Shown here piece after piece: positions 1-64,000 of a stretch of DNA of 64,000 bases (within the stretch, counting starts at the first letter, position 1; the number at the start of each line of letters is the position of its first letter). The stretch spans positions 64,001-128,000 of the IMG/VR virus record IMGVR_UViG_3300036939_000082, one strand, 5' to 3'. Position numbers and translations under genes: made by a program. This DNA is from a virus. A model generated the notes under the pieces. That model did not search any database. It was not told the origin of the DNA and saw only the letters and a list, made by a program, of their open reading frames with translations.

Positions 1-41
1 TTGGTTACTATTCTTAATTGATTTCTCAAGCAAAAACAATC

Positions 42-80
42 AAAAAACCTGCAGTTTGATTGAGAAGTTGCAGGTTTTTT
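42..80. terminator. Bidirectional rho-independent terminator
   Basis: AAAAAACCTGCA...TGCAGGTTTTTT inverted repeat with A and T tails. Confidence 0.8.
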
Positions 81-98
81 TGTATATAGCAGTCAATA

Positions 99-110
99 AT
101 TGTTATAATT
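99..110 (+). promoter_or_regulatory. Extended -10 promoter (TGTTATAAT) upstream of LRR gene
   Basis: Perfect TGnTATAAT about 27 nt upstream of ATG 137; the same motif recurs before other accessory genes. Confidence 0.65.
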
Positions 111-136
111 AAAGTGTAAGCATTAATCATAGAGCA

Positions 137-877
137 ATGACAATTAAGCACACTCAAACTGTTTTAAGTAAATTCAACAACCTAGGTGAGCGAAAAGAGC
201 TTGCACTCACAAAACGTCAAATCAGCGACCTCAGTCTTCTAGGATGTTTGACTAACTTGACTTTACTCGAACTCGATCAAAATCAAGTTAGCAACATTGA
301 ATCGCTAAGAACTTTAACTAACTTGACAGAACTCTACCTCTGCGACAACCGAGTTAGCAACATTAAACCGTTAGCTGATTTGACTAATTTGACGAAACTC
401 AGTCTCAGACAGAATCAAGTTAGTAACATTGAACCGTTAAGTAAGTTGACCTGCTTGACCCAACTTAACCTCACCAACAATCAAATCAGCGACATTAAAA
501 CGCTAAAATCCTTGACTAACATACAATGGCTCAGCCTTGGAAACAATCAAATTAACGACATTAAATCGTTAGCTAAATTAACTAACCTGACCCAGCTCAT
601 GATTTACGGTAATCAAATCAGCGACCTTAAGCCTCTAAAAGATCTGACCGACCTACAATGGCTGAGCCTTGGAAACAATCAAATTAGTGACATTAAACCG
701 CTAGTATCTTTGACTCATCTGAATGGAATAGTTCTCGAAAACAATCAAATTAGCGACATTAAACCGCTAGCATCGCTCACCAATCTGACAAGACTCCATC
801 TCGGAGGCAATCAAATCAGCGATCGCGATATCCACTGGTTGTGCAAGAAGCTTCCAAAATGTGATATCACCATTTAA
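137..877 (+). CDS. Internalin-like leucine-rich repeat protein (accessory gene)
   Basis: About nine 22-aa repeats LxLxxNQISDIKPLxxLTNLTx plus C-cap LCKKLPKCDI. Confidence 0.92.
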   Translation: MTIKHTQTVLSKFNNLGERKELALTKRQISDLSLLGCLTNLTLLELDQNQVSNIESLRTLTNLTELYLCDNRVSNIKPLADLTNLTKLSLRQNQVSNIEPLSKLTCLTQLNLTNNQISDIKTLKSLTNIQWLSLGNNQINDIKSLAKLTNLTQLMIYGNQISDLKPLKDLTDLQWLSLGNNQISDIKPLVSLTHLNGIVLENNQISDIKPLASLTNLTRLHLGGNQISDRDIHWLCKKLPKCDITI

Positions 878-896
878 ATCTAGATCGATCTAGTTG

Positions 897-929
897 AAAA
901 AGCCTTGGAATTTAATTTCAAGGCTTTTT
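897..929. terminator. Bidirectional terminator after LRR gene
   Basis: AAAAAGCCTTGGAA...TTTCAAGGCTTTTT. Confidence 0.75.
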
Positions 930-1109
930 GTTCTCTAAATTGTGAAAATTACTTCAATACGACAATCGCCCGAAATGCGTTAGATTTACTGTATTTACTT
1001 ATCTTTCCCGATCGCGCGAACTTGAATTATAATCACCAAATCTAATTGCATTAAATTGATTTATTTGTTATAATAAATAACAATCATGTAAAACCCAAAA
1101 TACAAAATA

Positions 1110-1442
1110 ATGAAAAACTTAACAGGTGATGTGGTACCATTCACATCTCCATTGGGTACGGTAGTACCTCACATCAAAAGATGCGATGGCATCATACTTT
1201 GTGATTTCATTGGAATCGCAAAACTCTTAAACTATCCTATCGGAAAAGCATTGAACATGGCAAAAGAACGTGATTTAGTGACGACCGTCAACGGACACGT
1301 TTACTGTACGGCAGATGATTTCGCCTTTTGGACAGATGAACTTCCCGATGCTCCGTTGCCAGCAAAAGCGTTGGCAAGTAAAATTCATAAGACATCAGCT
1401 ACTGAAATGGCTTATTATTTCTTGTTTAACAACAACAAATAA
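1110..1442 (+). CDS. Hypothetical accessory protein
   Basis: 110-aa ORF with TGTTATAAT promoter near 1065 and terminator 1463-1497. Confidence 0.7.
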   Translation: MKNLTGDVVPFTSPLGTVVPHIKRCDGIILCDFIGIAKLLNYPIGKALNMAKERDLVTTVNGHVYCTADDFAFWTDELPDAPLPAKALASKIHKTSATEMAYYFLFNNNK

Positions 1443-1462
1443 AATCTGCTGTTAGCTTATTG

Positions 1463-1497
1463 AAACCGTCGCGATCAAATTAATTGCGACGGTTTTT
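1463..1497. terminator. Terminator with GCGATC next to the stem
   Basis: AAACCGTCGCGATC...TTGCGACGGTTTTT. Confidence 0.75.
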
Positions 1498-1641
1498 ATT
1501 TAAAATGATATTTTGTTTACCGCTTTTATATGTTAAAAATACATTTTCTTTATGAATACGTGATACAATATAATAAGTTACACAATACGACACAAAACAA
1601 TGAAAACAACAGCAAGGTGATCGTATGATATAACACGAATT

Positions 1642-1860
1642 TTGAGAGAGCTAAATAAACTTTCTCGACACGAAAAGCTTCTCATAATAGGAGCAGTTTA
1701 CTGCTCGTCACGCGGCCCCGAAACAGTTACAAGTCTTGTTAATCGTTCTGTTGAGAAGCCATCTCAGGATTTCACAGATGCAGTACAGGAAATTTCCTGT
1801 TTGGAGAAAACAGAATTAACGGATTTGGCAAAAACCTTAAGTTTTATCTATTTCCATTAA
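1642..1860 (+). CDS. Small hypothetical accessory protein
   Basis: 72-aa ORF (TTG start) followed directly by terminator 1865-1904. Confidence 0.55.
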   Translation: MRELNKLSRHEKLLIIGAVYCSSRGPETVTSLVNRSVEKPSQDFTDAVQEISCLEKTELTDLAKTLSFIYFH

Positions 1861-1864
1861 AGTG

Positions 1865-1904
1865 AAAACCTCGCGATCAAATCGGTTTGATCGCGAGGTT
1901 TTTT
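1865..1904. terminator. Bidirectional terminator with GCGATC/GATCGC stem
   Basis: AAAACCTCGCGATCAAA-TCGG-TTTGATCGCGAGGTTTTTT, near-perfect inverted repeat. Confidence 0.85.
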
Positions 1905-1958
1905 GTTGTCAAAATTCACTTTATCACTTATAAGGGTCGATACTTACTTAAAATCAAA

Positions 1959-2078
1959 AGGCGCGCTGGGAGTCGAACCCGAGGCAACGAACTGCAAACG
2001 GTTTGGGAAATCCACCTACTTGCAACGGTAGTCTGAACTACATAGTAGCTAATCTAGATCCGGTCTAGAATCACGCCT
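1959..2078 (-). ncRNA. tRNA-like structured RNA, non-canonical, 120 nt
   Basis: 7-bp acceptor-like stem AGGCGTG/CGCGCCT, T-loop GGG-TTCGACT-CCC, D-like arm TCTAGA-CCGGA-TCTAGA, extra internal hairpins; no encoded CCA. Confidence 0.55.
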
Positions 2079-2109
2079 TCGCCTGTTACGGCTAAGCTAT
2101 TATATCTTA

Positions 2110-2943
2110 TTACCAATCCGTCGGCAAGCCAGTCGATCGCCCGCCAACGGCAACTGCGATTCGTCCCCACCCGCTGTCACCCCAAATAGCTTCTAAAGAC
2201 GCTTGGCTGTAGACATCGTATTTCCCGCTGTCACCGCCGATCACCGCGTAGTAATCGGCGGTGCCGGCCCTAGAACCGTAGGGGTCGTGAACGTAGAATA
2301 CTCGTTTGGCGCGATCGTACCCAACCAGCAAAATCATGTGACCGCTGATTTTGTAAGTGACTCCCAGCACCACGGGATAGCCGTTTTCAAGAGAGTGAAT
2401 CGCTTCTGGAACGTCTAGGGTGTAACTGAAATAGCTGTCAATCCCTATATCTCGTAGAACTTTTGTCTGGGCTCCGTGGTCGATAGTGTCACCGTATTTG
2501 TTTAAAATTTTACCGTAGTAGTCTTCCGGCTCCTGTAAACCGTCATTCTCAGCTCTTTGGGAAAGAGTTTTTTGACCGAATTTCTCTAACAGGTATTCGG
2601 CAAACATCGCGCAGGCTGTCAGGTTGCACTGGCGCGTTCCGGGTCCGAAATAGCCGCTGTAGTTATCGACTTGGCTAAAATATTTGACATCCAATCGAGT
2701 GGTAGCTTCTGGTAGCTGCCAGTGCGGAGAGTAAATGTAGCCCTTTTTAATTAAAGTGCCGTCGATCGCCTCAATACCGTCAGCAAGCACTATTTGATAA
2801 TGCTGATCTCGAACGGGAGTAAGATCCGAGTAATTGAATAAAGTTTGACCGAGGGCGATCGAAGCTTTGTCTGAAGGTAGCAGGCTCGCTGCATCTTGCA
2901 TTTTAGCTTTTAAGACGGTAGCTTTAAGCGCTTGAATTGTCAT
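2110..2943 (-). CDS. C39-like peptidase (putative cyanophage endolysin) with N-terminal SH3-like domain
   Basis: QCNLTACAM (Cys), SGHMILLVGYD (His), VHDPYG motifs; N-terminal cyanobacterial cell-wall-binding-like domain. Confidence 0.8.
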   Translation of the reverse strand: MTIQALKATVLKAKMQDAASLLPSDKASIALGQTLFNYSDLTPVRDQHYQIVLADGIEAIDGTLIKKGYIYSPHWQLPEATTRLDVKYFSQVDNYSGYFGPGTRQCNLTACAMFAEYLLEKFGQKTLSQRAENDGLQEPEDYYGKILNKYGDTIDHGAQTKVLRDIGIDSYFSYTLDVPEAIHSLENGYPVVLGVTYKISGHMILLVGYDRAKRVFYVHDPYGSRAGTADYYAVIGGDSGKYDVYSQASLEAIWGDSGWGRIAVAVGGRSTGLPTDW

Positions 2944-3111
2944 GGTTTTGGGTAAATTTTACAAAAAAACTGGTAAACATCAGGTTCCCAGTTAAGGTTG
3001 GATATTTGTGTTTTTTGGGGCGATCGCTCAAATATTGTTGGAACAATTCGTGCTAGAGTGTACGAGTAAACTAAGCCCTTGACAAAGGCTTGGGATATAT
3101 CAACAGACTTG

Positions 3112-3139
3112 AAGCTCCCAACCCATCTGGGAGCTTTTT
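3112..3139 (+). terminator. Hairpin terminator
   Basis: AAGCTCCCA...TGGGAGCTTTTT. Confidence 0.6.
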
Positions 3140-3189
3140 GTTTTTGACCTAGCGCGATCTCGCCCTCAACTTCGCAAAAATGCGACTTT

Positions 3190-3693
3190 TTACGCCAAAC
3201 TCTGAACCCACTTGATAGACGCTTCGATCGCGCGATCGCTCAAAATTCTCACCACGTCCGACCACTGCAAAATCTCAACTTGTTTTAGTTCTTGAGCTTT
3301 TTTGAGAGTGATAGCGGAAATTGCGCTGTTGATTTCAACAGGTTCGGCGGTCATGAAAAAATTAATCAAGCGAACGCTTTCAATCGGAACGCCGGGTTCA
3401 GCGGTCGAAGGAATAAAAGGTTCTAGCGGCGGTATCAACTGCAAGTTTGAATTTTGGTCGATATATACCTGGCGATCGACTGCTGCTACTTCTACTGGTT
3501 CCGGCTCTGGCTGCTTTTCCGGTTCCACCAACTTGCAATACCCGCTAGCGACCAGCCAATTTGCTACGGACTGATAGTTCGTAGTCAAGCGCCCCCCCAG
3601 TCCGGGTCGAGTTACAATCCCGTGACCCGGAACAACTAATATTGGGGGGCGCGATCGCCATTTATTTGTAACAACAAGAGAAATACTTAACAT
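3190..3693 (-). CDS. Hypothetical protein of head operon
   Basis: 167-aa ORF translationally coupled to 3696..4181. Confidence 0.7.
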   Translation of the reverse strand: MLSISLVVTNKWRSRPPILVVPGHGIVTRPGLGGRLTTNYQSVANWLVASGYCKLVEPEKQPEPEPVEVAAVDRQVYIDQNSNLQLIPPLEPFIPSTAEPGVPIESVRLINFFMTAEPVEINSAISAITLKKAQELKQVEILQWSDVVRILSDRAIEASIKWVQSLA

Positions 3694-3695
3694 TT

Positions 3696-4181
3696 TTAAC
3701 CCTCAAACCTAGAACCGCGAGGAGCCCTTACGTCGAGCCTGAAAATTCCTTGATCGGTGAAATCTTTCATGTCAACGATATAGTACGAAATGATGTCTGC
3801 TTCTGCCTCTGCTCTATCTTGCAAATAGACGGTAGGAACTATTTCTACATACCCAAATGAAGTAGAAATAGCTGGTACTTTAACGCCGGGAATTATCTCT
3901 TTTACGTGATGAAACAATTGCAGCTTTTTGAGTTGTGCAGTAATCAATCGAACACCAGCTCCGCTACAAAAAATATGTGTCGGTTTGATCGGCAATTTTG
4001 GTCGATACGCCGATCTTGTACAGATTTCGTCAATCTTGTCACAAATTACATCGGGATTATCGCTAGTGATGTCTGCTTCAAAAAGGTTACTAGCAGGTAT
4101 TTCAGCTACCATTCCGTTCAAAACAATCCGACATTCTACGACATCTAAGCTTTTTAGTAATTTGTCGTGGTTTTTGTTCAT
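3696..4181 (-). CDS. Truncated paralogue of major capsid C-terminal half
   Basis: Aligns to capsid from NGMVA onward (PTHIFCSGAG, VPTVYLQD, identical end GIFRLDVRAPRGSRFEG); about 48 aa internally deleted; new 20-aa N-terminus. Confidence 0.85.
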   Translation of the reverse strand: MNKNHDKLLKSLDVVECRIVLNGMVAEIPASNLFEADITSDNPDVICDKIDEICTRSAYRPKLPIKPTHIFCSGAGVRLITAQLKKLQLFHHVKEIIPGVKVPAISTSFGYVEIVPTVYLQDRAEAEADIISYYIVDMKDFTDQGIFRLDVRAPRGSRFEG

Positions 4182-4225
4182 AATCTTGTCCCGTTAAAGC
4201 CTCTTTCCTATCGTGATTGGCATTG

Positions 4226-5281
4226 TCAGCCCTCAAACCTAGAACCGCGAGGGGCTCTTACGTCGAGCCTAAAAATTCCCCGACCTTCGTCCATAGCTTT
4301 TGGAGTTCCGTAAAGAATAATCATTCTTTCTCGCAGGGTTGGCAAACCGTTCACTACGTGACTCAAGTCAAAAATCTGAGGTTCAAATTTTCTTTCGCCG
4401 CCGTATGGGTAAACGCCGAACCACGCAAAATTGTTCATATCGACGATATAGTACGAAATAATATCTGCATCTGGCTCAGCTTTGTCTTGCAAATAAACGG
4501 TAGGAACTATTTCTACTTCTCCAAACGAAGTAGAAATAGCTGGCACTCTAACGCCCGGAGTTATCTCTTTAACGTTGTGATACAGTTGCAACTGTTTAAT
4601 CTCTTTGGTAATCAATCGATTACCGGCTCCGCTACAAAAAATGTGTGTCGGATAGTGTTCGATCAGCGAATTTGGTCGATACGCCGACATCTGGCAAATA
4701 AGATCGATTTTGTCGTGAATTGCATCTGGATCGTCAGTGGTTATATCTGCCGTGAAAACGTTAGTTTCCGGCATTTGAGCTACCATTCCGTTGAAAGCAA
4801 GCGGGTTAACTCTTGCGTCTCCGGTAAATAAAGATCGTTCTAAAAAACGCATTGCCGACAAAATTAAATTGTCGGTATCTGTTGACATTTGATCGCCAAA
4901 AGCGTTTTTTTGCTGGTGGGCCATGCTCAGAGCAAAGTGTTCGCAGTGAATGCGCCCGACAATTGCTTTAACTTCTTGTCCGGGACCGTAGCCGAGGGAA
5001 ACTGGAGGTTGAGTGACAACGGCTTCTAAGTTTCCTCTAGGGGCAAACGCGACTGTCGGCAGCGAGGAACTAATCATTTCTTGGATGATCGGTGATGCTG
5101 CCGGAAGTTTTGTTTTAATTTTATTCCAAAACTTTGTAACTTTGACTCGGTAATCTCCAATAACAGGCAAATAATCTTGGCGGACTGCCAATCCACCAAG
5201 ATTGCTAGCTGCCGCTTGAATTGTGGAATTGTAGACTCCAAGAGGATTCTCAAAAGTGATTTCGCTTACGTGATTAGGCAT
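4226..5281 (-). CDS. Major capsid protein (HK97 fold)
   Basis: 351 aa directly after protease/scaffold; LERSLFTGD...FNGM motif typical of capsids. Confidence 0.8.
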   Translation of the reverse strand: MPNHVSEITFENPLGVYNSTIQAAASNLGGLAVRQDYLPVIGDYRVKVTKFWNKIKTKLPAASPIIQEMISSSLPTVAFAPRGNLEAVVTQPPVSLGYGPGQEVKAIVGRIHCEHFALSMAHQQKNAFGDQMSTDTDNLILSAMRFLERSLFTGDARVNPLAFNGMVAQMPETNVFTADITTDDPDAIHDKIDLICQMSAYRPNSLIEHYPTHIFCSGAGNRLITKEIKQLQLYHNVKEITPGVRVPAISTSFGEVEIVPTVYLQDKAEPDADIISYYIVDMNNFAWFGVYPYGGERKFEPQIFDLSHVVNGLPTLRERMIILYGTPKAMDEGRGIFRLDVRAPRGSRFEG

Positions 5282-5311
5282 TTAGTTAAACTCAATACGA
5301 AAAGAATAAAA

Positions 5312-5338
5312 AGCCGAGAAAATGATGGTTTCCCGGCT
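5312..5338 (-). promoter_or_regulatory. Conserved leader hairpin before capsid gene
   Basis: GCCGGGAAACC...TTTCTCGGCT followed by U tract; near-identical to 7012-7046. Confidence 0.55.
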
Positions 5339-5366
5339 GAGGTTGTATTTGCGGTGTTTTGCGGTA

Positions 5367-6992
5367 TTAGTTCGCAGATAATTGTTTCAATTGGTGGACT
5401 TCATCTACAAGTGCATTTCGCTGAGGACCGATGATTTGTTCTCTTTCCATAACTGCTAGTTCTCCCATCGCCATCATCAACCGATCGCGCACCGCGTTTG
5501 GCTGTTGGCTTTCCTGTCCGGAAGCTTCGACTCCCACTATCGGCTGAGTGAACCTCGGGGGCGATCGGCGAGGATTGATTGTGCTAAGAATATCGTCTTT
5601 TAGTGGAGCAACTTGAGCTTGCACTTGGGCTTGTACCGCAGCGCCAATAGCTGCAATTAGCTGCTTTTGTTCTTCTTCTTTTTGAGCCGCCAAAGTTTGC
5701 GATTGAGCTGCGACGATAGATCTTTCCCGCTCTGCTTGAATGGTTTGCAGCATTTGTTCCTGAGAATTGACTGTTTCTGTCAGTTGCGCAATCCTAGCCG
5801 CTGCAAGTTCAGCTTCTTTGGCGCTAGCTGCCCTAATTTCTGCTAAGGTTGTTTGGAGTTCTCCGATCGCCCGTTCTAATTCCATATTTTCTTGTACTCC
5901 TTCTGTTAATTGGTTTTCTGTTGCAGATGCTGCGATTTCATCCATTGAAATTCGCGTCTTTTGATACGTTGCTCTATTCTTGAGCAAAATATTTGCGCCT
6001 AAAATTTCTAGGTTGGATAACTGAAAAACTTTTGAGTCATTCATCGGGACAATATTTCCAGATGCCTTTCCGTTTAGAGACATCCCTAAATTGTCTTGAT
6101 TGAGTACAATTGCTTTTACAGTATCTTTTTTGTTCCAATCGAACAAGTGTCCTTTGACAATAAAGTCTGAACCCTCTATTTCTGCTGAAGACATAATTCC
6201 AACGATTTTTTCATTAGCGTGTTTTAAAAAAGAATCGTCGGCATCAAGAGGCAGTCCGGGCGTGGAATTGACAAATTCCATTGCTTTTTCTGCCACGTCC
6301 CTAGGAATAAGCAAAGGATACGCAGAACCTTTTGACGGTGCCGTTTCCGAAGGTTCGTCAATCCTAAACAGCACTCCTTTTAAGGGCGTAGTGTTTGCGT
6401 TTGGATTGGAAGCTTCTAAAGTTTCTAGAGATTCAGCATCTACTTCGATCGCCCCTTCAAGAACTAGGGGTTCTTCAAGACCAAAAAGCAAATCTACATC
6501 CACTAACTCCGATGCAGAGTCTACTAGCTCAGAAGCAGATAGTTCGTTAGAGTTTTCGGCTTTAGCGCAATAAAGACCGCCGTGCATCATTCCAAAATCT
6601 TCTGGAATCGGATCGAGAGCGGAAGCTTCCAGCAATATTTCTTCCAAAGTGTCCTTAAAGTCGGAAACAATTGCAGGTACTCGATCTGCTGCATCGCGGG
6701 GATTCCGAAAAAGTCCAGAACACATAAATTCGAGATGGCTGAGCAACTGACGAAAATTGCTAAAGACAATTTCTCTTTTGTACCGTTCCCGAAGAGTCAT
6801 AGCTGCACCCGCTTCCAAGGTGTTTTCACCCTCAAAAACGTCTGGAACCCCTTCAAAAAGATTGCTTAAATCCGATGTAGAAATCGTGCCTGCGTCTATA
6901 AGCGTTTTCCCTAGATCTACAAACGCCTTTTTTAGGCGATCGCCGTTTAACTGAGATATTTGTTTTCCGACTGCGGTTAGTTCATGGTGCAT
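5367..6992 (-). CDS. Prohead protease-scaffold fusion
   Basis: Between portal and capsid; central KHANEKIVG...KGHLF...LGMS protease-like motifs; C-terminal coiled coil. Confidence 0.72.
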   Translation of the reverse strand: MHHELTAVGKQISQLNGDRLKKAFVDLGKTLIDAGTISTSDLSNLFEGVPDVFEGENTLEAGAAMTLRERYKREIVFSNFRQLLSHLEFMCSGLFRNPRDAADRVPAIVSDFKDTLEEILLEASALDPIPEDFGMMHGGLYCAKAENSNELSASELVDSASELVDVDLLFGLEEPLVLEGAIEVDAESLETLEASNPNANTTPLKGVLFRIDEPSETAPSKGSAYPLLIPRDVAEKAMEFVNSTPGLPLDADDSFLKHANEKIVGIMSSAEIEGSDFIVKGHLFDWNKKDTVKAIVLNQDNLGMSLNGKASGNIVPMNDSKVFQLSNLEILGANILLKNRATYQKTRISMDEIAASATENQLTEGVQENMELERAIGELQTTLAEIRAASAKEAELAAARIAQLTETVNSQEQMLQTIQAERERSIVAAQSQTLAAQKEEEQKQLIAAIGAAVQAQVQAQVAPLKDDILSTINPRRSPPRFTQPIVGVEASGQESQQPNAVRDRLMMAMGELAVMEREQIIGPQRNALVDEVHQLKQLSAN

Positions 6993-7011
6993 TTTGGGTT
7001 TAAAAACAAAT

Positions 7012-7046
7012 AGCCGAGAAACTACTGTGATAGTGGTTCCCCGGCG
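7012..7046 (-). promoter_or_regulatory. Conserved leader hairpin before protease/scaffold gene
   Basis: GCCGGGGAACC...GTTTCTCGGCT, shares arms with 5312-5338. Confidence 0.55.
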
Positions 7047-7063
7047 AAGGTGCGTGTGTCGTT

Positions 7064-8479
7064 TTAGAATAATTTTAATTGTACTCCATTAGTTTCGTCT
7101 ATGGAAGACCTCTTGGGTTTTCGTTGAGATTTGCGTCGAGTTCTGCCTTGAGCTTGCGGTGGACTTATGGGAAGTTCCATTGGTAATGTCGGAGGTTCCG
7201 CTGCAATTGCAGGAGGTTCTCCGGTCGCCCCCGGTTTTCCTTCAAAAAATTTATCCCCACCTTCTTCGCTTAAAGGTTTTTCACCGACGCGCCTTCTACT
7301 TTCGTCTTTCGTAATAATTCCGTTAGTGTACAGAGTGCTTGCTGTGTCAGCTTCCTCGCTTTCTTTTCTCGGTTCCGTGTCAGTCAGCGTCAAGGTGTAC
7401 CCAGGAGCATAAAAGTCGATTACTTTGATGTTTAAATTTTCAATTACGCAGGTGGCGATCGGCAAGATTGCATCTTGAAACGTCAAGTCCGCTGCAGGTC
7501 CCATCGTCGATCGGTTGTCGTGGGGGTCAATTCCGTAATCGCGTTTCGACAGTCCAAACTCGATCGCGATCAACCCAGCCAGATAGTCGGAAAATTTCAA
7601 AAACAGCTCTTCGTCGTTTTTGGCTCCAAATTTTATGACATCTACTTTGCCTGCTAAGATTGGAACCTCTCCAGATCCTACAACGTGAACCTTCCAATAG
7701 TCTCGAAACGGTTGCAATTCGTCGTGAGTGGCATTTTCAACTGTGATCATGTAATCCCGTACCGGATTGTTCACTATCCGACTTTGATAGTTATCGAGAT
7801 CTAGCCATGTAGTTAAGCGTTCGTAGGCGCAAGCTACCGGAGATGGCGGAAACAATTCGTTACTCGCAGATCGGTTTTGAATTAAGAAAAGATTTTTGCT
7901 GAGAATCGGTATCCAGTTATTGTCGTCTAAATAATGATAAGAACTTCTGTCTTGGTTTTGGCAGTACCAAAACTTGGGGTCTATACCTTCCCTAGACGCA
8001 TCCCAATTTTTATCTAGGTGAACTTTTTCCGGTGGAACCGCCCACAGCCAAAAGGGTTGAAATCCTTCGGTTCCCGGTTGCCTTTCTACCGCTGCAACGC
8101 CCATAACTAAGATATCCCGGATTATTGCTTTGACGAAACTGCTGTACAAGTCGTGTTCCGCATTGTTCGGTTGGCTCAGCGCCTTAGTTAATTCGAGCGT
8201 TTTTTTTCGAGCGCCTTCGTCATCGCTCAGTTCTTCTGGCGGGGCGATCGTCCACGGCATCGCCACAACAGCATTCGAGATCCGCTCGATCGCCCGCGAA
8301 AACAAAGTCTTTTTGGAAATCGATCTCAATTTTTGGGGACTCACCGGATCGCAGTTGAGCGATTTATTAAAGTGACCCACTGGATTGAAATACTCCGAGG
8401 CACTATATAATGAGGCAATGGCGCGTTGCTGATACTGAAAATCTGGAACGGGCGATCGGGTTAAGCTGTTTGGAACCAT
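7064..8479 (-). CDS. Portal protein (HK97-like)
   Basis: AIERISNAVVAMPW, PNN, DILVMGVAAVER, SPVACA and C-terminal ITKDESRRRVGEKPL..GGD motifs. Confidence 0.9.
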   Translation of the reverse strand: MVPNSLTRSPVPDFQYQQRAIASLYSASEYFNPVGHFNKSLNCDPVSPQKLRSISKKTLFSRAIERISNAVVAMPWTIAPPEELSDDEGARKKTLELTKALSQPNNAEHDLYSSFVKAIIRDILVMGVAAVERQPGTEGFQPFWLWAVPPEKVHLDKNWDASREGIDPKFWYCQNQDRSSYHYLDDNNWIPILSKNLFLIQNRSASNELFPPSPVACAYERLTTWLDLDNYQSRIVNNPVRDYMITVENATHDELQPFRDYWKVHVVGSGEVPILAGKVDVIKFGAKNDEELFLKFSDYLAGLIAIEFGLSKRDYGIDPHDNRSTMGPAADLTFQDAILPIATCVIENLNIKVIDFYAPGYTLTLTDTEPRKESEEADTASTLYTNGIITKDESRRRVGEKPLSEEGGDKFFEGKPGATGEPPAIAAEPPTLPMELPISPPQAQGRTRRKSQRKPKRSSIDETNGVQLKLF

Positions 8480-8923
8480 ATCAAAAAAAAATACCGCAAT
8501 CTGTAGGGACTCCGGCTAGGAAAAATATTTAATTTTATGACTCTTGATTCGATCGCCCGCAGAGCGTCGCCCGCAGTTATTTACGGTCGCGATATTCCGA
8601 GGAAATCAAATAAAATGAGTATCTACAACGATACCCTGATTCCTTACTTTTTGCTCGAAAATTCGGGGGAGCCTCGGAACTTCCGGGAATTCTTGATCCA
8701 GAACGAGGTTGGTTCTGTATTTGAAGAGATGTATCCGGGGATGGAAGTCAAGGTTCAGCGGGGGGGTGATCGGGGGGGTGAGTTCCTGCGTCACCCGGAA
8801 GCTTGATTTTTTTTACAAAATTGTAGGTTTTTCCAAGACAATTGTTGGTTCTATACAAAATCGCGTTGTTTCTTGCAAGCAATAATATACAATAAAATCA
8901 TCAACTGTCGTTACGGGTAAAGT

Positions 8924-9295
8924 ATGGCTTCAAAATCGATTAACCAAACTACTTCAATTTTGGGATTTTTTGGATTTATAGCTTTGTTGTTGGCGATCGC
9001 GTTTGTACTTTGGTTTATCCCTAATTACAATGTGTACAGCTCCGAGCAAGACGGAAGGGCAGCGCTAGCCCGTGCAGAATACTCAAAAAAAGCACAAGTG
9101 CAAGATGCAATGGCTAAACTGGAGTCTGCAAAGTATATTGCGGAATCAGCAAAATTAATTGAGTCGTCGCTAACTCCAGGATACTTGCAATACTTGCGGA
9201 TTCAAATGCAAGAGCAAGTAGGAGAACGCAATCCCAGTGCAGTGTATTTTTTCGACGGAAATAGCAGCGATCGAATAGTTGTTCCCGCAAAATAA
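8924..9295 (+). CDS. Phage single-TM membrane protein (SPFH/prohibitin C-terminal-like)
   Basis: N-terminal TM helix, PNYNVYSSEQDGRAALARAE, LTPGYLQYL pattern of a common phage membrane family. Confidence 0.65.
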   Translation: MASKSINQTTSILGFFGFIALLLAIAFVLWFIPNYNVYSSEQDGRAALARAEYSKKAQVQDAMAKLESAKYIAESAKLIESSLTPGYLQYLRIQMQEQVGERNPSAVYFFDGNSSDRIVVPAK

Positions 9296-9312
9296 TTGCA
9301 ATTTGTTTACCC

Positions 9313-9362
9313 AAAAGAGAAGGGGCGATCGAATTACTATTCGATCGCCCCTTTCTCTTTTT
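9313..9362. terminator. Bidirectional terminator with HIP1-core stem between converging accessory genes
   Basis: AAAAGAGAAGGGGCGATCGAAT...ATTCGATCGCCCCTTTCTCTTTT. Confidence 0.85.
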
Positions 9363-9370
9363 GTATTAAT

Positions 9371-9706
9371 CTAGCAGATCTCTGCTAATACTTGCGACTT
9401 GAGTGTTTTTCCGTCAATAGGTCTTTCCCACCCAATATGCTTGTATTGTAAAGTGTGCAGAACACTTTCAAGCATAGTACACACGGACTTATATTCTTTA
9501 GCGTTGTTGTAGTACAACTTCAAGATACTTTTGTCTTGACCTCCTAAAGCGAGATTAACGCCATACTTAACAGTGTACCCAGGCATTGAAAATGCTTTTG
9601 ACATTTGTTCAAAAACTTCTTCGCTTATTCCATCTCGGAAAGCGCATTCAAGTAAACAACATGGCTCGTTTATTTCTACCACAACTTCATTGTTTGTGTT
9701 TTGCAT
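9371..9706 (-). CDS. Hypothetical accessory protein
   Basis: ORF from MQNTNNE; TGTGTTATAAT promoter upstream on minus strand. Confidence 0.65.
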   Translation of the reverse strand: MQNTNNEVVVEINEPCCLLECAFRDGISEEVFEQMSKAFSMPGYTVKYGVNLALGGQDKSILKLYYNNAKEYKSVCTMLESVLHTLQYKHIGWERPIDGKTLKSQVLAEIC

Positions 9707-9822
9707 TGTTTTGTGTGTATTATATACAATACGTTTATTATAACACACACAAAGAAGAATATAAACACAAAGCGCACAAATTTTTCGTTATTTTGACGCG
9801 AATCGATCGCCCGCCACACAAA

Positions 9823-10173
9823 TCAATCAAAAGTAGGCAAGCCGTCAGTTGGTACAGGCATATCGATAATCTTGATCGTGACAACCGACGGAGAGCCTAC
9901 GGTATTTGGTTCTGTCGCTAACAGTTGCAGAGTGAAAAATTCATCTCCTTCTACAAGGTAATCTTTTTTTGCAAATACTCGGACTACTTTGTGAGTTTCG
10001 TCAACAGCAAAAGAAAGAATTTGATTTATTGGAACGTAGTCTGTTTCTTTAGCACTCCTATTGCTGGTCGCAACTCGAACAGATGCAGGTCGAGAACTGT
10101 CGTGTCGAACTACGGGAACCTCGATCGACTCGCCTTCTCTGACTGAATAATTTACCTGGCGAAAAAAGAACAT
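9823..10173 (-). CDS. Standalone Calx-beta domain protein
   Basis: YSVREGESIEVPVVR...VRVATSNRSA..TDY...LSFAVDETHK..V...D..VEGDEFFTLQL. Confidence 0.85.
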   Translation of the reverse strand: MFFFRQVNYSVREGESIEVPVVRHDSSRPASVRVATSNRSAKETDYVPINQILSFAVDETHKVVRVFAKKDYLVEGDEFFTLQLLATEPNTVGSPSVVTIKIIDMPVPTDGLPTFD

Positions 10174-10187
10174 TTAATTTTTTATCC

Positions 10188-10613
10188 TTAAGATAGAAAC
10201 AATCTTCGTTCCAAAACTCTTCGTCGAGTCAAACCCGGGACTTTTTGTTTACCGACTTTATCCCATCGCAACAATTGGTCGGCAGCTCCTTGATAATCCC
10301 CATCATTTAGCATTTTAAGCAAAGTAGATTCAAAAAATGCCCCAAAACCAACATTAAAAATAAAAGATACTAAAGCAGAATATTGATTTGCATTTAATTC
10401 CACCGTCACTAACGAGTCAACTGCGGATTGTGCGTCTTGCAAGTCTTCTAAAAGTAATTTTTCTGCTTCTAATTCCGTAATGACAGACCCTTCTACTGCG
10501 TTGCGAGTATGTCCGTAACCAATTGTCCAAATACCTGCAGAACAAAGATAAGCATTCAAGTGCAAGCCTTCAAAAGACTTAATTAGCTTTAGACCCGCAT
10601 CGTTGATTTTCAT
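10188..10613 (-). CDS. GH24 phage lysozyme (endolysin)
   Basis: LIKSFEGLHLNAYLCSAGIWTIGYGHT, ALVSFIFNVG, GLTRRRVLE. Confidence 0.95.
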   Translation of the reverse strand: MKINDAGLKLIKSFEGLHLNAYLCSAGIWTIGYGHTRNAVEGSVITELEAEKLLLEDLQDAQSAVDSLVTVELNANQYSALVSFIFNVGFGAFFESTLLKMLNDGDYQGAADQLLRWDKVGKQKVPGLTRRRVLERRLFLS

Positions 10614-10879
10614 AAAATACCTAAAATTTCAAAAGTAAATTCATTAAGCAACGGCGGTCTGCCAAAATGCAAAATCAATTCTTTACCTCGCAACAAACAA
10701 TCTGGTTCAACTACCTCGTCAAGACAGGTAAGCAATCTCCACGAAACAATAATTGCAAATGGCAAAATAAATTTAAATTTAGTTTTAACTCCATCGCCAA
10801 TTTTGACACATATTTTTTGCACTTTGTCAGGCGACTGTTCTGGAAGTGGCTTGAATGGAATAATTGTAATTTCTTCCAT
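10610..10879 (-). CDS. Standalone copy of the C-terminal domain of the adjacent fibre-like proteins
   Basis: IGDGVKTKF...FGRPPLLN matches LGDGAKTVF...FGRPPALN of 12027..12848. Confidence 0.65.
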   Translation of the reverse strand: MEEITIIPFKPLPEQSPDKVQKICVKIGDGVKTKFKFILPFAIIVSWRLLTCLDEVVEPDCLLRGKELILHFGRPPLLNEFTFEILGIL

Positions 10880-10900
10880 GATTGTTTTTGATAAATACAC

Positions 10901-10940
10901 AAATAGCCTCACCGAGCGCGGGTGCAAAGTGAGGCTATTT
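10901..10940. terminator. Hairpin terminator
   Basis: AAATAGCCTCAC...GTGAGGCTATTT. Confidence 0.65.
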
Positions 10941-10996
10941 TCAAACGTTAGTTGAAATCCACGACCAAATTCTAGTCGGAGATTCTATGAAGAAAT

Positions 10997-11995
10997 TTAG
11001 CCCAAAAAAGGTTTTCTCATTCCCATGATTGACACTTCATAAGATCCTGCTGGCGGTGCCGCGCCGTCGAATTTGACGGTAACGCTGTTAAGGGCGTATT
11101 TTACGCCAACTTTCATTTCTTCGTTGTCGGAAAGCCGCATCACTTTCACAAATACCGTTTTTGTATTGTTCCACCCGTGAGTCACCAAAAATTCGGTGTC
11201 GGTACCGTTACCGATCGTCACGGACAATTCCTCCGGAATACCAAAAGCAGCTTTTGCCCCGGCAACAGAGTTAGCGCCCGTACCGCCTCTCTCGATCGCC
11301 ACACCCTGACCGTTCCACTGAGCTTCGGGGTTGGAGATATTCCCAACTGTCGTAATAGAGGTTTGACCTGGGTAGGTAGCGGCGATATCAATACCGGGAC
11401 CGGAAACGCTAACGCGATCGGCTGTACCGATCAGCGAAAGTACGTGGGCTGCGTCTAAGTCTAAACCGCCGCCAGCGACGGTAGTTTCATACGGCGAACG
11501 CGATCGAATGAACGTCAGATCGCTTGTATCCAGCACGATCGGATCGCGGGTTGTTAGCAACCACAAAGTGCGGTTGTCGAGGTCACCGCCAACAACAGGA
11601 ACAGCCATACCCGATGTAACTTCAGCGTCGGCGTCAGCGTCAGCAGCCCGCACCCAGGAACCTGCGGCAGCTACGTACAAGCCGTTTTCAGTTCTATCTG
11701 TTTGAGCTGTAAGCAGTACGCGATCGCCCGCAGCTAGCGCCGTTTCTTGAAGAGTCAGCAGTCCGCCCGCTGCGATATCGACGTTTTCAGTAGCAGCAAT
11801 TATGCAAGCGTCTTTAATGTCGAGGTTGTTTACCGCTGCTGCAAGCTGCGCTTCAAGAGCTGCAATTTGTCCGTTGAGATCTATTACAACATTGCTGACG
11901 CGATCGTTGCGGCAGGCTGAAGAGCCGTCAACAATAGAAGGATCGAGATTGGTAATTGTCAGGCCTTCGGCGTAGATCTTGCTACCTAATCGCAT
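10997..11995 (-). CDS. Tail-fibre-like structural protein
   Basis: DIKDACIIAATENV...GDRVLLTAQTDRTENGLYV...W.RAADAD domain common in phage fibre/structural proteins. Confidence 0.75.
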   Translation of the reverse strand: MRLGSKIYAEGLTITNLDPSIVDGSSACRNDRVSNVVIDLNGQIAALEAQLAAAVNNLDIKDACIIAATENVDIAAGGLLTLQETALAAGDRVLLTAQTDRTENGLYVAAAGSWVRAADADADAEVTSGMAVPVVGGDLDNRTLWLLTTRDPIVLDTSDLTFIRSRSPYETTVAGGGLDLDAAHVLSLIGTADRVSVSGPGIDIAATYPGQTSITTVGNISNPEAQWNGQGVAIERGGTGANSVAGAKAAFGIPEELSVTIGNGTDTEFLVTHGWNNTKTVFVKVMRLSDNEEMKVGVKYALNSVTVKFDGAAPPAGSYEVSIMGMRKPFLG

Positions 11996-12026
11996 TTAGT
12001 TGCTCCTTGTAAGTGAATAATTGTGG

Positions 12027-12848
12027 TTAATGGCGCAATCCGACGATGGTGATGGCAATACTGTTGAGAGCGGGAGGACGCCCAAAAGTAACTTCTACTC
12101 TGTTCTCGTCCAGCACTCGATTGGAAGGCTTCATGTATTTATTGAGTCCTCCAGTTAGATCGATAATGCTGGGTTCTTGAACGAACCGATTGTTCAATCC
12201 GTGAGTAACGACAAAAACTGTCTTTGCACCATCACCTAGGGGTGAGAAAATTATTTCTTCGGCTGCGCCCAAAAACTTGCGGACAGCTTCAGGGGTGTTA
12301 CCTCCCACACCCGCTCCCGAAATTTCAATTACACCCCGTGGTTCTTGTTTTTTGAAAATTAATGGAGTTTGATCTAAGACGATCGGATCTGGAGTTGTGA
12401 GCATCCAAAACCCTTTATTTGTGGCGTCTCCTCCCAGCACTTCGACTGTAAAGCCGAAAGTAAAATCTGCCGGATCGTTGGAGTCGTATGCTCTAATCCA
12501 AGTTCCAGAGCGAGCGACGTAGGGGCCGTTTTCGGCTGGATTTGTTTGAGCAGTCAATAAGACTCGCGAGTTCGCTGACAAGGTAACTCCCTGCTGCGGA
12601 GCCAACCCGCCTAAACCAATATTGAAGTGAGACGTGAGAGCGAGATCGCACGGAGCTTTCACATTTCTGTGATTCAGACCCATCATGCGAGATTCAATTG
12701 CTTTTAACTTTTCTTCAAACGCATCTTCGATTGCAGCAATTTGAGCGATTACAAAATCCCGGCGAACTGCGGAAGAAGGGTCTTCGCTTTCCTTTAACTC
12801 TACAATTGAATAATTATTAGCGTTTAAGTCGTCAACTATAACTGGCAT
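12027..12848 (-). CDS. Tail-fibre-like structural protein (paralogue of 10997..11995)
   Basis: SRVLLTAQTNPAENGPYV...WIRAYD; shared LTTPDPIVLD and C-terminal THG domain. Confidence 0.75.
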   Translation of the reverse strand: MPVIVDDLNANNYSIVELKESEDPSSAVRRDFVIAQIAAIEDAFEEKLKAIESRMMGLNHRNVKAPCDLALTSHFNIGLGGLAPQQGVTLSANSRVLLTAQTNPAENGPYVARSGTWIRAYDSNDPADFTFGFTVEVLGGDATNKGFWMLTTPDPIVLDQTPLIFKKQEPRGVIEISGAGVGGNTPEAVRKFLGAAEEIIFSPLGDGAKTVFVVTHGLNNRFVQEPSIIDLTGGLNKYMKPSNRVLDENRVEVTFGRPPALNSIAITIVGLRH

Positions 12849-12851
12849 ACA

Positions 12852-13250
12852 TTAATCAAATAGGTGTTCGACAGTCAATCTTTGATTTTCAATAGTCGTG
12901 GCGACGAGTTCAATTAAACTGCCCAATCGAAATTCTTTTTCAACAGCAAGACGAGATCGCGTTTCGCTGTCAAAAATTATTTTGTTGCGACAGTCGTTTA
13001 CAACTTCGATCGCCCACTGAATGTAGATTTCTAGCCATTTATCTCTTTTTTTTGCGTCGTCGAGCTGCTCAAAATCATTTTCAAGTTGTTTTGATTGAAG
13101 GGCGATCGTCGCTGCACTCAAAGCTAATATCGCTGACTGGGTATTTTCCTGAGTATCAGCAGATTGCTCGATAACGCCGTCAACGGAAGCGGTTATCCGT
13201 CCCAGACTTTCTTGAACTTTTTGAGCGAGGTTGTTGATCGCGCTTGTCAT
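12852..13250 (-). CDS. Hypothetical helical protein
   Basis: 132-aa ORF in the minus-strand operon. Confidence 0.65.
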   Translation of the reverse strand: MTSAINNLAQKVQESLGRITASVDGVIEQSADTQENTQSAILALSAATIALQSKQLENDFEQLDDAKKRDKWLEIYIQWAIEVVNDCRNKIIFDSETRSRLAVEKEFRLGSLIELVATTIENQRLTVEHLFD

Positions 13251-13271
13251 TGGATTTCCCCAAAACTAGAC

Positions 13272-13301
13272 AAAAAAACACCGAGACGGGTTGCCTCGGC
13301 G
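13272..13301 (-). terminator. Hairpin plus U tract before 13250 start
   Basis: GCCGAGGC-AACCC-GTCTCGGT-GTTTTTTT on minus strand. Confidence 0.65.
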
Positions 13302-13334
13302 TGAGTTGATTATTAAGTTTTTTTAAGGGTTTTA

Positions 13335-13691
13335 TTATAACTGACCCCCGTCGCTGTTGCAAGATGGGGCAGTTAACTGCCACTGCTGAACTTGATTTAG
13401 TATATTCAAAATAGAACCTGCTACAGCTCTATACTGTTCTACTGTAGCAGGTTTGCTCGCATTGTCAAGTTGTGCGATGTCCGGGGCAACAGAAGGAGAT
13501 GGCAGGCGATCGCCCACAATCATAGACGCTTTCTCGGCAGCAATTTGAGCTGCTGCCGCTCTGCGATTATACGCAATTCCTTGAAACAAGGATTGAATAA
13601 ACCGAGCCTCCATTCTTGCCATCTGCTCTTCTGGGGAGAGGGTAGACGGAAAAGAAAAATCTGTAGGATAAAATTCAAGATTTTCACGCAT
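13335..13691 (-). CDS. Hypothetical protein
   Basis: 118-aa ORF overlapping the upstream gene. Confidence 0.65.
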   Translation of the reverse strand: MRENLEFYPTDFSFPSTLSPEEQMARMEARFIQSLFQGIAYNRRAAAAQIAAEKASMIVGDRLPSPSVAPDIAQLDNASKPATVEQYRAVAGSILNILNQVQQWQLTAPSCNSDGGQL

Positions 13692-13965
13692 TTGTTTCTG
13701 AAAGTGATAAAATCGTGCGAATTCGGTCTTCAGGAAAATTTACAGTTAGTGATTTAAGAGCCGGAATATATCTAATTCCATTATCTTTTGAATCTCTTTG
13801 GGACTTAACTAAGATTTTCCGATACAAAGTTTCACCTAGTCTATACAAACATTCCTCTTTACCTATAGGTGTAATATTAAGCTCGGAGTTTTCTGGAATC
13901 ACTAAAAAACCTGGAATCTTATTGTTAGATTCGAGTGATATACTATCAACGGTAACATAATTCAT
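13684..13965 (-). CDS. Hypothetical protein
   Basis: 93-aa ORF, tightly packed in operon. Confidence 0.6.
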   Translation of the reverse strand: MNYVTVDSISLESNNKIPGFLVIPENSELNITPIGKEECLYRLGETLYRKILVKSQRDSKDNGIRYIPALKSLTVNFPEDRIRTILSLSETNA

Positions 13966-13969
13966 GCTT

Positions 13970-14320
13970 TTACATTTTTCTAAAACTCTTTTTTAGTCGA
14001 TCAACCGCATCAGACCAAGATCCCGATGAGACTCTATAAATGCCGTTAACCCTAGGGTTAGCTTGTTGGTAAGCTACCGCTCGCCTATTTTTTTCTTCAT
14101 CCCAAGGAACAAGAATTATACCGTTATATTTGGGATCGGAATCTTGAAAGACAAGCGCTCTTCTAAAATAAACTCCTTCTACTTCAATCAACTTTTCTTC
14201 GGAATGCAACGGAGTGCGTTCGCATTCTTTGGCTAAATCTTCTCTGTTTGTCCCAACAAGAAATATTGAAATTTTGTCACAAACTTCAAGTGCTTGCCCG
14301 TCAACCGCAAAATTGCTCAT
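13970..14320 (-). CDS. Hypothetical protein
   Basis: ORF from MSNFAV, ATGA overlap with the stop of 14317..15960. Confidence 0.65.
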   Translation of the reverse strand: MSNFAVDGQALEVCDKISIFLVGTNREDLAKECERTPLHSEEKLIEVEGVYFRRALVFQDSDPKYNGIILVPWDEEKNRRAVAYQQANPRVNGIYRVSSGSWSDAVDRLKKSFRKM

Positions 14321-15960
14321 AAATTTATTTTGTAAACGGGAATTACAGTGCAAGGTTCAAAACCTTTGTTGCTCAATACTATACCATCTCCATAGCTACC
14401 GACAACAGAAACAGTTGGCGAAGGATACAAGAAATCTACTCCATAATTCTGCCAAGGAACAATGGTTTCACCGTTGGGCGCAGGCTGCGAAATTATTTGA
14501 CCGGGAAGCAACAGCTCTATAGTATCGAGTTTCAACCTTCGAGACGCATTGTCAGCAGAAATTACTTCAACAGTCCGGATGTCTGCACCCGCAAGGGTTT
14601 GTATAAAAGCCTTTCCAGGCTTGAAGGATAGAGTTGAGTTGATCTGTACTTCTTGCGTTGAAGGAAATAATTTTTCAATTTCCTGCGGGTCGATCGCCAA
14701 AAACGGCATTCTTGCTGCTGCGTAGCCGGGAACAACAAAACCAGATTCGTCAACCGAAGCAGGCGGGACTTCTACGGGTTTACCGATAAACTTTTGTGCG
14801 GAAGATCCAATAATTTCAGCCGGAATAGGAATTCCCTCAAACAATCGTTTGATATCTTTGAGAGCCAAGTGTCCGATTTCAACCCTGCCGTCTTCCATTA
14901 AACCTTCGGTGCAAACCAAGTGCTGAAAGCACCTCAGTCCTTCGCTCGACAAAACCATTGCTGCTTCGGATGCTCGGTACAGATTTGGGGAAGGCGTTTT
15001 TGCTGCCAGCTTTCCGTCTATGTAGACGTTTGTCATTCCAGTTTCGCCAACTACCTGCACGTAAAATTTAAAATTGTTTGGCAATTCTTCACTTGCAACA
15101 GAAGAAGTACCGATTTCTACGCACAACTTTTTATCTTTGATTGCTACTTTAAAATCGCCGCATTCGACAACATTGCCGTCGCCCCTCCAGTATTCGATCG
15201 CGCCCATCACTCCAAAAGTTCTCAAACCTTTTAACGGCGATTGGTGGTAATAAAGAATTGTTGGCTCTACAGGTACAATAGCTGACTGCTGGTACACCGG
15301 AAGGGTAGGAAAATTCCTTCTTTCAACTTGCACGATCGTCACTTCGAGCGTCATTGAATTTTCCATAAAAAATTCAATGTGAACCAAAGTTTCGTCAATT
15401 GGGACAAATTGAATGTCAATTCGTTTGTTTGCGTCGATCGCGTCGTTGAGCATTTCACCCAAGGAAGCTTGAGCTAGTATCGATCCAGACTGAGTTACGC
15501 GAAATACATCACCCACACCGGCGCTGCCGTTGGCAAGCCGCAGAACAGTCCAAGCTGTGTGTGCTTTATTCGGCTCTAGGTGGATCGACCGCCTCAATAT
15601 TTGACGCTTTCGACTTTCTTCGTCTTGACCTTTTCCGGCAATAACGGCGATCGAATCGGCTTCTTGACGGACAGATACCGCGCCGCGGGTAACTTCCCGA
15701 CGAACAAAAACGTTAGAACCTGCAATCCACTCTGAACTTTTTAAATCGTCGGAATATGTTAATAAATTTACAATTTCCGGTGCAATTACAAAATTGCCGC
15801 TGTTGTAAATTGCTGGCTCGTTGCTTGATATCGCTATCAAATCTAAAGATCCATTTATTTCTTTTTCAAGAAACAAAGGAGAAGGTCTGCTGAAGGTTGG
15901 AAGTCTACCTTGATAAAAATCTCCAAACGTACCTTTAATTCCGAAATTAATTTTTCCCAT
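14317..15960 (-). CDS. Putative baseplate/tail structural protein (beta-rich)
   Basis: 547 aa; NLLTYSDDL..SEW motif seen in phage tail carbohydrate-binding-like domains; position in tail operon. Confidence 0.55.
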   Translation of the reverse strand: MGKINFGIKGTFGDFYQGRLPTFSRPSPLFLEKEINGSLDLIAISSNEPAIYNSGNFVIAPEIVNLLTYSDDLKSSEWIAGSNVFVRREVTRGAVSVRQEADSIAVIAGKGQDEESRKRQILRRSIHLEPNKAHTAWTVLRLANGSAGVGDVFRVTQSGSILAQASLGEMLNDAIDANKRIDIQFVPIDETLVHIEFFMENSMTLEVTIVQVERRNFPTLPVYQQSAIVPVEPTILYYHQSPLKGLRTFGVMGAIEYWRGDGNVVECGDFKVAIKDKKLCVEIGTSSVASEELPNNFKFYVQVVGETGMTNVYIDGKLAAKTPSPNLYRASEAAMVLSSEGLRCFQHLVCTEGLMEDGRVEIGHLALKDIKRLFEGIPIPAEIIGSSAQKFIGKPVEVPPASVDESGFVVPGYAAARMPFLAIDPQEIEKLFPSTQEVQINSTLSFKPGKAFIQTLAGADIRTVEVISADNASRRLKLDTIELLLPGQIISQPAPNGETIVPWQNYGVDFLYPSPTVSVVGSYGDGIVLSNKGFEPCTVIPVYKINL

Positions 15961-15963
15961 TTT

Positions 15964-18180
15964 CTAAACCAAGGTAAATAAATCGAATGCAGTTCCAGCA
16001 GAAGTGTCGCAAGCAACAGCAGTTCCGCCAACTCCGTCGTGCGTTACAACCAACAGCCTGATTTCTTTTTCCTTCCGAATCACGATCGCCACAACGCCTT
16101 GAAACAGAGAGTCGTGAGATAAATTAGGAAGCCTGAAGCCCATCGTTTCGCCCCCGATCGCCAGTCGCCCCTCAATTCCCCGATCTCCCAGAATAGGAGC
16201 GATCGGATTTTTCACGTATTCTATCGTTTGACCCAAAAAAGGAAGCGCTAGCCCCGGACTGGCTTGAATTGGCAAAACCCGCATTGTCAAAGGACCCGGG
16301 TAAGTTTCGCCGGCAAGGTGAATCGGTCCGTAGAGTTCGGGCGCTCTAGCTGCGCTGGCTTGAGGCAGGTATTTGGCGATCGGGGAAAATCGAAAAGTCG
16401 CTTCTCCCCGGTGTACCGTGTTGCCACCGCCTTGAGAATGAGCCACAAACAGGGGATCGGAAATTATTTCGGCACCGTCGAGCAAGCCCGCGTCGCCCAG
16501 ACCTTCATATTTGGGATAAGCCAAAAGGAATTGCATTTTGTCCGAAGGGCGGGGGCTGCGGTAAACTAGGGCTCTGTAAGCCGTGTTCGGACGCGAAACC
16601 CTGACGATCGGCGAATCCAGCCTTCCGGAGATTCCTTCTATAAAAGCAAAACATCCGCCGGGTTCGTCCGGAACAGCTACCATTCCAAAAGCATTGGACT
16701 GAACTACAACATCTTCATATAAATAGAGTATTCCAGACCGCTCCCGCGCCATGACAGCAATTATTGACTGATCGCCTGCGGGTTCTTGATACTCTATTAG
16801 GTCGTTTTGACCGCCTTCTCGAATGTTAGCCTCAGCCAATTCTTTCCCAGCAAACCAAACTTTTTCGCAGCGGCGGAAAGGAACTTGAAAACCGCATCCG
16901 GGCGGGTAGCAAATTGCTGGAACGCAGTAGGCAATACCGCCGGGTTTGATTGAAGAATCTTCGCTGGCAATCCAAGCCAACACCCCAGAATGTCCGAGCC
17001 TAGTAAATCGCCCCAAACTAGATTGGTCTTTGCCGTCGGGACTGTAAATCTTGTGAAGGGAAAGATTTTCTGAAAAGTACGTGCCGTAGGGAGTCGGTTG
17101 CTGCAAGACGATCGACACCAGCGCGCGGTCGGTTCCGTCGTTTTCTGCTCGAACTTTTACTACCGAAATGTTGTCGGTAACGGCTTGATCCAAGAAAGTC
17201 ATGCGCTGCCCGTTGGCAATCATGTTCGTTCCGTTCGAGGCGATCGCCGCTTCTCCCGGAGAACTGTTTCCTTGAATCGTCCCCAAGGACAAGTTCTGAA
17301 CTGTTCGGGAATAGTTGCGGCTGAAACCGGAAAACAGATCTACGATTCGCTTCCAGGCGATCGTGTTGACATCTTCCGTCGAAGCGGAGCCATCTAAAAT
17401 GATCCCGATAATGTCAATGCCGTCGCCACCCGTGTAGCCTCCTTCTGTATAGTTGGCTTTGCGGCGAACCGTACAAATTTGCAGTACATCTATATGATCT
17501 GGAAAAACTCGATAGCTTTTTGATTCCATCCAGTTGTCGTCGATCGCCCAGATGTGATGTTCGCCAAACGGAAACCCTGTACCGCCTTTTTTAGTTACGG
17601 TAAATCGGTGGTGCGCGTCAATGTCGCCGCTGCGGGGAATCGCCGTCAATTGGCGAAAATCTTCTGGGGCGATCGGTTCGGGACACAAGATGGCAATAAA
17701 AAACACCCTTTTTCTGCGGGAGTTCTCGCCTACCATCTGCTTGATCTGAATTTCTTGTGTTTGTTCGTCTTGATCCCGGTACGAGAATTCTAGCTGACCC
17801 AGTTCTGGGTCTTGTTCTGCGCCAACTTCGCAACTGAACGCAACTAAGTATAAATAATCCTCCCGGTTGACAATCGACCCGGCTGACGCCTTAATAGATG
17901 GAATCTTCAGGTTAAAGTCTAAGCTGAGTCCGTCGTTCGGATAAATCGGTAGGTGCGCTTTACCGCGAACTTGGTAGACATTTTGTTCGGAGGCGATCGG
18001 AGTGACTTGCGGCAGCTTTAGCCACTTCGGCTCTCCTCGGGAGCAGTAAATATATTGAACTTGAATATCGTTGTTGAGGTTAACTTCCTCCGCAAGAAGG
18101 ACGGATATGTCTCCAATGCCTTCTGGAGCCTTGGGATTGACCGCCAGATCGTTAACTTTTCTTTGAAATGGTTCAGCCAC
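15964..18180 (-). CDS. Large putative virion structural protein
   Basis: 738-aa beta-rich, HIP1-rich ORF in tail operon; no family recognised. Confidence 0.55.
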   Translation of the reverse strand: MAEPFQRKVNDLAVNPKAPEGIGDISVLLAEEVNLNNDIQVQYIYCSRGEPKWLKLPQVTPIASEQNVYQVRGKAHLPIYPNDGLSLDFNLKIPSIKASAGSIVNREDYLYLVAFSCEVGAEQDPELGQLEFSYRDQDEQTQEIQIKQMVGENSRRKRVFFIAILCPEPIAPEDFRQLTAIPRSGDIDAHHRFTVTKKGGTGFPFGEHHIWAIDDNWMESKSYRVFPDHIDVLQICTVRRKANYTEGGYTGGDGIDIIGIILDGSASTEDVNTIAWKRIVDLFSGFSRNYSRTVQNLSLGTIQGNSSPGEAAIASNGTNMIANGQRMTFLDQAVTDNISVVKVRAENDGTDRALVSIVLQQPTPYGTYFSENLSLHKIYSPDGKDQSSLGRFTRLGHSGVLAWIASEDSSIKPGGIAYCVPAICYPPGCGFQVPFRRCEKVWFAGKELAEANIREGGQNDLIEYQEPAGDQSIIAVMARERSGILYLYEDVVVQSNAFGMVAVPDEPGGCFAFIEGISGRLDSPIVRVSRPNTAYRALVYRSPRPSDKMQFLLAYPKYEGLGDAGLLDGAEIISDPLFVAHSQGGGNTVHRGEATFRFSPIAKYLPQASAARAPELYGPIHLAGETYPGPLTMRVLPIQASPGLALPFLGQTIEYVKNPIAPILGDRGIEGRLAIGGETMGFRLPNLSHDSLFQGVVAIVIRKEKEIRLLVVTHDGVGGTAVACDTSAGTAFDLFTLV

Positions 18181-18311
18181 TCAAATGCTTCTCCAAAAAA
18201 AAATAACCAAGACTCGTTTGAGGGAGTCCCGGCTTGGGAAATTATACAGGGTATGGTGCAATCAATACACTGGGTCGATTATAGCGGATCGGGCGGGCGA
18301 TCGCAAGTCAA

Positions 18312-18725
18312 TTAATTTTGGGCGATCGTATCTAAAAGTTTTAGAGCAACTCTCGTTTTCGCTACTTCGCGCAGAAAGGAACGTTCCGGAGGTTTCATTC
18401 TCTGAAATATACTAACTATTTGTATCGCAATACCCATAATTGTTTCGACAAGTTTTCCTCTAGGTATTTCATCAATCATTTGTCGCCAAAAAGAATCAAA
18501 CAAGTTAGAAAATTCATCGTATGTAACAGAATCTACCCAAATTCCTAATGTTTTATTTAGGACGCTTTTGGATATTAAATCTTGAGCTTGCAAAAAGTCT
18601 GTAAATAATTCCATTAAATAACCGTCCATGTGCTTGGTGTACTCTTTACTGGATTCCGTGTTGTTTGCAATTGATTCCATTTTTAAAGTAAACGGCGAAA
18701 TAGAAACATCTGTTATTTTCATCAA
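18312..18725 (-). CDS. Hypothetical accessory protein
   Basis: AT-rich 137-aa ORF coupled to 18722..19270. Confidence 0.6.
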   Translation of the reverse strand: MMKITDVSISPFTLKMESIANNTESSKEYTKHMDGYLMELFTDFLQAQDLISKSVLNKTLGIWVDSVTYDEFSNLFDSFWRQMIDEIPRGKLVETIMGIAIQIVSIFQRMKPPERSFLREVAKTRVALKLLDTIAQN

Positions 18726-19270
18726 TTTTCCTCTACTTCGTAATACAAATTGTCTCCCGGTAGTCGCAAAGCAGCCAGTTCAGCTTTATTTTCAGCAAGT
18801 GCTTCAAGATATTGTTTAAATGTCATTCCAAACAATTTACGTTTTACGTCTGGCGATTGCTGCGGTTTTCCGAAAGCATCTCGAAACCGAGACTCAATAC
18901 CTTCAAGGGTAAACGCCGACTGAATAGCGATCGCCCGCTTATTATTCGCGTTTGCTTCAACGGCGATTATCAATGTTAATTCTTTGAGACTTATAGTCTG
19001 TGCTTTTGTCGCGCCACCCCTACCCTGTCTCTGAATCGCTACAGGAAGTGGGTTGTACCTAAAACCTTCAGCCTGTAAAGCTTTAAGCTTTTTAGGAGCC
19101 TTTGAGGGTAGTACCAAAAACCAATCTCTTTGGTAGCCCAAAAGTATAGACGTACCAACAATGCCTGCCCGAAATTCTTCATTTGGCATTAGGTAGTCGT
19201 CGATCGCCAGTGTGTCACTAAGTCGCACAGTAGCTGCTACTACTTTAATCGGTTCGCTTTTATCACTCAT
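18722..19270 (-). CDS. Cyanobacterial mobile-element DNA-binding protein (P63C/antirepressor-like)
   Basis: TVRLSDTLAIDDYLMPNEEFR...KKLKALQAEGF...TKAQTISL pattern. Confidence 0.5.
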   Translation of the reverse strand: MSDKSEPIKVVAATVRLSDTLAIDDYLMPNEEFRAGIVGTSILLGYQRDWFLVLPSKAPKKLKALQAEGFRYNPLPVAIQRQGRGGATKAQTISLKELTLIIAVEANANNKRAIAIQSAFTLEGIESRFRDAFGKPQQSPDVKRKLFGMTFKQYLEALAENKAELAALRLPGDNLYYEVEEN

Positions 19271-19427
19271 TTCCTAAAATCTCCCTGTCTTTGTTTTTAG
19301 GCAACCGTCTAATGAATAAGCGAACAACGTCTGTCATGTGCAATCCTTGACGATCGGCTTCTTTTTGAAGTTGATCGCGCTCTTCCTTTGTTAGTGTCAC
19401 CTGAAAGCTATATGACCTATTTATCAA
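19263..19427 (-). CDS. CopG/ribbon-helix-helix transcriptional regulator
   Basis: SFQVTLTKEERDQLQKEADRQGLHMTDVVRLFIRRLP; GGAGG before the TTG start at 19427. Confidence 0.75.
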   Translation of the reverse strand: MINRSYSFQVTLTKEERDQLQKEADRQGLHMTDVVRLFIRRLPKNKDREILGNE

Positions 19428-19489
19428 ACTTGCCTCCGCGTCTGTATAAACATTGTATCTACTAATGATACAGACAGGTACACAGCAAG

Positions 19490-21403
19490 TCAAGCTAATT
19501 GTAGAATTATTCTTACGCCAAAACCGCCAATCGCCGCCACAAACAAAGACTTATCAAAACAGCGCGCTTCAATCAATTCACCTGTTAAGTATATTTTGAT
19601 AGAATCGACGAAAGTGTCGGATTCACATCGCCCCAAGAATTCAACCAGTAAGTACGGAAACTCTCTAGAAACAGCAGTTGATCGCCTTGCTGTTTTCCAT
19701 TTCGCATTGCTGAGAGCAACTATAGAAATAGGGGGATAGACCAGCCAGCCAAGTGTCGTCGATAGCTGGCACTCCCAATTCTTAGAGTCTGACGCCTGTT
19801 TTAACATTGGGAATAGCTCGTGCAGGGCGATCGCCCGCTGTGGAATTACTTCTTTCTCAACAACCGTTAGGATGCGTCGGCTGTACCGACGAGTGAAGTG
19901 GCACAACTGAATTAATTCAGTAGTTTCAGCGCTCGATCGCCCTTGCCCCGATTTTCTAACGAAGTAATTCCAAGGTGCGCCAGAATTCCAAAAACCAGAG
20001 GCAATAATTGAGCCAATCTTTTTAACTTCTTCAACCTTGGTTGCAGCATAGGGCTGTAGAAAATTTTGGTGCAAGTCAAAAAAGCGATCGCCCTGGAACG
20101 CTGAAATACTTGTAAGACGATCGCCCGTTGGTATTTCAGTTTCGACAGTCGTAACTTCTACTGTTAAAATCTGTTCGCTAAATCGCCCGCCCGACACAAC
20201 CTTTTCTGAAACCTCAAGCCAAATTCCCGGACTGCAAATTAAGGTTTCCACCTTTGCAGACTCAGTTAAAACGCCGTCGCCGTAATAAAACTTAGCAGGG
20301 TGTGCGCGCGATCGCCCCGACTCATCGGAAACTTTGGCGACAGTTCCGTAGAGATCCCCGTAAAAAGCTAATGCCATTGGCGGGCGAGGGGGAGGAATAA
20401 CAGTTGTTGGTTTCGCCCATCCAAAAGCGTCGCCGTACCGACAAGCTTTATCCCAAAAAGTCCAGCGCCTTTCTGCCCTGACAACTTCTTGCTGTTTTTT
20501 GACGAGCCGGGGCTGGTAGCGATCGCCGTAGTGGATGCCGTCGCACTCAAACTTGTACTTGTGGGCGATCGGTTTTGGCGGTAAAACTTTTGGTTCTAAT
20601 GCTTTGACGGGAAAATGAAACCATCCGATTACGGTCGGGGTCGATGTTGCCATCCAAATCTCGTGATTGAGATTGAATATATCGGGGAATATTTTGTGCC
20701 AGTCGGTTTCGTCTAATTCGTTGAAGTGCATCCAGGGGCGGTATATTCCCATCATCGAACACTCATCGGAAATTTCGTTGGGCTTGCGGTACAGCAGCCG
20801 GCGACTGCTGTACCTGTTGCCGTAAACCCAACTGCCACCGGGATCTGTAAATATTTTGTAGCGAGGTCGGTAAGTCCTTCCGGGAGCGTCGCCCCAACCC
20901 ATCCGCTGCAAGTCGTTGAAAGTTTGAGTGCGGAAATGATTGTAGCGAGTTCCGCAGGTTATCCAGTTGGGCGGTTCTTCGAGCGGGAACCGACCCAGGG
21001 GTTGTCTGATTTCTAGTAGATGGCGATCGTCCGACTTGTCCCAAAGCAGCCACAGGGCGATCGCCATCCGAATCCCTTTTTCCGTTCCTTTAATCTGCCA
21101 ATACTTCCAGGCAGATTTAATTAGATTTCGTTTGTGGATTGTTGGCCACTCGGGATTGATACCAATTCCCAAATAGTGATCTTCAATTTTCCCCAAACCA
21201 ACAAATTGACCTAGCCAGTCCAAGTGTGGAAAAGATGCGGGGTGATCTGGATCGTAGAGATATTCTTGGAGCTGGACTATCTTGTAGAGGATGTCCAGTT
21301 GTGGCTGGACTCCTACGTCGCACAAATGCTGCAATAAACCGATTTCGTCCGCCAACTGTGCGTACAGCGGAAGCATTTCAAAGAGGCGACGAGAATGTGG
21401 CAT
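19490..21403 (-). CDS. Baseplate wedge / P2 gpI-like tail protein
   Basis: LFEMLPLYAQ...LDWLGQFVGL...KRNLIKSAWKYWQIKGTEKGIRMAI. Confidence 0.8.
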   Translation of the reverse strand: MPHSRRLFEMLPLYAQLADEIGLLQHLCDVGVQPQLDILYKIVQLQEYLYDPDHPASFPHLDWLGQFVGLGKIEDHYLGIGINPEWPTIHKRNLIKSAWKYWQIKGTEKGIRMAIALWLLWDKSDDRHLLEIRQPLGRFPLEEPPNWITCGTRYNHFRTQTFNDLQRMGWGDAPGRTYRPRYKIFTDPGGSWVYGNRYSSRRLLYRKPNEISDECSMMGIYRPWMHFNELDETDWHKIFPDIFNLNHEIWMATSTPTVIGWFHFPVKALEPKVLPPKPIAHKYKFECDGIHYGDRYQPRLVKKQQEVVRAERRWTFWDKACRYGDAFGWAKPTTVIPPPRPPMALAFYGDLYGTVAKVSDESGRSRAHPAKFYYGDGVLTESAKVETLICSPGIWLEVSEKVVSGGRFSEQILTVEVTTVETEIPTGDRLTSISAFQGDRFFDLHQNFLQPYAATKVEEVKKIGSIIASGFWNSGAPWNYFVRKSGQGRSSAETTELIQLCHFTRRYSRRILTVVEKEVIPQRAIALHELFPMLKQASDSKNWECQLSTTLGWLVYPPISIVALSNAKWKTARRSTAVSREFPYLLVEFLGRCESDTFVDSIKIYLTGELIEARCFDKSLFVAAIGGFGVRIILQLA

Positions 21404-21439
21404 TTTTTATTGTATAATTTTTGATTACAATTTAATTGT

Positions 21440-21766
21440 ATGTTTGTATTGAGCAGTCCATCGCTGATTGTAGCAGAAGGTCGGTTAGCGCGATTCTCTG
21501 TAATCAGAAAACAAGATATCTCTCTTCCAGAAAGAGTCCGGGTTACTTCGCAAAACGGAACAGCTAAAGCGGGTATTGACTTTGATCGCCTCGATCGCCT
21601 TTTGTTGTTCATACCCGGTCAGAGGCAGTGCGATATAGAAATTCCAATATTTGAAGATAATAGTTTAAACTTCGATCGTGACTTTACCGTACATTTAAGT
21701 TCAATAAGTGAAATCGGAGAGCCAAATATAATGAATGTAGAAATAGTTGACGTATGCTTTGATTGA
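21440..21766 (+). CDS. Standalone Calx-beta domain protein
   Basis: VAEGRLARFSVIR...VRVTSQNGTAKAGIDF...LLFIPGQRQCDIEIPIFED. Confidence 0.85.
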   Translation: MFVLSSPSLIVAEGRLARFSVIRKQDISLPERVRVTSQNGTAKAGIDFDRLDRLLLFIPGQRQCDIEIPIFEDNSLNFDRDFTVHLSSISEIGEPNIMNVEIVDVCFD

Positions 21767-22103
21767 TGCTTGCTTATTTTGTTTTTCTTGGGTTATAGTA
21801 TTAATATGTGTATACAACAAAGCAATGAGAAGCATAAACGTCAAAATTTCTTGTTTCACAGGATACTGGATAGTTCCAAAATCTAATATTGAAAAGTTCA
21901 AGGAAACTGCCTTGTCAATACCCCGAACTAACGGGATAATCTTCGACGAATTTGCAGAAAGATTAAGACCTTTAGCAGAGGAATATGTGTCGGTTGGCGA
22001 AATAGCCAGACAGTGGAGAGAATGGAATTATAATATTCCAGAATTTGGTTCTAATAATTTCCCTAAAAACGACGCAAGTGTTGTAATAGACATACAGTCG
22101 TAA
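21747..22103 (+). CDS. Hypothetical accessory protein
   Basis: AT-rich ORF ending before terminator 22109-22149; true start may be internal (MRSINV). Confidence 0.55.
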   Translation: MTYALIDACLFCFSWVIVLICVYNKAMRSINVKISCFTGYWIVPKSNIEKFKETALSIPRTNGIIFDEFAERLRPLAEEYVSVGEIARQWREWNYNIPEFGSNNFPKNDASVVIDIQS

Positions 22104-22108
22104 TTGTT

Positions 22109-22149
22109 AAAAAGTCCGCAACCTATTAATTTAGGTTGCGGACTTTTTT
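22109..22149. terminator. Bidirectional terminator
   Basis: AAAAAGTCCGCAACCTA...TAGGTTGCGGACTTTTTT. Confidence 0.85.
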
Positions 22150-22169
22150 GTATTTGTTTTTATCTACGA

Positions 22170-22299
22170 TCAAGTCAAAGTCAAGCAACTTTTCTGAGCT
22201 TTGAGAATCTCGATCGCCAGATCTAAATTTAACGACACCGAATCTAGAGCTGACACCCGATTTTCAAGTTCGGTGATTTGCCTCGACCGAGCAATCGCC
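22170..22299 (-). pseudogene. Diverged relic of the last ~43 codons of the IPT/TIG gene
   Basis: AIARSRQITELENRVSALDSVSLNLDLAIEILKAQKSCLTLT* vs AIAQSRQISELEQRMMAMDSMQLNLDLAIAILKAQGSSLSLL* (22889-23018); same 130-nt length. Confidence 0.85.
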
Positions 22300-22400
22300 T
22301 TTTTGCAGTTAAAATATTTAATACATCGATTAATATCTTGTTTAATTTAATTACTTAAGTTATAATATAATTAAGTACAAATTAATCACAAAACAAACAA

Positions 22401-22775
22401 ATGGGAACTAAAACTCTAAAAATCCATGCAAACAAGGAAGATTTTCCATCTTCTGTTTCAACTGAAGAGGTCTTAAAACTCGTTGAACAAATGTGGGTTA
22501 ATTATGTCAAAAAAATACTCAAAGCTGTTCAAACAACAATTGAACTACCTAGCGAACGTTTGTCAGAAGAAGAATTAGATAAACTTTCTTCTGAAAGTTC
22601 ATTTGAATGTGATGTGTTTAAATGGAAATATTTAACACAAGATGAACCTACCTGTATAACAGGTAGTCTCGAAGTATCTTGTCCCGAGTGCACCCCAGAA
22701 ATCATTGGAAATCATTGGGGTAGCCCTAGCGAATACCCTTGGATTAAATTTTCAGAAAAAGTTTCTGATAAATAA
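22401..22775 (+). CDS. Hypothetical accessory protein
   Basis: 124-aa AT-rich ORF with TATAAT near 22360 and terminator 22834-22874. Confidence 0.75.
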   Translation: MGTKTLKIHANKEDFPSSVSTEEVLKLVEQMWVNYVKKILKAVQTTIELPSERLSEEELDKLSSESSFECDVFKWKYLTQDEPTCITGSLEVSCPECTPEIIGNHWGSPSEYPWIKFSEKVSDK

Positions 22776-22833
22776 CTCAAGTCTTGAGATAACAGCCATT
22801 AAAGCACTAGCAAGTTAATAATGGTTAAATGAC

Positions 22834-22874
22834 AAAAAGCCTGCAATCTAAATCAATAGATTGCAGGCTTTTTT
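22834..22874. terminator. Bidirectional terminator
   Basis: AAAAAGCCTGCAATCTA...TAGATTGCAGGCTTTTTT. Confidence 0.85.
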
Positions 22875-22888
22875 GTGTCAAATTTCGA

Positions 22889-23707
22889 TCAAAGCAAACT
22901 TAAACTGCTTCCTTGAGCCTTGAGAATCGCGATCGCCAGATCGAGATTCAACTGCATCGAATCCATTGCCATCATTCGCTGCTCAAGTTCTGATATTTGC
23001 CTCGACTGAGCGATCGCCATTGAACTCAAGCTACCGACCATTGCCATCAAAACATCTTGAGGTGTAGATTCTGGGGTTTTAAGTTCCCAGCGAATCCAAC
23101 TATTCGTCGCCATATCCCAATATTCAAATCCGTCGCCCACAGTCCTAAAAGTAGGATTCGGGACGGGATGCAAAACTTGGAACGATTCCGAATCCTCGCC
23201 TGCAACAGTTTTAACTTTTAACAGAAGGTTGCCCGGTTCGACAGCGGGAATTTTGACTCGAATTTTGCTCGAATCAATTACAGCAACGTCTGTAGCGGGT
23301 ACATCGCCAAAAAATACGGATGTCGCTGGTGTAAATCCGGAACCTTTAATCGTCGCGATCGCCCCGACAACAGGAGAATCCGCGCAAACAACCTTAATGC
23401 TGGGGGGAGGCTGCGGTTTTATCGGCGGGGGCGGTGGAGAAATTACAGAGTCGCTGTTGATCGCCACCCGTACTGCGTTGGACTTTACCCCGGCGCGATC
23501 GGCGACAACAAAGTAAGTTCCCGGAGGGACGGCTGGGACAACCGCCGAGATTTGAGTTTGGCTGTGGAATGTTGTCTTTAATTTTACAGTTTCCCCTAGC
23601 TGAATAAAAGTTTCCTTTGTAAATCCGCTGCCGTTAATCGCAATCCTTTTGTTTGGCAGTACCAGCCAAGGGGAGATTGACACAATGCGAAGAGGTTTAA
23701 GAATCAT
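22889..23707 (-). CDS. IPT/TIG-domain protein (two domains) with C-terminal coiled coil
   Basis: ISPW...IAINGSGFT...HSQTQISAVVP; ATIKGSGFTPATSVFFGDVPATDVAVIDSSKIRVKIP. Confidence 0.85.
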   Translation of the reverse strand: MILKPLRIVSISPWLVLPNKRIAINGSGFTKETFIQLGETVKLKTTFHSQTQISAVVPAVPPGTYFVVADRAGVKSNAVRVAINSDSVISPPPPPIKPQPPPSIKVVCADSPVVGAIATIKGSGFTPATSVFFGDVPATDVAVIDSSKIRVKIPAVEPGNLLLKVKTVAGEDSESFQVLHPVPNPTFRTVGDGFEYWDMATNSWIRWELKTPESTPQDVLMAMVGSLSSMAIAQSRQISELEQRMMAMDSMQLNLDLAIAILKAQGSSLSLL

Positions 23708-23708
23708 G

Positions 23709-24278
23709 TTAGAAACTGTTCCCGAACGCGCCGTAATCGCCGATCATTTCTACGTCATCGTAAGATAGGGTCATTGACAGCGTACAAAGATCCTCGCCGT
23801 CCATGTCAAAGTCCGGGATTTCGCAAGAAGATGGGAAGACTCCAATTAACTTGCAAACAATAGGTGGATTCTCGTCATACAAGCGGTGATAAATAATTGA
23901 CACTAATTTTTTGTATTTAGGGTCAATCCCCGGAACAGCCCCGTAAGTTTTGGCAGCAACGTCGCCGCCGGTTGCGTTGACTAACTCCCTAGTTCGCGCA
24001 TAGGTAGCCCGCAAAGCAGAACCGCGGTCGATACACATGGAAAACCACCGCATATATTCGTTTCTAGCTTTGTCGTCGGCAAAGTCTAGTGTGATGCCAA
24101 AATCGCCCGGGTTGATCCGACCGATCGGAACTTTAGTTTTATCCGGGCGATCGGCTGTAGCAATTTCAATGTTGATTGCATCCCTAGTAATAATTCGGTT
24201 GCATTCAGGCAATCCTTCGACAACAAATCGCTGCTTGTTTTGAGGGATCGGATTTGGAGATAAAGTTGCTTTACGCAT
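23709..24278 (-). CDS. Tail tube protein (T4 gp19-like)
   Basis: Follows sheath; QRFVVEG, GDFGITLDF...YMRWF, LSMTLSYD. Confidence 0.8.
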   Translation of the reverse strand: MRKATLSPNPIPQNKQRFVVEGLPECNRIITRDAINIEIATADRPDKTKVPIGRINPGDFGITLDFADDKARNEYMRWFSMCIDRGSALRATYARTRELVNATGGDVAAKTYGAVPGIDPKYKKLVSIIYHRLYDENPPIVCKLIGVFPSSCEIPDFDMDGEDLCTLSMTLSYDDVEMIGDYGAFGNSF

Positions 24279-24299
24279 TGTACAGAAACCTCAAAAAAG

Positions 24300-27200
24300 T
24301 TACAGAGAATTAGAACCCGTGCTACCAGTCCCAGTGCGAGATACTACAGTCTCCGGTCCCACAAAAATTTGCAGTCTTTCCAGTACCCCTGTCGGGACGT
24401 AGCTGTAATAAATGTTCAGTTCTCCATTGAGGATGGAAACCATCACGTCAAAATCGCCGCTTTCGCGTCCCGAAGAGTCAATTCTTACCGCCTGGTCAAA
24501 AGACAAATACCTAGTGTAAACGCCTTTTTGATATTCCCGTCGCGCAAAGCTTTCAAGAATTAGTACGATTTGCTGTGCCAATTCAGGTTGATTTGGTTGA
24601 AACAGCGCTTCTAAGAAGCTTTTTGCTTCTATAAAAATTCGCACGTAATTCGATTGGGTTCGTCGGACGTGGAGAAAAGTATAAATGTCGTCGATAGACG
24701 GACACCTTGCGCCAAAAACTATGACTCGGCCTGCATAGACTTTTATCGGTTGAATTCCGACCAAATTTAAAATTGCTTCGTCGCTAGGACTGGGAATAAA
24801 CGGCAGTTTTGTTACCCTCGACAATCGAGCATCAATCCCAGCAGCGGGGTAGTGGTAGCCTTCTGCTAAACTAGCTTTGGCGCTTTCTAGTCCCATAATG
24901 TCGCCCGAAAGCGAGACAAACCGATCGCCAGTTCCCCTCGGATTTGAAACGTACCCATAGGAAGGAAACGCAACTGATATACAGTCGTTGCGCTCTAAAT
25001 CTTGATTGACAAAAACCTCAGCTACGGCTGAATTGTTGATGTTTGATGGAATTTCTGCCCGATACTCAAATGCTTTTTGATAGGCATATTCAATGCCCGC
25101 CTTTTGAGTTGATATGTCGGCAATACCGGGAACTGCCATCCTCACGAGTCCGACGTTTCGTCCGAAGACGGCGGTTTCTAAATAATTCCGATCGAGGTCG
25201 AAATACTTCGTGAAGTTGTAAGGAGTCAATCTCGCCGTGTCGCCGTCGTACCCGGATTTTAAATATTCGGGGTAAGAAACCAAGAAGCGATCGCCGACTT
25301 TGCAGTAATTAGTAAAATCGTTGCCCTGATCTACAAGCAAATACCCGGAACGCATCGCTTCTGTACCCGACCGAACGTTTTCTGGAAACATAGTTTCCAA
25401 AATTAATTCGGTATCGCTCGGTATCAACCTAATTTTGCGAACGGTTCCCGATGTCGGGTCGTAGAGGTAATCGCCTCTCTTCAACTGCCTGCGGAAAATC
25501 GTTCTAGTACCCGTAACGTTTACACCGCTAGAACTGATCGATCCTTCTAGGGGTAAAGGAGCGCTGGCATTTTTTACCCTCATCCCGTTGCGCGGGTATT
25601 TGTAGGGGTTGGGATAAAACAGGCGACCGATGGTGGCAGAGTAATCGAAGTCGCCGACTGTATAGAGCCTTTGAGCCGCTAGCTCTAGTATTTTGCCCGT
25701 ACCGTTGCAGGGGCGAACGTCGGACTGCACTCCCGTCGTGTAAGTCGAACTCCACAATGCTTCGACAACGATCCACGTTTGGTAGTTTTGCCCCGATGTT
25801 CTGTAGCCGATGTTGCCGTCGTTGACGATCGTCTCGACAAAATAAGGATCGTCCCTTTCCAGGGAGGCGTCTGGAACCGACATCATCAGAGTTCCGTTGA
25901 AGTAGCACTTCAAGGAAAAATGAGTGTCTGGGTATCTGGTTCCCTGCCCGATTTCTACCGCCAACCCGACATTTTCCGGCTGTTCGAGTTTTACGCTAAC
26001 TTTTTGAGACTGTTTTGTTAGTTGAGAGTCGGTAAAACCGGAAGAAAAACGGGGGAATACTTTAAATCTCTGAAGGGCTGAATCGATTTCAACAACAGTG
26101 ACTGCTTCTCCCCGGCGGTTCGGATCGATAATTGCATCGCCAGTTTTTAGATCGGCTTCGTATTCTGAGTTGCGACCCGTGACCCACAAATTGTCAGCGT
26201 AGGCAGATGAACCGGCTAAAATCGGAAAATCAAAACCGGAAACAAGGCTCAAGGAAGTGGGAGAAGAAATTGACGCAATTTCTCGGCTGTATTCTTCGCC
26301 GTTATCTGAAAAATAGATAGAATCTCCGGGCTTCAATTCAGAGACAAATTCTGTTCCGACTCCGCTTACGATAAGGTTGTCGCGCTGCATCAACAAATCT
26401 CTGCCGTCGCTGGTAAAAGGCTCTGCAATAGTTAAAGTGGTATCGGAAGTAATACTTTCAATTCTTCTAGCTTCGCCGTTCAGATAGATGTTTGCGCCTA
26501 CTTTTAATTCCGAAACAAACAAAGTTGATGTTCCCGTAACCGTAGTCATGTTGGCGGTACACTGACCCGACAAATTGGTCAACAGGGGAAACGAGATCGT
26601 GCCGGAAAGCATTCGGGTCGTCGCATAACTCGCAGTTCCGTCTATAGAAATCGGACCCGACACTCCGTCGGCTACAAGGTCGTACTGAGCGCCTACCGTA
26701 AATACAACTTCGCCGGAATCGGCCGCTGCGGTGTTTGCAATTATTTCGTAGGTTTTGCCGGAGCTGGACGAAAAACGAACTTTCGCTCCAATAAATTCGT
26801 TGGATTCTACTAACGGTGCGACTATCGTAAAAGTCCGCGAAGTAGCCACAACAACTGTAGAAATCGGAATTTCATTTTTGTAGCCACCCCAGCGACCGGG
26901 GTTGGCAGCGGTAACTTTGAGAGCGTCCGCACCTTGACGGTTCTTGATAATTAGTTCCGCAGGTCTGGCGTTATCGATTTCAATTCGCGTCAGGAATAAA
27001 ATTCCCTTGCCGTTGGATGTTGCAAAAAAACCGTCGATCGCGTCGGGTCCGAGGTGAGCTCCATTTTCATACAAGTGCCACGCCGGATTCTTTGGATCTC
27101 CAAACAGTTCGAGATACTGTTTTTTCGAGGAAATTGGCACGGGGATGTTAGTTGGCCCGCGACGGGCGTTCATCCAAAACGCAACAGCTCCGTAACTGGG

Positions 27201-27302
27201 ATCGTCGAGCATACTCGCTGAACGCTGCTCGATTACGGAAACTCCGGGCGCGCCTTCAGGCGGTCCAAAAATCTTGATTGATTGTTGCAAAGCGCTAGGC
27301 AT
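24300..27302 (-). CDS. Contractile tail sheath protein with inserted domains
   Basis: PGVSVIEQ, ARRGPTNIPVPISS..QYLELFG, AANPGRWG, LNLVGIQPI...VIVFGARC...VRR C-terminal sheath motifs. Confidence 0.92.
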   Translation of the reverse strand: MPSALQQSIKIFGPPEGAPGVSVIEQRSASMLDDPSYGAVAFWMNARRGPTNIPVPISSKKQYLELFGDPKNPAWHLYENGAHLGPDAIDGFFATSNGKGILFLTRIEIDNARPAELIIKNRQGADALKVTAANPGRWGGYKNEIPISTVVVATSRTFTIVAPLVESNEFIGAKVRFSSSSGKTYEIIANTAAADSGEVVFTVGAQYDLVADGVSGPISIDGTASYATTRMLSGTISFPLLTNLSGQCTANMTTVTGTSTLFVSELKVGANIYLNGEARRIESITSDTTLTIAEPFTSDGRDLLMQRDNLIVSGVGTEFVSELKPGDSIYFSDNGEEYSREIASISSPTSLSLVSGFDFPILAGSSAYADNLWVTGRNSEYEADLKTGDAIIDPNRRGEAVTVVEIDSALQRFKVFPRFSSGFTDSQLTKQSQKVSVKLEQPENVGLAVEIGQGTRYPDTHFSLKCYFNGTLMMSVPDASLERDDPYFVETIVNDGNIGYRTSGQNYQTWIVVEALWSSTYTTGVQSDVRPCNGTGKILELAAQRLYTVGDFDYSATIGRLFYPNPYKYPRNGMRVKNASAPLPLEGSISSSGVNVTGTRTIFRRQLKRGDYLYDPTSGTVRKIRLIPSDTELILETMFPENVRSGTEAMRSGYLLVDQGNDFTNYCKVGDRFLVSYPEYLKSGYDGDTARLTPYNFTKYFDLDRNYLETAVFGRNVGLVRMAVPGIADISTQKAGIEYAYQKAFEYRAEIPSNINNSAVAEVFVNQDLERNDCISVAFPSYGYVSNPRGTGDRFVSLSGDIMGLESAKASLAEGYHYPAAGIDARLSRVTKLPFIPSPSDEAILNLVGIQPIKVYAGRVIVFGARCPSIDDIYTFLHVRRTQSNYVRIFIEAKSFLEALFQPNQPELAQQIVLILESFARREYQKGVYTRYLSFDQAVRIDSSGRESGDFDVMVSILNGELNIYYSYVPTGVLERLQIFVGPETVVSRTGTGSTGSNSL

Positions 27303-27724
27303 TATTCTTTAGCTCCTGGTAGTCCTTTGAATCCCGTACCCCTATAACCGGCTTCCCGAATCAGCAAAACCCGCTCGAACAACTGTCGGGTTCCGCCGCC
27401 GATCGGTTTGCGAGTTGGAGGCAGAGATTGTTCTTGTTCGAGAGAATCTAATTGGTCGTGATCGAATTCGAGCAGCGGATCGTCTTCGTCGATCATGATG
27501 CAGCCCGTCGAAACCAATTCTTGCGAATAAGGAAGGGTCTTTAGGTACTCTCGAATGAGGCTAATTTCGTCAAGACTAAAAAATCTCGGTTCGGTAGAAA
27601 CGTAAAACTCAGTGTCATCAAAATCTGGGTTTCCACCGTCGTATTTGTCGCCCTCAAAATCTTCGGGATATCGAATTTGTAAGGGTTCGCGATTAAATCT
27701 CAGATGAACTTGTTCGAGTACCAT
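27302..27724 (-). CDS. Hypothetical protein upstream of sheath
   Basis: 140 aa, stop overlaps sheath start. Confidence 0.7.
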   Translation of the reverse strand: MVLEQVHLRFNREPLQIRYPEDFEGDKYDGGNPDFDDTEFYVSTEPRFFSLDEISLIREYLKTLPYSQELVSTGCIMIDEDDPLLEFDHDQLDSLEQEQSLPPTRKPIGGGTRQLFERVLLIREAGYRGTGFKGLPGAKE

Positions 27725-27798
27725 GTTTGCTCCGATCTAAAAAGCCGGACTAATTAGGGTTAGCCCGGCTTGGGTAAATATTGAATTTTTCATTGAGT

Positions 27799-28119
27799 TT
27801 AATTTACAGTTACCTTCATTTCTGGTTTGGTAAATTTGGCAGAAGGAGTCTCATAAACCCACAGTCCCGGAACTTTGATTGTAAGTTCTGGAATTGTCTG
27901 AGTCGCGTACATTTTTTGATAAAACTTGACGTGCTGATCTTGAACTCCTTCTACAAAAATCAGGTAATGACCTGACGTGTAAGCGTCAACAGGAAGCCCG
28001 GGTTCGATCGCGCTGTTGTTAACAAAATGCAGTTTTGTTAAATCAATCGCTTCCACTTGACCTAAAATTTCTTTTTGATGGTCGGTGAGAGTTAGTGAGG
28101 CTGGAGTCGCTGTAGGCAT
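27799..28119 (-). CDS. Hypothetical protein (paralogue of 28121..28477)
   Basis: Shared VD(A/G)YT(S/N)GHY..F.EG motif. Confidence 0.7.
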   Translation of the reverse strand: MPTATPASLTLTDHQKEILGQVEAIDLTKLHFVNNSAIEPGLPVDAYTSGHYLIFVEGVQDQHVKFYQKMYATQTIPELTIKVPGLWVYETPSAKFTKPEMKVTVN

Positions 28120-28120
28120 A

Positions 28121-28477
28121 CTAGGACGTATAATTAATAGGGCTGATCGGTGCTGCTTGTACGTTCACCAAATTTGCAGGCGTAACGTACCTCTCGGTCG
28201 GACTTCCGTAAATAGTGATACCTCGGAAGCGAGTAGGCATTACAATTTCATAGCTTTTTCCGTACAAATACTGCAAAAACATCGCGTGTTCGGTAGCAGT
28301 ACCTTCAAGAAAAAAAACGTAGTGCCCGTTGGTATAGCCGTCAACTCGCACCGCAGATGGGTGCAAAGTTTCCCGCTTAATGATGTAGATAGAGCTGGGT
28401 GCAATATCTTTTTCAGCTAGCACTTCAAGCTGATCGTCACTAAGCGCTAGATTGTGAGGAACTGTTGGCATAAGCAT
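28121..28477 (-). CDS. Hypothetical protein (paralogue of 27799..28119)
   Basis: L.LSDDQLEVL...VDGYTNGHYVFFLEG. Confidence 0.7.
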   Translation of the reverse strand: MLMPTVPHNLALSDDQLEVLAEKDIAPSSIYIIKRETLHPSAVRVDGYTNGHYVFFLEGTATEHAMFLQYLYGKSYEIVMPTRFRGITIYGSPTERYVTPANLVNVQAAPISPINYTS

Positions 28478-28482
28478 GGGTC

Positions 28483-28631
28483 GCGATCGCCTTAAACGAC
28501 GAAAGGGGCCCTAGGGGCCCCTGCATGGGTTGAGATGGAAATTTGGTGGTTACTGAATCCAGACGACACCAAACCAAAGTTGCGATTGCCTCAAACGACA
28601 AAAGGAACCCCGGGGTTCCTTGTATAGGTTG
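28483..28631. repeat. Two ~50-bp direct repeats with covarying palindromic cores in a divergent intergenic region
   Basis: GCGATCGCCTTAAACGACGAAAGGGGCCCTAGGGGCCCCTGCATGGGTTGA vs GCGATTGCCTCAAACGACAAAAGGAACCCCGGGGTTCCTTGTATAGGTTGA. Confidence 0.8.
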
Positions 28632-28685
28632 AAGTATTTTTAGTATTTAGCGTATGCTAACACTACAAGCGATTGGAATCAAGTT

Positions 28686-29333
28686 GTGAGAAAACTTTAC
28701 CTTACCCCCGACGAGGCTTCGACTCGATTAATAGCAGCTCGACTTTGCAGTCTTGAGTCTTTGCCGGATTTGCTAGAACTAGAAAGCTGGCTCACGATCG
28801 CCCAAGCAGAGATGGACAACTGGCTCCAGCAATGCTTGCTGCCAACGGAATACGAAGATTTTTTAGAACCCAACTATCAAGGGATACTGCATATTCCCCG
28901 ATCGCCCGTACTGGAAGTCAGGCGCATTACCGTTTCTTCACCGTCAGTATCGGTTGTGGGGGGGCGACAGATGATAGGACGATACGCTCCAACATCAGAG
29001 ATTGAAGTTTCAGCTATATGGGGCGGCGGGCAAAACATTGAAGTAGGCAGGTCTTGCTGTTCGCCTAGCAGTCAGCGGTATAAAGTGACTTATCTCGCCG
29101 GCTACGATCCTTTGCCCTCGATCGTCCCTCAAGTTATGTTCAACATACTGAGGCGGTTGATGGCTGGGATTGAACTGGGCGATCGAACCCGCCATTTAAT
29201 TAACGTTGGGTTGCAAGGCGGAATTTCGCAAACTTTTGCGGTTGGCAAGGAAGCTAAAAACCAGCGATCGTCAACCAACCTCGACGATTTAATGTCGCCG
29301 CTAGAGCGCTACCGGAAAAAACTATGGTTTTAG
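28686..29333 (+). CDS. Head-tail connector/adaptor protein
   Basis: WLTIAQAEMDNWL..CLLPTEY...IPRSPVLEV...VTYLAGY..LP pattern of gp6/gp15-like adaptors. Confidence 0.75.
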   Translation: MRKLYLTPDEASTRLIAARLCSLESLPDLLELESWLTIAQAEMDNWLQQCLLPTEYEDFLEPNYQGILHIPRSPVLEVRRITVSSPSVSVVGGRQMIGRYAPTSEIEVSAIWGGGQNIEVGRSCCSPSSQRYKVTYLAGYDPLPSIVPQVMFNILRRLMAGIELGDRTRHLINVGLQGGISQTFAVGKEAKNQRSSTNLDDLMSPLERYRKKLWF

Positions 29334-29719
29334 ACTTGAGTTCGCCCTGGTTCGACATGGAGGCTTTTCGACAGTGTTCCCTAGAACAGGGTACTCCGCT
29401 GTTTCTGTGTCAGAAAGGAATTGTCGAACCAGCAAATCCTGAATACGGGGTAAAAGCGCAAGTGGGATTTACCAGGCGATCTGTTCAAGGTCATATCGAA
29501 CGGAAACAGTCGAGAATTCCAACAGACGCAGGCTGGGTAACGACAGAAAAGATTTTTGCGTATATACTGGCGATCGAGTTCACAAACAAAGATGTTTTGC
29601 CCAACTCTCGCTTGCTAGTAGGCAGCATTTACTATCAAATGGAATTAGTTGATGAAATTTACAGTCGCGGTGTGGTGTTGCAGTACAAGTACAATTTGGT
29701 AAAAACAGATGGAATTTAG
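29324..29719 (+). CDS. Putative head-closure (stopper) protein
   Basis: 131-aa beta-rich ORF overlapping the connector gene. Confidence 0.5.
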   Translation: MVLDLSSPWFDMEAFRQCSLEQGTPLFLCQKGIVEPANPEYGVKAQVGFTRRSVQGHIERKQSRIPTDAGWVTTEKIFAYILAIEFTNKDVLPNSRLLVGSIYYQMELVDEIYSRGVVLQYKYNLVKTDGI

Positions 29720-29828
29720 GAGTATATTAATCGTGGAATGGCAACAAGCTTTGGTGTTAATTTGTTTGACAATTTCAATAACGTTTGTATTATTTTTTAT
29801 CGCTCTCGATGAAAATATTAAATGGTAG
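29709..29828 (+). CDS. 39-aa single-TM protein (below ORF-track cutoff)
   Basis: MEFRSILIVEWQQALVLICLTISITFVLFFIALDENIKW*, overlapping both neighbours. Confidence 0.5.
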   Translation: MEFRSILIVEWQQALVLICLTISITFVLFFIALDENIKW

Positions 29829-30139
29829 TTAAAGTGAAAAATACGCCTGAACATTATTACGCAATCGCCGAAATAGTCAGATCGTTCACACCGTTAGCGC
29901 TTACAGCCGCTGGAGCAGGAGTAGCTATTTACGTTATTACTGCAACAAACTTGTCCTCCGAAAAGTTTGCAATCGCCATTGGCGTTGCAAGTTCAGCATT
30001 AACAGGTGCTTGCGGTACTTACAATCCCCAGTCAAAAGAAAGAAGACAAGAACAAACACGAGTAGGTCATATCGATCGAGTAGATATTGAGCAAACTGTT
30101 GAAGAGAATGAAAGTGAAAATAGGGGTGATCGGTTATAA
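29822..30139 (+). CDS. Two-TM membrane protein, holin candidate
   Basis: Two hydrophobic helices and a charged C-terminal tail. Confidence 0.45.
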   Translation: MVVKVKNTPEHYYAIAEIVRSFTPLALTAAGAGVAIYVITATNLSSEKFAIAIGVASSALTGACGTYNPQSKERRQEQTRVGHIDRVDIEQTVEENESENRGDRL

Positions 30140-30739
30140 GAAATCATGAAAATTATACAAATTAATTTCTAGTTTAATTGGAAAAAAATGATATAATTCA
30201 ATTTTTCCTTTTCTTTCAATTTTTAAAATATGCAAACTAGGAGCTTGAATGTCGTCCGTTATATAAACAGCTTTAGTTATTTCATTTGTGCCTAATATAG
30301 TAGTTAGGGAGTTTTTTGCAGATTCTAGCGTTAGGTTTGTTATTTTATTAATAAAACCAATCAAATGCGGAGTAATTACAAAAAAGATTTCATTTGTATT
30401 TTCTGAAGATTGAAACTTATTGCAAATCAAATAGTTGTAGCAACAACCTCTATTGGTATAATTATTTTGTACTGTCTCAGTACATATTCTTATGCAAATC
30501 TTTAATTGCACAAAACTAGAAAAAAGTGCGTTACAAAGTTCATTATCAATGTAAAAATAATCTTGTTCATTAAACCCTTCCAAAGCAATAACGCAATTAA
30601 AAGCTTGCTCATCAAACTTATGAAATTTCAATTCATTTTTGTCTCTTGTAACGTCATAAAAGTGTAGTTGGACTTTTTCTGCCATTTGTTCTGCGATTTC
30701 AGGTGATTCGGGTGATTTAAATTTTACTGTTTTTAGCAT
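30134..30739 (-). CDS. Accessory family A member 1
   Basis: N-terminus YDVTRDKNELKFHKFDEQAFNCVIALEG shared with 30847, 34849 and 48150 genes. Confidence 0.75.
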   Translation of the reverse strand: MLKTVKFKSPESPEIAEQMAEKVQLHFYDVTRDKNELKFHKFDEQAFNCVIALEGFNEQDYFYIDNELCNALFSSFVQLKICIRICTETVQNNYTNRGCCYNYLICNKFQSSENTNEIFFVITPHLIGFINKITNLTLESAKNSLTTILGTNEITKAVYITDDIQAPSLHILKIERKGKIELYHFFPIKLEINLYNFHDFL

Positions 30740-30744
30740 TTTTG

Positions 30745-30820
30745 TCGTTCTCCCCAAATTATTGCTTCCTGTATTCGGTTCATCGTTTCAATTATAGCAT
30801 TAAAATTTACAACCTCAATC
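30745..30820 (-). pseudogene. Relic of the ATPase gene 3' end carrying a TGCTATAAT promoter
   Basis: IEVVNFNAIIETMNRIQEAIIWGE vs IEVVNFDAVIEAMNRIQEAIIWGE* at 31443-31517. Confidence 0.85.
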
Positions 30821-30846
30821 AAGATGTGATCGGTTGTAGGAAATTG

Positions 30847-31437
30847 TTAAAACTGTTCTCGTCCCCAATGAATTGTTAGATCGGTCGGAAAAAAACGATA
30901 TAATTTCGTTTCTCCGTTTCTTTCGATTTTTAGTATGCGATGCAACGTAGGTTCTTCAAAAGAAGAATCTCTTATACAAATAGCGCTTGTTACGGAATCT
31001 ATAATTGGGATAGGTTCTAAAATATTTTCTGCAATTCTTTTTATTAGAGTAGCAAAAAAAAGTAATTCAGGATTAATGACTAAAGGAATTTCATCCATCA
31101 TAGTTCTTGAAATTTGAAAAGTATTGCAAACTAAAAGTCTAAAGTGATGACAAGATGTTCGAGTAGTATTACATATTGCTAACTCTAAAATAATTCGAGG
31201 CTCTCTATGATGATAAACAGGTGCTATCCAACTTTCTTTGTTATCAACAAAAGAATAATCTCGCCAACTAAGATTTTCCAAAGCAATAACGCAATTAAAA
31301 GCTTGTTCATCAAACTTGTAAAATTTCAATTCATTTCTGTCTCTTGTAACATCATAAAAATATGATTGAATTTTTTTGGTCATTTCTTCCGCTAATTCAA
31401 GTGATTCAAGCGATTTAAATCTTACTATTTTTAGCAT
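30847..31437 (-). CDS. Accessory family A member 2
   Basis: YDVTRDRNELKFYKFDEQAFNCVIALEN; C-terminal ILKIERNG..KLYRFFP shared with member 1. Confidence 0.75.
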   Translation of the reverse strand: MLKIVRFKSLESLELAEEMTKKIQSYFYDVTRDRNELKFYKFDEQAFNCVIALENLSWRDYSFVDNKESWIAPVYHHREPRIILELAICNTTRTSCHHFRLLVCNTFQISRTMMDEIPLVINPELLFFATLIKRIAENILEPIPIIDSVTSAICIRDSSFEEPTLHRILKIERNGETKLYRFFPTDLTIHWGREQF

Positions 31438-31442
31438 TTCTA

Positions 31443-32045
31443 TTATTCTCCCCAAATAATTGCTTCCTGTATTCGATTCATTGCTTCAATTACAGCATCA
31501 AAATTTACGACTTCAATTCCTGACTCAGTTACTTCATTGCATTCTAACTGAAACACGCTAACTTCTATTTGTTTAGTGTTGTAAGCTTTGACTCTATTTG
31601 GACAAATGAACTCCGAACAGTCGTAACCTTCTTTTTTTGCAAGTTTCATTAGATAAGCAGTAGTAACACTAAACATAATCAGCGTATTAAGTTCTTTTAC
31701 TATATAATCGCTGTTTGTTGCTACTACTACTTTTACTCCTAGATTTACAATTTTTGCAATAAGCCGAGCCATTCTTCGTTGGTTTTCTGGATGCAGTCCC
31801 AATTCAGGGGTATCTAATATAAGAATAAAATCAGTGCTACCAAAAGGTTCTTTGAATTGAAAAGCTAATTCAAAAAAGTCTTGCGCCCTTTTAGCCTCCA
31901 AGCATTTAGAACCTTTTACGGATGTACCGATCGCGCGAATTAGCGAAGATTTTCCAGTACCGTTCGACCCACAGACAACCGTAAGATCTCCTAACTCTAT
32001 TTCAATATCGCCAAAAGCAGGTAGAGTGGTAATTGAAATTTTCAT
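31443..32045 (-). CDS. Miniaturised ABC/AAA_15-like ATPase
   Basis: Walker A GSNGTGKS; degenerate Walker B LILDTPELGLHPENQ; VATNSDY in place of THS; only 200 aa. Confidence 0.75.
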   Translation of the reverse strand: MKISITTLPAFGDIEIELGDLTVVCGSNGTGKSSLIRAIGTSVKGSKCLEAKRAQDFFELAFQFKEPFGSTDFILILDTPELGLHPENQRRMARLIAKIVNLGVKVVVATNSDYIVKELNTLIMFSVTTAYLMKLAKKEGYDCSEFICPNRVKAYNTKQIEVSVFQLECNEVTESGIEVVNFDAVIEAMNRIQEAIIWGE

Positions 32046-32322
32046 AGAACAAATAGATTGTGAACGTTTCAGACAGATTGCTCTTGTTCCAACTTTACAA
32101 ACAAATGACCTTCAGTACAAACAGCAGGAATACCATTGCTAGGAATGATTGAAGCATTAATCCCCTCTTTTTGCCAATATATTGAATGGATAGTGCGGGC
32201 GATCGGGCGATCGCATTTAGGACATTTTTTGTTAAAACTTAACATTCATTTGATAGATTCTTTAGATTCACAACTGTATAATTGTAACACGACAAAATAA
32301 TTTATTAATCCAATTCAAAAAA

Positions 32323-32553
32323 ATGATCAATAGAAGACAAGCGGAAACACTTTGTTTTCATCGGGTAATTACGGTAAACGAAGCGCGAGAAAACATAGGC
32401 TTAGAACCTTTACCTAAAGGGGGCGATCGGACTGGAGTTTGGGACATCGGCGCTGGCGACAGAGATCGGGAAATAAATCCGTACTTGGCTCAAGCAGTAG
32501 ATTGCTTTTTTGATGCAAAAGGTGTTTGGATACCTCCGGGTGATCGCGCATAA
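32323..32553 (+). CDS. Small ORF resembling the C-terminal motif of phage portal proteins
   Basis: VITVNEARENIGLEPLPKGGD; CTGTATAAT promoter near 32274. Confidence 0.55.
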   Translation: MINRRQAETLCFHRVITVNEARENIGLEPLPKGGDRTGVWDIGAGDRDREINPYLAQAVDCFFDAKGVWIPPGDRA

Positions 32554-32755
32554 GCAATTGCCAATTAGTGAAATCTATCTCACCGATCACCCCACCGCCG
32601 TGGCAGTCGCAGCAAAAAAGTTAGTCGTGGGACAGCGACTTTTTTATCTCCGAGGGTACTACAAAGCCAAATTGTGGACTATACTCAAAAAAATAGGAAG
32701 CAGACTTTGGCGGTCAGGCTTCCTAAATGAGTTCATAAAATTTTCAATTACCACC

Positions 32756-34312
32756 ATGATACCACCGTTATTGCAAAATGTCCGCGAAACCGAAAAACTT
32801 TCTTTCTTCTCCCCTGAAATAGCTGCAATTATTGGCGTAGAGGCTGCAACGGTATTCTCTAAAATTCAGTGGTGCGTCGAGAATCCAGAAATGAAGGGTA
32901 TGATCGCCCCCGATGGTGCAAAGTATATCCGGAACCCGGTCGTGTGTACCAGCCAGCGCAAGTTAGAGAAAAGTCGGGAACACGGAAAGCTTGTAGACTG
33001 GCTTTCCAATTTTACTTGGGCAAGTTTTGCCAAACTTCGCAGAATTTTTACCACTCTTGAAGATATCGGACTCATCATTGCCAAGAAGATTCGGGCTCAG
33101 TTTTGGGATCAGTGCAAGTATTATACGGTAAACTACCAAAAGCTGGCTGAACTACTGAAACGCCCGCCGCTACCCATTTGTTCAAATCAAACACATCGAT
33201 CTGCGGAAACCGATCACCTCGATTTGTCGAATGGTAACAAATCATATCAAAATACCTTTTCAAAAAAAGTCTTTCAAGATCCACACCCTCAAGAAGCGCG
33301 CAAACCGAAGTCAACAGTAAAAAAGAAAGTGAGGGGGGCTTTAATTGAAAATCCGATCGCCCAACAAGATCCGCCAACAGCACAGCCGATCGCCGAAAAG
33401 ATTTTTCACGCGCCTGAATATAAATCAGAGTCTACCGTCACAACTGAAGTTCAAGGATTGGACGAAAGTTCCGCAAGGTTCAGTTCGGTTAATCAAACTC
33501 AACAAAAAGATTTTTTCTACAAGTTGCTGGTATATGCCCAGGAGTGCGTCAACATCAATTGTCCCGAGGGATACACCAAAGCTACAATCCGCGAACTCAA
33601 ATCCGGCGATCCAGACCCGATCGCCCAATTGTTGTGGGAAGAGTACCTTGCGGGCGAAGAACTCGGTAGCCGCGTTGTTCCGTTTGGATACAGATTGCGA
33701 GGCGTACCGGAGCGGATTGTCGGGGAGGCGATCGCCCAAGACCAGCGAGGGAAAGTAGGCGCTACTGGCACGGAAGCTGTTGTAAATGCTGCGAGAAGTT
33801 TGGCTAAAGCTCCCGTAGTCCGCGCCGTTGCCGACGCTGCCCGCTTGCAGTTAATCCGCGCTAGCGAAGAAGCTGCGAAGCAAGAGGCGCTGGGGATACC
33901 TCCCGAACGGGCGATTGCCAACTGTTTGCCAACTTATGCTACGGCGATTGTACCAATCAGTTCGTTGGTCGCACCAGAACCGGAAAAATTGATCCAGGGG
34001 GCGATCGGAGAAGAGAAAGAAAAAACTGAAGAACTTATACTAACAGAGGAACTGACAGAGCTGGAACAGGTAGATAATCAAGCGAAAAAGGTTGCTTTTG
34101 CCCAGATCAAGGAAATCTTGAGCAAGTGCAAAACCGCAGTATCCCCAAGACAGCGCATTCGAGAAGCTAACTTGCGGGAAGCGGCGTCGTTACTTTCAAT
34201 GGAGAAAACTTCTGAAAAGACGGTAGAAACAGAAAATTTGGGTGATCGGGGCGATGGCTTGGGCGAGTATTTGCTTCAACTTGAAGCTAGAAACGAGGAA
34301 GATATTTGGTGA
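32756..34312 (+). CDS. Replication initiator / replisome-organiser-like protein (N-terminal wHTH)
   Basis: FSPEIAAIIGVEAATVFSKIQW...SFAKLRRIFTTLEDIGLI...KYYTVNYQKL; probable start MIPPLL. Confidence 0.65.
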   Translation: MIPPLLQNVRETEKLSFFSPEIAAIIGVEAATVFSKIQWCVENPEMKGMIAPDGAKYIRNPVVCTSQRKLEKSREHGKLVDWLSNFTWASFAKLRRIFTTLEDIGLIIAKKIRAQFWDQCKYYTVNYQKLAELLKRPPLPICSNQTHRSAETDHLDLSNGNKSYQNTFSKKVFQDPHPQEARKPKSTVKKKVRGALIENPIAQQDPPTAQPIAEKIFHAPEYKSESTVTTEVQGLDESSARFSSVNQTQQKDFFYKLLVYAQECVNINCPEGYTKATIRELKSGDPDPIAQLLWEEYLAGEELGSRVVPFGYRLRGVPERIVGEAIAQDQRGKVGATGTEAVVNAARSLAKAPVVRAVADAARLQLIRASEEAAKQEALGIPPERAIANCLPTYATAIVPISSLVAPEPEKLIQGAIGEEKEKTEELILTEELTELEQVDNQAKKVAFAQIKEILSKCKTAVSPRQRIREANLREAASLLSMEKTSEKTVETENLGDRGDGLGEYLLQLEARNEEDIW

Positions 34313-34313
34313 C

Positions 34314-34351
34314 TTGACATCATCCACCCCGGCGTAAACACACGGGGATTT
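34314..34351 (-). mobile_element. Solo IS200/IS605 right end
   Basis: Minus strand AAAT-CCCCG-TGTGTTTACGC-CGGGG-TGGATGATG-TCAA, same layout as the tnpB element right end at 37780. Confidence 0.65.
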
Positions 34352-34502
34352 TGAAAACTCGTGACACATTTACCAGGAACTTTCTTAATCGGGTGGTGGA
34401 ACTTTTAAGTTATTGAGTCGTTGATTTTGTAGGACTGAAGTCCGTTTACGCTGAGGGAGATCGAATATGCTATAATTTTAGGAACTCAACAAGTGAATCA
34501 AT

Positions 34503-34823
34503 ATGCTGCTCAAAATTCAACTTCCGCAACAAGAGAAAAAACATATAAATTTGCCAAATGGACTTACTTTTGTCTGTGAAGTAATAGGTTCCTCAACCGA
34601 AAATTTACAACAAACAGCATGGATTATCAATCCAGAAAGCTTAGCACTTAGTTCTTCTTATTCTCTTGAAAAGAGTTCATTGGTAAAATTTCTATCATTG
34701 ATACTTGTAAGAAAAGAGGATGTTTTTAAATTAATAGTTTATTCAAAAACAAACTGGGATGATAACTGCGACACCCTTGATGTCATTTCGGTGGAAGAAG
34801 TTTTTGGTTTTCCAGCTATTTAG
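34503..34823 (+). CDS. Accessory family B member 1
   Basis: MLLKIQLPQQEKK..., LILVRKEDVFKL..., LDVISVEEVFGFP; TGCTATAAT promoter near 34467. Confidence 0.75.
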   Translation: MLLKIQLPQQEKKHINLPNGLTFVCEVIGSSTENLQQTAWIINPESLALSSSYSLEKSSLVKFLSLILVRKEDVFKLIVYSKTNWDDNCDTLDVISVEEVFGFPAI

Positions 34824-34848
34824 CTATAGACGAGAAGATCGATTGAAT

Positions 34849-35238
34849 ATGTTAGTTAAAAATGTTGAAAAAGTAATTGAATTTGATTCATTGGATGTTG
34901 CAAAAAAAGTTGTGTCTCACCTACATCACGTCGAAATTGATATCACTGCCGATCGCGCGCTGTTGAAATTCATCAAATTTGATGGCGCAGCTTTTGATTT
35001 AGCGCGAGCGTTAGAAGGAGTGGGACTAACAGGATGGAAGATTTTAAATACAGTTAAATTTTCTCAACCTATAGCTCGCTGCTTTCCTATTTTTGAAATT
35101 AGTCTCGATCCGAATACAATTCAAGAACTTACAAATTGTTTTTCTCGAATAGAGAAAGCCATACTAGCTGTTTCATTTCAGATGTACAAATCTCAACGTT
35201 TAACAGAACTTGTTTCTAGGGAAGACGAACTAAACTAG
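34849..35238 (+). CDS. Accessory family A member 3
   Basis: DITADRALLKFIKFDGAAFDLARALEG. Confidence 0.65.
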   Translation: MLVKNVEKVIEFDSLDVAKKVVSHLHHVEIDITADRALLKFIKFDGAAFDLARALEGVGLTGWKILNTVKFSQPIARCFPIFEISLDPNTIQELTNCFSRIEKAILAVSFQMYKSQRLTELVSREDELN

Positions 35239-35405
35239 GAAACTTTTCTGGCTGGGCGGTAAAACTTTTGAATGGTTGGGGGATACCGCATTGTGAGATT
35301 TTAATAGCGATCGGTTGCAAAGACTTATCGGACAGCTCTGATCGTGTAGAACCACAACCAGTAAAAAATGTGCTAAACTTCTAAAAATTCAATAGGTATA
35401 TCAAT

Positions 35406-35780
35406 ATGTTAGTCAAAATTCAACTTCCGCCACAAAAGAAAGAAGAAATAGAATTGTTAAATGAATTTTCTTTTACGTCTGAAGTGATTAGTTTTAATGA
35501 GGGTTTAATATATACCGGATGGAGTGTTAATCCTAAAGGTTTTTTAGAGCTTTCCAGTTCCAATGAATTACCAAATTTTATATCACTAATGCTTGTAAAA
35601 AAAAACAGAGAAAATGTTTTTAAGTTAAAGGTTAGATGGGAATTGTACGGTATTTGCAGTCAAGTTACTCTTGATGTCAGCTCTGTTAAAGAAGTTTTTG
35701 ATTTTCCTCAAATTCAACCCATATGCAACGTGAACAAACGAAGACCGTGGTTTAGCAGACTATTTGTTTCAAATAGATAA
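35406..35780 (+). CDS. Accessory family B member 2
   Basis: MLVKIQLPPQKK..., LMLVKKNRENVFKLKV, LDVSSVKEVFDFP. Confidence 0.75.
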   Translation: MLVKIQLPPQKKEEIELLNEFSFTSEVISFNEGLIYTGWSVNPKGFLELSSSNELPNFISLMLVKKNRENVFKLKVRWELYGICSQVTLDVSSVKEVFDFPQIQPICNVNKRRPWFSRLFVSNR

Positions 35781-35962
35781 ACCCAACGAGGAATGTGTTT
35801 GGTAGGCGATCGCCCCGATTGTATAGAACCCTAACCCTTGCAAGCCAAGGGTAATCAAATTTTTTACAAAAAGGACTCAAAAAAGGTTTTGGAGTTTTGA
35901 AGATGCTGGGCGATCGAAGACAGAATGTGTCATAATAGTGGAAACTTACTCTGCAAATCAAT

Positions 35963-36306
35963 ATATCAATAAAAGTACAGATTTTACCGCAAAAAAAACA
36001 AGGAATAGAATTACTGAATGAATTTTCTTTTACGTCTAAAGTGTTGTTTTTAACAGAAAATTTTGTACGAACAGAATGGAATCTTGAAACAAAAGGATTA
36101 GGCTTCGATAATGCTAATAAATTTTTACAATTTTCGTCATTGATTCTTGTAAAAAAGAAGATACTTTTAGGCTAAAAGTTGAATTTGGAATAGACATAGA
36201 TGGCGTTTGTATCTGTACAACTTTTGATGTTGAATCGGCTGAAAAAGTTGCTAATTTTCCATCAATTCACCGTAGGCATAAAAAACAAAAATGGCTAACA
36301 CTATAA
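35963..36306 (+). pseudogene. Accessory family B member 3, frameshifted
   Basis: ATA where B2 has ATG; IKVQILPQKKQGIELLNEFSFTS...LILVKK, then a frameshift to EDTFRLKV...FDVESAEKVANFP. Confidence 0.75.
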
Positions 36307-36827
36307 GTATTTGGATCGAGATTGATGGATGTGAGTCTGAGGTTGAATCTGTTTTTCAACGAATGAAAAGTGACCACAATATGTTTGACTTTAAGTCTTT
36401 AATTCCATTACCTGTTAACACACGTTGTGATAGGAATTGGTGTTACAACAATTGGGGATCAGGCAGTAATTCTATGTATTTTGAGCGGTTAACTTCAAAT
36501 ACAGTTTATTTTGAGACAGCAAATTCATATCCCGGTTTCATAATTAAGGCTTTGGCTTTAGCCTATCCCAAGTTACGATTAAAAGTTGAATGGATTGAGG
36601 AAAGCCTAGAAAGTGCGGGTCGCTGGATACTGTGTGGTGAAAACTATTCTTATCTAGAAGAAGAAAGTTACTTCTGTTGGAAGCAAAAAACTTCAAATTG
36701 TCTCATTCATTTGTTGAATGTGAAATATCAACTTGACCGTTATACAGAATGGTTAAAAGACTCTGATTCGGACGCCGAGTTTGCTGATTGTTGCAGTTAT
36801 TATCTCAACTTGCTTGAATTAAAGTAA
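36291..36827 (+). CDS. YubB/DUF1281-like ferredoxin-fold protein
   Basis: FDFKSLIPLP, NWCYNNWG, YFETANSYP...LALAYPKL...WIEE. Confidence 0.7.
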   Translation: MANTISIWIEIDGCESEVESVFQRMKSDHNMFDFKSLIPLPVNTRCDRNWCYNNWGSGSNSMYFERLTSNTVYFETANSYPGFIIKALALAYPKLRLKVEWIEESLESAGRWILCGENYSYLEEESYFCWKQKTSNCLIHLLNVKYQLDRYTEWLKDSDSDAEFADCCSYYLNLLELK

Positions 36828-36874
36828 ATATAGTATGTGACTAATTGATATTAGTAATCTTTTCGATCGCCCGA

Positions 36875-37735
36875 CTACAACAAAAAATCGCTAGTAAACA
36901 AGTCAAAGTTATTGAGTCCTATAAATTTAAACTCTTCAAACTTGTCCCGCGAGTTAAAAACGTTGTGCAATTTGATGACGTTAGACGATCGCTCGATTAC
37001 CGACAAACATTCTAACGGTACGCTGTTTACCACAAATTGATTGTTTGTAGTTAGGATGAATTGAACTGGCGATCGATTGCTATATTCTACTAAATACTTA
37101 GTGATAAGAGGTGAAGATTCATAGTCTAGCTTGCATCCAAAGTCATCGACAACAACAGTTTTAGGTGTATCTGTTGGAGGTTCGCGAAGAATTAAGCCTT
37201 TGTTCGGACTTGTCCCAAAATCGTAAAATTTTAGTGAGTCAGCCCAAAGATATAATAATCTTAAAAACGGATATTGAGCATAGCGATACTGGATATAATT
37301 TTCAGGTTGCGCTATTACGGTTTTTGTTTTGTGGGCTTGAAATTTAACGTCTTCTTGTAAATTTTCCGCATAAACGGTACTTTCGCCTGACTGGTTCCTA
37401 TCTAGTAATACTAGCAAAATATACCTGCTTGCATCGCTGCATACAATCAACTGTTCTTTGCTTACAAAACCTTCTTGTATTTTAAGCAAGTATTCTATGC
37501 GGTAGCCTGGTTTGCCAGTATCGAACAATAGACGCCATTCGTGATTTTCTGTTTCAACAATTTCGACTCCCCTAAGTAGTTCTGTTAACCTACCTATTGC
37601 TTTTAAAAGCCTAGATTTGCCACTGGCATTTTTACCTACAATTAAATTAAGTTGACCAAATTGACATTTCTCGATTCGCCATTCATTCGTTAAACCTTGG
37701 TTGGCGATATACTCAAAGGTGATTAAGTTCTTCAT
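36875..37735 (-). CDS. AAA_21/ABC-type ATPase, internally shortened
   Basis: LNLIVGKNASGKS Walker A, VVVDDFG Walker B, QFILTTNN; start MKNLITFEY. Confidence 0.75.
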   Translation of the reverse strand: MKNLITFEYIANQGLTNEWRIEKCQFGQLNLIVGKNASGKSRLLKAIGRLTELLRGVEIVETENHEWRLLFDTGKPGYRIEYLLKIQEGFVSKEQLIVCSDASRYILLVLLDRNQSGESTVYAENLQEDVKFQAHKTKTVIAQPENYIQYRYAQYPFLRLLYLWADSLKFYDFGTSPNKGLILREPPTDTPKTVVVDDFGCKLDYESSPLITKYLVEYSNRSPVQFILTTNNQFVVNSVPLECLSVIERSSNVIKLHNVFNSRDKFEEFKFIGLNNFDLFTSDFLL

Positions 37736-37781
37736 TCGGCAAGCCCTGATTGGCGATATACTCAAAGGTGATTAAGTTCTT
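37701..37781. repeat. 32-bp perfect direct repeat within a 51-nt diverged duplication of the ATPase 5' end
   Basis: TTGGCGATATACTCAAAGGTGATTAAGTTCTT at 37701-37732 and 37750-37781. Confidence 0.9.
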
Positions 37782-39094
37782 GACCATCCACCCCGACCTA
37801 AAGGTGCGGGGATTCCCAATTATCACTAATTGGATTTCTGCTTCGTAGCACCAGCCTTTCGAGACTTACACTCTTCGGGTCTTACGGTCGCTCCACAGAC
37901 TGAAACGGCTAGCCCAGCCGCCAAAATATTTTTTGCCGCATTAATGTCGCGGTCATGCTTCGTTCCACAATCAGGACATTTCCATTCCCGGATACTTAAG
38001 GGCATTTTTTCAACAATGTGACCGCAGTTTCCACAACGCTTAGAACTGGGAAACCAGCGGTCTATTTTTATCAAGTCGCGTCCGTACCAGTCACACTTGT
38101 AACTTAGCTGGCGAATTAATTCACCCCAGCTAGCGTCACTGATAGCAAAGGCTAACTTGTGGTTCTTTACCATGTTCTTGATGGCTAAATCTTCAACTAC
38201 AATCGTTTGGTTTTCACGAATGAGTTGAGTCGTTAGCTTGTGAAGAAAATCTTTGCGGACATCGACTATCTGCGCGTAGACTTTGGCGACTCGTTTCCGA
38301 GCCTTTTCCCGATTATTGCTGCCCTTCTGCTTCCTTGCTAAATCTTTTTGCTTTCTCTTCAGCTTTTTCCGAAGCTTTTTAAAAGTTCTTGGATTAGCGA
38401 TTTTGTCGCCGTCGCTAGTAGCAATCAGACTGGTGATTCCCATATCCAGTCCGATTGTTTTCTTTATTTTAGGAAACGGTTGAATTGTATAATCGTCTAC
38501 CAATATAGAGACAAACCAAAGACCCGCAGGCGTCAATTTTACCGTAATAGTAGACGGGATGCACCCTTGAGGAATTTGTTTGCTCCAGCGAATTGGGAGC
38601 GGTTCACTGCATTTAGCTAAAAAAACCTGTCCGTTCTTCCAACGGAAGGCAGACTTGGTAAATTCAGCGCTACCACCGTTATGCTTTTTTTTGAAATTAG
38701 GATACTTGGCTCGCCCTGCAAAAAAGTTGGCGAACGCTGCCTGAAGATGGCGAAGTCCCTGTTGGAGGGGAACGCAGCTAACTTCATTCAGAAAATCGAG
38801 TTCTTCTTCTTTCTTCCAGTGCGTTAGCATTGAAGAAGTTTCACCGTAACCCACTCTTTCTTGGCGCTCGTACCAAGATTCTGTTCGGTAAACCAAAGCC
38901 TTGTTGTACACCAACCGAGTACATCCTATTGTCCGTCGCAAGAGGTTTTCTTGCTCGATAGTTGGGTAAAATCGGTAGCGATAGGCTTTTTCCATCTTCA
39001 CAGTCTAACACGTCTTTTGTGATGTTCTTGGCTGTGTGTTGTATATTTTTGTAAAGCCGTTCTAGAAGGACGGGGTTTCCACCCACTTTTTTTG
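37780..39094 (-). mobile_element. Non-autonomous IS200/IS605 element (tnpB only)
   Basis: Right end GAAT-CCCCG hairpin-TGGATGG-TCAA; left end TCAT|CAAAAAAAG...GAAA-CCCCGTCC hairpin; guide GAAA predicts target TCAT by IS608 pairing rules. Confidence 0.9.
37826..39001 (-). CDS. tnpB: TnpB RNA-guided endonuclease
   Basis: AYRYRFYPT HTH, GLDMG (RuvC I), IVVEDL (II), CGNC/CPDC zinc finger, DRDINAAKNI (III); all catalytic acids present. Confidence 0.97.
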   Translation of the reverse strand: MKMEKAYRYRFYPTIEQENLLRRTIGCTRLVYNKALVYRTESWYERQERVGYGETSSMLTHWKKEEELDFLNEVSCVPLQQGLRHLQAAFANFFAGRAKYPNFKKKHNGGSAEFTKSAFRWKNGQVFLAKCSEPLPIRWSKQIPQGCIPSTITVKLTPAGLWFVSILVDDYTIQPFPKIKKTIGLDMGITSLIATSDGDKIANPRTFKKLRKKLKRKQKDLARKQKGSNNREKARKRVAKVYAQIVDVRKDFLHKLTTQLIRENQTIVVEDLAIKNMVKNHKLAFAISDASWGELIRQLSYKCDWYGRDLIKIDRWFPSSKRCGNCGHIVEKMPLSIREWKCPDCGTKHDRDINAAKNILAAGLAVSVCGATVRPEECKSRKAGATKQKSN

Positions 39095-39104
39095 ATGATT
39101 TTAC

Positions 39105-40130
39105 TTGAAAATGGTTAAATCATTTGATTATAGCAGTTTGTCTGTTCAAGATCGCGAGCTGTACCAGTGGGGACAGAACCTTCCGCTGGGCATATTTTTA
39201 AACGGCGATCGCCTCCGCGAGTACACCCTCAAGCCGTACATTGGCCATCACGACGTGCTGCTCGGACGGCTTGAAGATGAAAATAGGGAAACCCCCGATC
39301 GCCTGATCCGGATTTTTTCGCAGTTCTTGCCGCAAATTGTGGAGACGATCGACGGGTGGCCGCTTGCCGAGGTAGCTGCCAAGCTAAACACTTCGCCTCC
39401 GCGCTTGTTTCAAGGGATGTACCTAGCTGATATTTTGAGCTTGCTTTTGAATGTTAGGTGCAAGGGAACGGGGCCTCAAATTGCGATTCCTTGTACCTGT
39501 CCTTACTGCGGTCACAAAATCAACCACAGAGAATCGGGCGATCTCTACACCCACGATTTATCTTCTGTGATACTGCGAGGATGCGATACGCTCCTCAACC
39601 CTCCATTGTTTCACGTACAGTTAGCTCGTCCAGTCGATAATACCGACAAGTGTTACTGGGAACCTCCAAGATTTAAAGAAGTTTCTTTGGAAGCAAGCGA
39701 CGCATTTTCCAAGATTAAGTTGCAGGCAGCAGATGCTTTGATCTCCATGTCCGATGAAATGCTCGATAAATTGCATTACCGAGACTACAATAAAATTCAG
39801 CGGGCGATCGGGCAAATGTGGTTCGGTCCGGAGCAAACGATTCCGATGGACTGCCCGAGCTGTCGGGGAGAATGGGTATCGTTCGTCAATTCCGATTTTT
39901 ACTTCTCAACGTTTACTCCGCCACGACCAAATCAAAAAATTGGTTCTGTTGAGAAATATTTTAACGAACTCGATTTTTTCTTCCGAACCGGAGAGCAAGC
40001 TCCTCGAAACGACGTATTTGAGATGACTCCTTCTTCTAGAGAGTTTTGGATTAAAAAATTGTCAGAAATGTACAAAAAACAAAAAGAAGAAATGGATAAA
40101 TCAGCAGCAAAATCTAAAAGTAGGCGCTAA
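39105..40130 (+). CDS. Baseplate hub assembly chaperone (T4 gp26-like, with gp51-like C-terminus)
   Basis: DILSLLLNVR..GTG....CTCPYCG, CPSC, and C-terminal DVFEMTPSSREFWIKKLSE. Confidence 0.65.
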   Translation: MKMVKSFDYSSLSVQDRELYQWGQNLPLGIFLNGDRLREYTLKPYIGHHDVLLGRLEDENRETPDRLIRIFSQFLPQIVETIDGWPLAEVAAKLNTSPPRLFQGMYLADILSLLLNVRCKGTGPQIAIPCTCPYCGHKINHRESGDLYTHDLSSVILRGCDTLLNPPLFHVQLARPVDNTDKCYWEPPRFKEVSLEASDAFSKIKLQAADALISMSDEMLDKLHYRDYNKIQRAIGQMWFGPEQTIPMDCPSCRGEWVSFVNSDFYFSTFTPPRPNQKIGSVEKYFNELDFFFRTGEQAPRNDVFEMTPSSREFWIKKLSEMYKKQKEEMDKSAAKSKSRR

Positions 40131-40196
40131 TACAGATTGAAATGGCAATTGTCCGATCGCCCTCTTTCAAAAAACACCTTACCGTTAATAAAAATT

Positions 40197-40481
40197 ATGA
40201 TTTGTGTAGACTACTTACAAACAATCAAACCGAAAAGTAAGTCAGTATCAAGATTTGGTAACCAATGGTGTCATCTCTTTTCCGATAATGGAAATATTGA
40301 AGAGTTGCATCAAATGGCACTCAAAATAGGCTTGAAAAAATCCTATTTTCAAAATCACGCTTTTTTGCCTCATTACGACTTGATTCCTAGCAAAAGGGAA
40401 TTAGCTCTAAAAAATGGGGGCGATCGAAAAAGAGTCAGCTTCAACCATTCGCGAAGCAATGTTAAAGGCAAAAGCAAATAG
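40197..40481 (+). CDS. DUF4031-like protein
   Basis: ICVD...WCHLFSD...EELHQMALKIGLKKSYFQ...PHYDL...KRELAL. Confidence 0.8.
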   Translation: MICVDYLQTIKPKSKSVSRFGNQWCHLFSDNGNIEELHQMALKIGLKKSYFQNHAFLPHYDLIPSKRELALKNGGDRKRVSFNHSRSNVKGKSK

Positions 40482-40520
40482 ACAAATAATTTAGTTCCGC
40501 TTGTCTGATTGCCTACCAAT

Positions 40521-40565
40521 AAAAAAAAGGTCACATCAAGAATATATTCTTAGCGTGACTTTTTT
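40521..40565. terminator. Bidirectional terminator
   Basis: AAAAAAAAGGTCAC...GTGACTTTTTT. Confidence 0.7.
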
Positions 40566-40645
40566 GTTGTAAAATTGGCGTTAAGGGCAATCGATCCAAA
40601 CGATTTGCACTTAACTAAACACTCAACTCTATACCGGAGAGCCAA

Positions 40646-41134
40646 ATGTCTAAAGCAATGGTATCATGGTTCGATCAATTTCCAGAATATAATGGTCAGA
40701 AAATTGAAATCCGAGGCAAGTATGGGTATGTCTCGGTTCGAGATATTAGCAAAGCACTCGGAAAACGATTCAACAACTGGACTAGAACCCAATTTGCAAA
40801 AGACGTGTTAGAAGAACTTTCACTTTTAACGGGTCTGCCCGTCGCTAATGCTGACACAGAATTAGCGATCAAGAGCGACTACTCAGAAATGAGTAGTCGC
40901 TCAAAAGCTTTGATAGACTACGTTAGAGGCGATGAAGGATCTATTTTTGTTCATCCATCAGTAGCGTTCGCTTATTCAATGTCAGATGCTCGATTTTTTG
41001 CTCGGATCAGTCTGTGGTTGTCGCAAATGCAGGAATTTGGGACAGTAAACCCCCACGTTAAAGATTGGACTCAAGAGGAATTTCGTCGCGGGCTACAATT
41101 TAACCGCGACGACATTGACGAACTAAACAGTTAG
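40646..41134 (+). CDS. KilA-N domain protein (antirepressor-like)
   Basis: GYVSVRDISKALGKRFNNWTRT, GSIFVHPSVAFAY. Confidence 0.85.
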   Translation: MSKAMVSWFDQFPEYNGQKIEIRGKYGYVSVRDISKALGKRFNNWTRTQFAKDVLEELSLLTGLPVANADTELAIKSDYSEMSSRSKALIDYVRGDEGSIFVHPSVAFAYSMSDARFFARISLWLSQMQEFGTVNPHVKDWTQEEFRRGLQFNRDDIDELNS

Positions 41135-41136
41135 CC

Positions 41137-42181
41137 CGATCGCCCGCCCGCATCCAAAAACTAAACACACGCCCCGTCAGGGTTCCCTCTGGCGGGTTTT
41201 TTATTTTTATGAGCTTTGAATCAAAAATAACCCCAGAAAAAGTTCAAGCAACGCATATTAAAGAAGGATTTGTGATGGGCTGGATGCCCGGAGTAATTGT
41301 AGATGTAAACGATCCAGAGAAAATCGCCCACCGCCCGAAAAATCAAACACTCGCCCCACCAGGGTTTCCCTCTGGTGGTTTTACATTAAAATGCAAAATA
41401 AAATATGCTAGAATAGTTTCAAAACTAACAGAAAGAACAATGATAGAACACTTAATGATTCAATCCAGATTGTCAGCCATGCTATTTTCTGGATCAATAA
41501 AGTACAGCGATACTCCGCTACCCAGTTCTTTTTTTTCGACTATTTTAATCGGTGGATGCGATGACATTGGAACGTATACTGAGACAACTTACGTGAAAAA
41601 GGTACTGTATTCAACATCAAGCCTTACTTGCTTTGCTTTTGAAGTTGTTGCCGACTTGACTAGACTTTACAGATTAGAGCAAAAAGATAAATACGGTCAT
41701 TCGATGGCACAAATATCTGAATCAGACAAAAAAGGTGTGGTTTTATTGGCTACTCCAATACAAAGCTTTAGTGAATTTGAAGAATTATGGTATTGTGATT
41801 ATACCGAATTACTCATTAAATCTTTAGGTGATTTACCAATAATTAGGACACTGTCTGAACCAATGGTAGCCGTGCGTGAAGAATCTTCCTTGTTGTATTC
41901 ATAAAAATTAACACTCTTCAACCTAAAGGTACGAAGATTCTTTGTTTTATGTGTTGACTTGCTTAGGTAGGATTACTCTAAATCCAGGGTTCTGAATATA
42001 TCCAACAAAAAAAAACTAAACACTCGCCCCGCCAGGGTTTCCCTCTGGTGGTTTTTTATTTTTATGAGTTTTGAATCCAAAATAACCCCAGAAAAAGTCC
42101 AAGCGACGCATATCAAAGAAGGATTTGTGATGGGCTGGATGCCCGGAGTAATTGTAGACGTGAACGATCCAGAGAAGATCG
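41137..42181 (+). repeat. Three copies of the gp5 leader hairpin and two copies of the first 39 gp5 codons
   Basis: CCRYCAGGGTT(T)CCCTCTGGYGGGTTTT at ~41172, ~41356 and ~42028; 41209-41325 vs 42064-42180 differ at 8 synonymous sites only. Confidence 0.92.
41209..41904 (+). CDS. Accessory protein (own ATG at 41440) in frame with a duplicated gp5 N-terminus
   Basis: 231-aa ORF; TGCTAGAAT promoter near 41405 suggests independent expression from MIEHL. Confidence 0.65.
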   Translation: MSFESKITPEKVQATHIKEGFVMGWMPGVIVDVNDPEKIAHRPKNQTLAPPGFPSGGFTLKCKIKYARIVSKLTERTMIEHLMIQSRLSAMLFSGSIKYSDTPLPSSFFSTILIGGCDDIGTYTETTYVKKVLYSTSSLTCFAFEVVADLTRLYRLEQKDKYGHSMAQISESDKKGVVLLATPIQSFSEFEELWYCDYTELLIKSLGDLPIIRTLSEPMVAVREESSLLYS

Positions 42182-45100
42182 GTCGCGTTAAAGTCAAGTG
42201 CGAACTGCTTTCTGAAACCACCAATATGCCGAACGAAGATGACGGCTGGGTTTGGGTGACGGAAGAGTTCACTGCAAATGGCGTACCCGGTGGCTCCCAC
42301 CGTCCGCTAGCTGAGGGTACGTTAGTTGCTTTGATTCCGATGTTTGGCGACCCTACAAAACTGTTAGTATTTGGCTGTTTGCCGAACCGAGTCGATCGCC
42401 CGCATCCAGATTTTGACAGATCGCACGGAGTTACTGGCAGCGCATCGGCGGGCGGCACGATCGAAATCAACAACGACAAAGACGGTTCCTATTTCAAAAC
42501 TTTTGCGAGCAAAGCCGTACAGTCGGTGTCTGGCGACGGTTCTATCCTTCAGGAGTCGCCGGGGAAGGCTAGAGTTCACTTGATGAAAGACGGCGCTGCT
42601 AGCGTTGAAAACGACAATGCCAGCTTTACCGCCTCGCCGGAAGGCAGCTTAAACGCGCGATCTCTCGGCGGTGCCACTATCAATTTGAACAAGGACGGAA
42701 CGCTGTCGATCGCCTGCGCCGAAAAATCTCAGTTGAGCCTGAACAGCAAAAACGCACATTTAGAAGGACCCCTGCGCCGCCATTCGCGCTTGCTTGCTGA
42801 AGCTAGGGGATTTTTGTCGGCAGATTTAGATCGAGGCGTCAAGCTTCTGAAAAAGTTAGAAAAATTAACTGAAGGTTTTGAAACCGGAACGTTCGGCACA
42901 TCGCATTACATTTACGAGGCTGACGGAATTTTGCAGGGGTTGCGAGATGGAATAGCTGTCAACCTGCCAAAAGGAATTGCTATTTTACAAGAACTAAAGT
43001 CTGCTCCTGCTGTCGATTTGGGCGAAAGTTTAGACGGTCAACTGCGCGAAGCTCTGAGGATCGAGTTAGACAAAATAGTTAACATTGCGGAGAAATCGGT
43101 TGCCAAGGACAAACCTGGAAGCGCGATCGTCGCCACCGCGCTGGGGATGATACCGAAGGATCTCAAGAAACTGCTGGCACTATTAGACGCTGAAGAAAAA
43201 AAAGCGCTGTTTGCTAGGCTGGACGCGATCGTCCCCACATTAGATGCGCTGAGGTACGACGTTGTTTTGCAGAAGGAAGCACTAATAGCCGAGATAGTTC
43301 CCAACGGCTGGCATTCGATCGACGCGATCGTCAAAATGCGCTTGCAAGACAAAATCAAAGGAATGGAAGATACTATTAATCCCAAACCGGAGCGCTTAGA
43401 AAAATTTACAATCAAAAAAGAGAAAGAATGGTGGGACGAGCTGCCGGAAAGAGTGCAAGGGGCGATCGGGCAACTCGGGGAATACTCTGAATTCGCTAAA
43501 GGCAATATGGGCATTTACCAGTTGCACAAAGGCGACGAAACCTTGACAGAACAAGCAGTTTCCCGCGTGTTCAGCAACCAAGATTTAAAAGCTGCTAAAT
43601 TCTTGACAAAAGAACAGCTAGCCGACAAAGACCGAGAAGCCAAACAAATTGAAGAAGACAAAAAAAATGTGGACAAGTTGGTTCCCGGCGAATCTCCGCT
43701 ATCAACTTTGTTTGGTGAAGTTATTCAGGGCTTGATCGAAAAAACCGAGAAAACCTTAAATGCAGTATTGAAAGGACAGAAAAGTATTAAAGGAATTGCA
43801 CCGCTAGAACACTTAGCGTTTCTGCTGCTTCGAGACGACGTACTCTTTAACAAAAATATATTAGTTGAACCGCTCAAAGAAGTTGGTAAACATTTTGAAG
43901 TAGCCAATAACTCTTCTGAGGACATCCTGCAAAACTCTGTAGAAAAAGTATTGCCTAAAGCTTGCAAGGAATTGGCGCAAAAATTGATTCCAATCCTAGA
44001 GTCGGCGATCGACGATTACGGCAAATTACTTCGCGCCGTTCCCGACGAACCCAAGGGTGCAAGGATTACAGCCCGCGAAACCTACGTGCAGATGGAGTCA
44101 AATCGCGGCGACAAAGGGGCGATCGCCCGCATTGGCAAAGAAGGTGCTCAGATAATGGGACCGGAGTTTGCTCCCAACCTTCGAGTATCTATGTACGCCG
44201 ACAAAGCCGGCGGAGGTATGAACGCGGGAGAAAAAGGCGGCGGAGTTCGAGTTGAGCGGCGGATGGCAGAGATTCTAGGACCGGAACGCAAAGACGGAGA
44301 GTTGCCGGAGCGGGAGGAAGACAAGCCTGGAACAGGTAAAAAAGGCGGTCGCAAGTTATTTTCCGAAGGGCAGCGGCGGAAGCAAGGCGGCGAACAGGAC
44401 AAAGCTACAAAGCGACCGAGGTACGACGATTTAGAAGAAAAAGACCGGATGGTGCGGACTTCCTTGTTTGCTGACGCTTACGGCGGCGCTGGAACTTTGT
44501 CGGGAGGGCGCGGAGCCGGTTCGATCGTCCACCTAGAAAAAGCCGAGACTTTCGGTCCAGAAATTGAATTGGACGGTAAAAAACTGCGGACTGGCAGTTT
44601 TGTCTTCGCTCAGGAAGCGGGAAGCGAGGCTGCCGACGGTGCGATATCTTACGTTGCGCGCGATCGGGCTGAAGTTCTCGGACCGGAAAGAGCTGAGGGC
44701 GAGTTCAAAGACGAACAAGACGAACCCCCCGCTAGCGATAAAGATGGGTTTGATTTTGACCTCAAGTCGGTCAAGTTTAAGAAGGGGGGCGATCGGGAAG
44801 AAGGTAAAACCGGAAAATTTGCAGATCCGGAAGCTAAGAAAAAATTGAGAACTTGTCTGTTTGCCGATCGGAAAGGACTGGTTGGCGGCAAGTCCGGCGG
44901 GGACGGAGCTTGTTTTTCAGCAGACGAAACCAAAAGCGGAATGCACGGACCGGCGATCGAAATTGAAGGCAAAAAAACTCGGTCTGGGATGCAAGCAGCT
45001 CCCGAAGAAACGGCTATGTTTGCTCCTGGCGACGGAGCTATGACTGTTGTTGGAGCCAACCGCGCTGAAGTTCTGGCTCCTGTTCGCAATGACGGCACTC

Positions 45101-46476
45101 ACGACGACGACGATTACGAACCGCCTAGCGACCTCGGTGGGTTTAAATTTAATCCCTTGGTTGCAAGATCGATGGAAAAAGGAGGTAGCGCAAAAGAGAA
45201 GCAGTTGGAAAAGCCTAAAGAATCCAAATTAAGAAGCTCTATGTGCGCTGAAAAAAATGGAACCGTGTCGATGAAATCTGGTGGCGACGGCGCTTGCAGT
45301 TTTGTCGATCCGGTGAAAAGCGGAATACTCGGTCCAGCTATTGAGAAGGAAGGGAAAAAAGTCAGAACAGAACTGTTTGCGTGGGAAAACGACATCGGCA
45401 TGAAAGGAGCCGGCGAGAAAGCGGCAATCAGCTACGTGAGCGAAAAAATTGGGGAGTTGCTGGGACCGCAAGTCGAAGATGCGATCGGGGAATTGATCCG
45501 TACCAACATTTTTGCTGATGAAAAGTCGGCAACTGTCTGGGCCGGAGGCAAGGATGGAGCGATGACCGTCGTGACTCAAGAGCTTGCCAAGATGCTCGGT
45601 CCGTCGGGCAAAGGTTTGTTGGAAATGGTAAAAACTTACTCTCAATTTGTAGGCGCAGACGGAGTTTCTAAATTGAAGCTTGCCGAGAAAGTTGCTGAAC
45701 TGTTGGGACCTGACGGAAAAAAAGCGATGCAAATCGGCATGGATTTTGTGAAGCTGCTAGGACCCGGCGGATCTCAAATGGCGATGGCAGAACATGGATT
45801 GAAGCTTTTAGGAATCGACGGCAAATCGGGGCTTCAGATGTTGGGTAAAGTAACTAAGCTGTTGGGACCCGGCGGCAAGGTTTCTCTAAGCATCAGTCCG
45901 AAAAAGTTGCTGTCCAAGGGTCTGGGCGGCGTACTCAGCATGGGCGGATCTGGAACATCGCTGTCGTCGATTGGCACAACTGTATTCCGCAACGGCTCTG
46001 AGGATGGTTCTAAGGGTGTGGGAGTATTGCTCGATCCAAAGAGTGGCTTGCTGTCGCTAAGTTCGTTTTTCTCGGGCGACCACAATAAGCCCCCGGCTGC
46101 GACCGACGAAGATAACGACAATGACGACGATAAGCCCGAAGAACCGATCGCCTGGAACCATCAATCTGCTAGGGTAGCGCTTCAAGGGCGCAACGCACAC
46201 ATCCAATCGTTCGACGAAGACGGCTCGTCTTGCAACGAAGTTCTGTGTACGCCGGATGCCGTTTATGTTCAGGGAAAAAAGATTGTGGTGCGATCGCTCT
46301 CAGACCCTGAAGAAGGAGAAGAACCGGAAACACTGCACGAGATCGAGGTTAGCGAAGATGGGGTATTAATTGATGGTGTTAATCTTTCGATTTTGAGCGA
46401 AATTCAGTCGTTAATAAGTTCGATACTTTCTAGGCTTATTTTTCTGGAGTCATCAATGGGTTCTTCTAGTAGATAG
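42064..46476 (+). CDS. Giant gp5/VgrG-like baseplate spike
   Basis: N-terminal OB fold GVIVDVNDPEKIGRVKV...GWVWV...P.EGTLVAL...GDP; later Gly-rich beta repeats (LLGP). Confidence 0.85.
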   Translation: MSFESKITPEKVQATHIKEGFVMGWMPGVIVDVNDPEKIGRVKVKCELLSETTNMPNEDDGWVWVTEEFTANGVPGGSHRPLAEGTLVALIPMFGDPTKLLVFGCLPNRVDRPHPDFDRSHGVTGSASAGGTIEINNDKDGSYFKTFASKAVQSVSGDGSILQESPGKARVHLMKDGAASVENDNASFTASPEGSLNARSLGGATINLNKDGTLSIACAEKSQLSLNSKNAHLEGPLRRHSRLLAEARGFLSADLDRGVKLLKKLEKLTEGFETGTFGTSHYIYEADGILQGLRDGIAVNLPKGIAILQELKSAPAVDLGESLDGQLREALRIELDKIVNIAEKSVAKDKPGSAIVATALGMIPKDLKKLLALLDAEEKKALFARLDAIVPTLDALRYDVVLQKEALIAEIVPNGWHSIDAIVKMRLQDKIKGMEDTINPKPERLEKFTIKKEKEWWDELPERVQGAIGQLGEYSEFAKGNMGIYQLHKGDETLTEQAVSRVFSNQDLKAAKFLTKEQLADKDREAKQIEEDKKNVDKLVPGESPLSTLFGEVIQGLIEKTEKTLNAVLKGQKSIKGIAPLEHLAFLLLRDDVLFNKNILVEPLKEVGKHFEVANNSSEDILQNSVEKVLPKACKELAQKLIPILESAIDDYGKLLRAVPDEPKGARITARETYVQMESNRGDKGAIARIGKEGAQIMGPEFAPNLRVSMYADKAGGGMNAGEKGGGVRVERRMAEILGPERKDGELPEREEDKPGTGKKGGRKLFSEGQRRKQGGEQDKATKRPRYDDLEEKDRMVRTSLFADAYGGAGTLSGGRGAGSIVHLEKAETFGPEIELDGKKLRTGSFVFAQEAGSEAADGAISYVARDRAEVLGPERAEGEFKDEQDEPPASDKDGFDFDLKSVKFKKGGDREEGKTGKFADPEAKKKLRTCLFADRKGLVGGKSGGDGACFSADETKSGMHGPAIEIEGKKTRSGMQAAPEETAMFAPGDGAMTVVGANRAEVLAPVRNDGTHDDDDYEPPSDLGGFKFNPLVARSMEKGGSAKEKQLEKPKESKLRSSMCAEKNGTVSMKSGGDGACSFVDPVKSGILGPAIEKEGKKVRTELFAWENDIGMKGAGEKAAISYVSEKIGELLGPQVEDAIGELIRTNIFADEKSATVWAGGKDGAMTVVTQELAKMLGPSGKGLLEMVKTYSQFVGADGVSKLKLAEKVAELLGPDGKKAMQIGMDFVKLLGPGGSQMAMAEHGLKLLGIDGKSGLQMLGKVTKLLGPGGKVSLSISPKKLLSKGLGGVLSMGGSGTSLSSIGTTVFRNGSEDGSKGVGVLLDPKSGLLSLSSFFSGDHNKPPAATDEDNDNDDDKPEEPIAWNHQSARVALQGRNAHIQSFDEDGSSCNEVLCTPDAVYVQGKKIVVRSLSDPEEGEEPETLHEIEVSEDGVLIDGVNLSILSEIQSLISSILSRLIFLESSMGSSSR

Positions 46477-46579
46477 AACTTGATTGCTGTCGAAAAATAG
46501 AATAATTGTGTTCAAATCTTTGTGGTTGTGTCACAGATGTAGTATAATAGTAATATGTAAACACAAAGCAGTTAACCTC

Positions 46580-47122
46580 ATGAATCTCCAACAACACGCA
46601 GTATCTGTTATGTCCGTAGAGCAATTAATCAGCTTTGGTTCTTCAAATTTTTACGACGAAAACTGTGAGGAACTAGACCTGTTTCCTATTTTATCTTGGA
46701 AAGACATTGTTAATTGGGTTACGTGGTTTTTAGATGAAAAGCCTCGACAGGATTTTAGTCCAGAGGCTATTCGGGAGACAATTGAAGAATGGTTTCCTTC
46801 TGAGTACCATTTTGACGGTGACACCTATGTTTCCGATCCTGAAATTTACCAATCTGAACTAGAAGAGTCTGTTGCTCGTTATGAAGAAATAGACTACTTG
46901 CCACAGATCGGTAAATGCAAGTTTTATCCGACGCTAGGCACGATCGTTTTTAAAGGAATAAACTATTATGAGGATTCTAACATTTTCAACGATAGTGGTT
47001 ATACCTACAAGCGAACTGAGTCTGTATGTAGGATTTCTGTTCAAGAATATGAAGCTAAGATTCTTGCTATGCAAGAAAAAATGACGGTGGCACTGCTTCA
47101 CCTAAAGCGACCAACTGAATAA
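46580..47122 (+). CDS. Hypothetical acidic accessory protein
   Basis: ORF from MNLQQH; TAGTATAAT near 46544; terminator 47161-47202. Confidence 0.7.
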   Translation: MNLQQHAVSVMSVEQLISFGSSNFYDENCEELDLFPILSWKDIVNWVTWFLDEKPRQDFSPEAIRETIEEWFPSEYHFDGDTYVSDPEIYQSELEESVARYEEIDYLPQIGKCKFYPTLGTIVFKGINYYEDSNIFNDSGYTYKRTESVCRISVQEYEAKILAMQEKMTVALLHLKRPTE

Positions 47123-47230
47123 CAAATATCTTTTGGGTTGCGAAAAAGACCAATAAACTAAAAAGCTCATTGATAAATTGAATTTTATCAACGAGCTTTT
47201 TAATTAGAGTAGATCGAGTAAACCAAAATA

Positions 47231-53899: not shown

Positions 53900-55420
53900 T
53901 TATTCTTGGAAATATAATGGCGCTCCGTCCATCGCAGCCCGGGATGCTTTTTGTAGTTCAATTCCTAGGTATAAACAATGGGACGCTAGTATTCCGGGAC
54001 AAGCTTTCAGGATTTGAAAACCCAATTCCTGTGGGTCTTTTCCAGCAAAAAACTGAAGGGGTTCGTCGCCCGGGCTGGGTGAAATGTGTTCGACTTCAAT
54101 TGACTGGTTTTCGTCATTTACTGATATCAAAAAACTCCCAACAGGATCTGCAAACGATCGCGCTTCTTTTTTTGCAAGGCGATCGTACTGTTCGGCTATC
54201 AATTTATCTGCGTAGTCCCAACAGTCATCGTAAATATGAGCGCTTTGACTGATGGTGATTAGTGGTCCCATTTTTAAGTCGTAGCACGATCGCCCAGCAA
54301 TTTCATCTCGAATGTGCTGCTGCAAAGCCCGCAGTCCCATAGCATTAGCGGGCCACCCACTAAACATATCGTTGCTGCGGAAAATCGCTGTCATCGACAT
54401 TTCCTCATTGACGACTCGCACCCAAATTTGATTCAAGCAGGGACTGCCACCTAAATCGTGATCGGTCACATCCCACAGCGACATGACTGCACTAGCGGCG
54501 TCAATCTCTTCTATTAACTTTTTAATGACTTGTTCGATTTGGTCGCGTCCGCCAAACCAAGAACGGAGGCGCTGCCCGTAAGTGTATTTAACACCTTCGA
54601 CATAGGGCGCATCTTCTAAAATTTGCGATTTATATTTTTCGAGAAAAGCGCGATCGCACGACAGGTAGTTTGGTTCAGGAAAATAGAATTCTTCGGGTTC
54701 GTCAGTAACGATTGCCATCAAGTCTATTAGCTCTTGCCAGTGACCGCCATAACCTGTCGGTCGAACGGTTCCCGTGGTTTTAATGCGGTGGATGATTTTT
54801 ACCCAAGTTTCCGCGATCGTCTTGCCTTCAATCCGATGCCCGTACCGATCGCCCGGAAGAGCTTTTGGTACTTCTTGTTCTGGAACCGGATAACTCTTGG
54901 GTGCGCCCCAAGGTACAGTGTTTTTTGGCGCACTCCACGCCTCGTTAATGCAATCTTTAATTTTGCTGACAACAACCCACGATAGAGAATCTCGGAGCAG
55001 GTTTAAATCGGATTCAGGAATTTCAGCATCTATGTAACCCTTGCCTTGGAAACATAAACTGTTGCTATCTTTATTTTCTTTCCAGTCACAATTAATCACC
55101 CACGCTTCTTGTCCTAGATCGGTAACTCCGCGATCGCATCCATAGTGCAAGAACCACAGCAAAACTTCGATCGCCCCACTATTTCGATCTGCCTCGGTCG
55201 CGTTCAACAATACCAAATGCCTGATTTGCGGATTTGCCAACAAGTTTCTTACCAAGAAGCTAATACCGCGAGTGGGGGAATACAGTTGCCCGATCGCCCC
55301 GTAGTCTTGTAGACTTAATTTTTCTTTAATGACCTTGGCTGGCGTCCACCCGGTAATTACCGCAACATTTCCACTACCGCAACTGATTTGGTTTTGTTTG
55401 GCGATCGGATTGTATTTCAT
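53900..55420 (-). CDS. Thymidylate-synthase-like fusion: MtrA-like N-domain + TS + DUF4346-like C-domain
   Basis: GQLYS..RGISFLVRNLLANPQIR; YTYGQRL, SPCL, FRSNDMFSGWPAN, SAHIY; DPVGSFLI...HCLYLGIELQKA. Confidence 0.82.
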   Translation of the reverse strand: MKYNPIAKQNQISCGSGNVAVITGWTPAKVIKEKLSLQDYGAIGQLYSPTRGISFLVRNLLANPQIRHLVLLNATEADRNSGAIEVLLWFLHYGCDRGVTDLGQEAWVINCDWKENKDSNSLCFQGKGYIDAEIPESDLNLLRDSLSWVVVSKIKDCINEAWSAPKNTVPWGAPKSYPVPEQEVPKALPGDRYGHRIEGKTIAETWVKIIHRIKTTGTVRPTGYGGHWQELIDLMAIVTDEPEEFYFPEPNYLSCDRAFLEKYKSQILEDAPYVEGVKYTYGQRLRSWFGGRDQIEQVIKKLIEEIDAASAVMSLWDVTDHDLGGSPCLNQIWVRVVNEEMSMTAIFRSNDMFSGWPANAMGLRALQQHIRDEIAGRSCYDLKMGPLITISQSAHIYDDCWDYADKLIAEQYDRLAKKEARSFADPVGSFLISVNDENQSIEVEHISPSPGDEPLQFFAGKDPQELGFQILKACPGILASHCLYLGIELQKASRAAMDGAPLYFQE

Positions 55421-55435
55421 TGTTTGTGCTTGTGT

Positions 55436-55672
55436 TTAGTTTAAATTGTTGGTTGCATAAAGCATTCCTCGTTCAACTCGAATCATCCCGTGTACTTGCC
55501 AAAACTCAACAGCATTTTTGATTTTCCAATCTGGAGTATTTAACAATTGAGCAAGAATGATTTGATTTGGAGGGATTGGGGCGATCGACACAAGTTCCAA
55601 GACTTTTCTGTAGAGGTGTCGATCGCCCATCGCGACTGAATCCATTAAACGCAATGGTAGATCGCTTTTCAA
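55436..55672 (-). CDS. Small winged-HTH-like protein
   Basis: NQIILAQLLNTPDWKIKNAVEFWQVHGMIRVERG. Confidence 0.55.
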   Translation of the reverse strand: MKSDLPLRLMDSVAMGDRHLYRKVLELVSIAPIPPNQIILAQLLNTPDWKIKNAVEFWQVHGMIRVERGMLYATNNLN

Positions 55673-55674
55673 TT

Positions 55675-58104
55675 TTAGAAGCCTCCCGGTATTTCTTCTG
55701 TAATTTCCATTGGTCTTGTTTTCGGAGACTGCAATTTTGCTTTTTGGGTAGAAGGTTTTGAGGGCTTTGCTAACGACTCAAAGTCGATCAAGTTTCTGCA
55801 TTTAAAGCGATCGACCAATATTATAGCGTTAACTTGTTTTTGCCCTCCTCCGTCGTACATCGCTTGTAACTCGCTCGCACTAAATACGTCCGTCAGCGGA
55901 ATTGCGTTTGTCTCTAAATACGCTATTCCGTTTTGGACTTGATAACCACAAAGCCATTCTTTGATTGTTTCTACCGAGTAAATGCTACTACTAGGATCGT
56001 CTTTAATCTTAGTAGTAATTTTTGCTTCTTCGCTTACTGCCTGAGTTTTAGACTTAGATATCCCGACTTCGATTGCAGCAATATCTTCTTTTGTTAGAAG
56101 GAGTTCTGCTATCACTTTCAACCTAGTTTCAATTTTTTCTAGGGCTGACAAATTTCCTTCTCGGTAATATCCAGCTATCTTGTCTAGTTCGCAGGAGCAG
56201 TCGATCGCCCGGTCTATAATCGCATCTGCTTCCTTTTGACTGGGGACAACAGATCGGACAATTACCTGAGCATCGGCTGCATTCTTGAAATAATAGAGGC
56301 ACAACCATTCTTTGCCGGAAACTGACGCCAGATAATCCGCAAGTTGAGGAAATTCAACTGACATTTCCTTGAGTACGGATTGAACTTTAGATCCATCTTC
56401 GATCGCCCGATATCCCTTTAACAGCAATTCATCTGCCTTGGTTATCTCTCCTTCCGAGAAAGTTATCTCAACTCTTTCAGCTTCTGGTTCTTGGATTTCA
56501 GGTTGAGACAGCGCTTTTAGATCGAGCCTTAATCTATACAGCTTTGTTTTGGCATTGTTTACTGCTTTTATTTCACTCTCGCACTGCTTTTTTACGGCGT
56601 TACTTATTGTAGCTAAGGCTGGATCTACGCCTAATTCTTTTTTCTTAGCTTCGAGGACATCTACCGCTTTCTGATACTCGACCTCAGCTTCTGCTACTTT
56701 GTCTTCTAGGGTTAGCGGGGTCGGCACCGCAGGTAGTGTTTCTGTCAAATCTTTCTGGGCGAACCGATCTATATCCAGCTCGACTGTGCGATCTTTGTCT
56801 ACTGGTTCAATAAGAACAACCGGGTTTTCGATTTCAACAACTGAACAATCGCTTTTTTCGAGAGGCAGGGATTTGACGTAACTGCGCAAAATTAAATTTT
56901 GGGTTTCGTCTGGCTGAGCCTTAAAAATTTCTACTTTCTCTTCAACCGGAAGTCCTAGGAACGCTTCAAGCGAGAGCTTGGGCTGCATTTCTGCTGCGGC
57001 GAATTCTTGACCGTCTTTGTAAGCCTTGCCTACTTCTTTTGTTAGCTCGTCAATTTGCTTCTGAAGAACTTGCGCTGTTTCCGTTTTAGCCTTTTCCACA
57101 GCCAAGGAAACCTTCTCTGCGTTACCAGACTCATCCAAGAGATACAAAAGCTCGGGGATTGGACTACCTTTTTTACCTTTAATGATTTGCTTTTTCGGCA
57201 CTTCTACTAAGCGACCGTCCAATAGCAACACCAAAGCCTTATCATCGGCAAGAAGGGCTTTAAATATTCCGCACCTGTTGTAGTGTTCAACTTCATCTCC
57301 CTGTATCAAACAGGGTTCGTGTAACTTGGGAGCTTTTTGTTCTTTGAGAGCGACGGTTCCGCGCGGGATTTCTTTCTCTTCCCCGGAACAATCAACCCTT
57401 ACTTTTATTGAATCAGTGTCGGGACAGTAATCGACAACTTCTGCTCGATATGTGGCGTGGTTTTCCTTGAATTCGACGCGATCGCAGTCGGGAACGGAAT
57501 GCAATTTTATCAGTCTTCCTATGTCCGAGGGTTTAACGCCGTTCTTTTCGACACCATCTTTTTCCTTGATGGTAATTTCGACCAGTTCGGCTAATATACT
57601 TCCTGCCACATCAATTTTTTTGGCGATCGGATCTTGTAGCACCCCTGGGAATTGGACTTTTGACAAAGTATCTGGAAGTTTGTCCATGATTGCATTTGCC
57701 GTGTCAAAACCCGTGTTTCCAAGAATGAAGTGAATGTCCTCTTCTACATCTTCAAGCTGCTGCGTGTAGTCCCACAGTCTGCGACCTTTCTCTATATCTT
57801 TCCGCAGCGCTGGGCTAAAATTCTGTTTGATAAATCTTTGAGCTTGTTTGGTTTCTTGAGAGGCTTCTGCCAAATTCAAAATTCTGCGAGAAACTTTTCC
57901 TATTTTCAAGAAATGTTCTTTAACCGTTTCTATTACCTGTGCTGTATCCGCAGCGATGGTTGCGAGCAATTGTTCTGCGTCGATCGTCCAGTCTTGAACT
58001 GGATTTAACTCGGAAACAACAGGGGAGGCTACTTGACAATCGAGTTCGATATCCTTCATAATATTACCTGAATGTCTTTTTTTTCTGCGGAGTCGCTCCT
58101 CCAA
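55675..58104 (-). CDS. Large hypothetical protein with SH3/KOW-like domains and coiled coils
   Basis: 809-aa ORF; two short beta-barrel-like segments; no family recognised. Confidence 0.7.
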   Translation of the reverse strand: MEERLRRKKRHSGNIMKDIELDCQVASPVVSELNPVQDWTIDAEQLLATIAADTAQVIETVKEHFLKIGKVSRRILNLAEASQETKQAQRFIKQNFSPALRKDIEKGRRLWDYTQQLEDVEEDIHFILGNTGFDTANAIMDKLPDTLSKVQFPGVLQDPIAKKIDVAGSILAELVEITIKEKDGVEKNGVKPSDIGRLIKLHSVPDCDRVEFKENHATYRAEVVDYCPDTDSIKVRVDCSGEEKEIPRGTVALKEQKAPKLHEPCLIQGDEVEHYNRCGIFKALLADDKALVLLLDGRLVEVPKKQIIKGKKGSPIPELLYLLDESGNAEKVSLAVEKAKTETAQVLQKQIDELTKEVGKAYKDGQEFAAAEMQPKLSLEAFLGLPVEEKVEIFKAQPDETQNLILRSYVKSLPLEKSDCSVVEIENPVVLIEPVDKDRTVELDIDRFAQKDLTETLPAVPTPLTLEDKVAEAEVEYQKAVDVLEAKKKELGVDPALATISNAVKKQCESEIKAVNNAKTKLYRLRLDLKALSQPEIQEPEAERVEITFSEGEITKADELLLKGYRAIEDGSKVQSVLKEMSVEFPQLADYLASVSGKEWLCLYYFKNAADAQVIVRSVVPSQKEADAIIDRAIDCSCELDKIAGYYREGNLSALEKIETRLKVIAELLLTKEDIAAIEVGISKSKTQAVSEEAKITTKIKDDPSSSIYSVETIKEWLCGYQVQNGIAYLETNAIPLTDVFSASELQAMYDGGGQKQVNAIILVDRFKCRNLIDFESLAKPSKPSTQKAKLQSPKTRPMEITEEIPGGF

Positions 58105-58171
58105 GAGCGCCCGCTTTTTTTTAGTCTACCAGAATGCCCTAAAAAGATCCACTAATCATACTTAAAATTTG

Positions 58172-59134
58172 CTATGGCTTGAGCAGCCCGATTGCCATTA
58201 AATCGTCAATTAAGGCTTTCAGGCTCTCTGCCAGCCTTGCTGTCGTGACTGTGGATGTTACGAAACTTTGACGGTTGGGGTTTCCTGTAGGCGAAACCCA
58301 CCCCATAGCCGACGGGTTGCTGCCGGAGATTACGCGCCCGTAGGCATCAACCACAACTCTTCCGTATGTAGCTGGCGTCACTCCAGTAATTGCCAAGTCG
58401 ATCGCGTCCGGCGCAACAGCAATCCGAGAGCTAGAGGCGCTCACAACTTCTAAAGCTTGTCCGGAATTGATTAACCCGTTACCCCCGATTAGCTGTCCCG
58501 CAGCCGAAACTTGAGTGAAAGTTAGGGGTGTGGTGTTGAGGGAGATCGTCCCGGAAGTGATTAGCGCAAATCCCCGGTTCCTGTTTACCACCCCTTCAGA
58601 AACAAAGCAGTACATCCCTTTCAGAACTAGACCCGAAGTGTTGGCGTCGGTTGCTCTAGTTAAAGTCCAGGCAACAGTAGCAGACCCAATATTGGTAACG
58701 GTGTAAATTCCATTTTGCAGTGCTGAAGTTTGGTTCCAAACCAATACCCGATCGCCCAAAGCTAGCGGAATTGTGTCAATGGTAACAACTGACAGCGCGC
58801 CCGTATTGGTAAGTACGTTGTTTGCGAAGGATGCAGCGAGATTTCCGGTAGTGGCAACCCTGACGGAAGCTTTGATATCCAGTCCGGACAGGGCGACATC
58901 TATATTGACTTCTGTCTGAGTCAACCGTTTCTGAAGCTCGACGATTGCCGCTGCGTTTGCAACTACCGCCTCGGTCAAAACTTCTCTAGCTAAAGGGAAT
59001 CCGCCAGCCTGAATTCCATCGTGAACTACGGCTGTCTTTTTTTGGGTGTCTACAGTGATCTGTCCTTCTAAACCTTTAAAGACTTGGTTTTTAGCGGTAT
59101 CTCCCCGGAAATGTTTGACAATGCCGATACTCAT
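58172..59134 (-). CDS. Tail-fibre-like protein with Mtd_N-like N-terminus
   Basis: FRGDTA...GLEGQITVDTQKKTAVVHDG..AGGFPLA; DIKASVRVATTGN...GDRVLVWNQT..QNGIY; VVVDAYGRV. Confidence 0.8.
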   Translation of the reverse strand: MSIGIVKHFRGDTAKNQVFKGLEGQITVDTQKKTAVVHDGIQAGGFPLAREVLTEAVVANAAAIVELQKRLTQTEVNIDVALSGLDIKASVRVATTGNLAASFANNVLTNTGALSVVTIDTIPLALGDRVLVWNQTSALQNGIYTVTNIGSATVAWTLTRATDANTSGLVLKGMYCFVSEGVVNRNRGFALITSGTISLNTTPLTFTQVSAAGQLIGGNGLINSGQALEVVSASSSRIAVAPDAIDLAITGVTPATYGRVVVDAYGRVISGSNPSAMGWVSPTGNPNRQSFVTSTVTTARLAESLKALIDDLMAIGLLKP

Positions 59135-59329
59135 TTAGAGTTCTCCTCCATCAATTGTTGTATCGCCCAAGTCCAAAAAGTTTACAATTTGATTTCCTTG
59201 CTGCGACACTACTTGAGCCAGCAATTTTCGCACCAATTCGGCGTGAACTTCGGAATTAGGCGCGATCGGTTGAATGTTAGGAGTAGAATTGCCCGTGAGG
59301 TCGATCGACACGATTGATGGAACTAGCAT
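59135..59329 (-). CDS. Small structural peptide ending in DGG motif
   Basis: C-terminus TTIDGGEL. Confidence 0.55.
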   Translation of the reverse strand: MLVPSIVSIDLTGNSTPNIQPIAPNSEVHAELVRKLLAQVVSQQGNQIVNFLDLGDTTIDGGEL

Positions 59330-59443
59330 TGTATCACCCCGCTAATAACAGCGAACAAACTTTGGCGGACAAAATTATTGACGATTCTTTTATCTTTCCA
59401 AAAACATTATTTTTTGTCATTTTACTTCTTTTAGTGCAGGCAT

Positions 59444-59656
59444 TTAAAGCACTCCGCCGTCTAACGTGATATCTTGAAATATGTTGTCAATACCTTGAAT
59501 GTCTGTCATGTCGTGAAGATGTACGGCATTTGCTTTTGCAGACAAATCAGTCTCGAGTTTTCCTACCGTAACAACCGAATTAGGAGTATTTAATTGCTCT
59601 ACATTTTCGATAGGATTTCCGTCCATATCGATGGCAGCGCCAAAAGTTATTGCCAT
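59444..59656 (-). CDS. Small structural peptide with tail-repeat-like H.H motif, ending in DGG
   Basis: KANAVHLHDMTDIQG; ITLDGGVL. Confidence 0.65.
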   Translation of the reverse strand: MAITFGAAIDMDGNPIENVEQLNTPNSVVTVGKLETDLSAKANAVHLHDMTDIQGIDNIFQDITLDGGVL

Positions 59657-59809
59657 AGAAATCGGTTGTTCGTTTCAAATAAAACTACTGTCTGCGTTAA
59701 CTGCTCGTTATGCAAAAAAAGTACAAATACTTAGAAATACCTTAATACTCGTGTTTGCATCATTTTTTTAGTTGACGCCCAAGCTGTACAGGGAAGCACA
59801 AGATTTAGA

Positions 59810-60688
59810 TCACATTACCCCGCCATCAATAACAGACAGTTCTTGCTGCACGAACGCGCAACTAGCAATTTCATTGGTTGCAGCACCTGCGATTGCTGTT
59901 GGAACAGTTCCGAAATCAGCTAGCGTACTGGGATTTTTGCCTGCAGTTGCCCTGCCGTAGGCATCAATCGTGATTATTCTGTACTCGCCAGGAGTAATTG
60001 CGGTAGTTGCTAAGTCGATCGCGTCTGCTGACACGACAATTCTTTGATTGGAAGCGCTTGCTACATTCAGCGTATTTCCATTTTTGGTTAGACCGTCACC
60101 GGGGGTGATCTGGCCTGCACCGCTGAACTGGGTAAATACTAGCGGAGTTGTATCGAGGGCGATCGGGTTTTTGGTTGCTAGCGTAAATCCAATACTGGCG
60201 TTTGCAGCACCTTCTGTAACGTAAGTGTACGTTCCCGACGGCATTTCAGAGCTAATGTCTGCGTCTGCATCGCGGATCAAAGTCCAAGGAACCGAAGCGG
60301 AACCGGGGTTGACCACCCGAAAGATCCCGTTTTGAGTTGCAGCGGTTTGATTCTTGACCAAAACGCGATCGTTTGCTGCTAGCAACACCTCGTCGATTGT
60401 TAGAGCTGCTAGCGTCCCAGTATTTGTCAGAGTCTTGTTGGCGTAGGACGCAGAGAGGTTGCCCGTTGTTGCAACCCGACAAGCAGCTTTAGTATTTAAT
60501 CCTTGAACAGCACTTCCAACAGCGTCAACAACAAAAGCGCGATCGGCGACTATTATACCGCCTGGAGTCGCTCCGTCTTGAACCCTCAGAGCCTTGAGTC
60601 CGGTGTCTAGAATTACTTCTCCCAACAAGCCCGTGTAGGTACTAGCTTTGTCGGTAGTTCCGCGTTTAAATAAAACTGTTGACGGCAT
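59810..60688 (-). CDS. Tail-fibre-like protein (paralogue of 58172..59134)
   Basis: FKRGTT...GLLGEVILDT..KALRVQDG.TPGG; KAACRVATTGN...DRVLVKNQT..QNGIF; IATxAFV-like and DGG end. Confidence 0.8.
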   Translation of the reverse strand: MPSTVLFKRGTTDKASTYTGLLGEVILDTGLKALRVQDGATPGGIIVADRAFVVDAVGSAVQGLNTKAACRVATTGNLSASYANKTLTNTGTLAALTIDEVLLAANDRVLVKNQTAATQNGIFRVVNPGSASVPWTLIRDADADISSEMPSGTYTYVTEGAANASIGFTLATKNPIALDTTPLVFTQFSGAGQITPGDGLTKNGNTLNVASASNQRIVVSADAIDLATTAITPGEYRIITIDAYGRATAGKNPSTLADFGTVPTAIAGAATNEIASCAFVQQELSVIDGGVM

Positions 60689-60691
60689 TTA

Positions 60692-61894
60692 TTATTTCCT
60701 CGCTTCTAATACTGTAATTCGACCCCGCAGTTCTTCGTTTGCTTGAGCTAATTCCTGAACGGCTTTAATCAAAGGCGCGATCAGTTCGTCGTACCCAATG
60801 CTCAATACATCATCTCCGCCACTGCGCGAGTGATCTTGAAGTCCGCCGAAATCTAAGCCTGTAGTTTTAATTAAATCTGCGACTTCTTGAGCTATAAGCC
60901 CGTGATGGAATCGTTTTTTCTTTTGGCTGCCGTCGTGAACGATATTGGCAAGTTTGCTTCTTTCTTGCCACTCTGCCATAATTGCGTCGTAAGCCGATTT
61001 CTCTTCATCCGAAACGTCTGGTAGTAAAGGTGGTGGCATAGGAGTGCGGTAAGAATCGCGCATATCCCAGCGGTAATCTACAGGTCTTAAAGCTTTTATA
61101 AACTCAAGACCTAAAACTGTCGGTCTAATATCTGCTTTGTCTCTTGCATCCGATCGGTTTTGAACTGTTCCGAAGACAAATGTAGTTGTTGCGCTGTCGC
61201 CCAACTGCACTTGATTTGATGCGCTCACGCTAGCGCCAGCTCCTATACCCGTACAATTAACCAACCCGGCTTGATTTAAAGCAGCAAATCCAACTGCTGT
61301 ATTGTTGTTGCCTGCTGTATTTGGGTTGAGAGCTAAAGTCCCTACTGCTACGTTGCTAGAACCAGAAGTATTTTCGTTTAGCGCATACATCCCCACACCT
61401 ACATTGTTCCCCCCAGTTGTGTTTTTGTTAAGACACAAAACACCTACTGCTGCGTTTTGAGAACCTGTAGTGTTGCGGGTCAACGCAAGACCAGCTCCAA
61501 TATTGTATCCGCCCGTCGTGTTAAAAGAGAAATCTCCGCCACTTCCTATTATGGTATTGTGAACGCCTGTTGTGCTTCCACCAACAGCTCCGCCACCACT
61601 CAATAACATAAAGCAGTTGCTATTATTTTTGTTAGCAATTGCTACTCCGTTAAAAAAAGCGTTTCCATTATTATCTATAGAAGCATTTACAGATTTTATT
61701 TTTTTACCTGTTATGCCGTCAAAGGCTACAATCTTAGAGTCTACGCTTGACTCTACACCTTCAACAACGGTCGCCTTAAACGCTGTGTTTTCAGCTCGAA
61801 CTTTTGTTAGTTCCGCTGCTACCGTGTTTTGCAGCGAAGTGGTGCTAGATACCAGCAACCCAACTTGATGTTCTAAACTCATATATCTCTCCAA
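60692..61894 (-). CDS. Tail fibre with beta-helix repeats and peptidase S74 intramolecular chaperone
   Basis: NT.G..N.AVG..AL repeats; SDARDKADI...LRPVDYRW...HGLIAQEV...YDELIAPLIKAVQEL. Confidence 0.92.
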   Translation of the reverse strand: MERYMSLEHQVGLLVSSTTSLQNTVAAELTKVRAENTAFKATVVEGVESSVDSKIVAFDGITGKKIKSVNASIDNNGNAFFNGVAIANKNNSNCFMLLSGGGAVGGSTTGVHNTIIGSGGDFSFNTTGGYNIGAGLALTRNTTGSQNAAVGVLCLNKNTTGGNNVGVGMYALNENTSGSSNVAVGTLALNPNTAGNNNTAVGFAALNQAGLVNCTGIGAGASVSASNQVQLGDSATTTFVFGTVQNRSDARDKADIRPTVLGLEFIKALRPVDYRWDMRDSYRTPMPPPLLPDVSDEEKSAYDAIMAEWQERSKLANIVHDGSQKKKRFHHGLIAQEVADLIKTTGLDFGGLQDHSRSGGDDVLSIGYDELIAPLIKAVQELAQANEELRGRITVLEARK

Positions 61895-62054
61895 AACAAC
61901 AGAGGCCGCCCAAATAGCTTGGACGGCCGACGTAGCAAATTATTTATTTTTTATAGAGTGCTGCAAAAGCAGCACTTTCAACCCGATCGCCCGCGCAATC
62001 TCAGGATTTCTGTACCAAGCATATCGCGAAGGACGAAAACTTGCAAATTTTTAG

Positions 62055-62474
62055 CTAACCTTCGTCTTGAGGCTCCCAACTTTTGAATCCCGCCTGCTCG
62101 GGTCGGATAATGCAGGTTTGATTGATCGGGTCGCGCAAGGCGCTGGCAATTGCCGAAGGAACTCCGTGCATCCCCACTCGCCAATCTACTTTGTTAATTG
62201 ACTGGGTATTTCCCGCATTCACAGCACCCTGCGGCGCGTCAGAATTGCTGTTGCGGGTATAAATTGCCAAGTTTCCGTCAGAGATGGCGACCGGTTCCCT
62301 GCCGCGATACAAGTATTCGCCAGTTAACATACCTTCTTGGAAAAATACTATGCGATATTCGGCGACCGCACTCCACCCGATAACCCTAAATTCGGTTGGC
62401 GGGCGAAGTTTGTGAGGATTGGGGATGATTTTGCCGTCTTCTTTTATCAGTCTTTGGTAAAAATAAGGCTCCAT
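62055..62474 (-). CDS. Hypothetical protein
   Basis: ORF from MEPYFYQ, coupled to the upstream gene. Confidence 0.55.
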   Translation of the reverse strand: MEPYFYQRLIKEDGKIIPNPHKLRPPTEFRVIGWSAVAEYRIVFFQEGMLTGEYLYRGREPVAISDGNLAIYTRNSNSDAPQGAVNAGNTQSINKVDWRVGMHGVPSAIASALRDPINQTCIIRPEQAGFKSWEPQDEG

Positions 62475-62475
62475 A

Positions 62476-64000
62476 TCACACCATTTTAATTTGTGGGTGC
62501 GGCAAAACATCGCGGGGATTGACATCCTGGCCGTTAATGTAAACACCGAAATGTAGGTGAATGTTTTGCTGTCCGTACCCACAATCGGCACCAAAACCAG
62601 AACAACCACGCATTGCAATTTTCTGACCCGCTTGTACGGACTGACCTTCGGTGACGAGAAGAGGTGCTTGAAGGTGCATATACACGCTCTCCGTGTTGTC
62701 CCCGTGGTCGATGCGGATCATCCTGCCTTCTCCACCGCTAGGATCGCTTTTAGCTATTTTTACTTTGCCTGATTTGGCTGCAAATATTGCATCCGGATCT
62801 GGTCCAGAACCGAAACCGCCGTAATCGATTCCAGCGTGATGTCGCCCTCTAGCGCTTCCCCATTCGCACCTAGGTCCTGCAACTGTGTTTCCTTCAATAG
62901 GCATCGGCGATCGCCACCCTTGCTTTGAAACCGGCATTCCGCTTACCGTAACAGTCTGGGCAACGGCGCTTTCTGGAGCGGCTTGGTGTTTTTGCGGGGC
63001 GTCCGGTTTGGAAGCGTCGCCCCGAAACAGTTGAATTTTGGCGTTGGGGTCGGGTTTAAATGCCGTCACTTCCGCTTCGAGGCGATCGCCAAACAAGAAG
63101 AGAACTTCTTCCACAGTATAGGTATCGTCCAGTCCTTCTCCCAATCCCCGCGCTTCAAATGTCAGACCGGCGTCTAATTTTAAAATATCCGGCTGACCGT
63201 GAACGTCGAGGCAGAATTGAGCTATGTGAGTTTTGTGGGAGTCAAGGGCCATCAACCCCAGCGCTGCTTCCATCGCCCCCAACTGAGAAGTTGGGTTGTG
63301 CTGACCGACCATCGCGACCGCAGGCGCTCCCCCGGTATCAAAATCGGTTGCACCGGTGTTGCCGGGAAGGGCTGGCATCCCATCAATCCCCGACTTAAAA
63401 ATTTCCATTCCGCGATCGATCGCGGGCTTGAAGGTTCTGCCGAAATCGTTGTCGTGACCGTTGGGATTGCCCTGTATTTTGCGCCTTACCTCGTGCCAGT
63501 CTTGAGCCTCGGCAGAAATTTGACAGTTTTGGTTTGCATTGTGCTTTCCCTGCCAGTACATTACTGTTATTTTTGCTGCAATTTCTGGCTGTCCGGCTAG
63601 TTCTGGATTTTGCAGCAAAGGCAAATTCAACAGCTTCCCAAACATTTCGTAGTTGTAAGTATGCGTTAGTTGAATATACCCCCGTCCGCGAAAATTACTA
63701 CCTCCTTCGACTGATGAGCTTCCTGGTCCTATTTCTGATGCCGGTGTAAAATTCAGGGTTTCCGTTCCCATTGTGGCAATAATGCCAACAAGTTGATTCT
63801 TTGATTTCAACCCAGCTTCATTCATCGCTCTTAGAATGTAAGGCAAGTTTTTCCGGATCGAGTCAAGATCGAACTGAGGTAAAACTTTTTTTACGTCCTC
63901 CGGCGTCGGATAGGATTGCTGCGTCGGTTGCTGCGTGGCGGGGGCGATCGGTTTGGTTGCAGGAGTTGCAGGGGCGATCGGCTTAGTTTTTGTGTCTTCC
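62476..64000 (-). CDS. Baseplate-hub-like protein with GH19 lysozyme/chitinase and M23 peptidase domains (5' end outside window)
   Basis: Frame is open to the window edge; FRGRGYIQLT..YNY (GH19); G.P..L..G.T....GLG...D..Y.V..V (gpD/gp27-like); HAGIDY...YMHL...HLHF (M23). Confidence 0.85.
   Translation of the reverse strand, partial: EDTKTKPIAPATPATKPIAPATQQPTQQSYPTPEDVKKVLPQFDLDSIRKNLPYILRAMNEAGLKSKNQLVGIIATMGTETLNFTPASEIGPGSSSVEGGSNFRGRGYIQLTHTYNYEMFGKLLNLPLLQNPELAGQPEIAAKITVMYWQGKHNANQNCQISAEAQDWHEVRRKIQGNPNGHDNDFGRTFKPAIDRGMEIFKSGIDGMPALPGNTGATDFDTGGAPAVAMVGQHNPTSQLGAMEAALGLMALDSHKTHIAQFCLDVHGQPDILKLDAGLTFEARGLGEGLDDTYTVEEVLFLFGDRLEAEVTAFKPDPNAKIQLFRGDASKPDAPQKHQAAPESAVAQTVTVSGMPVSKQGWRSPMPIEGNTVAGPRCEWGSARGRHHAGIDYGGFGSGPDPDAIFAAKSGKVKIAKSDPSGGEGRMIRIDHGDNTESVYMHLQAPLLVTEGQSVQAGQKIAMRGCSGFGADCGYGQQNIHLHFGVYINGQDVNPRDVLPHPQIKMV

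Follow-up and report, generated by a model that had tools for sequence, protein, structure and literature searches.

A stretch of 120 nt behind the lysin-like gene of a cyanobacterial phage can be drawn as a tRNA with additional arms, which raises the question whether it is a gene for a small RNA and, if so, of which kind. The phage comes from a soil-crust sample, is contractile-tailed and has a genome of ~189 kb. The window analysed here comprises 64,000 nt, bases 64,001-128,000 of the IMG/VR record (188,942 bp, labelled G000, completeness estimate 98%), and the element, a probable small RNA gene, is located on its minus strand at 2078-1959. We tentatively propose, with a rough probability of 0.4, that it is a tRNA-derived, non-decoding small RNA gene, restricted to its phage lineage, whose transcript would be matured through the acceptor/T-arm end. 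One related record, IMGVR_UViG_3300035684_000001 (G001, 188,553 bp), is syntenic on both flanks of the element. The features of the locus are:

2110-2943, minus strand: upstream gene for a 277-aa Peptidase_C39_2 protein, lysin-like (PF13529, E 1.2e-17)
2099-2127, minus strand: sigma-70-type promoter-like site TTGCCG-17 nt-TATAAT, 10/12 matches
2072-2078, minus strand: 5' strand AGGCGTG of the acceptor-like closing stem, only in G000, without counterpart in G001
2053-2069, minus strand: hairpin TCTAGA-CCGGA-TCTAGA at the D position, a perfect 6-bp stem with a pentaloop containing GG
2036-2050, minus strand: triloop hairpin AGCTAC-TAT-GTAGTT, alternatively drawn with a 4-bp stem and the 7-nt loop ACUAUGU
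1992-2025, minus strand: hairpin H, a long bulged arm whose 7-bp outer stem is separated by an internal loop from a bulged inner stem of 5 bp
1983-1991, minus strand: single-stranded 9-nt linker UUCGUUGCC joining hairpin H to the T-arm-like hairpin, invariant between G000 and G001
1966-1982, minus strand: T-arm-like hairpin UCGGG-UUCGACU-CCCAG, invariant between G000 and G001
1955-1965, minus strand: 3' strand CGCGCCU of the acceptor-like stem with the U-rich trailer UUUU(GAUUUU), no encoded CCA
1867-1900, both strands: bidirectional intrinsic terminator, found as a perfect 15-bp stem between an A-tract and a T-tract

As the preliminary description of this DNA had it, the element lies downstream of a C39 lysin: its 5' end is 31 nt past the TAA TAA stop of the Peptidase_C39_2 ORF. 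This peptidase gene is the final gene of a portal-capsid late block, with the portal and capsid genes upstream on the same strand, and the homologue of its product in phage S-SZBM1 is annotated as an endolysin. Three plus-strand ORFs converge from the far side of the terminator, which would end both the minus-strand late/RNA transcript and the converging plus-strand genes. Between the converging blocks (window 1867-1900 versus L002 3937-3969), the position, the A-tract and the T-tract of the terminator are kept in both phages; the stem sequence is entirely different.

The individual helices named in the preliminary description (T-loop, D-like hairpin, triloop hairpin and longer arm) are all present on the minus strand, and so is the acceptor-like pairing, in which AGGCGTG (2078-2072) and CGCGCCT (1965-1959) form 7 bp including one G-U, or 9 bp when extended by GA/UU. 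The sequence GGGTTCGACTCCC at 1980-1968 (minus strand) holds a perfect 7-nt T-loop consensus, UUCGACU, closed by G53-C61; the 5-bp T-stem includes one C-A mismatch (C50-A64) and one U-G pair. The conserved loop region of hairpin H reads AGGUGGAUU(U/A)CCCAAACC. The spacing is of the tRNA type as well, with the T-stem directly adjoining the 7-nt 3' strand and 2 nt separating the 5' strand from the next helix. RNAfold reproduced a five-way junction of the listed helices with a minimum free energy (MFE) of -35.1 kcal/mol. Alternatively, the T-arm-like region can be drawn as an 8-bp hairpin, UGCCU(C)GGG / CCCAG(Y)GCG, followed by CCUUUU. The sequence also bears out that no CCA is encoded and that the room is insufficient for a tag ORF.

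Taken singly, the T-loop motif, the closing stem and the fold energy are each within chance. The motif GGTTCRANTCC occurs once in the window against an expectation of 0.16, and a match was found in 16 of 100 shuffles; the duplex energy of the closing stem was equalled in 21% of shuffled upstream sequences; and the MFE z-score of the element is -0.49. What raises the locus above chance is its context, that is, the promoter-like site, the conservation of the 3' 72 nt in G001 and a CRISPR spacer matching the 5' half, each of which is taken up below.

We considered as a tRNA any locus scoring at or above 29 bits with RF00005 or called by ARAGORN at default settings. By this measure the element is not a canonical tRNA: ARAGORN at default reported 0 tRNAs or tmRNAs, both for the window and for the complete 188,942-bp record, and RF00005 run on the whole record did not report the element. 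Rfam gave no match at gathering thresholds; at E<=10 on the element alone, neither tRNA (RF00005) nor tmRNA (RF00023), YrlA, C4 or any other model matched. The T-arm conforms to the tRNA pattern (7-nt loop T54-Psi55-C56-R57-A58-N-N, G53-C61) apart from the C-A mismatch in its stem, and an anticodon arm (5-bp stem, 7-nt loop, U33, purine 37) was sought in the element and not found. A tRNA with an intron was rejected as well. A 'tRNA-Ser(ACT)' was called by ARAGORN at the 80% threshold only, with a 50-nt intron swallowing the best-conserved hairpin of the element, and artificial internal deletions of the element led to any tRNA call in just 2 of 2115 cases.

The promoter-like site has its -35 box within the end of the C39 ORF and its -10 box directly past the stop codons. 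It ends 20 nt before the 5' end of the element, and the start predicted near 2092 would give a leader of ~14 nt. No other site of this kind is present at 1700-2300. On both strands of the 189-kb genome there are 8 sites of equal quality, with ~6 expected by chance, so this promoter type is not enriched in G000; as there are only these 8, the chance of one falling within the appropriate ~40 nt upstream of the element is on the order of 1e-3. The predicted fold depends on where transcription starts. In transcripts from the predicted start, with or without the terminator, the pairing probability of the closing stem is 0.97, whereas it drops to 0.02 in the read-through mRNA, whose predicted fold lacks the acceptor and T-arm pairs. 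The hairpin at the D position has a pair probability of 0.9 in all contexts, and the triloop hairpin one of 0.6 (0.26 in the mRNA context).

At the same place in G001 only a degraded version of the promoter-like site is found (CTGCCG-17-TATGTT). What directly follows the C39 stop in this phage is only the 3' 72 nt, from hairpin H through the linker and the T-arm-like hairpin to the 3' strand and UUUU. The 74 nt that carry the 5' acceptor strand and the two 5' hairpins are missing at the locus and were not found in the rest of the G001 record either. Since G001 lacks a promoter of like quality, the 5' acceptor strand and the two 5' hairpins, the 120-nt cloverleaf is not conserved. The shared block, in contrast, is better preserved than neutral sites. 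Between the two phages, the adjacent C39 gene has 91% protein and 88% DNA identity and differs at 30% of its four-fold degenerate sites, versus 12 of 72 positions in the block, and 7 of these 12 differences fall in the outer stem of hairpin H. Here G-C, C-G and A-U are replaced by A-U, U-A and G-C, and a G-U by a G-C; with three pairs changed on both sides and one pair on one side, 100% of cells are still paired, compared with 31-66% in slid controls. From the last pairs of hairpin H to the U-run, 35 of 36 nt are identical, a value matched only by the best 5% of 36-nt windows in the neighbouring coding gene. The 3' acceptor strand carries one change in G001, a C-to-U at its first base, and an alternative pairing partner for this strand was sought in G001 and not found. 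The G-U pairs in the two blocks favour an RNA read from the minus strand.

Judged from the two genomes compared, the 3' module (hairpin H, linker, T-arm and 3' strand) thus appears to be under purifying selection; the three adjacent compensatory pairs could also have come from a single template-switch mutation, not selection. Recent exchange does not explain the conservation of the block, because identity is only 83% over the final 54 nt of the C39 gene, and the interval from the block to the terminator is unalignable. Of the conserved structure that the preliminary description looked for in homologues, one part is there, namely the 3' block with its pairing kept through the changes in the H stem, and the other is missing, namely the 5' half and with it the full cloverleaf. 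A small ORF was rejected as well: the frame open through the block has no ATG, GTG or TTG in G000, and the 43-aa ORF of G001 had no homologue among 5.8 billion proteins.

That the 3' module alone is common to both phages also fits the main alternative explanation, which we regard as possible and on the whole somewhat doubtful, namely that only this module is functional, serving in the 3' UTR of the peptidase mRNA. It might act as a weak first terminator, as a processing or stability structure, or as a 3'-UTR-derived regulatory sRNA with the linker or the loop as seed. The likeness to a T-arm would then be coincidental, G000 would have acquired a 74-nt insertion with two hairpins behind a promoter-like site, and the 7-nt complementarity of this insertion to the tail would be due to chance. 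When the 3' block is folded alone, the MFE structure in both phages is indeed the extended, interrupted 8-bp hairpin followed by CCUUUU, and the sole substitution in this region falls in its 1x1 internal loop. The chance levels given above for the T-loop consensus (0.16 expected per window) and for the closing stem (equalled by 21% of shuffles) agree with this explanation, as does the fact that no tRNA model scores the element. As a terminator, however, the hairpin is weak (about -7 kcal/mol, the U-run being set off from the stem by 2 nt), is not flagged by a consensus terminator scan and is followed 60-90 nt downstream by a strong one. True terminators at this locus moreover diverge freely, the stem of the downstream one being unrelated in G001, whereas the hairpin of the 3' block is invariant, loop included. 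The placement of the promoter, the 7-9-bp closure and the tRNA-like spacing would all need coincidence.

The 5' half missing from G001 is not a peculiarity of this one assembly. In a BLAST search of 800 cyanobacterial genomes, a 35-nt CRISPR spacer of genome G347 matched window positions 2034-2068 at 34 of 35 nt. The protospacer corresponds to the two 5' hairpins; the triloop hairpin is identical in the spacer, and the single mismatch (G to A) falls in the pentaloop of the hairpin at the D position. The spacer belongs to the following array:

G347 contig C21, about 21,690-24,200 (L160 9691-12201): CRISPR array in a 7-Mb cyanobacterial genome

Two neighbouring spacers match G000 at 29/31 (13257-13287) and 29/35 (15363-15397), all three being consecutive in this array of 35 repeats (repeat GCCGGAAAACACCTAAAACCCTATCAGGGATTGAAAC); the 5' flanks of the protospacers are GTC, GCT and GTT. 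The 5' half therefore exists in phages met by the G347 cyanobacterium. The conservation of this half in the spacer source, 34/35 compared with 29/31 and 29/35 for the neighbours, speaks against the explanation that confines function to the 3' module. The array orientation was dropped as an argument for transcription of the element, since no consistent strand or antisense bias was seen among the three spacers and no cas genes were found within about 9 kb on either side of the array. Judged by sequence, the spacer match appears to point to a candidate host lineage, a concrete one in which the element could be tested; it carries no information on function.

Other tRNA-type genes of the two phages bear on the origin of the element. 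G001 has a tRNA-Met(CAT) gene at 136,376-136,449 (L146 1501-1574; 65 bits) whose promoter is TTGACA-17-TATTAT and which does not encode CCA either, so that the missing CCA of our element is not informative. A tRNA-like gene of G001 at 55,342-55,414 (L147; 44.8 bits) has an abnormal 6-nt anticodon loop, and its homologue in G000, at record position 173,287-173,357 (L148 1501-1571) and hence outside the window, scores 20.8 bits; no tRNA gene above threshold was found in G000. These other promoter-driven tRNA or tRNA-like genes of the lineage share an A1-U72 start and the absence of CCA. At the second tRNA-like locus, the 3' half and ~80 nt downstream are nearly identical between the phages, whereas the 5' half and the promoter region have diverged, which places a homology breakpoint inside the gene and repeats the pattern seen in our element. 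It would seem that genes of the tRNA type undergo remodelling in this lineage and that the breakpoints fall mid-gene.

Such a breakpoint could also mean that the element is a decaying relic of a tRNA gene or a recombination scar of no present function, left by a lineage that shuffles modules by sloppy recombination with breakpoints within tRNA-like genes; its conserved 3' part would then reflect shared ancestry or recent exchange. The confinement of the element to two genomes would be in line with this. We nevertheless consider a relic unlikely, as the flanks are without sign of recent exchange (see the C39 end and the block-terminator interval above), the block is conserved like the best 5% of the coding gene while neutral sites differ by 30%, and every substitution in a stem preserves pairing.

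The preliminary description had further suggested a mimic of tRNA or tmRNA, for instance a decoy for SmpB. The 5' end of the element resembles that of E. coli tmRNA. A tmRNA/SmpB mimic was nevertheless rejected: position 3:70 is G-C and not G3:U70, no tag reading frame starts within the element, neither ARAGORN nor RF00023 matched, and the tmRNA of G347, which starts with GGGGCTGTAATGGTTTCGAC and ends with ...GGCAGTTCGATTCTGCCCAGTTCCA, differs from the element at both ends and in the T-arm. The same fate met the related idea of an attP-type copy of a host tRNA or tmRNA 3' end serving integration, for which the provirus label of IMG/VR could be adduced. The 189-kb record yielded no tyrosine or serine recombinase (PF00589, PF00239). 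Synteny with G001 extends over both flanks, so the element lies inside the phage genome rather than at an integration junction or prophage end. T-arm plus 3' strand occur exactly in 0 of 185,579 species genomes, and the element was found in none of five candidate host genomes within 3 mismatches. Both versions are largely refuted and, in our view, very improbable. The record itself is labelled a provirus by IMG/VR; yet no tyrosine or serine recombinase was found in it, G001, almost equal in length, is syntenic around the element, and the appearance of the record is that of a free phage genome, not of an integrated one.

Further copies were searched for widely. Exact and degenerate pattern scans of IMG/VR gave only G001 or a chance match in coding DNA; the scan of the 185,579 species genomes for the exact T-arm and 3' strand gave zero matches, and that of JGI metagenomes nine, all of them chance matches in high-GC coding DNA. 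BLAST against INPHARED phages and PLSDB plasmids returned nothing, and among the 800 cyanobacterial genomes it yielded, besides the CRISPR spacer, two chance matches in coding DNA and no further copy. A covariance model of the 3' block (R1) matched only G000 and G001. At 133 loci around C39 homologues, viral and genomic, the element was present in none. Chromosomes of Pseudanabaena, Leptolyngbyaceae, Okeania and Microcoleus commonly encode C39_2 peptidases with 40-45% identity to the phage protein (loci L065-L144), and the RNA element was downstream of none of these chromosomal genes. Closer C39 proteins exist, three with 83-86% identity (P0002-P0004), whose contigs probably carry additional copies of the element, and one with 56% (P0005).

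In our proposal of a tRNA-derived, non-decoding RNA, a putative sigma-70-type promoter would drive a transcript into the element in G000. The predicted fold of the RNA is a five-way junction, in which an acceptor-like stem of 7-9 bp abuts a T-arm with a perfect T-loop. The stacked acceptor/T-arm minihelix may be the part recognised by RNase P, RNase Z and the CCA-adding enzyme, so that the transcript would be trimmed to a discrete ~120-nt RNA with tRNA-type ends; addition of CCA would be post-transcriptional in cyanobacteria. Having no anticodon arm, the RNA would be unable to decode, and its role might be that of a stable tRNA-shaped RNA or of a definer of the 3' end of the lysin mRNA. In G001 the 3' module alone, as 3' UTR of the peptidase gene, may be what a recent loss of the 5' part has left or else the smallest unit that functions. 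A bolder version seems quite unlikely to us: that the element stands for an undescribed class of five-way-junction phage RNAs keeping only the acceptor/T-arm minihelix of a tRNA, processed and CCA-tailed by the tRNA machinery of the host and titrating a host tRNA-binding factor late in infection, e.g. a tRNA-directed defence nuclease or a modifying toxin.

If made and trimmed like a tRNA, the RNA would add a cyanophage case to the tRNA-shaped RNAs that do not decode and offer a small tractable model of how tRNA genes of large phages are remodelled into other RNAs. At present it is a two-genome candidate, a modest lineage-specific curiosity with value mainly as a lead. The designation of the preliminary description that has held up best is its fallback, an unclassified phage RNA motif, given the conserved structured 3' module, the T-arm-like hairpin, the well-placed promoter-like site and the absence of an Rfam match.

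Compared with known systems, the element resembles the tRNA-like structured RNA candidates mined from IMG/VR (PMC10690425) in being phage-borne, predicted from sequence and unvalidated; those candidates overlapped ARAGORN tRNA calls, whereas the element does not, and it occurs in two records only. YrlA and Y RNA-like RNAs are likewise non-decoding, are ~100-120 nt long and contain a tRNA-like module of T-arm, D-arm and acceptor-like stem (Chen et al. 2014, PMC4201824); phages have such RNAs too, and some of the RNAs undergo RNase P cleavage and CCA addition (PMC4201824). The genes for YrlA have a Ro60 (TROVE) gene on their own strand no more than 4 kb away and carry a 5' GNCGAA motif (PMC4201824). 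An assignment to YrlA was rejected, as the 189-kb record has no TROVE gene (PF05731), the GNCGAA motif was not seen and no Rfam model matched. With the tRNA-like domain of tmRNA, the element shares an acceptor stem and a T-arm, with other helices replacing the anticodon arm; it differs in having a true stem where tmRNA has an unpaired D-loop analogue, and in lacking pseudoknots and a tag frame. Small non-decoding phage RNAs with tRNA-like acceptor/T features for maturation include C4 of P1 and P7 and CI of P4, regulatory RNAs processed by RNase P, as well as the stable 'species 1/2' RNAs of T4. The element shows no sequence or model similarity to these RNAs; the C4 family, which is represented in Rfam, gave no match. 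Unlike a canonical tRNA, finally, the element is 120 nt long with five helices, carries the C50-A64 mismatch, has no anticodon arm and shows a 6-bp hairpin with a 5-nt loop at the D position. It shares with canonical tRNA genes the T-loop consensus, G53-C61, the T-stem abutting a 7-nt 3' strand paired to the 5' end, the 2-nt connector and a putative promoter of its own with a short leader, and, as in the tRNA-Met gene of G001, a 3' end without CCA that runs into a U-rich trailer.
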